DNA of 38,262 nt from a bacterium (GTDB lineage Bacteria > Patescibacteriota > Microgenomatia > Levybacterales > UBA12049): assembly GCA_021785915.1 (NCBI GenBank), contig JAJYEF010000003.1, positions 1-38,262 on the forward strand, in the 5' to 3' direction. The notes beneath the pieces were generated by a model. The model saw only the letters and a program-made list of their open reading frames with translations, searched no databases and was not told where the DNA came from. Positions 1-38,262 of the stretch are shown piece after piece; position 1 is the stretch's first letter, and each line of letters starts with the position of its first letter. Made by a program: the position numbers and the translations under genes.

Positions 1-51
1 CTTTATTAAGGGAAGCTAATAAAAAAGGCAATAAATCCCGTTAGATTATTT

Positions 52-441
52 TTAGCTTGACCGTTTTAGCTCTTTTAATTCTTCTATAGCCGCTTTTCTT
101 TCTTTATATGCGTGTTTTGAGCTGTTGTAAAAGTAATTAGCAAGAATCCCCAGGCCAATACCAGCGCCTACTTCGTTTGCATTGGTACTTGTTACGCCTG
201 CTACAAAAAGATCAACTGCGCCTATAATTCCGCCGATTGCTCCTCCGGCAAAAGCCAGCAACTCTGTGGTTCTGATGTATCTTTTTTCGCCGACCGTATC
301 TAAAGCGTCTTTTTCGGTTAAATATGCTCTTTTTCGAATTTCCTGTGGAAAAGCGGTGGTGACAACAAGGGTTCCGTTTTCGCTTGAACGTTTTACGTCG
401 ACTTGTATTTTTCTTTGAGGGTTTCTTTCAGCATTTGCCAT
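52..441 (-). CDS. hypothetical membrane protein (Gly-rich hydrophobic hairpin)
   Basis: 129-aa ORF with two Gly/Ala-rich hydrophobic segments (LLAFAGGAIGGIIGAVDLFVAG; VGAGIGLGILANYFY); consensus promoter directly upstream. Confidence 0.7.
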   Translation of the reverse strand: MANAERNPQRKIQVDVKRSSENGTLVVTTAFPQEIRKRAYLTEKDALDTVGEKRYIRTTELLAFAGGAIGGIIGAVDLFVAGVTSTNANEVGAGIGLGILANYFYNSSKHAYKERKAAIEELKELKRSS

Positions 442-449
442 AGTCAGAA

Positions 450-478
450 ATTATAAGACAGATTGTAGACAAAGTCAA
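450..478 (-). promoter_or_regulatory. sigma70 promoter TTGACT-17-TATAAT, -10 box 8 nt before ATG 441
   Basis: Read on minus strand: TTGACT ttgtctacaatctgtct TATAAT ttctgact ATG. Confidence 0.75.
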
Positions 479-585
479 AACTAATTTTAGATTATCTGTA
501 GTTTTTTAGTTCCGATTTTTAATAATGTTGCCGGATAATTTTATAAATTTATTTAGATACGAAGCTGCAGGCTCGTAAATTTAAA

Positions 586-594
586 TGGTATAAT
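586..594 (+). promoter_or_regulatory. extended -10 promoter TGGTATAAT, 6 nt before ATG 601
   Basis: TG-g-TATAAT tttgcg ATG. Confidence 0.65.
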
Positions 595-600
595 TTTGCG

Positions 601-1047
601 ATGAAAGAAAAAATTATAGAGCCACCCATTGTTTTTGCCGCAAGCGTAATTTTGGAGGCGCTGTCGCATTATTATTTCCCGCTTTTTACGGTTATTCCTT
701 CAAACCTCAGATTTTTAGGATTGGTATTTATTTTTATAAGTCTTTTACTTTCTTTTTGGCAGCTTCATACTATGCTTGGCAAAACTCCTATCCCCTACGG
801 TTCAAGTCCGAAGACACTTTTAAAGGACGGCCCGTTTAAATATACGAGAAATGCGTTTTATTTAAGTTTAATTTTGATAAGCTTGGGAGTTGCCGTGTAT
901 TCTGCGGACTTGGTGCCTTTTTTAATCGTTATTCTTGAATTTTATATTTTCAATAAATTCTTGATCCCCCCGGAGGAGAAAGTATTGGAGGAAATATTCG
1001 GGCAGGAATACATGGATTATAAGAAAAAAGTGAGAAGATGGATTTAG
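601..1047 (+). CDS. isoprenylcysteine carboxyl methyltransferase (STE14/PEMT) family membrane protein
   Basis: Motifs L-x3-GPFKYTRNAFY and EEKVL-x3-FGQEYMDYKKKVRRWI; multiple TM segments. Confidence 0.85.
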   Translation: MKEKIIEPPIVFAASVILEALSHYYFPLFTVIPSNLRFLGLVFIFISLLLSFWQLHTMLGKTPIPYGSSPKTLLKDGPFKYTRNAFYLSLILISLGVAVYSADLVPFLIVILEFYIFNKFLIPPEEKVLEEIFGQEYMDYKKKVRRWI

Positions 1048-1064
1048 GATTTAATTTGGAGTAA

Positions 1065-1304
1065 CTAGTGCTTTTTAGGATTGTGGGGCATTTCTACGAT
1101 ACGTTCCATCTTGCCGCTAAGATAAAATTCAAGCAAATTGCCGACAGAAACTGCAAGTTCTTCTTGCGTAAATCCTGTTGAGTGATTTTGTTTTATGACT
1201 CCGTCGAGCGCAACCCGGAGAAAGTCCCTTCTCTGTTGCTGTTGTTCGGGTGTAAGCATTTGGAATTCGGGAGTCCCTTTTTCCAGTCTTTCTAAGCCAA
1301 TCAT
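1065..1304 (-). CDS. hypothetical protein
   Basis: 79-aa ORF 4 nt downstream of the previous same-strand ORF; fills the gap. Confidence 0.6.
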   Translation of the reverse strand: MIGLERLEKGTPEFQMLTPEQQQQRRDFLRVALDGVIKQNHSTGFTQEELAVSVGNLLEFYLSGKMERIVEMPHNPKKH

Positions 1305-1308
1305 AATA

Positions 1309-1560
1309 TTATCTTTGTTTTTTCTCTTTGCCGCTATTTATTAGATTCGTCGGAAAAGCTACCCATGGAAAGTAGATAACAGCATTTTTGGGCTGCTCCT
1401 TGTTTATTGCAGGCTGATCAGAATTAGGGGGATCAATTTCGGTATGAATGTTTTGTTCTCTATATACATAAAAAGGGGTAGCAAGGCCAAATGGCCCGGG
1501 CCCGATTCTGAATTTTTGTGGGTTCTCTGAAGAGCTATCCCGTTCGCCTCGTGATGTCAT
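1309..1560 (-). CDS. hypothetical protein
   Basis: 83-aa ORF with TAAAAT 6 nt upstream of ATG. Confidence 0.55.
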   Translation of the reverse strand: MTSRGERDSSSENPQKFRIGPGPFGLATPFYVYREQNIHTEIDPPNSDQPAINKEQPKNAVIYFPWVAFPTNLINSGKEKKQR

Positions 1561-1577
1561 AACTTAATTTTAGTATT

Positions 1578-2213
1578 CTACAGATTTAAAAACAAATGTT
1601 CAAGGGCAAATCTTGTGTTAGCATTTGTGTTTTTGATCGCAGCATGCGTTTCCTGTAATTTTCTTAGGGTCCCTGCAAAGTTTAAGTCATCTTTTAAATT
1701 TTTTTCAACGGCTAAGATAAGTTTTTCCAAAAGTATTAGTGCGGTTTCTTTATCTTTTGAGTAATCCTGGGCCAAAACCATTGGGTTTGCAGTGCCGTTT
1801 AGAACGGAATTAATAAGGTGCAGGTATTTTTCCTCTTCGTTTTTTTCAATGGTTTTTCTGTCTGAAAGATTGATAATGGCGCATCTTGATATGACCGTGG
1901 GTAAAAGAAAGTCAACGTTTTTTACAAGCATCATGATTATTGCGCTTTCCGGCGGTTCTTCGAGTATCTTTAGAAATGAATTCTGCGCCTCCGTTGTTAT
2001 GCCGGAAAACGCTTCCACTATTACGGCTTTTTTTTGTGAATAGACGGGTTTTAAAAATATTGTTTTTTGTATATTTCCTATATCGGCAATTCCTATTGCC
2101 TTTTCAAAAGAGTAGTTTTCAGCGTCAAACCCAGAAATTAAATTTTGTTTGATTAAATCCTGCGCTTGCTCTTTTGTTTTTTCGGGGGAACCAATTATTA
2201 TTACAGTTTGCAT
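1578..2213 (-). CDS. holB: DNA polymerase III delta' (clamp loader) subunit, shortened
   Basis: AQNSFLKILEEPP and LLPTVISRC (SRC) motifs; no Walker A or Zn finger; only 211 aa. Confidence 0.75.
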   Translation of the reverse strand: MQTVIIIGSPEKTKEQAQDLIKQNLISGFDAENYSFEKAIGIADIGNIQKTIFLKPVYSQKKAVIVEAFSGITTEAQNSFLKILEEPPESAIIMMLVKNVDFLLPTVISRCAIINLSDRKTIEKNEEEKYLHLINSVLNGTANPMVLAQDYSKDKETALILLEKLILAVEKNLKDDLNFAGTLRKLQETHAAIKNTNANTRFALEHLFLNL

Positions 2214-2249
2214 AAAAATATGATTATATTAATTTTTAAATAAATGATG

Positions 2250-2279
2250 TTGACATTATAGCTTAATTTTCCTTACTAT
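2250..2279 (+). promoter_or_regulatory. sigma70 promoter of pilB, TTGACA-18-TACTAT, 7 nt before ATG
   Basis: TTGACA 2250-2255; TACTAT 2274-2279 (overlapping TATAAT 2277-2282); ATG 2287. Confidence 0.7.
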
Positions 2280-2286
2280 AATAGTA

Positions 2287-4047
2287 ATGCCCAATCAGGT
2301 AAGTTTATCATTGCCAACACCCCCGACAGTTGACGAGCTTTCAAACAGCAAGTCCGTCGCCGACATACTTTTTGCAGAAAAAGCACTCACAAAGGAGCAG
2401 TACGACGATATTAAGGTTAAAACTGCATCGACGGGACAAACGGAAGAAAGCCTGATCGAGAAATTAGGACTTGTCCCGGAGGAAAAGCTATCCCGTGCAA
2501 AGGCAAAAATACTTGATATTCCATTTGTGGCTCTCGGGGTCACATCTTTTTCTCCTCAGGCCTTAGGGTTTGTCCCCAGGGTTGTCGCCGAAAGGTTTTC
2601 ATTAATACCCTTTGCTTACGACGAAAAGACAAAGACGCTTTCAGTTGCGATGTCAAACCCCGTAGATTTGGAGGCAGTCACTTTTGTAAGGGAAAAAACA
2701 GGGCTTTCCTTAAAAACTTTCGCCGCAGATAAAACACAGGTGGAAAGAGCCATAGACCAGCAGTACAGGCAGGAGTTGGTAGGAGAAGTGGGAGAGGCAT
2801 TAAAAGAAAATCAACTTTCTCAGGGAAAAATAAAGACCGTAGACTCGACCCAGATATCGCAGATTATTAAAGAAGCGCCTATTGCAAAAATTGTTTCAAC
2901 GATGCTTGAATACGCCGTAACAAGCAGGGCGTCGGATATTCATATAGAGCCGATGGAAGACAGGGTCAGGGTCAGGTACAGGATTGACGGTATTTTATAT
3001 GACAGGCTTTCTCTGCCTAAGTCGGTACAGGAGGCACTTATATCAAGGATTAAAATTCTATCGGAAATGAAAATTGATGAACACAGGACGCCGCAGGACG
3101 GCAGGTTTAACTTTAAAGTAGAAGATAAAGAGGTCGACCTTAGGATTTCTGTTCTTCCGACGGTTTTTGGTGAAAAAATAGTAATGAGGCTTTTGAGAAA
3201 GTCGGGCGGTGTCCCGACTCTTGAAGAACTTGGTCTTTCCGGCTCAAGCATTAAGACACTTGAAACGGCAATGTTAAGACCGCACGGAATAATAATAGTG
3301 GTAGGCCCTACAGGATCGGGAAAAACAACCACACTTTATTCAGTCCTTAGTAAATTAAATACGACAAGAGTAAATATCTCAACTCTTGAGGACCCTGTTG
3401 AATATCAGATGCCCGGCGTTAACCAAGTGCAGATTAATCCGGCAGTCGGGCTTACTTTCGCAAACGGTTTGAGGGCTTTCTTAAGGCAGGATCCAAACAT
3501 TATTCTGGTCGGGGAAATAAGGGATAATGAAACAACAGAACTGGCCATCCAGGCAGCCCTTACCGGACATTTGGTCTTCTCTACCCTTCATACGTCAAGC
3601 GCGGCAGGAGCTTTGCCGAGGCTTATAGATTTGGGGGCGGAGACTTTTTTACTAGCTTCGACAATGAATGCGGTATTAGGGCAAAGGATCGTCAGGAAAA
3701 TATGCAACGCCTGTAAAACGGAATATAACCCTCCTTCGCAAATCGTTGAGGAAATGAAGAATGTTTTGGGTAAATATTTCCCGACGGACAATAGTGTGAT
3801 AAAGTTTTATAAGGGTAAAGGTTGTTCCGAGTGTGGGGGGTCGGGGTACGTCGGAAGAATCGGAATTTTTGAAGCTCTTCCGGTTACCGAAAGGATTGCT
3901 GCACTTGTTTTACAGCATTCCGATTCCGGAACCATTGAAAAGCAGGCGGTAGCGGACGGGATGATTACCATGAAGCAAGATGGATATTTAAAAGTGCTCG
4001 CCGGAATTACTACCGTTGAAGAGGTCTTAAGGGTTGCACAGGAATAA
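2287..4047 (+). CDS. pilB: type IV pilus assembly ATPase PilB (GspE/PulE family)
   Basis: ASDIHIEP, Walker A GPTGSGKTT, TLEDPVE, LRQDPNIILVGEIRD, TGHLVFSTLH, tetra-Cys CNAC...CSEC. Confidence 0.95.
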   Translation: MPNQVSLSLPTPPTVDELSNSKSVADILFAEKALTKEQYDDIKVKTASTGQTEESLIEKLGLVPEEKLSRAKAKILDIPFVALGVTSFSPQALGFVPRVVAERFSLIPFAYDEKTKTLSVAMSNPVDLEAVTFVREKTGLSLKTFAADKTQVERAIDQQYRQELVGEVGEALKENQLSQGKIKTVDSTQISQIIKEAPIAKIVSTMLEYAVTSRASDIHIEPMEDRVRVRYRIDGILYDRLSLPKSVQEALISRIKILSEMKIDEHRTPQDGRFNFKVEDKEVDLRISVLPTVFGEKIVMRLLRKSGGVPTLEELGLSGSSIKTLETAMLRPHGIIIVVGPTGSGKTTTLYSVLSKLNTTRVNISTLEDPVEYQMPGVNQVQINPAVGLTFANGLRAFLRQDPNIILVGEIRDNETTELAIQAALTGHLVFSTLHTSSAAGALPRLIDLGAETFLLASTMNAVLGQRIVRKICNACKTEYNPPSQIVEEMKNVLGKYFPTDNSVIKFYKGKGCSECGGSGYVGRIGIFEALPVTERIAALVLQHSDSGTIEKQAVADGMITMKQDGYLKVLAGITTVEEVLRVAQE

Positions 4048-4051
4048 ATTT

Positions 4052-5119
4052 ATGGGAATACAGGAACTTTTGGATTTGACAATTAAAAATAACGCTTCGG
4101 ATTTGCACCTTATGCCGGGGATTGTGCCCGCTATGCGTGTTGACGGCGTGTTGAGATACTTAACTAATTACAAACCTTTTACCCCCGCCGAAATGGAGAC
4201 GATGCTCTACTCTATCTTAAAACCCGAGCAAAAAGAGCTTTTGATAAACAATAAGGAAATTGATTTTTCTTTCGGATTTGGAGGGGGCGTTTATGGCAAT
4301 TTGGGCAGATTCAGGACAAATATCTATTACCAAAGGGGAGTTATGAGTGCAGCGTTTAGATATCTGCAGCCCAAAATCAGGACCGTAGAGGAATTAAAGC
4401 TTCCTAAAATCTGTCATCAGTTTGCAAACCTCAAGCAGGGATTCGTTCTCGTAACGGGTCCGACGGGCCACGGCAAATCAACGACTCTTGCCGCTATTAT
4501 CAACGAAATAAATTTGGACAAAGCTTTCCACATTCTTACCATAGAAGACCCTATTGAATATTTATACCCGCCGGGGAAAAGTATAATTTCGCAAAGAGAA
4601 ATGGATATAGACACCCACTCCTGGAATCTGGCTTTGCGTTCCGCTTTGCGGGAAGACCCCGATGTTGTTTTAATCGGCGAAATGCGCGACCCGGAAACTG
4701 TCTCTTCGGCATTAACGATTGCTGAAACCGGACATTTGGTCTTCTCCACACTGCATACAAATTCTGCGGCGCAAACGATAGACAGGATAATAGATTCCTT
4801 TCCGGCGAGCCAACAAGCCCAGGTAAAGACCCAACTAGCGGCTACACTAAAGGGTGTTATTTCTCAAAGGCTTATTCCAAAAATTGACGGCGGAAGGGTT
4901 CCCGGAGTCGAGATCTTAACGGGTACGCCGGCTATAGCAAGCAACATAAGGGACGGGAAAACCCATTTAATAGACTCGGTTATCCAGACTTCCCAAGACG
5001 CAGGCATGATCCCGCTTGAGTCTTCTTTGGCGTCTCTTGTTTTGTCCGGACAAATAAGTCTTGAAACCGCAAAATCCTACGCCCTAAGACCTGAAGAGCT
5101 TATGAGGATGGTCGGTTAA
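4052..5119 (+). CDS. pilT: type IV pilus retraction ATPase PilT
   Basis: ASDLHL, GPTGHGKSTT, ALREDPDVVLIGEMRD, AETGHLVFSTLHT, AIASNIRDGK (AIRNLIRE-like); ATG 4052 preferred over TTG 4034. Confidence 0.95.
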   Translation: MGIQELLDLTIKNNASDLHLMPGIVPAMRVDGVLRYLTNYKPFTPAEMETMLYSILKPEQKELLINNKEIDFSFGFGGGVYGNLGRFRTNIYYQRGVMSAAFRYLQPKIRTVEELKLPKICHQFANLKQGFVLVTGPTGHGKSTTLAAIINEINLDKAFHILTIEDPIEYLYPPGKSIISQREMDIDTHSWNLALRSALREDPDVVLIGEMRDPETVSSALTIAETGHLVFSTLHTNSAAQTIDRIIDSFPASQQAQVKTQLAATLKGVISQRLIPKIDGGRVPGVEILTGTPAIASNIRDGKTHLIDSVIQTSQDAGMIPLESSLASLVLSGQISLETAKSYALRPEELMRMVG

Positions 5120-5124
5120 TCTTT

Positions 5125-6330
5125 ATGAAAGTAAGATATAAAGCAGCCACGAACGAGGGTAAGCTATCGCGGGGATTATTAGATACAAAATCCATTGAAG
5201 AGGCGGCAGAGTACTTACGGCAAAAACAGCTTATTCCGGTTTCAATTGAAAGAATAGACAACAAACCCTGGCAGAACTTACCATTTATTTCCAAAAGGGT
5301 GGGCTCTTCGGATATCGTTCTTTTTACAAGACAGCTATCTTCGATGCTTGCTTCGGGCCTTACTCTTATGAGGTCTTTGGAAATACTTAAGGATCAAATA
5401 CAAAATCCCGCATTGTCTGAGGTAATCACTTCGGTTATTAATGATGTTGAGGAAGGAAAGACGCTTGCGGAGGGCATGGAAAAATATCCTGATGTTTTCA
5501 CTCCTATTTATGTCTCGATAATAAGGGCCGGAGAGCAGGGAGGACTTTTGGATAAAGTATTAGGAAGGCTTGCGGATAATCTCGAAAAACAGGCAAAACT
5601 TCGCAGTACTATAAGGGGTGCCCTAATGTACCCTGTAATAGTTGTGATCTTAATGGTGGTAGTTTTGGTTGTAATGATGGTATTCGTAATGCCGCAGCTT
5701 ACAACCATGTATAAAGGTATGGGGGTTTCTCTTCCCCTCCCGACGCAAATTGTCGTAAATATTTCCAACTTCGTAATATCCGCCTGGCCCTTGTTTTTGG
5801 GAATATTCGCAGTTATTTTTATAGGCTTTAGGAAATGGTCCAAGACACCGGACGGAAAAACCATAATCGACACGGTAGTTCTTAAGCTTCCCATTTTCGG
5901 AAATCTTGTAAGCAAAACTATTCTTGCAGAACTGGCCCGAACGCTCGGGCTTTTGATAGGTACGGGGACATTGGTTGTCCAGGCGCTTTTGGAGACAGCA
6001 GATACTACGGGCAATGTTTTATACAAGAATGCGATTATCGATATTTCAAAGCAGGTAGAAAAAGGAGTAGGCATTGCCGAGGTAATGTCATTCTATCCCC
6101 TTTTTCCTCCTCTTTTAATACAACTTGTTAAGGTCGGCGAGCAAACGGGAAAAATAGACGAAACGCTTATGAAGGCGTCCGAATATTTTGAAAGGGAAGT
6201 AGATCAGACGGTAAAGGGTTTAACGACGGCACTAGAGCCGTTTATTATGATAGTTTTGGGTCTTGGTGTCGCTTTTTTAATTTTCTCAATTATTATACCG
6301 ATTTATAGTCTTATTTCCTCGATCCAGTAA
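5125..6330 (+). CDS. pilC: type IV pilus platform protein PilC (GspF family)
   Basis: FTRQLSSML, GEQGGLLD, ALMYP, GEQTGKID, LEP motifs; 401 aa. Confidence 0.95.
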   Translation: MKVRYKAATNEGKLSRGLLDTKSIEEAAEYLRQKQLIPVSIERIDNKPWQNLPFISKRVGSSDIVLFTRQLSSMLASGLTLMRSLEILKDQIQNPALSEVITSVINDVEEGKTLAEGMEKYPDVFTPIYVSIIRAGEQGGLLDKVLGRLADNLEKQAKLRSTIRGALMYPVIVVILMVVVLVVMMVFVMPQLTTMYKGMGVSLPLPTQIVVNISNFVISAWPLFLGIFAVIFIGFRKWSKTPDGKTIIDTVVLKLPIFGNLVSKTILAELARTLGLLIGTGTLVVQALLETADTTGNVLYKNAIIDISKQVEKGVGIAEVMSFYPLFPPLLIQLVKVGEQTGKIDETLMKASEYFEREVDQTVKGLTTALEPFIMIVLGLGVAFLIFSIIIPIYSLISSIQ

Positions 6331-6351
6331 TTTTAGCCTCAATTTGCCCCC

Positions 6352-6381
6352 TTGACAACATATTCCGATTATGTTTATTAT
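6352..6381 (+). promoter_or_regulatory. internal promoter before first pilin, TTGACA-18-TATTAT
   Basis: TTGACA 6352-6357; TATTAT 6376-6381; ATG 6392 lies 10 nt downstream. Confidence 0.6.
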
Positions 6382-6391
6382 TTATTCATAC

Positions 6392-6913
6392 ATGAAAAAA
6401 CTGTTTAGAGCACTAAGAAACAGAAAAGGTTTTACACTTATAGAACTTTTAGTCGTCATCGGAATCCTCGGAGTATTGGCAGCAGCACTTATCGCAACCA
6501 TAGACCCTTTTGAGCAGATTAAAAAAGCAGAAGATTCAAACGCCAAAAACGTTACGGTAGAATTCGTTGAAGCAGCGACCAGGTATTATGCAACGCATAA
6601 CGTTTTGCCTTGGGGAGTTACGACCGGGCCATACACCAGTTGCACAAATGCAATAGGGAGTAATGCAACGCCTATGAATTCGTCTGATCCTTGCCTTCAG
6701 ATATTAATTAGCGACGGAGAGTTAAAAGCTCAGTTTGTAAATTCACTGAACTTGACTTCGGTGGACTATATAGGCGGAGCGAGCGGAGTTACAGCTTGCT
6801 TTAAACCGATCTCAAAATCGCAAATCAATGATCCTCTGACACAATATAATTCTAACGGAGTAGCTACTTCGGGATGCCCGGGGAGCACATACTGCTACTG
6901 GTGTTCTAAATAA
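6392..6913 (+). CDS. type IV pilin, probable major pilin
   Basis: Class III signal MKKLFRALRNRKG|FTLIELLVVIGILGVL; own promoter; Cys-rich C-terminus. Confidence 0.85.
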   Translation: MKKLFRALRNRKGFTLIELLVVIGILGVLAAALIATIDPFEQIKKAEDSNAKNVTVEFVEAATRYYATHNVLPWGVTTGPYTSCTNAIGSNATPMNSSDPCLQILISDGELKAQFVNSLNLTSVDYIGGASGVTACFKPISKSQINDPLTQYNSNGVATSGCPGSTYCYWCSK

Positions 6914-6921
6914 GGTTTAAG

Positions 6922-8943
6922 ATGCCCTCAATTCTAAAGAGAAATTTACTGCCCTTTTTTTTGTTGTCGTTTGTTCTTTTAGTGTATTTAAATAACCTTT
7001 CCCCGAGCGTGTACGGAGGGGATGTAGGGGATTTTGTAACAGCGGCAACCGTAATGGGTGTGCCCCATGCCTCGGGATATCCGCTTTTTGTATTTTTAGG
7101 CTTTTTATTGACAAGGATTCATTATATGACCCCGGCCTATATGGTCGGTATTATATCTGTAGTTTCTTCTGCTCTGGCTATATTCATTTTTTATCTCCTG
7201 GCGCTTGAGATGACCAAAAATAAATTCATTTCTGCCGTCTCCTCTCTTATTTTGGCTTTTACATATTTTTTCTGGTTTTTTGCGGAAATCGCGGAAGTAT
7301 TCGCGCTCAATAATTTTTTTGTTTTAATCCTGACGTTCCTCGGGTACCTGTATTACAAATATAAGGATACAAAATATATATACGCGCTTGCATTTTTTAC
7401 CGGACTCTCGATGACAAATAATTATATTATTTCCTTCATTTTCCCGACGCTTTTAATAATGGTACTAAGCAATTTTAGAAAATTACTGGCTAACCCCAAA
7501 ATTATTGTTAAGTGTATTCTGTTGGGACTTTTGGGATTAAGCGTTTATATTTATCTCCCAATAGCCGCATCCCATAATCCCCCGGTTAATTGGGATAACC
7601 CCTCCAACTTACATAATTTTCTGAGAATGGTCTTAAGGAAAGATTACGGAACATTCGGTGTAGGATTTGTTCCAAATCTTGTGTTTATGCAAAGGGTTCT
7701 TATCCAAAAGGATTATTTCGTAAGCCTAATCGGACAATTGACATTTCCCGTAGTTTTTATTGTTTTAATAGGTGCATATAAATTGTTTAGAACCGATAAA
7801 AAATTATTTTTTAGTTTCGCCTTGTCCTTTGTGCTTTCCGGCCCGGTATTTATCGGTCTCGTCGGACTTCCTCTTTTAAGCACATTTTTGGTCGGTGTTT
7901 ATGAAAGATTTTTTTCCATGTCTTCTGTTGTGCTCATGTTTTTCTTTCCCATTGGCCTTTTGACGTTCGTAGAGTTTTTTAACAAAATTCTCAAGAAGAA
8001 AACATATCAGAATCTTTTTATAGCGGTATTTTTAATAGTCCCGCTTATACTTTTCAGATATAACTTTGAAAAAACTAATTTAAGCCACGTATGGATCGGA
8101 GATAACCTTGCACTCGATCTTATCTCATCGCTTCCTAAAGGTGCCACCTTTTTACCGGTCGGGGACACACCGCTATTTGACAGCTGGTATATGGTATACG
8201 CACGGGGCGAGAGGACCGATTTGAAACTAGTTAATCACATTATGAACGACAGTCTCGTAAAGCTTCAGGACGCTTACCTTAAAAAGCATCCTAAGGAAAA
8301 AGTCAGCCAGGATATAACAGCCCTTACGCTTAAAGATCTTGCCAACAGGACGAATGTTTTTTCAAATGCACAGATCCAGGTTAGTAAAGGCCAACCCTTG
8401 ATTTGGATGCCCTGGGGCTTGAATTTTAAACTTTTAACCAGCGCAAAGCAAATCCCGACCGAACAGCAATTTTTAGACCTTCAGGATAGAATATGGAGCA
8501 AATTTTTAAATACGCCCTCAGAGCTTAAAAGCAATGACCCCGGCTATAACGGCTCGACCATTTCAGATATAAGCTCGGTGTATTCCGGCGCAATGATGTC
8601 AGAAGGAGCGTTTGTCAACAACTATTACAAAGACACCAAACTGGCTCTTGCCCTTTTTAATAAAGCACAGGAGCTTTCTCCCCAAAACTCCAAAGCTTAT
8701 TTTTCAGCCGGATTTATCTATACCGAACAAAAACAATGTCAGTTAGCAATCGATAACGTAAATGAGGGGCTTAAATTTTCCCCGTTTGATAAAATGTCAT
8801 ATTATCTTCTTTATTACAACTATAAATTCTGCTTTAATGATATAACCAAGGCAAACGGAATAGTTGAAAAATACCATCAGCTTTTTAATAGCGATTTTTA
8901 CAAAGATATGCCCGGTGTTATTAAAAATTACGAAAGCCCATGA
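6922..8943 (+). CDS. DUF2723 / TMEM260-like GT-C membrane glycosyltransferase with C-terminal TPR-like helices
   Basis: N-terminal PSVYGGDVGDF-x6-GVPHASGYPLF matches DUF2723 GDxGE...G(V/I)xHPPGYPL; AEVFALN; PPVNWDNP; many TM helices; TPR-like tail. Confidence 0.85.
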   Translation: MPSILKRNLLPFFLLSFVLLVYLNNLSPSVYGGDVGDFVTAATVMGVPHASGYPLFVFLGFLLTRIHYMTPAYMVGIISVVSSALAIFIFYLLALEMTKNKFISAVSSLILAFTYFFWFFAEIAEVFALNNFFVLILTFLGYLYYKYKDTKYIYALAFFTGLSMTNNYIISFIFPTLLIMVLSNFRKLLANPKIIVKCILLGLLGLSVYIYLPIAASHNPPVNWDNPSNLHNFLRMVLRKDYGTFGVGFVPNLVFMQRVLIQKDYFVSLIGQLTFPVVFIVLIGAYKLFRTDKKLFFSFALSFVLSGPVFIGLVGLPLLSTFLVGVYERFFSMSSVVLMFFFPIGLLTFVEFFNKILKKKTYQNLFIAVFLIVPLILFRYNFEKTNLSHVWIGDNLALDLISSLPKGATFLPVGDTPLFDSWYMVYARGERTDLKLVNHIMNDSLVKLQDAYLKKHPKEKVSQDITALTLKDLANRTNVFSNAQIQVSKGQPLIWMPWGLNFKLLTSAKQIPTEQQFLDLQDRIWSKFLNTPSELKSNDPGYNGSTISDISSVYSGAMMSEGAFVNNYYKDTKLALALFNKAQELSPQNSKAYFSAGFIYTEQKQCQLAIDNVNEGLKFSPFDKMSYYLLYYNYKFCFNDITKANGIVEKYHQLFNSDFYKDMPGVIKNYESP

Positions 8944-9725
8944 TACTGCCTATTTTTCTATTTATAATTGGACTTTTTTTCGGTTCTTTTTTTGGGGTTT
9001 TAGTAGACAGGATTCCCAAAGGTAAAAGTTTTGTAAAAGGCAGATCATATTGTGATTTCTGCAAAAAAACACTCGGATGGAAAGACTTAATTCCGGTTAT
9101 TTCGTTTATAGCCACAAAGGGAAAGTGCAGATACTGCCATAAATCCTTACCCTATTTTTACCCCATCATAGAGCTTGTAACAGGATTATTGTTTGCATTT
9201 GTTTATTATTTTTCAAATTTTCAATTTTCAATTTTCAATTTTCAATTAATATATAACCTTATTGTCGTTTCAGGTTTTATTGTTATTTTTTTTACGGACC
9301 TTAAATACGGAATTATTCCCGACGGGATACTTTTAGTGCTTGCGTTAACTGAAATTATATTTTTACTTATAAGTGGAAGTTGGATGATTTCAGTTAACCA
9401 TGTGGTTTCTGCAGTTTTGAGTTTTGCTTTTTTTATTGCAATTAATTATACCTTTTACTTTGTGACAAAAAAAGAAGGTATGGGCGGAGGTGACATCAAA
9501 CTCTCTTTTGTTTTGGGATTATTGCTGGGGTTTCCCGGGATCTTCGTGGGTCTTTATTTGGCTTTCTTGACAGGGGCCCTTGTTTCAACCATACTGGTTT
9601 TATGGAGGAAAAGGCTCGTAAGGGACAGGCTGGCATTCGGTCCATTTTTAATATTTGGAGCTTTTGCAGGACTCTTTTGGGGGGCGGGCCTTTATTCTTT
9701 TTTCCTGAAGCTTCTAGGAGCATAA
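8940..9725 (+). CDS. pilD: prepilin peptidase PilD (A24)
   Basis: GSFFGV, RSYCDFC, GKCRYC, YPIIEL, FTDLKYGIIPD, GMGGGDIKL, AFGPFL. Confidence 0.95.
   Translation: MILPIFLFIIGLFFGSFFGVLVDRIPKGKSFVKGRSYCDFCKKTLGWKDLIPVISFIATKGKCRYCHKSLPYFYPIIELVTGLLFAFVYYFSNFQFSIFNFQLIYNLIVVSGFIVIFFTDLKYGIIPDGILLVLALTEIIFLLISGSWMISVNHVVSAVLSFAFFIAINYTFYFVTKKEGMGGGDIKLSFVLGLLLGFPGIFVGLYLAFLTGALVSTILVLWRKRLVRDRLAFGPFLIFGAFAGLFWGAGLYSFFLKLLGA
9210..9245 (+). repeat. heptamer tandem repeat (TTTTCAA)x5 inside pilD
   Basis: TTTTCAA A TTTTCAA TTTTCAA TTTTCAA TTTTCAA, translated as FSNFQFSIFNFQ. Confidence 0.9.
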
Positions 9726-10225
9726 AGAGGTTTTCTAACCGCAGGGGGTTTACATTGATAGAGCTTCTTATCGCCATTGTGATTATGGGTGTAATGGCAA
9801 GCCTTATTTTTTTAATCTTAAATCCCGTTACCCAGCTTAACAAAGCAAAGGATGCACAAAGGGAACAGGATTTCAGGCAAATCGTAAACGCACTTGATAC
9901 TTATTATAACGACCACAACTATTTTCCCGCAACTTTATCTTTCGGTTCCTCATGGGTGCCGTATATGCAAAAAATTCCCCAGGACCCGGACTGCGTACAG
10001 TACGGGAAATGCTATGGATATCTTGCAAATTCGGCAAATTCGCAGTGGAATGTGTTGTTTGGAAAAATTTCCAATATTACCAACATAGCTATTCCCTGCC
10101 CGCTCACCCAGATGAGCAACTGTCTTCCTATAAATTACGGTTCAAGAGGCTACAATTTTTGCGTTGTATCGGGAAAAGTTGGAGCGTCAGAATGTTCTTA
10201 TATAAGTACAAATAGCGTTCCTTAG
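9722..10225 (+). CDS. pilin/pseudopilin (GspG-like); start codon uncertain (ATA 9722, TTG 9677 or ATG 9602)
   Basis: KRFSNRRG|FTLIELLIAIVIMGV; KAKDAQREQD...ALDTYYND...FP; PQDP. Confidence 0.8.
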   Translation: MKRFSNRRGFTLIELLIAIVIMGVMASLIFLILNPVTQLNKAKDAQREQDFRQIVNALDTYYNDHNYFPATLSFGSSWVPYMQKIPQDPDCVQYGKCYGYLANSANSQWNVLFGKISNITNIAIPCPLTQMSNCLPINYGSRGYNFCVVSGKVGASECSYISTNSVP

Positions 10226-10238
10226 GTAGCGGATTTGA

Positions 10239-10254
10239 AATTTGCGTGCAAATT
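10239..10254. promoter_or_regulatory. palindrome AATTTGC-gt-GCAAATT in the intergenic region before pilin 10270
   Basis: Perfect 7-bp inverted repeat directly after TTGAAA (10235-10240). Confidence 0.4.
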
Positions 10255-10269
10255 GTGTTTAAATAAATT

Positions 10270-10779
10270 ATGGACTTAAAGAAAAGGTTTGGCTTTACCC
10301 TCATCGAAATAATAGTCGTCGTGGCGGTTATAGGAGTTTTAGCAAGCGCGATAATTGCAATTTTGGATCCTTTTACCCAGATTCAAAAGGCGCAGGATGC
10401 AAGAACAAAGTCGGATCTTGCACAAATCCAGAGAGCGCTTGAAGCGTATTACCAGGATAACGGTTTTTATCCGGCTGACTGCGGGGTAGGCAACTATCAG
10501 ATTATGTCCGGTGGCACTTGTATAGCCTGGGGACAGCCATGGTCTCCCTACATGGATACGCTTCCAAAGGACGGGAACCCCGCGCATACATACGTTTATT
10601 ATCAGGTGCCAGGTGGACAAGCGTACTATTTATATGCTAATCTGGGTAGAGGAACCAAGGATCCGCAGGCTTGCACCAGCGGCGTATGCACAAGTCCGGG
10701 CGGTTCGGGGATAAATATGAGTACGGCATGCGGAGCGCCTTGCAATTTCGGGCTCTCGAGCCCTAATGTTTCGCCATAA
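10270..10779 (+). CDS. pilin/pseudopilin (GspG-like)
   Basis: MDLKKRFG|FTLIEIIVVV; KAQDARTKSDLAQIQRALEAYYQDNGFYP. Confidence 0.9.
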   Translation: MDLKKRFGFTLIEIIVVVAVIGVLASAIIAILDPFTQIQKAQDARTKSDLAQIQRALEAYYQDNGFYPADCGVGNYQIMSGGTCIAWGQPWSPYMDTLPKDGNPAHTYVYYQVPGGQAYYLYANLGRGTKDPQACTSGVCTSPGGSGINMSTACGAPCNFGLSSPNVSP

Positions 10780-11225
10780 TGAAAATAAAGAATCTTAAAA
10801 AAGGTTTTACGCTAATAGAACTTTTGATAGTTATTGCCATAATAGGGGTATTAGCCACACTTCTTATGGCTAATTTTATAGGCGTAAGACAAAGAGCTAG
10901 GGACGCACAAAGGAAGTCAGACCTAAGGCAGATCCAGTCGGCTTTGGAAATGTACCGTTCGGATAACGGGTCATATCCGCTTACGGCAAATTTCCCTTCG
11001 TGTGGGAGCGCTTTTACATATAACGGGAATACTTATATGTCCAAAGTTCCATGTGATCCGATGTCATCCGGTACCAATCTGATAAACTATACCTACACGA
11101 GTGCCGCCGGATCAACATATTCAATAACTGCGTGTTTGGAAAATACAAATGACTCTCAGGCAACAGGCGGTTCGTGTACCATTAACGGCGCAACCGGTGT
11201 CCAGTTCACGGTCAATAATCCATAA
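10779..11225 (+). CDS. pilin/pseudopilin (GspG-like)
   Basis: KKG|FTLIELLIVIAIIGVL; RARDAQRKSDLRQIQSALEMYRSDNGSYP; PCDP. Confidence 0.9.
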   Translation: MKIKNLKKGFTLIELLIVIAIIGVLATLLMANFIGVRQRARDAQRKSDLRQIQSALEMYRSDNGSYPLTANFPSCGSAFTYNGNTYMSKVPCDPMSSGTNLINYTYTSAAGSTYSITACLENTNDSQATGGSCTINGATGVQFTVNNP

Positions 11226-11239
11226 AATGTCATTGTTAA

Positions 11240-11734
11240 ATGATGAAAAAATACCTTCCTAACTTTTCCTCAGGATTTACGATTATTGAACTTTTAATTG
11301 TATTTGCGATAATCGCGGCTCTTTCCTCAATTAGTTTGGCATCCTACGTTACATACAGTAGGCAGCAAACGGTAGACCAGGCAGCAAACGACCTGATAAA
11401 CACTCTAAATACGGCAAAATCTGATGCTTATACCCAGAAAAAACCGGACGTACCCGCTTGCAACAGCGGTCTTTTGCAGGGATTCCAAGTAAATATTAAT
11501 ATTTCTGCAGGAGAATATTATCTGCAGGCAGTCTGTACGGGAGGTGCTCCCTATACACTAAGCACCACTACTCTGCCCGCCGGACAGCTTAATTTTGACA
11601 ATTCTTCGGTAACGAATGTTTTTTTCCAGGTCCTTTCAGGCTCGGTTAACGGAACCGGAAATATTATAATCCACGGTTATAATAATGCTTATACAAGGAC
11701 AATAAGCGTTGATTCGGCCGGCGTTATTCAATAA
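11240..11734 (+). CDS. minor pilin, FimT/FimU/GspH-like
   Basis: SG|FTIIELLIV; AANDLINTLNTAKSDA; C-terminal ISVDSAGVI. Confidence 0.8.
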   Translation: MMKKYLPNFSSGFTIIELLIVFAIIAALSSISLASYVTYSRQQTVDQAANDLINTLNTAKSDAYTQKKPDVPACNSGLLQGFQVNINISAGEYYLQAVCTGGAPYTLSTTTLPAGQLNFDNSSVTNVFFQVLSGSVNGTGNIIIHGYNNAYTRTISVDSAGVIQ

Positions 11735-11736
11735 TT

Positions 11737-12222
11737 ATGATTGCTATTAAAAACAAAAAGGGACAAACTTTAATAGAGGCGGTGGTAGCCTTGGGAGCAG
11801 CAGTAGTCGTGATCACATCGATCGCCATAGCTGTTATAACTTCGGTCAATAATGCGGATTTTAGTAAAAACCAGAACCTGGCAACGCAGTATGCACAACA
11901 GGGAATGGATTCTATGAGGCATTTAAGTGAATCCGACTGGAATAGTTTTTCTACCTACGGCGGAAGCTATTGCACGACCGACGACCCTACAAATTTGACT
12001 CCAAAAGGAGGAACCTGTCAGACCATGGACTCTACAAGCGCTTTTAAAAGGGAAATAGATGTTACATCGGAGCCATTGGCTGCCTCTAACTGCGCCGGGA
12101 ATGTGCTTGTAAAAGTGATAGTTTCATGGAATGACGGAAAATGCACTACCAGTTCTTTTTGCCATTCCGTTGAACTTGACTCCTGCCTTGCCAACATAAA
12201 TAATTATTCCTCCGGAATATGA
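11737..12222 (+). CDS. minor pilin, PilV/GspI-like
   Basis: KG|QTLIEAVVAL; ATQYAQQGMD; VKVIVSW. Confidence 0.75.
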   Translation: MIAIKNKKGQTLIEAVVALGAAVVVITSIAIAVITSVNNADFSKNQNLATQYAQQGMDSMRHLSESDWNSFSTYGGSYCTTDDPTNLTPKGGTCQTMDSTSAFKREIDVTSEPLAASNCAGNVLVKVIVSWNDGKCTTSSFCHSVELDSCLANINNYSSGI

Positions 12223-12824
12223 AAAAAAAATTACTTGCTAATAGAATAAGAGGTTATACGCTTATAGAGCTTCTCGCCGTAATGGTCGTAATGATTGCAA
12301 CGGGAACAATTATTACGTCAATACTTGTAACCACTTTAAGAGGGGGAAACAAGGGAAATACCACGAACAATGTAAGGCAAAACGGTAATTACGTCATAAC
12401 CCAGATGACAAAAATGATCGCTTACGCTAGAAGTTTCGACGGAGTAAGTACCGACGGAACCACTTATTCCCCGGATTGTACGGTAACTATCCCCCCTCCC
12501 CCAAATCCGACGCCGACCCCAATCCCCTATAAATACATAAAAATAACTTCGTTTGACGGTGGTACGACGATATTCAGCTGTAACGGGTCAACAGACATCC
12601 CTCCATATACCATAGCCTCCCAGTCTGCCCTTTCTTCAACTGGGCAATCCCTGATAGACAGCTCGTTGAGGATTACTTCATGCGTGTTCTATTGTTCCCA
12701 GGACAATATTTCCGCGAGCCCGAGAATTGATATAGATTTTACGATTACTTCGGGAGCAGCCTCACTATTTGCTGAATCAAAATCTTCGATATCCTTCCAG
12801 ACTTCGGTTACGCCAAGAAATTAA
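12219..12824 (+). CDS. minor pilin, PilW/GspJ-like
   Basis: RG|YTLIELLAV; C-terminal FQTSVTPRN; Pro/Thr-rich insert. Confidence 0.75.
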   Translation: MKKKLLANRIRGYTLIELLAVMVVMIATGTIITSILVTTLRGGNKGNTTNNVRQNGNYVITQMTKMIAYARSFDGVSTDGTTYSPDCTVTIPPPPNPTPTPIPYKYIKITSFDGGTTIFSCNGSTDIPPYTIASQSALSSTGQSLIDSSLRITSCVFYCSQDNISASPRIDIDFTITSGAASLFAESKSSISFQTSVTPRN

Positions 12825-12839
12825 TTTTAATAAAAATAG

Positions 12840-12869
12840 TTGACAAGCGTTTAGGATACTTGCTACTCT
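12840..12869 (+). promoter_or_regulatory. internal promoter before pilX-pilMNO, TTGACA-18-(TGc)TACTCT
   Basis: TTGACA 12840-12845; TG-c-TACTCT 12861-12869; ATG 12882. Confidence 0.55.
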
Positions 12870-12881
12870 ATAGCTAGCTTT

Positions 12882-13709
12882 ATGTTTTTGGCACTAAGGA
12901 GTCTTAAAAACCAAAGGGGACAGGCTCTGTTGATAATTGTTCTTGTTATGGTTGTAGCGCTTACTGTAGGGCTTTCAGTAGCCACAAGGACGATTATTAA
13001 TTTAAGGAACACCCAACAACAGGCAGACTCGCAGAAAGCTCTTTCTGCGGCAGAGGCGGGCATAGAGCAGGCAATTAAGAATCAGACTTCGGCAGAAGGT
13101 ACATTCGGAACAGGAGGTCAGGCAGTAAGTTATGCCACGACACTACAAGACATTTCCACTTCGGCACCGTTTCTTACCAACGGCGGAAATCAGGTTTCGA
13201 AAAATGACGCAATCTATGTATGGCTAAGCCCCTATACTTCTAATTTTACCCAAACGTGGCCCAATGGGGACCTTAAAATTTATTGGGGAGAGGACCCAAA
13301 TCCCTGTAATAATGCCGCGTTGGAAATAGCCGTCATATCGGGATCAAAAGCGACGCCGAGTATTGCAAGATACGTGTTTGATCCCTGTCCGTCAAGACAG
13401 GCAGCGAATAATTTTTACCCAATAACTTCTGCCGGGACTACAACAATTTCGGGTAAAACGCTTTATTATGAGGTCCAAGCAGGTATAACACCGAATTTTC
13501 CCACTATTTCTAACGGCATGCTTGTAAGAATTGATCCGATTTACAGCAACGCGTATATAGGAGCTTATGGAACCAATTTGCCTCCCCAGGGGACAATTTA
13601 TACCTCCATAGCTACAACAAGCGCTAATATCACAAGAAAAGTACAAGTGTTCCAAGGATACCCCGAAATACCTGCCGAATTTTTCCCTTATATCCTATTC
13701 CAGCCCTAA
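12882..13709 (+). CDS. minor pilin, PilX/GspK-like
   Basis: QRG|QALLIIVLV (no Glu5); ALSAAEAGIEQA. Confidence 0.85.
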   Translation: MFLALRSLKNQRGQALLIIVLVMVVALTVGLSVATRTIINLRNTQQQADSQKALSAAEAGIEQAIKNQTSAEGTFGTGGQAVSYATTLQDISTSAPFLTNGGNQVSKNDAIYVWLSPYTSNFTQTWPNGDLKIYWGEDPNPCNNAALEIAVISGSKATPSIARYVFDPCPSRQAANNFYPITSAGTTTISGKTLYYEVQAGITPNFPTISNGMLVRIDPIYSNAYIGAYGTNLPPQGTIYTSIATTSANITRKVQVFQGYPEIPAEFFPYILFQP

Positions 13710-14744
13710 ATGAATAAAAAAGGTTTCGGTTTCGATATTGGTGCAACCTCCATAAAGCTTGTCTGGCTTGAGGGAGGGGGCAAAAAATTTATACTAAAGG
13801 CGGCTTCCATATCGCCTGCTCCTCCCAAGGGAATTATGTCAAATTCTCCCCTGGACGAGGAGGAGATGTCCCAGGCAATAGCAAAAGCAGTAAGAGACGC
13901 AGGGGTGGGCACAAAATTTGTAAACGTTGCTCTTCCCGAAAACCAGGTTTATACAAAAGTTTTGGATATGCCTGTTTTATCCGATAAGGAACTTGCTTCA
14001 GCAATTTACTGGGAGGCGGAACAATATATTCCAGTTCCTCTACAGAACATTACACTGGTATGGAATGTTTTAAAAAGGCCTAATCAACCTTCATCAACCG
14101 ACAAGATGCAAGTTTTAATGGTTGGTGCCCCAACGGTTTTAGTCAACAAATACCAAAAAGTAATACAACTTGCGGGCCTTCAAATAAACGGAATGGAGAC
14201 AGAAATACTTTCCACCCTTCGCTCGCTTGTGCTTGACAGTTCATTCCCAACAAGCCTTGTCGTAAATATTGGAGCAGTAAGTACATCATTTGCAATAGTA
14301 CGGGAAGGAATAATGGCTTTTACGTATTCAATGTCGATCGGAGGAGCCGCCATCAACAGAGCCATAGCAACCGATTTTGGTCTTACGCCGCAACAGGCGG
14401 AGGAATATAAAAGGGTATACGGCGTATCAGGAAAATCTTTGGGAGGGAAAATAGGAAGAGCGACAGAACCTATCCTTAATTCGATATTGGCGGAAATAAA
14501 AAAATCAATCGCTTTTTATTCCCAGAAATATAAAGATGACCAGCCGATAAGACAAATAATTCTTTCCGGAGGCACCGCAAAACTTCCGGGCATAGAACTT
14601 TTCTTCGTTAACAACGCGGGTATTGAAACTGCAATTGCTAATCCTTGGAAAATACTCGCATCCCAACAAATTCCAAAAGAAATACTTGACAATGCTTCAG
14701 ATTACACAATTGCGGCTGGGCTTGCAATGAGAGATTATGAATGA
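13710..14744 (+). CDS. pilM: type IV pilus assembly protein PilM
   Basis: GFDIGATSIK, WEAEQYIP, VNIGA, IILSGGTAKLPG, ANPW, AAGLAMR. Confidence 0.95.
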   Translation: MNKKGFGFDIGATSIKLVWLEGGGKKFILKAASISPAPPKGIMSNSPLDEEEMSQAIAKAVRDAGVGTKFVNVALPENQVYTKVLDMPVLSDKELASAIYWEAEQYIPVPLQNITLVWNVLKRPNQPSSTDKMQVLMVGAPTVLVNKYQKVIQLAGLQINGMETEILSTLRSLVLDSSFPTSLVVNIGAVSTSFAIVREGIMAFTYSMSIGGAAINRAIATDFGLTPQQAEEYKRVYGVSGKSLGGKIGRATEPILNSILAEIKKSIAFYSQKYKDDQPIRQIILSGGTAKLPGIELFFVNNAGIETAIANPWKILASQQIPKEILDNASDYTIAAGLAMRDYE

Positions 14745-15270
14745 TATCAATCTTGTTTCGGGTAGATCGCTGGATATCGAAAAACAGGCTAAACGTTTAA
14801 AACTGCTAAGAATTTTTGCTATATTGTCCCTTTTGATAGTAGCTCTTGTTTCAATATTTTTTTTTATATTCACAGTAAGCCTTCCTATAAATTCGGTCAA
14901 GCAAAACGAACAACAGACTCTATCCAATATTTCCGGTTTGCATAAAAGGCTTGCATCGTACGTCCTTATCAAAGACAGATTGACCAGCATACAATCGCTT
15001 ATCCAAAAGCGCACAAACTACCCTCAGGTCGTAAACACAATTATTTCGATGGTTGATCCTCAGCTTACGGTACAGAGTTTTGATATAGAAGCAGGTTCGA
15101 TAACGATAACAATAACTGGAGGTTCGCTTACCCCCATTAACCAATTTATCAACGATATGTTAAATTTGGCAAATAATGGAAAATTAATTAAGAATTTGTC
15201 TATCCAGAGTCTGTCTTTCAGCGGCGCGGTGAATAAATATACATTGGTTATGCAGTCGGACCTGCTTTAA
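14737..15270 (+). CDS. pilN: PilN-like alignment protein
   Basis: N-terminal INLV motif, single TM, position after pilM. Confidence 0.75.
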   Translation: MNDINLVSGRSLDIEKQAKRLKLLRIFAILSLLIVALVSIFFFIFTVSLPINSVKQNEQQTLSNISGLHKRLASYVLIKDRLTSIQSLIQKRTNYPQVVNTIISMVDPQLTVQSFDIEAGSITITITGGSLTPINQFINDMLNLANNGKLIKNLSIQSLSFSGAVNKYTLVMQSDLL

Positions 15271-15276
15271 ACAAGT

Positions 15277-16083
15277 ATGGATATCAAGGATATAAAATTA
15301 GAAGACGTTAAAGATTTGAACATGGATAAAGGCTTGCTTCTCGTAAATTACAGGAAATACAAGGATTTTATTTTACCTTTAACCGTGATTTTTGTGAGCG
15401 TAGCGATTCTTGTATTTGTTTTAATTCCCCAAGCCAATCAATATCTTTCCCAACGCGGACAATTGGATACGGAAAACCAGAAACTTACTCTTTTGAAAAA
15501 CAATTACAATTTTTTAAGCAATTTGGATCAGCCTACTTTGGATTCCCAACTCGGCACTTTATCCAAAGTTCTTCCCCCCGATAAGGATTTCGTCGGAATC
15601 GTAACCGCGATTACGACGGTATCTTCAAAGACAGGCGTCTCGATAGGCGATTTTAGCTTCGTAGTAGGAAATCTTTCCAACAACTCAAATGGTTCGAATT
15701 CTTCGCCAAATATAGAGGTGCAGTTAACGCTAAAAGGTGATCCTAAGTCGATTTCAACGTTCTTGCTCGAACTTTATAAAACAGCGCCCGTAGTGGAAAT
15801 TAAAAAAGTGCAAGTGGGCGCGCAGGGCTCGACAATTTCAGTCCTCTTTTATTATAAGCCTTATCCGCCTCAGAACGTGGGCGATGCTTCTCCGGTAATT
15901 CCGCTTACCGCATCAGACAACAAACTTCTCGGTGATTTTTCTTCATGGAATAACATTACCCAGCAGGCTCAATCTCTATTTCCCAATTTAAACTTGAATC
16001 AGAGTACTCCGGGGAGTATTAATTCTTCGGGTTCCGCTTCTTCAACATCACCGCAACCCGGGGGTACTACTTCTCCGTTTTAA
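15277..16083 (+). CDS. pilO: PilO-like alignment protein with Ser/Thr/Pro-rich tail
   Basis: TM plus coiled coil, LP motif, position after pilN; 3' end overlaps convergent trmD by 17 nt. Confidence 0.7.
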   Translation: MDIKDIKLEDVKDLNMDKGLLLVNYRKYKDFILPLTVIFVSVAILVFVLIPQANQYLSQRGQLDTENQKLTLLKNNYNFLSNLDQPTLDSQLGTLSKVLPPDKDFVGIVTAITTVSSKTGVSIGDFSFVVGNLSNNSNGSNSSPNIEVQLTLKGDPKSISTFLLELYKTAPVVEIKKVQVGAQGSTISVLFYYKPYPPQNVGDASPVIPLTASDNKLLGDFSSWNNITQQAQSLFPNLNLNQSTPGSINSSGSASSTSPQPGGTTSPF

Positions 16084-16750
16084 TAAGGTCCGGCCTTAGT
16101 TTTCTGGTAATTTCAAGACTTTTTTCCTCTCTCCATTTTTTTATGTTCGCATGGTTGCCCGTTAAGAGAATTTTCGGGACTTGATGTTTCCTGTACACTT
16201 CCGGTTTAGTATACTGAGGGTATTCAAGAAGAGGGGAAAAAGATTCGTTTTGTGAGGAATCTTCTTTGATCACGCCTTTTATAAGTCTTGCAGTACTGTC
16301 CGCAATAAGCATTGCGGGAATCTCTCCTCCGGTTAGTATGAAATCTCCTATAGAAATTTCCTCATCCACATAATATTTAATCCTTTCGTCAAATCCTTCA
16401 TAGTGTCCGCATACGAGGATCAGGTTATCAAGTTTTGAAAACTTTTTTGCAGTATCTTGGTTAAATTTCTTTCCATGGGCACTTAATAATATTACTTTCT
16501 GTTTATTTTGAGACACATTTTTTAATTTCGCATTTTCTATTGCTTTTTGAACTACGTCTACCCTTAGCACCATTCCATATCCTCCGCCGTAAGGCGTGTC
16601 GTCCACGACTCTATGTTTTCCGAGCCCAAAATCCCTCATGTTTATATAGTCAATTTCTATTAGTTTTTTTTCTATCGCACGTTTTATTATAGAATGGCTG
16701 AAAGGGCCGTCAAACATTTCGGGGAAAAGCGTTACTATAGAGATTTTCAT
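16067..16750 (-). CDS. trmD: tRNA (guanine37-N1)-methyltransferase
   Basis: TLFPEMF, VDDTPYGGGYGM, CGHYEGFDER, SIGDFILTGGE, LEYPQYTKP. Confidence 0.97.
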   Translation of the reverse strand: MKISIVTLFPEMFDGPFSHSIIKRAIEKKLIEIDYINMRDFGLGKHRVVDDTPYGGGYGMVLRVDVVQKAIENAKLKNVSQNKQKVILLSAHGKKFNQDTAKKFSKLDNLILVCGHYEGFDERIKYYVDEEISIGDFILTGGEIPAMLIADSTARLIKGVIKEDSSQNESFSPLLEYPQYTKPEVYRKHQVPKILLTGNHANIKKWREEKSLEITRKLRPDLIKTEK

Positions 16751-16755
16751 ATCTC

Positions 16756-16992
16756 TTAGGAGTTTTCTGAAAGGTTAATGAATATTTTTTTATTTTCTTT
16801 TATTGCGGGGATTTTGATAACATTTCTTATCGCTTTTATAATTTTTCCGTTTTTTCCTATTACCTTTCCCATATCTTCTTTTGCGACATTCACGGTAAAA
16901 TTTATTACCCCCTCCGATTCATCTTGCGTTACCGAAACTTTATCCGGAGTATCTACAATAGAAGATAAAATATATATTAAAGTGTCTTTCAT
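16756..16992 (-). CDS. khpA: KH-domain RNA-binding protein KhpA (UPF0109)
   Basis: DMGKVIGKNGKIIKAIR; located between rpsP and trmD. Confidence 0.9.
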   Translation of the reverse strand: MKDTLIYILSSIVDTPDKVSVTQDESEGVINFTVNVAKEDMGKVIGKNGKIIKAIRNVIKIPAIKENKKIFINLSENS

Positions 16993-17213
16993 TAAACTAT
17001 TTTTTCAATTGCGGGAGTAGGAATAGCTCCCTGCGCAATCCAGTAATCATATCTTTTTTTATCCAGTTGCTTTTTACCGTTTTTGCCTTTTTCATACCAA
17101 CCAAGAACTTCGATTGATTTCCCGTCCCGCCTGGATCTTTTTTCTTTAACAACGACCCTAAATTTTCTTTCTCCTTTTTTTCCTGTTGTTGATGATCTTA
17201 TTATAAGTGACAT
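16992..17213 (-). CDS. rpsP: 30S ribosomal protein S16
   Basis: FRVVV...SRRDGKSIEVLGWY; YWIAQGAIPT. Confidence 0.93.
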   Translation of the reverse strand: MSLIIRSSTTGKKGERKFRVVVKEKRSRRDGKSIEVLGWYEKGKNGKKQLDKKRYDYWIAQGAIPTPAIEKIV

Positions 17214-17220
17214 AGTAGAT

Positions 17221-17229
17221 ATTTTACCA
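17221..17229 (-). promoter_or_regulatory. extended -10 TGGTAAAAT, 7 nt before rpsP ATG
   Basis: Minus strand: TG-g-TAAAAT atctact ATG. Confidence 0.6.
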
Positions 17230-17231
17230 TT

Positions 17232-17918
17232 TTAGGCTTTTTTACTCAAGGGTTTCTGGGATTTTAATTGTTCCAGTGCTTTTTCGGCGGCGGCTTCCTC
17301 GGCTTCTCGCTTTGATTTTCCGGTGCCCTCCCCAACAAATACATTATTTACATATGCGCCGATTCGAAATCTTCTCGCATGCGCCGGGCCTGTTTCCTCC
17401 AAAACTTTATAAATGGGAGATTCCTGTCTTCTCGACTGGACATGTTCCTGAAGAAGGCTTTTAGGGTCTTTAAATGATCTTTTTTTCTCAATTTCGTCTA
17501 CCTTTGGAATTAAAACGACATTTATGAATTTTTTAGTTTGTTCTATCCCTTGGTCTATAAAGAGTGCGCCAGTATAGGCCTCAAAGCAGTCGGCCAGTAA
17601 ACTCTGGTTTTGTCTTCCTTTTGATTCTTCCTCTCCCCTTGAAAGTTTCAGTAAATTTCCAAAACCAAGCTCACGCGCGATTTGGGCAAGACTTCTGGTG
17701 TTAACTACCAATGAACGCAAATTAGTCAAAATACCTTCATCATAGTAAGGATATTTTGCGAAAAGGTATTCGGACACGATAAAGGAAATTATGCTGTCGC
17801 CCAAAAATTCGAGCCGTTCATTTGAAGATAATTTTTCTTTTGTCTCGTTTAGGTAGCTTCGGTGGATAAAGGCCTGTTCAAAAAGTTTTTTGTTTTTAAA
17901 TTGAGGCAAGTTTATCAT
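17232..17918 (-). CDS. rnc: ribonuclease III
   Basis: [10 protein letters not shown] signature; [11 protein letters not shown]; ds[11 protein letters not shown]...GPAH. Confidence 0.97.
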
Positions 17919-18261
17919 CTTTTATCATTTTTCCCAAAGCTCCGTTTATAAACTTTGGGCTTTTCTCCCCTCCGTATTCTTTAGCAAGTTCTATTGCTTC
18001 ATCTATTATAACCTTTGGCGGCTGGCTTTTGTCAATTAATAGCTCATAAAATGAAAGTCTCAATATTGCAAGATCAATCCTATTTATTTTTTCTATCGGA
18101 AACTCGGGAGCTGCTTTGGTGATCTCTGTGTCTATAAAATCGACGTGACTTAAAATCTCTTTAGTATAGTCCGATACCGGTTGTTTGTGGAATTCTAGCT
18201 TGAATAGATCTTCGACGGCTTTTTGCCTTTTTTTGTGTCTGGGGTCGAGCGGATTTTTCAT
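17896..18261 (-). CDS. nusB: transcription antitermination factor NusB
   Basis: [29 protein letters not shown]. Confidence 0.93.
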
Positions 18262-18264
18262 TTT

Positions 18265-18498
18265 TTACTTACTTTCCTGCTCGCTTTTGGCGACTCTTTT
18301 TTTCTCTCTTTCTTCTTTTGTTTCTATGTGGACAACTTCGATCCCCTTATAAAAACCGCAATATTTGCAAACGGTATGTGGCACAACAGCCTTGCCGCAG
18401 TTAGGGCACTTTACAGACGCTGTAACCGACAGCCTTATAGCTGCCCGTCTTTTTCCCTGTCTTTGTCTTGAATGTCTTTTTTTAGGTTCTTGGGGCAT
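18265..18498 (-). CDS. rpmF: 50S ribosomal protein L32 (Zn-ribbon form)
   Basis: PKKRHS...RR; CPNCG...PHTVCKYCGFYKG. Confidence 0.95.
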   Translation of the reverse strand: MPQEPKKRHSRQRQGKRRAAIRLSVTASVKCPNCGKAVVPHTVCKYCGFYKGIEVVHIETKEEREKKRVAKSEQESK

Positions 18499-18505
18499 AA
18501 AGAGT

Positions 18506-18534
18506 ATTTTACTTTATTTTGGGCGTGTTTTCAA
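18506..18534 (-). promoter_or_regulatory. promoter TTGAAA-17-TAAAAT, 7 nt before rpmF ATG
   Basis: Minus strand: TTGAAA acacgcccaaaataaag TAAAAT actcttt ATG. Confidence 0.7.
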
Positions 18535-18540
18535 TACTTT

Positions 18541-20550
18541 TTAATCGGGGGAAACATCTTTTGAGCTTAAGTTATTCACTTTTTCTAAAAGGGCGGGATA
18601 TTTGTTAATATTATCGAGTATTTTTTGGGCCTCGATTCTTGTTTTTTCAATCAGTTCGAAATCAGAAAAGCTTGCAACCTTAAGCCTCGGAATTCCGTGT
18701 TGGACTGTTCCGTAAATTTGTCCCGGTCCCCTAAGTTTTAAGTCAAGTTCTGCCAATTCAGCTCCGGAGTAAATTGTTTCAAGGGCTTTTAACCTCTTTA
18801 GGGTAACGTCATTTTTGCTTTGGGTAAATAATAAACAGTAGGATTGCTTGTCCGATCTTCCTACTCTACCGCGCAACTGGTGAAGTTGTGAAAGACCGAA
18901 CCTTTCCGCCTCCTCTATTAGCATTATCGTTGCATTTGGAATATCTATTCCTACTTCTACAACCGGGGTTGAGACCAAAATGTCGATTTGTCCGCGTTTA
19001 AACTTGTCTAAAATTTCATCTTTTTCCCCGGTTTTTAACTTTCCATGTAAAAGCCCGAGGCGCAATGTCGGAAAAATCTGGGTTTTAAGTCTTTCAAATT
19101 CTTTGGTTGCGGCTTTTACGGAAATCATATTTTCAGACTCTTCTATAAATGGGCATACAATAAATGCCTGCTCTTTATTTTTAATAACATTTTGTTTAAT
19201 CCAGTCATATGCCCCGTCACGTTTTACGGGTGGGACAAGCCAAGTCTTAACCTGTTTTCTTCCCGTAGGCATGTCCTTTAATATGGAAAGGTCCAAATCG
19301 CCGTACATTGTGAGGGCTACGGTCCTTGGTATGGGCGTTGCGGTCATTGTAAGTAGGTGAGGATTATCGCCTTTCCCTCTTATTTTTGCTCTCTGCTCTA
19401 CTCCAAAGCGCTGCTGTTCGTCAATTACAATGAGGCCAAGGTTGTCAAAAGTAACCTTATCATAAACAAGGGCGTGAGTTCCAACAATTACGTCAAACTT
19501 GCCAGTTTTACTTTTGCTAGTGCCCGTAGCAAGAGCCACTTGTAATCCGAAAGGAGAAAGAAAATCTTTTATTGTATTAAAGTGCTGGTTTGCAAGAATT
19601 TCCGTAGGCGCCATAAATGCAGATTGAAAGCCGTTTAGGAAAACCGCATAAATTGCGATACATGCAACGACAGTTTTTCCGCTCCCAACGTCTCCTTCCA
19701 AAAGTCTGTTCATGGGGTTTTCCGAAGACAAATTTTCTAGTATTTGTTTGTAAGCCTCTACCTGGGAATTTGTGAGAGCGAAAGGCAAGGACCTTATAAA
19801 TCCATCTATTTTTTGTGTATCTATTTTCATTGGGGTTTTTATAACTTTTTTTTGCCAAGATTTTTTTCTAATAAGAGATGCAAGTTGCATTTCAAAAAGC
19901 TCGTCGAATGAAAGCCTTTCTCGTGCATTCGTTGCCTGATCCAAATTATCGGGAAAATGCACTTTCTCGAACGCCTCACCAAGAGGCATGAGTTTATTCT
20001 CTTTTATTAAATCCTCTGGAAGATACTCCCTAATTTGGTCTTTTTCTTCCAGAAGCTTAAAAACTTGTCTTCTAAGCCATTTTGAGGAAATGCCCTTTGT
20101 TTCGGGATATACAGGCACCAGTCTTCCTGTGTGTATTGCTTTTCCGCCGTATACTACTTCGTAATCCGGGGATATCATCTGCGGTTTCCCTCTTTCTGAT
20201 TCTACAGTTCCCGAAAGTGAAACTGTGTCGCCTTGCTTTATTATTTTTGTTAGAAACGGTTGGTTAAACCATAAAATGTTTATGTTGCCCGTCTTGTCCG
20301 ACACTAATGCGCGTTCAAGCATCTTATGCCCTCTTGTATAGACGTTTTTTATGCTTTCGACCTTACCGCGTACGGTAACAGTTTCCCCGGCCTGTATTTT
20401 TCCTATGTCCGAAATAAGGGAATAATCCTCGTACCTAAAAGGGATATGGTACAAAAAATCCTCGAGTTTATAAATCCCGAGGTTTTCAAGCCTCCGTGCG
20501 TACATTTTATAAGCCCTGGAAGCTTTAATTACCGGTGTTTGTAAGTTCAT
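18541..20550 (-). CDS. recG: ATP-dependent DNA helicase RecG
   Basis: MNRLLEGDVGSGKT, DEQQRFG, MTATPIPRT, QLHQLRGRVGR; ATG 20550 preferred start. Confidence 0.97.
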   Translation of the reverse strand: MNLQTPVIKASRAYKMYARRLENLGIYKLEDFLYHIPFRYEDYSLISDIGKIQAGETVTVRGKVESIKNVYTRGHKMLERALVSDKTGNINILWFNQPFLTKIIKQGDTVSLSGTVESERGKPQMISPDYEVVYGGKAIHTGRLVPVYPETKGISSKWLRRQVFKLLEEKDQIREYLPEDLIKENKLMPLGEAFEKVHFPDNLDQATNARERLSFDELFEMQLASLIRKKSWQKKVIKTPMKIDTQKIDGFIRSLPFALTNSQVEAYKQILENLSSENPMNRLLEGDVGSGKTVVACIAIYAVFLNGFQSAFMAPTEILANQHFNTIKDFLSPFGLQVALATGTSKSKTGKFDVIVGTHALVYDKVTFDNLGLIVIDEQQRFGVEQRAKIRGKGDNPHLLTMTATPIPRTVALTMYGDLDLSILKDMPTGRKQVKTWLVPPVKRDGAYDWIKQNVIKNKEQAFIVCPFIEESENMISVKAATKEFERLKTQIFPTLRLGLLHGKLKTGEKDEILDKFKRGQIDILVSTPVVEVGIDIPNATIMLIEEAERFGLSQLHQLRGRVGRSDKQSYCLLFTQSKNDVTLKRLKALETIYSGAELAELDLKLRGPGQIYGTVQHGIPRLKVASFSDFELIEKTRIEAQKILDNINKYPALLEKVNNLSSKDVSPD

Positions 20551-20554
20551 AAAA

Positions 20555-20662
20555 TTATTGCGGAGGCGGCAAGAAGGCAAGTACCGACGTTGCTATTAAG
20601 GCAAGTGATGCAACTATTACAATAATTTTCCAAATCCAAGACTTTTTCCTTAATTGTTCCAT
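20555..20662 (-). CDS. unannotated 35-aa single-pass membrane protein MEQLRKKSWIWKIIVIVASLALIATSVLAFLPPPQ
   Basis: Translated by hand; fills the tyrS-recG gap; TAAAAT 6 nt before ATG; stop 4 nt before recG ATG. Confidence 0.7.
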   Translation of the reverse strand: MEQLRKKSWIWKIIVIVASLALIATSVLAFLPPPQ

Positions 20663-20674
20663 AGCGTTATTTTA

Positions 20675-21856
20675 TTACTTTGATACGATTTTGACAACTC
20701 TCCTTTTGCCTATTTTTAGAAGCTTTTCTTTGTTTAAGTTAATAATTTCGTTTGGGCTTTTTATTTTTTCTCCATCAATTGTGATTCCTCCCTGTTCTAT
20801 CAGTCGCTTTGATTCGGAAGCGCTGAGGTTTTCGGGCAGATGGATTAAAATATCAATAATTTTCATATCTTTAATATCAAAAGTGTAAAGCTTTACTTCT
20901 TTCGGGAGTTCACCCTTTTGCACATTCCTTTCAAAAGCATCTTTTGCCTTCAAAGCAGAGTTTTCACTATGAAGTTCTCTTACAATTTCAAAAGCTAGTT
21001 CTTTTTTAATGTCCATCGGGTTTTCATTTTTCAACTTTTCCTCATAATCTCTGATTTTTTGTGTTTCTATATTTGTCGCAAGAGTAAAATAGGTAATTAT
21101 CAGTTCGTCTTTTACAGCCATGACTTTTGCAAAAATATCCTCAGGATTATCGTCAAGCCAAATCGCGTTTCCCCAGGATTTGCTCATTTTGCGGCCGTCG
21201 GGTCCCTCAAGAATCGGCGCGGTTAAGACAAATGAATCCTTTTTCTTTATGTCTTTTATAAGGGTGCGTCCCGCTTGCATGTTAAACGTCTGGTCCGTCC
21301 CTCCTATCTGAAGATCGGTATCAAGCATAAGGCTGTCGTATCCCTGCATAACAGGATACAGGAGTTCATGAAGCCCTACCCTCTTATTTTCGCTTAAGCG
21401 CTTTTTTATCAGCTCTCTTCCTATGAAGTCACCTGCTGAAAAATGTTGCATCAGCTTTATAATTTCCTCGAAATTTAACGGTTTGAGCCATTCACTGTTA
21501 TACCTTATTTTTACAAGTGAAAAATCGAGTATTTTTTCGGCCTGGGTTTTATAGGTTTTAAAATTCTCTTCTATTTCTGCAGTTGTAAGAGCCGGCCTTT
21601 CTGCCTCTTTGTCCGAAGTATCTCCGATTAGGGCGGTAAAATCGCCAATTAAAAATGTTACGTTATGGCCTTTTTTTGCGAATTGCTGCAATTTTCTTAA
21701 GGGGACTGCATGTCCGAGGTGGATTTTTGTCGATGTAGGGTCAATTCCGAAATAGATGTTGAGTTTTAGTCCGTTATCAAGTTTTCCTTTGAGTGCGTTT
21801 TTTCCGGGGATAATGTTTGCAACACCCCGCGTAAGGATTTCTTCGAACTCATTCAT
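20675..21856 (-). CDS. tyrS: tyrosine--tRNA ligase
   Basis: GIDPT...HLGH, YPVMQGYD, GGTDQTFN, KMSKS, C-terminal S4-like domain. Confidence 0.97.
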   Translation of the reverse strand: MNEFEEILTRGVANIIPGKNALKGKLDNGLKLNIYFGIDPTSTKIHLGHAVPLRKLQQFAKKGHNVTFLIGDFTALIGDTSDKEAERPALTTAEIEENFKTYKTQAEKILDFSLVKIRYNSEWLKPLNFEEIIKLMQHFSAGDFIGRELIKKRLSENKRVGLHELLYPVMQGYDSLMLDTDLQIGGTDQTFNMQAGRTLIKDIKKKDSFVLTAPILEGPDGRKMSKSWGNAIWLDDNPEDIFAKVMAVKDELIITYFTLATNIETQKIRDYEEKLKNENPMDIKKELAFEIVRELHSENSALKAKDAFERNVQKGELPKEVKLYTFDIKDMKIIDILIHLPENLSASESKRLIEQGGITIDGEKIKSPNEIINLNKEKLLKIGKRRVVKIVSK

Positions 21857-21928
21857 ATTTCCAAGTATAGCAGTTAAGCTCTTTATTTTAAATAAGTTTT
21901 GGAATTTGCTATACTGTATTGACTTACT

Positions 21929-24358
21929 ATGCTAGATTATGTAAGAAGTTCCCGAAGGAGAAGTAAATACTTCACAATAACACTTCCGGCCTTTTTTAAC
22001 CGTTTTAAGTTAATCAGAAGAATTCAGAATACTCCAAGGATAGTTTTATATGGGACACTTGCAAAACTTGCGTTTTTCGGACTTATTGTCTTTATTGCTT
22101 TAGGGGTTTTCCTTTTTATTTGGTATAGCAGAGATTTGCCAGCCCCCGGAAAGCTTATTGCGGCCCAGGCAAACCAGGCAAGTGGCATATATGACAGGAA
22201 TGGAGTACTTTTATATTCCGTATATCAAAATGAAAACAGAACATATGTAAATTTAAATAATATTCCCAAATACTTACAGGAAGGAACAATTGCAGTTGAG
22301 GATAAGAATTTTTACACTAACCCGGGTTTTTCGGTTACGGGGTATATTAGGGCCGCTATTAACATCGCGCTTTTGCGAGGCTTGCAAGGAGGTTCAACCC
22401 TAACTCAGCAGCTTGTTAAAAATGTCCTTCTAACTTCGGCGCCTACGATCCAAAGGAAAATAAAAGAATTGATACTGTCGATTCAGGTCGACAGAAAATA
22501 TACAAAAAACCAGATACTGGAAATGTATCTTAACGACGTGCCTTACGGAGGGACAGCGGTGGGCGTACAGGCGGCTGCACAACTTTATTTTAATAAGGAC
22601 GTAAAAGATTTGGACCTTGCGCAGTGCGCTTTTATTTCCGGGCTTCCCCAGAGCCCAACGACCTATTCGCCCTACAGTGGGAATAAGTATTATATAGCAA
22701 GGACCCAGGAGGTATTAAGCGCAATGGAAGCGCAGGGTTATATTACCCAGAAACAGGAGACAGATGCCTATAACGAAGTAAAAACCATGCAGTTTTCACC
22801 CGGCAATACGAGCATTAAGGCTCCGCATTTTGTTTTCTACGTAAAGCAGCAGCTTATTAATCAGTTTGGCGCCCAGGCTGTTGAGAACGGCGGCTTAAGG
22901 GTAAAAACAACCCTTGACTACAATATCGAACAGAAGGCCGAACAAATTGTAAAAGCAGAGGTTGCTAAAGACAAAAACGCCTTCCATCTTACTAACGCCG
23001 CCGCTATGGTTACCGATCCAAAAACGGGACAGATCATGGCAATGGTTGGAAGCGAGGACTATTTTGACACGAATAACGACGGTAATTTTAACGCCGCGCT
23101 TGCCTACAGGCAACCCGGCTCTTCTTTAAAGCCGATAACTTATGCGATGGGACTTACAAAAGGGTATACGGCTTCAACGCTTCTAATGGATACGCAAACA
23201 GACTTTAAACCCGATGCCGGTGCGCCTGACTACATACCGGTAAATTATGACCATAAGTACAGGGGACCTGTTCAGGTAAGGTTTGCGCTTGCAAATTCCA
23301 TAAATGTACCTGCGGTCAAGATGCTCGCGATGGTGGGCATAAAAAACGTGATGCAACAAGCTTATGACATGGGAATAGAAAATTGGCAGCCGACTCAGGC
23401 AAATCTTCAAAGCGTTGGATATTCTTTGGTTTTAGGCGGACGCGCCGTAAGGCTCATTGACGAGATGCAAGTGTATGGGGATTTTGCAAACGAGGGGCTT
23501 AAACAACCGCTTGTATCCATACTTGAAGTCGATGATTCTAAAGGAAACGTTTTATATAAATATAATCCTCCGCAGCCGCAAAGGGTCTTGCCTGCAGACG
23601 TAAGTTTTATTATTTCGCACATTCTTTTGGATAATAATGCAAGAGCAATGGAATTCGGAACAAATTCCCGGCTTGTTATTGCCGGACATCCGGACGTGTC
23701 AGTTAAAACAGGAACCACAAACGATATAAGAGACAACTGGACAATAGGATATACCCCGTCCTATGTCGTAGGAGTTTGGGTAGGAAATAATGACAACAGC
23801 CCTATGAGCAATGTTGCATCCGGAATAACGGGGGCTGCTCCTATTTGGAACCAGATCATGAGTTACATTTTAAAGGGAAAGCCCGACGAACCACCCAAAA
23901 AACCTAATGACGTTATCGCAATGCAGATTGACGCTTATGGCGGGGGGCTTCCTGTTCCGGGAGAACCTACGAGAAGCGAATATTTTATACAGGGGACGCA
24001 ACCGACTAGCCCGTCTCCGATTTATGCTAAGATAAAAATTTCCACACACCAGCCCGATAAACTTGCTAACCAGGCAGAAATTGACCATGGCGACTATACC
24101 GTTAAAGATTTTATAGTTTTTAAGGAAAACGATCCTATTTCAACAGACGGAGTTAACAGGTGGCAGGAAGGAATAGACGCGTGGGTAAAGCAGACCTATT
24201 CGGCGGCAGATCCGCAGTATTATCCGCCGACTCAAACATCCGATTACTCCTATGGAAATTCATCAAGCAGCACTCCGACCCTGACGCCTACGCCTTCAAC
24301 CGGTGTTACTCCTACGCCAACCCCGACCCCTTTGCCTACGCCAACACCGACCCCGTAG
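21929..24358 (+). CDS. class A penicillin-binding protein (transglycosylase/transpeptidase) with (Thr-Pro)n tail
   Basis: EDKNFY, QGGSTLTQQLVKN, RKIKE, ILEMYLN; SxxK (GSSLKP), SxN (NSINV), KTGT. Confidence 0.95.
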   Translation: MLDYVRSSRRRSKYFTITLPAFFNRFKLIRRIQNTPRIVLYGTLAKLAFFGLIVFIALGVFLFIWYSRDLPAPGKLIAAQANQASGIYDRNGVLLYSVYQNENRTYVNLNNIPKYLQEGTIAVEDKNFYTNPGFSVTGYIRAAINIALLRGLQGGSTLTQQLVKNVLLTSAPTIQRKIKELILSIQVDRKYTKNQILEMYLNDVPYGGTAVGVQAAAQLYFNKDVKDLDLAQCAFISGLPQSPTTYSPYSGNKYYIARTQEVLSAMEAQGYITQKQETDAYNEVKTMQFSPGNTSIKAPHFVFYVKQQLINQFGAQAVENGGLRVKTTLDYNIEQKAEQIVKAEVAKDKNAFHLTNAAAMVTDPKTGQIMAMVGSEDYFDTNNDGNFNAALAYRQPGSSLKPITYAMGLTKGYTASTLLMDTQTDFKPDAGAPDYIPVNYDHKYRGPVQVRFALANSINVPAVKMLAMVGIKNVMQQAYDMGIENWQPTQANLQSVGYSLVLGGRAVRLIDEMQVYGDFANEGLKQPLVSILEVDDSKGNVLYKYNPPQPQRVLPADVSFIISHILLDNNARAMEFGTNSRLVIAGHPDVSVKTGTTNDIRDNWTIGYTPSYVVGVWVGNNDNSPMSNVASGITGAAPIWNQIMSYILKGKPDEPPKKPNDVIAMQIDAYGGGLPVPGEPTRSEYFIQGTQPTSPSPIYAKIKISTHQPDKLANQAEIDHGDYTVKDFIVFKENDPISTDGVNRWQEGIDAWVKQTYSAADPQYYPPTQTSDYSYGNSSSSTPTLTPTPSTGVTPTPTPTPLPTPTPTP

Positions 24359-24360
24359 TC

Positions 24361-26307
24361 CTATTTAAAAGAAGCACTAAATTTGCGCTTTAATGAGGAA
24401 ACAATTTTTTCTCTTATTTTTGCTGTTTCTTCTTTTGTGAGGTTTTTCTCAAAATCCTGGTAAATGATGTGGAACGTTTTGGTATTTTCGTACGTGTCTT
24501 TAAGGCTTGCCTCAACAATAAGATGACTTTGAGCTTTTATTTCGTCTATCAGCTCTTCGGTGTTTGTTTCTTTTTCCACCACTACCGACAGGTCTTCGGT
24601 TATGGGAGGATATTTTGCGAACACTTTCATTTCCTTTTTAAGAGTTGCGCGCCTTAAAATTATTTCAAAGTTTAATTCGAAGTCTATAAGATTAGTATCT
24701 AAAACTTCTATTTCTCCCAGATAGTCATCTTCGATATAAACGGATGCCCCTATTCCTCCCTTTCTCGGGTTTTTAAATTTTGTTTCTTTAATTCCGAGGT
24801 CATGTAAAAGCTGTTCGATAACACCTTTTATTTCGAAAAAATTAATTTTTTCTTTTTTTACCACTCCGGATAATGTCAGTACTTCGTCCGGAAGACCCCG
24901 TTTGGTCTTAAAATAAACGTTTGCGATTTCAAAAATTTTTACCTTGTCGTATGTTTTGTTATCGCTTACTGCTTTAAGAAGGCTTGGAATAAGAGTATTG
25001 CGCATATAGATAAAATCCATGGTCAGAGGATTTTGTATGGTAATTGCTTCGTCTAGGGGGCCTTCATACATTTCTTCGGAAACGAAAGAATAAGTGTAGA
25101 CTTCGGTAAATCCCCAGTATTTAAGCGCTTGTTTTGTTCTTTCTTCCCAGTAAAATTCGTCGTCAAACCTGTGAGGGACTACCTCTTGCTGAGGCGGGAG
25201 CACATCCGGTAAATTATGATATCCGTATATTCGCGCAATCTCCTCTATTATGTCCTCTTCTATCTCTATATCTCCGGTTCTGAATGTCGGGACTTTTGCA
25301 ATTATTTGATTCCGTTCTATCCTTGCTTCAAAGCCAAGGTCCGTAAGACAATTTAACGCTTTATCCGGACTTATTTTTACGCCAATAACCTTGTTTATTT
25401 TTTCAAAGCTAACGTTAACTACTTTTTCCTCCACTTTATTGGGATAAATATCGATTATATCTGAAATTATCATGCCGTCTGCGATTTCTTCGTAAAGTTT
25501 TATGCCGTAAACCAACGCATCAAATGCCAAATTTGGATCAAGTGCCTTTTCATTTAGAACTGCCGCATCGGTTCTAATGCCCAAAGACATGGATGCTTTT
25601 CTGATTCTTAATTTATCGTTATTGTCGATAAAAAACAGAATTTTTTTGGTGTCCTTGGTCACAACACTATTTTGCAGACCCATTATTCCCAATAGATCTA
25701 CTATTTCTCCCCTGTCATTTACGGCCACAATTTCGCCGCCGTTTAAAATATGTTGTTTCTCATCCAGAGTTTTTATAATTTCCCCTTTTCTCCCCTCCCT
25801 AATAATGAGGGTTTTTGTATTGAGTCTATCTAAGTCAAACACGTGGGTTGGGTGTCCTAATACTTTCATGACATAATTTGTAACGTCTATAACGTTATTC
25901 AGGCCTCTTACGCCAGATGTTTCAAGCCTATCCTTTACCAAATTCGGAGATTGCTTTACCTTTACCTCCATTGCCACGGCACAAATTCTGTTTACAAGTT
26001 TAGGGTCGTTTTTTATTTCGACCAAGTTTTCCTTAGGAGTTTGGGGTGCTATAAATTTGGGTTTTGAGAATAACGCTTTAATGTTGTTATTTTTAAGGAC
26101 CGCTGCAGTTTCTCTTGCAAGTCCCAAAATACTCATTAAATCGGGCCTATTGGTTGTAACTTCTATGTCGTATACAAAATCATTTCCTTTTTTTTCTATA
26201 CCTTCTACCGAAACGCTTGAAAGCGATAAAAGTCTTCCTATCTCCTGCGCAGAAGCGTCTGTTTTTACGTATTCTTTGAGCCAACTGTCGAGCAATTTAA
26301 AATTCAT
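24361..26307 (-). CDS. pheT: phenylalanine--tRNA ligase beta subunit (no B2 OB domain)
   Basis: EVTTNRPDLMS, NNVIDVTNYVM, DIIEEIARIYGY, NPL...MRNTLIPSLL; 648 aa. Confidence 0.95.
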   Translation of the reverse strand: MNFKLLDSWLKEYVKTDASAQEIGRLLSLSSVSVEGIEKKGNDFVYDIEVTTNRPDLMSILGLARETAAVLKNNNIKALFSKPKFIAPQTPKENLVEIKNDPKLVNRICAVAMEVKVKQSPNLVKDRLETSGVRGLNNVIDVTNYVMKVLGHPTHVFDLDRLNTKTLIIREGRKGEIIKTLDEKQHILNGGEIVAVNDRGEIVDLLGIMGLQNSVVTKDTKKILFFIDNNDKLRIRKASMSLGIRTDAAVLNEKALDPNLAFDALVYGIKLYEEIADGMIISDIIDIYPNKVEEKVVNVSFEKINKVIGVKISPDKALNCLTDLGFEARIERNQIIAKVPTFRTGDIEIEEDIIEEIARIYGYHNLPDVLPPQQEVVPHRFDDEFYWEERTKQALKYWGFTEVYTYSFVSEEMYEGPLDEAITIQNPLTMDFIYMRNTLIPSLLKAVSDNKTYDKVKIFEIANVYFKTKRGLPDEVLTLSGVVKKEKINFFEIKGVIEQLLHDLGIKETKFKNPRKGGIGASVYIEDDYLGEIEVLDTNLIDFELNFEIILRRATLKKEMKVFAKYPPITEDLSVVVEKETNTEELIDEIKAQSHLIVEASLKDTYENTKTFHIIYQDFEKNLTKEETAKIREKIVSSLKRKFSASFK

Positions 26308-26308
26308 G

Positions 26309-27343
26309 TCAAAACTGTTCCAAAAAGTCCAAATTATTGGAATAAAGGATTCTTAAATCTTCTATTTTTAGTCCTTCCTTCATCATCATACAGCGCTCCG
26401 GACCGAAGCCGAATGCAAATCCCGAATATTCGTTCGGGTCAATTTTTCCGGCACGAAGTACGTTTGGATGAACCATTCCGGCGCCTCCTAATTCAAGCCA
26501 CCCTGCTTTGCAAACCTTGCAGCCTTTTCCGTTGCATACCCCGCATGAAACGTCGACTTCGAAAGATGGCTCGGTAAACTGGAAATGGTAAGGTCTTATT
26601 CGTGATTTTCTGTCCTTGCCGAAAAAAGATCTAACAAAATAATCCAAAGTTCCTTTCAGGTGGGTAATGGCGATATCTTTATCTACAACGAGTCCTTCGA
26701 ACTGGTGAAACATCGGAACGTGGGAAATATCCGACTGCCGTCTGTATGTTTTCGCGATATTTAACATCCTTATAGGTGGTTTTTTTCTCTCCATTTCGCG
26801 TATTTGCCCGGATGATGTGTGCGGAGTAAGAAGCATTGCGCCGTACTTCTCATGTGGGCTCTCCTTTATAAAAAATGTCTCCCACTCGTCTCTTGCGGGA
26901 TGATTTTGGGGAAAATTTAATGCTCCAAAAGAATACCAATCCCACTCAACTTCAGGATACCTTACTCTTTCAAAGCCGATTTTTGAAAAAATTGCCGAAA
27001 TTTCTTCAATTGCCTGGGTAACCAGATGAAGATGTCCCAAGGGCGGTTTTACCGAAGGATTTGTAACGTCTATCCTCTCAAAAATTATTTGTTTTCTTTT
27101 TTTTGATAAAATTTTCTCCTGTTCATTTAGGGCTTCTTCTATAGTCTGTTTTACTTCATTTGCGAGAATCCCTATCTCCTTTCTTTCTTCAACCGGAACT
27201 TTTGTAATTTCCTTTATTGCAAGAGTCAATTGTCCGCTTCTTCCCAAAAATTGGAGTTTTATCTCCTCCAACATTTTATCGTCCTTGGCATCCAAAATAA
27301 GCGATAATGCGGCATTTTTAATGCTCAATAAGTTTTCTTCCAT
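26309..27343 (-). CDS. pheS: phenylalanine--tRNA ligase alpha subunit
   Basis: HPARDEWETF, HTSSGQIR, FHQFEGL, FQFTEPS, WLELGGAGMVHP, GFAFGFG; ATG 27343 preferred. Confidence 0.97.
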   Translation of the reverse strand: MEENLLSIKNAALSLILDAKDDKMLEEIKLQFLGRSGQLTLAIKEITKVPVEERKEIGILANEVKQTIEEALNEQEKILSKKRKQIIFERIDVTNPSVKPPLGHLHLVTQAIEEISAIFSKIGFERVRYPEVEWDWYSFGALNFPQNHPARDEWETFFIKESPHEKYGAMLLTPHTSSGQIREMERKKPPIRMLNIAKTYRRQSDISHVPMFHQFEGLVVDKDIAITHLKGTLDYFVRSFFGKDRKSRIRPYHFQFTEPSFEVDVSCGVCNGKGCKVCKAGWLELGGAGMVHPNVLRAGKIDPNEYSGFAFGFGPERCMMMKEGLKIEDLRILYSNNLDFLEQF

Positions 27344-27384
27344 ATTCAAAGGATACCAGATTTAAGGCTATTTTTCACTAGGGG

Positions 27385-27840
27385 TTATTTTGATATTCTA
27401 TCAATTGCGTAAGTTGTTTTCTTTCCCTGAGTAATGATTTCTACAAAACTGTTTAATTTTTTATTTAACAAATTTTTGCCCAACGGTGATTTATATGATA
27501 TTTTTCCATCGTTCGGGTTTGCTTCATACTCGCCTGTAATTGTGAATACTCTTTTTTTACCGTTTTGTTCAAGAGTTACTTTGCTTCCGATTTGGATGAT
27601 ACTATTGCCCGACGGATTATAGATTTTGGCGTATTTTAACAAATAATTTAAATGTCTAATTTGCCTGTCAATATCCGAAAGTTCGAATCTGGCAGCTTTA
27701 TAGAGTCCATTTTCGGATAAATCGCCCATTTCCCTAGCCCTTGTCAGCGTTTTAACCGCCTCCGGTCTTTTGGAATTAAGCAACAAAAGCTTTTTCTTAA
27801 GCGTTTCGTATCCTTTTTTAGTAAAGGGGATATCTTTCAT
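27385..27840 (-). CDS. greA: GreA/GreB family transcription elongation factor
   Basis: AREMGDLSENGLY; ISYKSPLGKNLL. Confidence 0.9.
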   Translation of the reverse strand: MKDIPFTKKGYETLKKKLLLLNSKRPEAVKTLTRAREMGDLSENGLYKAARFELSDIDRQIRHLNYLLKYAKIYNPSGNSIIQIGSKVTLEQNGKKRVFTITGEYEANPNDGKISYKSPLGKNLLNKKLNSFVEIITQGKKTTYAIDRISK

Positions 27841-27852
27841 GAGGTTTACAAA

Positions 27853-28203
27853 TTATTCCGCTTTAACCCGTTTTACAATTTCCGAAAAAGTTTCCGGGTC
27901 GTTTAATACAAGGTCTGCCAAAATCTTTCTGTCGAGTTCTATTTTTGATTTCTTCAAGGCCCCCATTAATTTGCTATACGATGTGCCCTCTTTTTTAGCC
28001 GCTTCCGAAATCCTGATATTCCAAAGGCTCCTAAAGTCCCTTTTCCTTAGTTTTCTTCCATGGTATGCATATGCACCTGCGTGAAGCGACGCTTCTTTCG
28101 CAGTTTTGATAAGCCTCCCCTTCGTTCCTCTGTAGCCTTTCGTAAGCTTTGCGAGCTTGTTATGTTTTCTTCTTGAAACTGTCCCTCTTTTTACTCTTGC
28201 CAT
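27853..28203 (-). CDS. rplT: 50S ribosomal protein L20
   Basis: MARVKRG; KRDFRSLWNIRI; LDRKILADL. Confidence 0.97.
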   Translation of the reverse strand: MARVKRGTVSRRKHNKLAKLTKGYRGTKGRLIKTAKEASLHAGAYAYHGRKLRKRDFRSLWNIRISEAAKKEGTSYSKLMGALKKSKIELDRKILADLVLNDPETFSEIVKRVKAE

Positions 28204-28207
28204 AATA

Positions 28208-28405
28208 TTAACCTTCCCCCAACATTTTCTTTACTTTTTTTGCAAACTTACCCTTAAGAACGCCAGGTTCTTTCTGTCTTCTTATCCTTGACCTTCTTTT
28301 ATTAAGTTTTTTATGGCTACCATATTGGTGGCCAAACATTACTTTTCCCGTTTTGGTAACTTTGAATCTTTTAGCTACCGATTTTTTGATTTTCTTCTTT
28401 GCCAT
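28208..28405 (-). CDS. rpmI: 50S ribosomal protein L35
   Basis: KSVAKRFKVTKTGKV; infC-rpmI-rplT order. Confidence 0.93.
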   Translation of the reverse strand: MAKKKIKKSVAKRFKVTKTGKVMFGHQYGSHKKLNKRRSRIRRQKEPGVLKGKFAKKVKKMLGEG

Positions 28406-28979
28406 CTTTTTTTCCTCTTTCGTCTATGTTTTCGGAATGTTTTTTGTCGGGAGAAATAATAGTAATCAATTTTCTCCCTTCCAAATGCCTTTCCCGTTCT
28501 ACCTTTGATATCTGAGACAGCTCATTTATTACTTTATCCAGAACTTGGTGCCCAAATTCGGGATGTGTAATCTGTCTTCCGCTAAAAAAAACGACGAGCT
28601 TTACTTTATCACCGCTTTGCAAAAATTCTTTTGCTCTTCGGGTCATAACCGTAAGGTCGTTATCGCCCATAAAAGGTCCCAGTCTTACCTCTTTGGTCTC
28701 AGAGACTTTTGCCTTTTTCTTCTCTTCCTTTTTCTTTTTTTCCTCCTGGTACAAAAATTTATTAAAGTCAATAATTTTTGCAACCGGAGGCTTGGCTTGA
28801 GGGGCTATTTCAACCAAGTCTAAACCCTGCTCCTGGGCAAGTTTTAAAGCTTCCGCTTTTGGTAAAACGCCTATTTGCTTTCCCTCGCTGTCCAGCACTC
28901 TTAACTGGAAAGCAAATATATGTGCGTTTGTTCTGTAAAACCTTCTATTGTCGGTTTGTTTCTTATGCCTTTTTATCAA
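28371..28979 (-). CDS. infC: translation initiation factor IF-3 (non-ATG start: TTG 28979 or ATA 28976)
   Basis: GLDLVEIAPQAKPPVAKIIDF, KEVRL, GDKVK, FSGRQ. Confidence 0.95.
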   Translation of the reverse strand: MIKRHKKQTDNRRFYRTNAHIFAFQLRVLDSEGKQIGVLPKAEALKLAQEQGLDLVEIAPQAKPPVAKIIDFNKFLYQEEKKKKEEKKKAKVSETKEVRLGPFMGDNDLTVMTRRAKEFLQSGDKVKLVVFFSGRQITHPEFGHQVLDKVINELSQISKVERERHLEGRKLITIISPDKKHSENIDERGKKDGKEENQKIGS

Positions 28980-30186
28980 TTTCTTGTCTTAATTTTTTAG
29001 TAAGATCCGGCAATTTAAACTTTCCTAAATCTTTTCCGCTTCTAAATCTTACCGAAATGGATTCATCTTCCATTTCTCTTTCGCCTATTATACCTAAATA
29101 TGGGACTTTTTGCAAAGTTGCATCCCTTATTTTTGCACCTAATTTCTCGTTTCTTATATCTACCTCGCTTCTAATGTTTAGCTCAAGCAAGTCCTGGTTA
29201 AGTTTCTCCGCATATGAATTCACAGTTTCAGTTATAGGCAAGAGTATTATTTGAATGGGCGAAAGCCATAAAGGAAATGCGCCTTGAAAATGTTCGGTAA
29301 GAATCCCAATGAATCTTTCGAAGCTTCCAAAAATTGCCCTGTGGATCATGACCGGCCTTTCGAATTTACCTTTTTCGTTTACATACTTAAGGTCGAATGC
29401 CTCCGGCATGTGGAAGTCAAGCTGGACTGTGGCAAGTTGCCATTCTCTGTCGAGGGCGTCTTTTATGTGCAAATCAATCTTTGGTCCGTAAAAAGCACCG
29501 TCGCCTTTTTTGTCTCCTGCTTTAATCCCTTTTTTCTTTAATACGTCTTCCATGTCTTTTTCCGCCTTATCCCACATTTTGTCCGTTCCGGCGCGCTGGT
29601 CGGGGCGTGTAGCAAACCTGAATTCATATTCAAAACCGAAGTTTTTGTAAAAAGCAATCATCATGTCCAAAATCGCCGACACCTCGTCAAAAATCTGATT
29701 TTCCCTTACGTAAAGGTGTGCGTCGTCCATCGTAAGCTGTCTTACCCTTAATAGGCCGTTCACCTCGCCTGATTTTTCGCGCCTGTGGAGTCTTCCAAGC
29801 TCCGCAAGTCTTAACGGCAGCTCCTTGTAGGTTCTTGGTCTAAATCTGTAAAGAATAGTTGATTCGGGACAATTCATGGGTTTAAGAGTGTAGCTTTCAG
29901 GGTGCTGGTCGTTCTCGTCATCTGCAAGTGTCAAATTATACATATTGTGTTCGCCGAACTTAACCCAGTGCCCCGATTCCTTGAATAGTTTAGATTTAAC
30001 CATTATCGGAGTTGAAGTTTCTACATATCCTGCTTTTTCGGTTAATTCCCTTATGTATCTTTCGAGTTCCTTAAAGATCACCATTCCCTTGGGAAGCCAG
30101 AATGGGGCACCCGGCGCGTAATCATGTGTAAAAAATAATTCCAGCTCCTGCCCTATTTGTTTATGGTCTTTCAATTTTTTGTCCAT
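28963..30186 (-). CDS. thrS: threonine--tRNA ligase, short form lacking N1/N2 (editing) domains
   Basis: Starts at DHKQIG; LKPMNCP, GLLRVR, GAFYGPKID, MIHRAIFGSFERF; 407 aa. Confidence 0.97.
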   Translation of the reverse strand: MDKKLKDHKQIGQELELFFTHDYAPGAPFWLPKGMVIFKELERYIRELTEKAGYVETSTPIMVKSKLFKESGHWVKFGEHNMYNLTLADDENDQHPESYTLKPMNCPESTILYRFRPRTYKELPLRLAELGRLHRREKSGEVNGLLRVRQLTMDDAHLYVRENQIFDEVSAILDMMIAFYKNFGFEYEFRFATRPDQRAGTDKMWDKAEKDMEDVLKKKGIKAGDKKGDGAFYGPKIDLHIKDALDREWQLATVQLDFHMPEAFDLKYVNEKGKFERPVMIHRAIFGSFERFIGILTEHFQGAFPLWLSPIQIILLPITETVNSYAEKLNQDLLELNIRSEVDIRNEKLGAKIRDATLQKVPYLGIIGEREMEDESISVRFRSGKDLGKFKLPDLTKKLRQEIDKKA

Positions 30187-30224
30187 GTGGAGATTTTACC
30201 AGATTTAAAGCCTAATTTGAACAT

Positions 30225-30485
30225 CTATTTGGTGAGTAAATTAGGATTTTTAGTAAGAATAAATTCTATTACCCCTGCAACAAAATTGCCTACGTAGGGA
30301 ATAAGATTTACGTTCTTTAATATGAATCCAAGTATGGCGACAATCAAAGCTAAGCCGACCGTTACTCCGAGTGCCCAGGCGATACCTCCTAAAAAGTTAT
30401 TAAATAAAATTTGTTTTTTTGATCTTAAAACCAGTTCTTCCCTTTCCACATTTTTAGCATATGGGTAATTGACCGTTTTTGTCAA
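30225..30485 (-). CDS. small membrane protein, DUF5665-like
   Basis: NFLGGIAWALGVTVG...IPYVG pattern. Confidence 0.65.
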   Translation of the reverse strand: MTKTVNYPYAKNVEREELVLRSKKQILFNNFLGGIAWALGVTVGLALIVAILGFILKNVNLIPYVGNFVAGVIEFILTKNPNLLTK

Positions 30486-31066
30486 GCAAGTCCTAGTTCC
30501 GGAGCTATGTTTTGCATAGACGATAGTACAATTTCTATAAAATCATCCAACTTTATGCCAAGGCTTTTTTCGCATAACTTAATTTGATTTCTGTCAGCTC
30601 CTTTTGCAAACGATTTTTCGTTGTACCTTTTTTTTACAAAGTCAACGTCGACCATTGAAAGTTTTTTTTCAGGATGAACAAGGGTCGCCGCAATTATAAG
30701 GCCCGTCAGCTCGTCGCATGTATAAATAGCCCAATCAAGATTTGATAAAGGATTTGCCTTGCTAAATTTATAATTATGAGCCTTAATAGCATACATTAAT
30801 TCCGGAGGAAGTTCTTTGCCGATTTTTTGCTCCAAGACAAGCGTATGTTTTTCGGGATGGCCTTTTGTAAGTTCGTAATCAGCATCATGAAGAAGACCCA
30901 CAATTCCCCAATCTTTTTCCTCTTGTTCGTCAATAAGTTTTTTATCTCTTCTTTGAATATATTCGTAAATTGCCTTCATTGCGGCTTCGCAAGCCAAGTG
31001 GTGTTTTATCAGGTTTTCGTTAGAAATTAACGTTGTTAAAGTTTGGTACGCCTGGTCTCTGGTCAT
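30482..31066 (-). CDS. HD-domain phosphohydrolase
   Basis: LIKHHLACEAAM, GLLHDADYE, DELTGLI, FAKGADR. Confidence 0.88.
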   Translation of the reverse strand: MTRDQAYQTLTTLISNENLIKHHLACEAAMKAIYEYIQRRDKKLIDEQEEKDWGIVGLLHDADYELTKGHPEKHTLVLEQKIGKELPPELMYAIKAHNYKFSKANPLSNLDWAIYTCDELTGLIIAATLVHPEKKLSMVDVDFVKKRYNEKSFAKGADRNQIKLCEKSLGIKLDDFIEIVLSSMQNIAPELGLA

Positions 31067-31070
31067 AAAT

Positions 31071-31463
31071 TCACTCCTCCTTTATATAATTTACCACAAT
31101 TTCTCTTTCCCGTGGACCGCTAAATTCAAAGAGTACTATTTTCTGCCATGTTCCTAGTGTTAGCGCTCCGGATTTTACGGGAATACTAAGGTCCGTTCCT
31201 ATAATCGTTGAAAGAAGATGATCGTTAAAATGCGAAGGGTCATGAGGGTGTGCATAAGTCAAAGGAGGGGCTATTTTTTCAAATGCTTTCATATAATCTT
31301 CCTCTGCCCCAGGGTCAAGGTCGGCTGTTGCAATGGCGCAGGTCGTATGCCTGACAAATACCTGCAGTATTCCATTTTCATGTTCTTGCGCAACAGCCGA
31401 TAATAAATGAGTAATGTCAATAACCTGTTTATTCTTTTCGGTAGTGACTTTAATGGTAACCAT
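31071..31463 (-). CDS. yjbQ: YjbQ/UPF0047 family protein
   Basis: HTTCAI, LGTWQKIVLFEFSGPR. Confidence 0.9.
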   Translation of the reverse strand: MVTIKVTTEKNKQVIDITHLLSAVAQEHENGILQVFVRHTTCAIATADLDPGAEEDYMKAFEKIAPPLTYAHPHDPSHFNDHLLSTIIGTDLSIPVKSGALTLGTWQKIVLFEFSGPREREIVVNYIKEE

Positions 31464-31503
31464 ATAAGAATTTTACCAAAACAAACAGGTTTTATAAATG
31501 AGG

Positions 31504-31713
31504 TTATAGACCAAATCTCCAAGCTTCGTGAGCCGGCCCTTCTGTAAGATTTAGTCCTTCGTAACGAGGGTGTTCGGAGCCAAGATGGTTTTGCTGTTCT
31601 CCAGTGCTTTGTGACTCGTCTTCTTTTTTAGACGATGAAGTCATAGCGCTTAACGCGCGAAGAGCATGTTCAACCTTTGCTCCCTGGTTTACACCAGAAA
31701 GTTTTTCTCTCAT
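31504..31713 (-). CDS. hypothetical protein behind attenuator 1
   Basis: 69 aa; perfect SD AAAAGGAGGTGA just upstream of ATG. Confidence 0.7.
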   Translation of the reverse strand: MREKLSGVNQGAKVEHALRALSAMTSSSKKEDESQSTGEQQNHLGSEHPRYEGLNLTEGPAHEAWRFGL

Positions 31714-31740
31714 TTAATCACCTCCTTTTAAAAGAGCATT

Positions 31741-31764
31741 AAAAATCTCCCGCTAAAGGGGAGA
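31741..31764 (-). terminator. intrinsic terminator (3:4 hairpin) of attenuator 1
   Basis: mRNA UCUCCC CUUUAGC GGGAGA UUUUU. Confidence 0.75.
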
Positions 31765-31784
31765 ATTATATATGTCTCCCACAA

Positions 31785-31841
31785 TCAAATTCCCTTAATA
31801 AGGGTAATTTTGTTGATTTGGAAGACTTCTAAGTTATCCAT
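31785..31841 (-). CDS. putative leader peptide MDNLEVFQINKITLIKGI (attenuator 1)
   Basis: Translated by hand; overlaps the 1:2 hairpin; stop lies just before segment 2. Confidence 0.6.
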   Translation of the reverse strand: MDNLEVFQINKITLIKGI

Positions 31842-31854
31842 AATGTATTTTCCT

Positions 31855-31931
31855 TGGTGGATCCGAGAGGATTCGAACCTCTGACCTTTGCAATGTCAAT
31901 GCAACGCTCTAACCAACTGAGCTACGAATCC
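31855..31931 (-). tRNA. tRNA-Val(GAC), CCA encoded
   Basis: GGATTCGTAGCTCAGTTGGTTAGAGC; anticodon arm TTGCA-TT GAC AT-TGCAA; GTTCGAATC; ACCA. Confidence 0.95.
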
Positions 31932-31994
31932 TAATACCTGTCTGAATCTAAGACAGGTATAATTTTATCAGAATAAATTCCTCAATACAATTTT

Positions 31995-32222
31995 CTAAAG
32001 ACTGTATTGTCGTCTCTCAAAAATAATTGATACTTTCTCTGCCTCTTCAGGTGGAGGGACAAATAATGTATCTTTTCCCCCGTTGACTGTAATAGGGACA
32101 ACTTTTATCTCTATTCGCTGGCCGTTATAAGCTTTTGCGTCAATCTTCGTATCGGCGTGAACTCCACTTCTAAAGAGTCCGGCTTTTTCAAGCAAGGACC
32201 AGCCGCTACTTTTTTCTTTCAT
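31995..32222 (-). CDS. hypothetical protein
   Basis: 75 aa, third gene of a tightly spaced operon. Confidence 0.6.
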   Translation of the reverse strand: MKEKSSGWSLLEKAGLFRSGVHADTKIDAKAYNGQRIEIKVVPITVNGGKDTLFVPPPEEAEKVSIIFERRQYSL

Positions 32223-32227
32223 AATGT

Positions 32228-32461
32228 TTATGAATTCTTTTGACCTTCATTAAATACTTCAATAGGTTGACTTTGTCCTGTAAATTTTTCAGCAGATGGA
32301 TTTAAATATCCTGATTGAAAAGCACGTAAAGCAGATTCGACTTGTGCTTGATCCGGTTCAACTCCTATTCTACTCGCTTGAAAGAAATCTTCTGAAGTCG
32401 GATACTCTCCTTTGTTTGGTACTTTTCCTCTTCTCCCTACTTCTACACTATAATAGGCCAT
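32228..32461 (-). CDS. hypothetical protein
   Basis: 77 aa; SD AAAAGGAGGTGA formed by the last codons and stop of the upstream ORF. Confidence 0.7.
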   Translation of the reverse strand: MAYYSVEVGRRGKVPNKGEYPTSEDFFQASRIGVEPDQAQVESALRAFQSGYLNPSAEKFTGQSQPIEVFNEGQKNS

Positions 32462-32468
32462 ATATTTT

Positions 32469-32699
32469 TCACCTCCTTTTATTTAATTCTCCATACCATA
32501 ATTCTCGTGTTCTTTCGGCATCTTTTTGGCAATTGATACATCTGCAAATTTGAGCCCTTTTTTCTGCTGTAGCAATTTCCCGATTGGCTCTGGAGTTGTA
32601 GATTGTTAAAGCTTCTCTAATTGCAAGAGGAACCACTTCGTCTACAATTGGATCGGATAATTGCGAATCGGTCAGTTGTTTTTCTATTATTTCTTTCAT
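32469..32699 (-). CDS. hypothetical protein with CRCINC motif behind attenuator 2
   Basis: ATG 32699 with GGAG 6 nt upstream. Confidence 0.65.
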   Translation of the reverse strand: MKEIIEKQLTDSQLSDPIVDEVVPLAIREALTIYNSRANREIATAEKRAQICRCINCQKDAERTRELWYGELNKRR

Positions 32700-32709
32700 A
32701 GATAACTCC

Positions 32710-32737
32710 AAAAAAAATCTCCCTTGTTTGGGAGATT
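32710..32737 (-). terminator. intrinsic terminator (3:4 hairpin) of attenuator 2
   Basis: mRNA AAUCUCCC AAACAA GGGAGAUUUUUUUU. Confidence 0.8.
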
Positions 32738-32785
32738 GTTCTTTTGTTTAAAATTTTGTTTTATTACATCTTTTCTCCCAAACAA

Positions 32786-32839
32786 TTACGCCTCCATAAG
32801 GAGGTTAATAATCGTTTGGAAAAGAAAAGATCTTTTCAT
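32786..32839 (-). CDS. putative leader peptide MKRSFLFQTIINLLMEA (attenuator 2)
   Basis: Translated by hand; 11 nt after the -10 box; stop lies just before segment 2. Confidence 0.65.
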   Translation of the reverse strand: MKRSFLFQTIINLLMEA

Positions 32840-32850
32840 ACTATAAAAAA

Positions 32851-32879
32851 ATTCTACAAAAGGTATCATTCCCTGTCAA
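32851..32879 (-). promoter_or_regulatory. promoter TTGACA-17-TAGAAT of attenuator 2
   Basis: Minus strand: TTGACA gggaatgataccttttg TAGAAT. Confidence 0.8.
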
Positions 32880-32887
32880 GAGGCAAA

Positions 32888-33415
32888 TTACCTTCTTTTT
32901 CTCGAATTCCACGATTTTGGAGCCTCATATTGTCCCTCGACCCTGAATTGATTCTCGATTTTATCGGCATCTTTTTTTCTTCCGCGCGCATCCTGGATAA
33001 TCGCAGGAACTCCCTCAAAAATGCCCCTGTGGCAGTATAGCCTTAAGCTGTTGTCATCATAAGGGTTGCCTATTATAAATATATGTATATCGGGTTTTCC
33101 CTCTGTTCTTGAAGCTAAAACCGCGCTGCTTCCGGTTATTGCACCGTCTAAGGAAAACTGGGTAGTTAGTTGTTGCCATACGCTGTCTATTTTTTCACTT
33201 TCGTTTTTTGATAATCTACCTGCTATCTCCGTAAACGAAGACCTGCTGCCAAGAGTTGAGGCAACGAATAGCGGTCTACCATGATCGGGAAACGGAGCAA
33301 AGGTTACGGGATGTCTTTCTCCTTTTCTTATGCTTGCGCACGGAACGATAGTTGCATCCGCACTTATCGTAACGTTAGGATGCCTAAATCTTTCTTCTAA
33401 ATATTTTTCTGTCAT
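32888..33415 (-). CDS. hypothetical protein behind attenuator 3 (C-terminus weakly RelE-like)
   Basis: ATG 33415 with SD GGAGGTGA 5 nt upstream; 175 aa. Confidence 0.7.
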   Translation of the reverse strand: MTEKYLEERFRHPNVTISADATIVPCASIRKGERHPVTFAPFPDHGRPLFVASTLGSRSSFTEIAGRLSKNESEKIDSVWQQLTTQFSLDGAITGSSAVLASRTEGKPDIHIFIIGNPYDDNSLRLYCHRGIFEGVPAIIQDARGRKKDADKIENQFRVEGQYEAPKSWNSRKRR

Positions 33416-33435
33416 ATTTATCACCTCCAGTCCAT

Positions 33436-33460
33436 AAAAAAACCTCCCGCTTGGGAGGCT
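33436..33460 (-). terminator. intrinsic terminator (3:4 hairpin) of attenuator 3
   Basis: mRNA AGCCUCCC AAGC GGGAGGUUUUUUU. Confidence 0.8.
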
Positions 33461-33482
33461 TTAAGGCGCATTTAATTAAAAG

Positions 33483-33545
33483 CTACGCCAAGAAACCTCC
33501 CCTTAAGGAGATCTTGATAAGCTTCTTAATAAAAATTAATTTCAT
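33483..33545 (-). CDS. putative leader peptide MKLIFIKKLIKISLRGGFLA (attenuator 3)
   Basis: Translated by hand; 6 nt after TTGACA-17-AAAAAT (33552-33580). Confidence 0.65.
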   Translation of the reverse strand: MKLIFIKKLIKISLRGGFLA

Positions 33546-33588
33546 AAAATTATTTTTTCAAAACTTATAATTTATGTCAACAACCAAA

Positions 33589-34266
33589 TTATCCGACTTG
33601 GGTTGCAACATTTCGTTCGCCCGACAAAGTAAAGCTCGTCCCGTAAGCTTTCGCAGATGGCCAATAGCCCTTTTTATGAGTTTTTGCAGAAATTACCGTA
33701 AGCCAGCTCGTTGAATCTTCGATTTTTATTCGCGCACTTTGAAGCGTTACCAAAAGCCATTCGAAAAAGTTTAGGTGGTACTTGCCGGCGTTAGGGATGA
33801 TGTTTTCGATAGTTACGTCCTTTACGATCACCTCAAGCTCTGTCGAGCTCTTCGCAAGTTTTGCAATTTCCACTCTTACTTCTTCGATTTTTTGGCTTAG
33901 CTCCCTTTGTTCCTGCGAGGAAGCGCGTTCGGTGGCATTAATGATTTCGGAAAAATAGTCTATTGCGGGTTCTATTTCGGCCATTCTTTCCGATTTGCCG
34001 AGCACAATTTCCTCGCCTTCCTGCATCTCAATGAAATCATTTTGACCGACAGGACCTTCGTTGGAAGTGTGTTTTATGTCCTCTTTTTTAGCTTGCTTGC
34101 TTGCGCCCAAGAGTTGGTTCCAGAGGGCATTGACTTCAAGCTGGGCTTCGTCTTGCAATGCTTTCCTGGTCGCATCCAATGCAACAGATCCCGTATCCCT
34201 AAGTGCCTCCACAGGATTTCTGTCAAAATTTTTTATCCTATTTTTCTGGGTTTTTGTTTTATCCAT
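33589..34266 (-). CDS. DUF5660-like CPR protein
   Basis: GKYHLNFFEWL...IEDSTSWL...GYW...GTSFTLSGERNVATQVG; SD AGGAGG. Confidence 0.7.
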   Translation of the reverse strand: MDKTKTQKNRIKNFDRNPVEALRDTGSVALDATRKALQDEAQLEVNALWNQLLGASKQAKKEDIKHTSNEGPVGQNDFIEMQEGEEIVLGKSERMAEIEPAIDYFSEIINATERASSQEQRELSQKIEEVRVEIAKLAKSSTELEVIVKDVTIENIIPNAGKYHLNFFEWLLVTLQSARIKIEDSTSWLTVISAKTHKKGYWPSAKAYGTSFTLSGERNVATQVG

Positions 34267-34281
34267 ATTGCCTCCTATATA

Positions 34282-35109
34282 TCACAGGTTCCTCAAGAAA
34301 TCAAGCGTTTTTTGCTGTCGTATAATACTTGCCAATAGGTATCTGTTTGCAGATAGATTTTGTCTCTCGGTTTCATTTTTTGCCTGGGCAATTGCTTCGT
34401 CTATTTCTTTTTCTTCTACCTTAATGCCTTCGCTTTCCGCGATTTTTTGCAAGATAAATTCAAGTCTTATGTCGGTTTCGGCTTTTACGGCGTATTCTTT
34501 TCTTAAACCGTCGGAAGTCCTGTTCGTTGAAGACAAATACTGGTCCAAAGTAAGCCCGAGTCTTTTTACTTCGTCCAGAGTCTGGGATAAGAGTCTGTCA
34601 ACCTCCTGATCTATTATAATTTGCGGAATACGCACTTTTGAGTTTGACAGAAGTTCCTTAGAAATAGCTTCGAAACTTACGGGTTGAGGCTCCTTTCCGG
34701 GAACGACAATTTTTGAAGCCGCAGTAACTTTTTTTACCGCGTCTTTGTAATTTCCAAGCTCAACATTTGGCGCTTCCGCCGTTAGTGCCTTGAATATCCA
34801 GTCTTTTCCGTCTTCAAGTTTCTCTACATGGATTTTGGGACTAAGTACAGGGTTTAAATTATGGGTTTTTACTGCTTCGACATACCCCTGGGGAAGTAAT
34901 TTTCTTAGTATATCCTCCCTCAAGTGGTCCTTGTCCAAAGAACTTTCAACGATATCTTTTGGGGCCATTCCTTTTCTGAATCCCGGCATCTGGGTATCTT
35001 TTCGGTGTTCTTCGATTACCTCATCTTTGGTTTTTTCAACGAGGTTCCACGGCAGAGTAACTGTTAATTCTATTGTCCCGTCTTCCTGTTTTTGTATTGC
35101 TGTAGTCAT
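34282..35109 (-). CDS. tig: trigger factor lacking the FKBP PPIase domain
   Basis: PGFRKGMAP signature, N domain joined directly to C domain (IPQIIIDQEVDR); ATG 35109 (the longer ORF runs into the tRNA). Confidence 0.9.
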   Translation of the reverse strand: MTTAIQKQEDGTIELTVTLPWNLVEKTKDEVIEEHRKDTQMPGFRKGMAPKDIVESSLDKDHLREDILRKLLPQGYVEAVKTHNLNPVLSPKIHVEKLEDGKDWIFKALTAEAPNVELGNYKDAVKKVTAASKIVVPGKEPQPVSFEAISKELLSNSKVRIPQIIIDQEVDRLLSQTLDEVKRLGLTLDQYLSSTNRTSDGLRKEYAVKAETDIRLEFILQKIAESEGIKVEEKEIDEAIAQAKNETERQNLSANRYLLASIIRQQKTLDFLRNL

Positions 35110-35117
35110 GGTTTTTG

Positions 35118-35200
35118 TGCGGACGAAGGGATTTGAACCCCCACAGCCTTGCGGCCACAAGGTCCTAAACCTTGCGTGTCTACCGTTCCACCACGTCCGC
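35118..35200 (-). tRNA. tRNA-Leu(TAG), CCA not encoded
   Basis: GCGGACGTGGTGGAACGGTAGACAC; CAAGG-TT TAG GA-CCTTG; long variable arm; GTTCAAATC. Confidence 0.95.
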
Positions 35201-35258
35201 TCGTAGACACGTTTGATTATACAGGATTTATCCTGTTTAATCTAGCCGTTTAAAAAGC

Positions 35259-35816
35259 TTATAATGTGAGGGAAAGTGAATCCTTAGGGTCGTTTAAAGC
35301 GAATTTCTGGATGTCATTAAGGTAATAAAGTACGTGCGAAGCCCATACGGGAGAAGAAGCGTACATAGACCCTATTTGGTATATGTTTTGACCTCCCCAT
35401 TTGTCCATGTATCTTTGTCTTAATCCTGCCGAAACGGTTTGTATGCCCTCTTTCCAGGAACTAAATCTTATTACATTGTCGCCGTATACCCCCCATCCCC
35501 AACCATTATAAGAAGAGGGTGGAATTGACTTACCGAATGTGGATTCAACTCCGGCAATTGCGGCAACCAGTCTCCAGTCCAGATTGTACTCATCGGCATA
35601 ATAGATAAAATCCTGCGCATTTTTTGCCAACGGAGAATGCTGTTTCAACAGATATTTCTTTAGTATTTTTACACGGTAATCAGAACTTTCCGTAACCGAT
35701 TGGAAAGTTTTAATGTCCGCGGAGGACGCTGAAGCCTTTTCCTGTGAATACGCTTTTTGAGGAATAATCGTTAGTGCCGCAATAAAAAATATTGCAAGCA
35801 AAATTTTATTTCCCAT
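35259..35816 (-). CDS. secreted lysozyme-fold (glucosaminidase/lytic transglycosylase-like) protein
   Basis: Signal peptide; ADEYNLDWRLVAAIAGVESTFGK; YNGWGWG. Confidence 0.75.
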   Translation of the reverse strand: MGNKILLAIFFIAALTIIPQKAYSQEKASASSADIKTFQSVTESSDYRVKILKKYLLKQHSPLAKNAQDFIYYADEYNLDWRLVAAIAGVESTFGKSIPPSSYNGWGWGVYGDNVIRFSSWKEGIQTVSAGLRQRYMDKWGGQNIYQIGSMYASSPVWASHVLYYLNDIQKFALNDPKDSLSLTL

Positions 35817-35900
35817 AAAAAAAGGTTTAATTCCGTATTTTTGCAGAATTAAACCAAAAAAAATCCTAACGTATGTATTTGGAAAGACATACCTTAGGAT
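35817..35900 (-). promoter_or_regulatory. 5' leader with two tandem U-tailed hairpins and a 13-codon uORF
   Basis: AUCCUAAGGUAUGU...ACAUACGUUAGGAU-U7 then GGUUUAAUUC...GAAUUAAACC-U7 directly before ATG. Confidence 0.65.
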
Positions 35901-35909
35901 CTGTCCGAC

Positions 35910-35938
35910 AATATATCACACAACTATAGGTTTGTCAA
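35910..35938 (-). promoter_or_regulatory. promoter TTGACA-17-TATATT
   Basis: Minus strand: TTGACA aacctatagttgtgtga TATATT. Confidence 0.75.
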
Positions 35939-35953
35939 GAGGCAAACTATAGG

Positions 35954-36571
35954 TTATATAGAAAGTTGATCCATGACTGTATTAACGCCTATAGCCCAGC
36001 TTCCGTTGCTGGAAGGGGTGTATTTGGTCATTATCTGCTGTGGAGTTTGGAGACCTTGGGCTTTATATTGTCTTGCCAAGGTTTTTGTAACAGTATCTAT
36101 GGCTTGGCTAAAATTATTGAATCTTGTAACTTTTTTCCCGTAAATTCCGAAACCCCAGCAGTTATATGAGTCTTTTGGGGCTTTTTTGCAGAGCGTTGAT
36201 TCCTGCATGGCGATTGCCGGTACAAGACGGTAATCTAGTCCGTATTTATCTGCAGTTGAAACTATGTCCGAAGCATAAGGGTAAAGAACAGAGTTATATT
36301 TTTGAAAAAAATCTTTTACAACGGTTACTCTTGCATCCTGGAAGGTTATTTGTGTTTTAAGTGTGCCCGACGCGGCAGGCAAAGCTGCATAAGCAACTTT
36401 TGGGAAAGGTTTTTGGGACAAAAAACTTGACCTGAAATTAAGAGACAATAAAAAAAGGCTTAAAGCCAGTAACGAAGGGGTAAATACAAAAAATGAGGCA
36501 AGCAGGAACACTTTTCTCACCACCTTAGATTGACATATTTTGCTGTTTTTGTCAAGCTTTTGAAGCTTCAC
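35954..36571 (-). CDS. membrane-anchored lysozyme-fold protein, paralog of the neighbour (start uncertain)
   Basis: TM segment; ADKYGLDYRLVPAIAMQESTLCK; YNCWGFG; IMTKYTP. Confidence 0.75.
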   Translation of the reverse strand: MKLQKLDKNSKICQSKVVRKVFLLASFFVFTPSLLALSLFLLSLNFRSSFLSQKPFPKVAYAALPAASGTLKTQITFQDARVTVVKDFFQKYNSVLYPYASDIVSTADKYGLDYRLVPAIAMQESTLCKKAPKDSYNCWGFGIYGKKVTRFNNFSQAIDTVTKTLARQYKAQGLQTPQQIMTKYTPSSNGSWAIGVNTVMDQLSI

Positions 36572-36607
36572 GCAGTTAAATCTGACGCATGTATTTATCA
36601 GGGTAAA

Positions 36608-37171
36608 TTATTGTCTTTTATAAAGTCCCGTAAGCTCGGCCTCTTCTATGACGTGTCCTCCAATGTCTGATAAAACTTGTGCCTTTGTAGCGCCTCTTTG
36701 AAGAAGCAGTATCGTGTTTATGGCATAAAGTTTAAAAACGTACCTGTGCGTGCCGGATTGCGGACAAGGTCCTCCGTACCCATCCTGGCCGAAGTCGTTT
36801 ACGCCCATAGCAACATTATCAGAAATAAAATTTTCGGGAATTTCGTTTGTGTAGGGGTTTATATTAAACATTACCCAGTGAGTAAAACCGGATGGATTTG
36901 AGTCACGGTCTTCGACAATAAGCACGAGACTTTTGCTGCCGTATGGAACTCCGTTGAAAGTAAGAGGAGGGCTTTGATTCTCAGCGTCACAAGTATATTT
37001 TGCCGGAATATTGCCGTTATTATTAAATGCCGGGCTTGCGAGAGTCATATCTTCTGCCTGTCCGAACATAGTTCGTTTTGTTCCTTTGAAGTATGGGCTA
37101 TTCACATAGTATATAGTTAATGCTGCTCCCGCAACTATTAAAAAAGCTATAAATAAAAAGAGGGATCTCAT
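36608..37171 (-). CDS. YbhB/YbcL (PEBP) family protein with N-terminal anchor
   Basis: SPPL, FTHWV, GYGGPCPQSGTHRYVFKLYA; ATG 37171 (the longer ORF runs into the tRNA). Confidence 0.9.
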   Translation of the reverse strand: MRSLFLFIAFLIVAGAALTIYYVNSPYFKGTKRTMFGQAEDMTLASPAFNNNGNIPAKYTCDAENQSPPLTFNGVPYGSKSLVLIVEDRDSNPSGFTHWVMFNINPYTNEIPENFISDNVAMGVNDFGQDGYGGPCPQSGTHRYVFKLYAINTILLLQRGATKAQVLSDIGGHVIEEAELTGLYKRQ

Positions 37172-37174
37172 ATG

Positions 37175-37246
37175 AGCGGGCGATGGGAATCGAACCCACT
37201 GCCTTCTCCTTGGCAAGGAGACGTTCTACCGATGAACTACGCCCGC
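37175..37246 (-). tRNA. tRNA-Gly(GCC), CCA not encoded
   Basis: GCGGGCGTAGTTCATCGGTAGAAC; TCTCC-TT GCC AA-GGAGA; GTTCGATTC. Confidence 0.95.
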
Positions 37247-37250
37247 TTTG

Positions 37251-37323
37251 TGCCGAGAGTGTGAGTCGAACACACATAGCCTGTTCTTCAGACAGGTGCC
37301 TTGACCACCTTGGCTATCTCGGC
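37251..37323 (-). tRNA. tRNA-Phe(GAA), CCA not encoded, G37
   Basis: GCCGAGA/TCTCGGC acceptor stem; CCTGT-CT GAA GA-ACAGG; GTTCGACTC. Confidence 0.9.
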
Positions 37324-37381
37324 GCATTATGTATATGAAATTATACTAAATACCAACTACTTAATACTAGTTATTGGTGTG

Positions 37382-37456
37382 TGGACGATTAGGGATTCGA
37401 ACCCCAGACCTTCGCAGTGTAAATGCGACGCTCTAAACCAGCTGAGCTAATCGTCC
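37382..37456 (-). tRNA. tRNA-Val(TAC), CCA not encoded
   Basis: GGACGATTAGCTCAGCTGGTTTAGAGC; TCGCA-TT TAC AC-TGCGA; GTTCGAATC; upstream TTGATA-17-TATAAT. Confidence 0.95.
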
Positions 37457-37595
37457 TTTGTGCACCACCGTTTCGTTCTTTCAAACCAAATTATAGACGA
37501 ATTTGTAGATTGTATCAAGGAATGGAAACTTATTTTTAGGGAGAGTCAATTTACCTATCTTTTTTCAAATTAAAAAGCTATAATAATCTAAATTT

Positions 37596-38262
37596 ATGCC
37601 CAATCATATACCGCTTAATAGTTCTGATTATAAAACCGCGTTTGGAATTTTATATAAGATTCAATACGATGGTCGTCTAGCAAGAACAGGAGACAATGAG
37701 GCTGTGGGTTATCACATAAAAAATGACGGGAGCGCATTTGCTTATATAAAAATTAAAGTTTCTGGAAGCCTTTTTGCCACATGGGAGATTGATAGAAATG
37801 ACGAGAGCTTGGTAGAAAATACTTTAATAAGTTTGGGAACACTAAAAGTTAGTGAGCTTTTGGAAGATGATGAAATTCATTCTGGCAATGACAATGAATT
37901 TATGTTTACCTCTTATAATTCCGCATCTCCTACTTTTCAAGAAGAACTAGCAAGACTTACAAATAATTTAGACACTGTAGTACAGGAACATAAAGGTTGG
38001 TTAACTATAATTGCAGAAGATTTTAATAAAAACCAGGAATTAATCTTAAATACGACTAAAGAGCATGTAAATTTTCAAGATCAAAATGCGCGGGAAATAA
38101 GAAATTCTTTACTTCAGCTGATATCTCTTTCCGCTATAATTATAGCCGCAATAGTAGCACTTGGAAAATCTTCTGTTGGAGGACACATATTAGTTCTCAT
38201 TGCCTTGGCATTATTGGGTATAGTTATTGTTTGGGGCGTAATATATATTTTTTCAGTATTGG
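37596..38262 (+). CDS. hypothetical membrane protein, truncated by the window end
   Basis: Hand translation MPNHIPLNSSDYK... is open to the end; two hydrophobic segments at the C-terminal end; AT-rich; TATAAT upstream. Confidence 0.75.
   Translation, partial: MPNHIPLNSSDYKTAFGILYKIQYDGRLARTGDNEAVGYHIKNDGSAFAYIKIKVSGSLFATWEIDRNDESLVENTLISLGTLKVSELLEDDEIHSGNDNEFMFTSYNSASPTFQEELARLTNNLDTVVQEHKGWLTIIAEDFNKNQELILNTTKEHVNFQDQNAREIRNSLLQLISLSAIIIAAIVALGKSSVGGHILVLIALALLGIVIVWGVIYIFSVL

Follow-up and report, generated by a model that had tools for sequence, protein, structure and literature searches.

Three probable leader-peptide transcription attenuators before orphan genes of a CPR bacterium and their family within the order

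Three leaders (A, B and C) on the minus strand of the analysed stretch of DNA, here called the window (38,262 nucleotides), probably are ribosome-mediated transcription attenuators with leader peptides, as judged from their sequences and modelled folds. They would be members of a large, fast-diverging family occurring throughout the order. CPR bacteria (Patescibacteria) are uncultured, obtain most of their building blocks from other cells and carry many genes without known function. To our knowledge, almost nothing is known about the regulation of such genes. A preliminary description had reported an architecture shared by three regions of this strand, with a short upstream open reading frame (uORF) in a long hairpin, a GGGAG segment, a U-tailed terminator and an orphan gene. 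All of these parts were located in each of the three leaders:

33552-33580, minus strand: promoter of leader A, TTGACA-17 nt-AAAAAT, with TG upstream of the -10 box
33483-33545, minus strand: uORF of leader A, 20 codons and TAG, peptide MKLIFIKKLIKISLRGGFLA
33436-33458, minus strand: intrinsic terminator of leader A, CCTCCC-AAGC-GGGAGG-T7
33421-33435, minus strand: mini-ORF MDWR (4 codons), beginning right behind the U-tract of leader A
32888-33415, minus strand: 175-aa gene behind leader A, its putative target
32851-32879, minus strand: promoter of leader B, TTGACA-17 nt-TAGAAT, 11 of 12 positions
32786-32839, minus strand: uORF of leader B, 17 codons and TAA, peptide MKRSFLFQTIINLLMEA
32774-32785, minus strand: segment 2 of leader B, TTGTTTGGGAGA, 3' arm of the P1 hairpin
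32710-32735, minus strand: intrinsic terminator of leader B, TCTCCC-AAACAA-GGGAGA-T8
32469-32699, minus strand: 76-aa gene behind leader B (alternative TTG start at 32711), its putative target
32228-32461, minus strand: 77-aa ORF, following the 76-aa gene
31995-32222, minus strand: 75-aa ORF, following the 77-aa ORF
31855-31931, minus strand: tRNA-Val(GAC), upstream of leader C
31785-31841, minus strand: uORF of leader C, 18 codons and TGA, peptide MDNLEVFQINKITLIKGI, inside the P1 hairpin
31741-31764, minus strand: intrinsic terminator of leader C, TCTCCC-CTTTAGC-GGGAGA-T5
31728-31739, minus strand: 3-codon mini-ORF after the terminator of leader C, followed by a strong SD
31504-31713, minus strand: 69-aa gene behind leader C, its putative target

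In leader A, the ATG of the uORF lies 6 nt beyond the end of the -10 box, and the uORF is thus predicted to be leaderless. It spans segment 1 (TCTCC, 33511-33507) as well as segment 2 (GGGGAGGTTT, 33502-33493), and its stop codon falls within a spacer hairpin at 33489-33465. Instead of closing the terminator, its 5' arm and the adjoining AAAG flank can pair with segment 2. The stop codon of the mini-ORF MDWR overlaps the strong SD of the 175-aa gene. For leader B the distance between the end of the -10 box and the ATG is 11 nt. Its uORF occupies the 5' arm and the apical hairpin (CCTCC TTAT GGAGG, 32804-32791) of the long P1 hairpin; segment 2 complements the 5' arm and the loop of the terminator perfectly over 12 nt and can thus be expected to form an antiterminator. 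Leader C lacks a separate promoter and sits on the transcript of tRNA-Val. Its P1 hairpin is composed of segment 1 (31826-31813), an apical hairpin (CCCTT ATT AAGGG, 31804-31792) and segment 2 (GATTGTGGGAGAC, 31786-31774) with GGGAGA at 31780-31775. All three terminators score as intrinsic and consist of a GC-rich stem (6-8 bp) with a tract of T5-T8 behind it.

From the spacing to the -10 box we infer that transcription of A and B would start at the AUG of the uORF or within a few bases of it. Leader C would be carried along on the transcript of the tRNA. If the uORF is translated to its end, the ribosome would cover segment 2 with its GGGAG arm, the terminator could form and transcription would stop before the gene. 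A ribosome stalled early in the uORF would hold segment 1 and leave segment 2 free. This segment could then engage the terminator's 5' arm in a helix of 12 bp in B, of 9 bp with a stacked spacer helix in A and of 6 bp in C, and read-through into the gene would result.

The effect of a ribosome was examined by constrained folding, an equilibrium calculation that ignores kinetics. For all three leaders, a ribosome stalled inside the uORF is predicted to let the 5' arm of the terminator pair with segment 2, and a ribosome positioned at the stop codon is predicted to leave this arm free. In leader B the computed probability that the arm is paired amounts to 0.16-0.21 without ribosome; it rises to 0.9-1.0 for stalls at codons 3-16 and is 0.19-0.23 once the ribosome has reached the stop codon. 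The arm is also paired with the ribosome stalled in the middle of the uORFs of A and C; at the stop codon the values are at most 0.25-0.30 for A and 0.00 for C. Without ribosome, the antiterminator is the predicted default state of leader A, and the two predicted states of leader C are nearly equal. According to these folds, neither A nor C is a fully classical three-state switch, as the 1:2 pairing is no clear winner in the absence of a ribosome.

The terminator motif, written as a regular expression, matched just three sites in the whole genome (983,556 bases), and all three are the leaders described here. A generic scan of the genome yielded one doubtful extra candidate on contig C45. Among 151 sampled genomes of the same order, with relatives titled Candidatus Levybacteria (CPR), the motif was detected in 115. 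Furthermore, 76 leaders were collected without use of the motif. Their uORFs begin about 7 nt past a sigma-70 -10 box, a distance from which they are predicted to be leaderless, and have their stop codon at segment 2. For 55 of 70 instances we found an ORF that starts with ATG, encodes 10 aa or more and ends between -13 and +8 nt relative to segment 2, compared with 10.2 ± 2.9 in 200 shuffles; when wider limits were allowed, 69 of the 70 had an ORF stopping at segment 2. A promoter agreeing in at least 9 of 12 positions was present in 58 of 69 cases, with the end of the -10 box 6-14 nt (mode 7) before the ATG. Switching was defined by a pairing probability of ≥0.8 mid-ORF and ≤0.3 at the stop codon; it was predicted for 50 of the 76 leaders, and for 1-3 of 76 after shuffling of the upstream part (three repeats). 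A fully classical three-state switch was obtained for 29 of the 76 family members.

Segment 2 and the terminator change together within the family. Cognate 2:3 duplexes surpass non-cognate ones in stability (-14.52 vs -12.94 kcal/mol; 0 of 5000 permutations) and the 2:3 helix reaches further into the terminator loop (1.35 bp for cognate vs 0.59 bp for non-cognate pairs; 0 of 10000 permutations), where the permutation counts overstate the independence of the members, since these are related. Terminator stems of the types CCGCC/GGCGG, CCCGC/GCGGG or TTCCC/GGGAA are accompanied by a segment 2 altered to match. For the B subfamily, pairing of the antiterminator amounts to 94.8%, three pairs being compensatory, and the covariation score of antiterminator and apical hairpin was 0.252 vs 0.142, with none of 500 shuffles as high. 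Little covariation was found in the alignments of A-type (8 sequences) and C-type leaders (4 sequences). RNAalifold chose a fold with 1:4 and 2:3 pairings for the A-type alignment; its preference for the antiterminator over the terminator in the B-type alignment is not evidence in itself, because the 3' arm of the terminator is misaligned there at differing loop lengths. Comparison of the sequences indicates that the 2:3 pairing is under selection.

The target genes had been regarded as orphans in the preliminary description, and indeed no known family was detected for the downstream genes in Pfam, in PHROG or by searches for relatives. This applies to the 175-aa, the 76-aa and the 69-aa genes. 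Just five relatives of the 175-aa protein were present in a large protein collection, and the search with the 76-aa protein returned only itself. When five small proteins were compared by tblastn with the collected loci, three had no match at all: the 69-aa protein had no homologue there, the 175-aa protein had one weak relative, and the 75-aa ORF recurred as an identical copy in a genome of the same genus. The AlphaFold model of the 175-aa protein is mediocre (mean pLDDT 60; residues 1-56 below 50), and no fold of the PDB matched the protein at E ≤ 0.001.

Among the relatives, several leaders stand before genes that fit the composition of their peptides. A Leu-rich peptide was found upstream of LeuA (leuA), an Ile-rich one upstream of threonine dehydratase (ilvA), a TTTT peptide upstream of ThrRS (thrS) and a CTC peptide upstream of a PALP enzyme (cysteine-synthase-like gene). 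Aromatic-rich peptides precede shikimate kinase (aroK), shikimate dehydrogenase (aroE) and a GNAT. Runs in which one residue class fills 4 or more of 6 positions were counted in 29 of 75 in-frame peptides, compared with 14 and 15 in the other two frames. In its sequences the family is thus demonstrably amino-acid themed, and the signal for stalling would most likely be a shortage of charged tRNA. A search with a covariance model revealed B-type leaders upstream of LeuA, an HMGL-like synthase and a class-IV aminotransferase in three genomes, with peptides rich in Leu/Ile/Val throughout. Because these homologous leaders precede genes of branched-chain amino acids (BCAA), leader B probably senses BCAA, namely Leu/Ile. 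Cognate peptides in the relatives, the ribosome-masked folds, the covariation of the 2:3 helix in the B subfamily and the joint changes of segment 2 and terminator arms uphold the geometry of trp/his-type attenuation proposed before, with 1:2, 2:3 and 3:4 pairings and a stop codon at segment 2.

It had also been proposed that the leaders sense translational stalling in general. As stated, this is not supported, since the whole family is amino-acid themed and the relatives of B precede BCAA genes. This proposal would keep the same mechanism and let A, B and C respond not to one amino acid but to general translation stress, meaning any slowing of ribosomes as by antibiotics or global starvation, in the manner of whiB7; we consider it rather unlikely for these three leaders. 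It would explain why their peptides, in line with the earlier observation that a run of control codons is missing, contain no strong run: in none of them do residues of one class make up 4 or more of 6 positions, and those of A and C are rich in Ile/Leu/Lys without a run. The Ile/Leu/Phe richness of the peptides in the window may partly reflect the pyrimidine-rich segment 1. In the same direction point the relatives of A, whose C-terminal ends are alike and whose N-terminal halves are unrelated (MNYRFELKSKNN... vs MKLIFIKKLIKI...), and the fold of B, in which stalls anywhere between codons 3 and 16, with few exceptions, lead to the antiterminator. The whiB7 uORF of mycobacteria is reported to vary between species and to respond to shortage of many amino acids (PMC10274678). 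Against general stress speak the Leu/Ile/Val-rich B-type leaders before BCAA genes, and also the 'GG read-through' relatives of A, which are mostly Ile/Val/Leu-rich.

Attenuation in cis by a leader peptide was further compared with the assumption that the leaders are independent small genes, whose RNA of about 110-130 nt or whose peptide acts in trans, the downstream genes being reached by incidental read-through. A and B each are formally a complete transcription unit, and trans-acting attenuator RNAs and leader peptides are reported for Sinorhizobium. Nevertheless, this assumption is improbable: the peptide sequence is conserved solely where RNA pairing dictates it and the position of the stop codon tracks segment 2, the 2:3 helix covaries, and the composition of the peptide fits the downstream enzyme in relatives. 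In addition, no promoter fits between terminator and gene. Beside attenuation, the leaders may still have a role in trans.

Little probability is also assigned to translational control as the main mode of action. Here, the hairpin would hide its SD-like 3' arm (GGGAGG), which would serve a start codon directly behind the U-tract, and a stall in the uORF would free this arm. An ATG or GTG 0-3 nt past the U-tract was present in 49 of the 76 leaders, against a background of 11% (361 of 3268). In 23 of these 49 the start codon is that of the long gene itself and in 26 that of a mini-ORF; mini-ORFs are found at this place in A and C, and B has an in-frame TTG. The leaderless Cys sORFs of mycobacteria likewise act on a sequestered ribosome-binding site, as outlined by the source (10.1101/834739). 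However, the hairpins carry 5-8 U and score as intrinsic terminators, and the genes behind A and C have a strong SD of their own outside the hairpin. Moreover, stems of the type CCGCC/GGCGG are not SD-like, yet the architecture is kept. Translational control would more probably add a second layer than act as the main device.

It is very unlikely that we are dealing with normal terminators of the tRNA or of the genes upstream, beside which small ORFs and hairpins arose by chance. No other terminator was found between the DUF5660 gene and leader A or between the 175-aa gene and leader B, terminator C could simply end the transcript of the tRNA in front of it, and outside this order the motif mostly belongs to single two-way terminators. 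Against this, uORF, promoter spacing, position of segment 2 and switching all are far above the shuffled controls, and the architecture is repeated at 76 sites with diverged sequences. Least credible is a small hydrophobic peptide antisense to leader B (40-aa TTG ORF, plus strand, 32724-32846) forming a type I toxin-like pair, which was rejected as the length of the ORF is kept only in the same-genus relative among eight B-type leaders (the others have unrelated ORFs of 21-35 aa, or none), the sense peptides are constrained by pairing and no toxin-antitoxin RNA of Rfam matched.

Identity with a known riboswitch or toxin-antitoxin RNA had been named as evidence against attenuators; no such match was obtained at the gathering scores of Rfam, at which five tRNAs and nothing else passed in the window. 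Phe_leader (RF01859) reached 35.4 and 28.3 bits with a gathering score of 55, and His_leader (RF00514) 25.5 with 49. In the alignment of Phe_leader to leader A (35.4 bits), the posterior probability is high only at the terminator. The matches below threshold, among them Phe_leader, His_leader, STnc230 and RNAI, were dismissed as products of chance or of the terminator.

Leader-peptide attenuation of amino-acid operons is textbook knowledge for Proteobacteria (trp, his, phe, leu, thr, ilv). The leaders described here resemble these attenuators in the short uORF, in the 1:2, 2:3 and 3:4 pairings, in the terminator before the gene and in the masking of segment 2 by a ribosome at the stop codon; among Levybacteria relatives, the cognate-rich peptides before biosynthetic genes and thrS can be added. 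They differ in that no sequence homology exists and that the uORFs are predicted to be leaderless here and are SD-led there. Furthermore, the peptides of the window lack codon runs, and the targets are genes of unknown function. Leaderless leaders of another phylum likewise have the uORF at the 5' end of the transcript right behind the -10 box, and small peptides rich in one residue before aaRS and biosynthetic genes. Their sequences are unrelated; in contrast to them, many targets here are lineage-specific small genes, and the 3' arm of the terminator often doubles as SD for a start behind the U-tract.

Comparable systems have been reported for mycobacteria and for Corynebacterium glutamicum. 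The 'Cys ribulon' of mycobacteria with its leaderless polycysteine sORFs also comprises many independent leaders with sensory uORFs, there for one signal (10.1101/834739). As far as that source describes it, a ribosome-binding site is unmasked, whereas a U-tailed terminator is the main element here and several amino-acid classes are concerned. With the whiB7 leader (PMC10274678) our leaders would share antitermination upon stalling in the uORF and a target other than a biosynthetic enzyme. In the text of that source, the uORFs are enriched in Ala and control one regulator gene; the peptides here are Ile/Leu-rich and stand before several unrelated small genes. A BCAA-responsive leader-peptide attenuator with three hairpins is reported for ilvBNC of Corynebacterium glutamicum (PMC11857589).

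The mechanism itself being textbook knowledge, the value of the present leaders lies in their lineage, scale and targets and not in a new principle. The preliminary description knew of no such attenuators in CPR bacteria, and no literature report for CPR was found; no published description of this large family seems to exist. Since it is absent from Rfam, adding it would improve the annotation of hundreds of genomes. The attenuators could serve as simple markers for small unannotated ORFs and for true transcription units. A switch that can be read from the sequence and reports the amino acid of its gene would provide a first functional handle on genes without known function.

Tentatively, and with more doubt than confidence, the findings may be extended to an order-wide 'ribulon'. 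Dozens of leaderless attenuators tuned to Leu/Ile, Thr, Cys or aromatic residues would then control the few remaining amino-acid genes and many lineage-specific small genes, including those of a hot spot. If true, this would be the main coupling of unknown genes, possibly of ones for host interaction, to the amino-acid supply. No RelA/SpoT domain was found in the genome, and the T-box model RF00230 had no match in the whole genome.

The hot spot consists of tig, the DUF5660 gene, a B-type leader, one or several variable genes and tRNA-Val. The sequencing runs carrying this region are DNA throughout, and strain differences were observed among their contigs. At the hot spot the leader is conserved, while different genomes and even different strains have another gene downstream of it.

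The region that has the genes for trigger factor and DUF5660 on one side and a UPF0047 gene on the other contains three intergenic leaders on the minus strand, termed A, B and C, which follow a common plan. Each consists of four segments, with 1:2 as the first hairpin, 2:3 as the antiterminator and 3:4 as the terminator; segment 2 is the GGGAG-type arm. The following parts were located:

33580-33552, minus: leader A, promoter TTGACA-17-AAAAAT
33545-33483, minus: leader A, short leader ORF (uORF) of 20 codons
33502-33493, minus: leader A, segment 2, the 3' arm of a small hairpin TCTCC/TTAA/GGGGAGG
minus: leader A, spacer hairpin containing the TAG stop
33458-33436, minus: leader A, terminator CCTCCC-AAGC-GGGAGG-T7
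32879-32851, minus: leader B, promoter TTGACA-17-TAGAAT
32839-32786, minus: leader B, uORF of 17 codons within a long hairpin
32785-32774, minus: leader B, 3' arm of the long hairpin, TTGTTTGGGAGA, a perfect complement of the terminator 5' arm and loop
32735-32710, minus: leader B, terminator
minus: leader C, located 3' of tRNA-Val(GAC)
31841-31785, minus: leader C, uORF of 18 codons
minus: leader C, long hairpin with GGGAGAC at its end
31764-31741, minus: leader C, terminator

Within the genome of 983,556 bases the terminator motif occurs three times only, in leaders A, B and C. Thus, the single architecture that the preliminary description had assigned to the three leaders was confirmed. A 10-bp hairpin (31934-31960) was observed directly 5' of tRNA-Val(GAC), between this tRNA and a promoter-like TTGTAT-17-TAAAAT read by eye; it may be a processing signal. 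Antisense to leader B, a 40-aa ORF with TTG start is present on the plus strand (32724-32846). Among eight B-type leaders (relatives resembling leader B) its length is kept only in the same-genus relative.

At Rfam gathering scores five tRNAs were the only matches in the window, and none of the leaders matched a known RNA family. With loose thresholds all three gave sub-threshold full-length matches to leader-peptide families, namely Phe_leader (35.4 and 28.3 bits against a gathering score of 55) and His_leader (25.5 against 49 bits). The Phe_leader alignment to leader A is confident over the terminator only. These matches are a resemblance in shape, not membership. No Pfam or PHROG family was detected for the genes behind the leaders (175, 76 and 69 aa) or for the ORFs of 77 and 75 aa. 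Among 5.8 billion proteins, five relatives of the 175-aa protein and none of the 76-aa protein were found.

Other genomes were also searched and the architecture recurs. In a DNA search of 40 relatives, parts of leaders A and B were found elsewhere, the genes behind them were not. Of 151 genomes sampled from the Levybacterales, 115 contain the pattern CTCCC-N3-9-GGGAGR-TTTTT; the reversed control gave one match. In a sample across the phylum the pattern was detected in 78 of 401 genomes, many of these cases being single two-way terminators. Related DUF5660 genes occur in public records under the titles Candidatus Levybacteria or Levyibacteriota. Sampled loci of relatives contain 74 such terminators, 70 of them with a GGGAG-like segment 12-85 nt upstream. 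For 55 of these 70, an ORF with ATG start and a length of 10 aa or more stops at -13 to +8 nt from this segment (expected: 10.2 ± 2.9 in shuffles, at most 20 in 200; 2-12 at decoy positions). Widening to +30 nt gave a qualifying uORF for 69 of the 70. A sigma-70 promoter with at least 9 of 12 positions, whose -10 hexamer ends 6-14 nt ahead of the ATG, precedes 58 of these 69 uORFs, the most frequent spacing being 7 nt (21 cases). Since this leaves no space for a Shine-Dalgarno sequence between -10 and ATG, the uORFs of the family would be leaderless or nearly so. A motif-free search of the sampled loci (promoter, ATG within 5-13 nt, ORF of 8-40 codons, any perfect-stem terminator) identified 76 leaders. 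In a generic scan of the window's own genome (ATG 5-14 nt after -10), leaders A and B, one doubtful site and a fourth member were found. The latter lies outside the window, on the minus strand of contig C92 from about 3769 downwards, and has the same architecture: a promoter TTGACT-17-TAATAT, a 23-codon uORF beginning 7 nt behind the -10 box, a GGGGG segment close to the stop of this uORF and a terminator with CCCC/GGGG stem (CCCCTTAACAAGGGG-T6). The gene behind it has a strong Shine-Dalgarno sequence and belongs to no known family.

The 2:3 pairing proposed in the preliminary description is supported by comparison. Segment 2 changes together with the terminator: stems of the types CCGCC/GGCGG, CCCGC/GCGGG, TTCCC/GGGAA and ACTCCC/GGGAGT are accompanied by the matching purine string at the uORF stop. 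At least 5 nt of the terminator 3' arm are repeated near the uORF stop in 61 of the 76 leaders. Duplexes of segments 2 and 3 are more stable for cognate than for non-cognate pairs (-14.52 vs -12.94 kcal/mol; for CCTCCC-type stems only, -14.58 vs -13.41 kcal/mol), values reached by 0 of 5000 permutations in either case, with the reservation that this and the following permutation and shuffle statistics treat related sequences as independent. From the shared core the helix extends into the terminator loop by 1.35 bp for cognate and 0.59 bp for non-cognate pairs (57 of 76 leaders usable; 0 of 10000 permutations reach this value), which is beyond what similarity of segments 2 and 4 alone could produce. 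Over the eight aligned B-type leaders, pairing in the 12-bp antiterminator amounts to 94.8%, with compensatory changes at three pairs, all in the loop-pairing part. For antiterminator plus apical hairpin, 91.2% of the cells pair (84.4% in shuffles), with a covariation score of 0.252 (0.142 in shuffles); neither value was reached by any of 500 shuffles, and all slid controls scored lower. RNAalifold's choice of the antiterminator in this alignment is not itself evidence, because the terminator 3' arm is misaligned there. The A-type and C-type alignments were uninformative on covariation.

Switching was modelled by folding each leader at equilibrium, with the terminator loop as the last part included; the ribosome was represented by a 28-nt mask moved along the uORF codon by codon. 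Ribosome position shifted the pairing of the terminator 5' arm in all three leaders. For leader B the probability of pairing was 0.16-0.21 without ribosome, 0.9-1.0 for a ribosome on codons 3-16 and 0.19-0.23 for one at the stop; in this model its behaviour is classical. Leader C gave 0.79 without ribosome, 0.83-0.98 within the ORF and 0.00 at the stop. For leader A the value was 1.0 without ribosome and with one on codons 2-11, and 0.03-0.30 between codon 15 and the stop. Hence, a ribosome completing the uORF permits terminator formation in all three folding models, and untranslated leader A, and partly C, is predicted to read through. By the criterion of at least 0.8 within the ORF and at most 0.3 at the stop, 50 of the 76 family leaders switch, compared to 1-3 of 76 with the upstream part shuffled; all three states of the classical pattern are seen in 29. 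The start sites of transcription, the translation of the uORFs, termination and signal are inferred.

With regard to the signal, the composition of the leader peptide fits the gene behind it in relatives:

MNKRILLLNLVLLLKE, before LeuA
MHRSLQIIDIIIPS, before threonine dehydratase
MKQSAIASTTTTKLS, before ThrRS
MRKSHVIICTCTTIPS, before a PALP (cysteine-synthase-like) enzyme
MKSHKIMLSYYKFTSQ, before shikimate kinase
MQKLTKTFGFFYLTP, before shikimate dehydrogenase
an aromatic-rich peptide, before a GNAT acetyltransferase

In leaders with known targets the antitermination codon window coincides with the run (ASTTTTK before thrS, ICTCTTI before the PALP enzyme). Of 75 peptides, 29 have in frame a run in which at least 4 of 6 residues belong to one class (10 Leu, 10 aromatic, 7 Ile, 1 Thr, 1 Cys); the two remaining frames gave 14 and 15. 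Among 28 downstream proteins scanned, 10 have a Pfam family above cut-off and 18 have none. One five-member family (90-122 aa) of no known kind always stands behind Ile-rich leaders. The threonyl-tRNA synthetase ORF of the window (28963-30186, minus) comprises 407 aa only and has no attenuator-like leader; thrS of a relative (L014:66-1808) encodes 581 aa and has a TTTT leader peptide.

The preliminary description stated that leaders A, B and C lack control codons in a run, and by the same test of at least 4 of 6 residues none was found in their peptides. It proposed general translational stalling as signal. This remains a live alternative, and the whiB7 leader is a precedent of a uORF attenuator answering many shortages (PMC10274678). 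For leader B a more specific signal is suggested by its relatives. A B-type covariance model gave 62 matches in 49 of 151 genomes, which besides LeuA include leaders before a second HMGL-like synthase and a class-IV (branched-chain-type) aminotransferase, and all B-type peptides are Leu/Ile/Val mixtures. Based on these targets and peptides leader B was assigned to branched-chain amino acids, a reading with about an even chance of being correct. The peptides of A and C are Ile/Leu-rich; among the relatives of A, Ile/Val/Leu-rich peptides predominate, though not without exception. In the whole genome (estimated 100% complete) neither the T-box model (RF00230) nor the RelA/SpoT domain (PF04607) was matched. 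Leader peptides may therefore be its main sensor of amino-acid supply.

The proposed mechanism is already known from the classical attenuators of trp, his, leu and thr. For Deinococcus deserti, leaderless leader peptides were predicted, with 14 cases before aminoacyl-tRNA synthetase and biosynthesis genes (PMC4007540), and for mycobacteria they were shown experimentally, acting on translation (10.1101/834739). A literature search of full main texts matched no paper joining leader-peptide attenuation with CPR, Patescibacteria or Microgenomates; the preliminary description was likewise not aware of a report from CPR bacteria. New aspects are the lineage, the family size, the targets of unknown function and a start codon right after the terminator U-tract. 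The last was found in 49 of the 76 leaders (loci L001-L061; background 11%), opening a long gene in 23 and a mini-ORF of at most 12 codons in 26. Two mini-ORFs lie in the window:

33421-33435, minus: mini-ORF after the U-tract
31728-31739, minus: mini-ORF after the U-tract

The terminator 3' arm (GGGAGG) stands at Shine-Dalgarno distance from these start codons, which suggests a second layer of control, at the level of translation, or translational coupling.

A B-type leader lies directly 3' of the trigger-factor and DUF5660 genes in 13 of the 18 genomes checked (L011, L048, L060, L069-L091), with a different gene behind it each time. Contigs of other strains lose their homology to the window precisely where terminator B ends (32711) and regain it at tRNA-Val (31924-31935). 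The leader is thus conserved and its cargo exchanged, and the region behind it (window 31924-32711) has the appearance of a hot spot for gene replacement. The first 507 positions of a contig of a same-genus genome (L002, G002 contig C30, 1-507, at the contig end) are 100% identical to window 31737-32243, covering the 75-aa ORF, tRNA-Val and leader C; adjoining homologous parts show 73-88% identity only. This could be due to recent transfer or cross-assembly.
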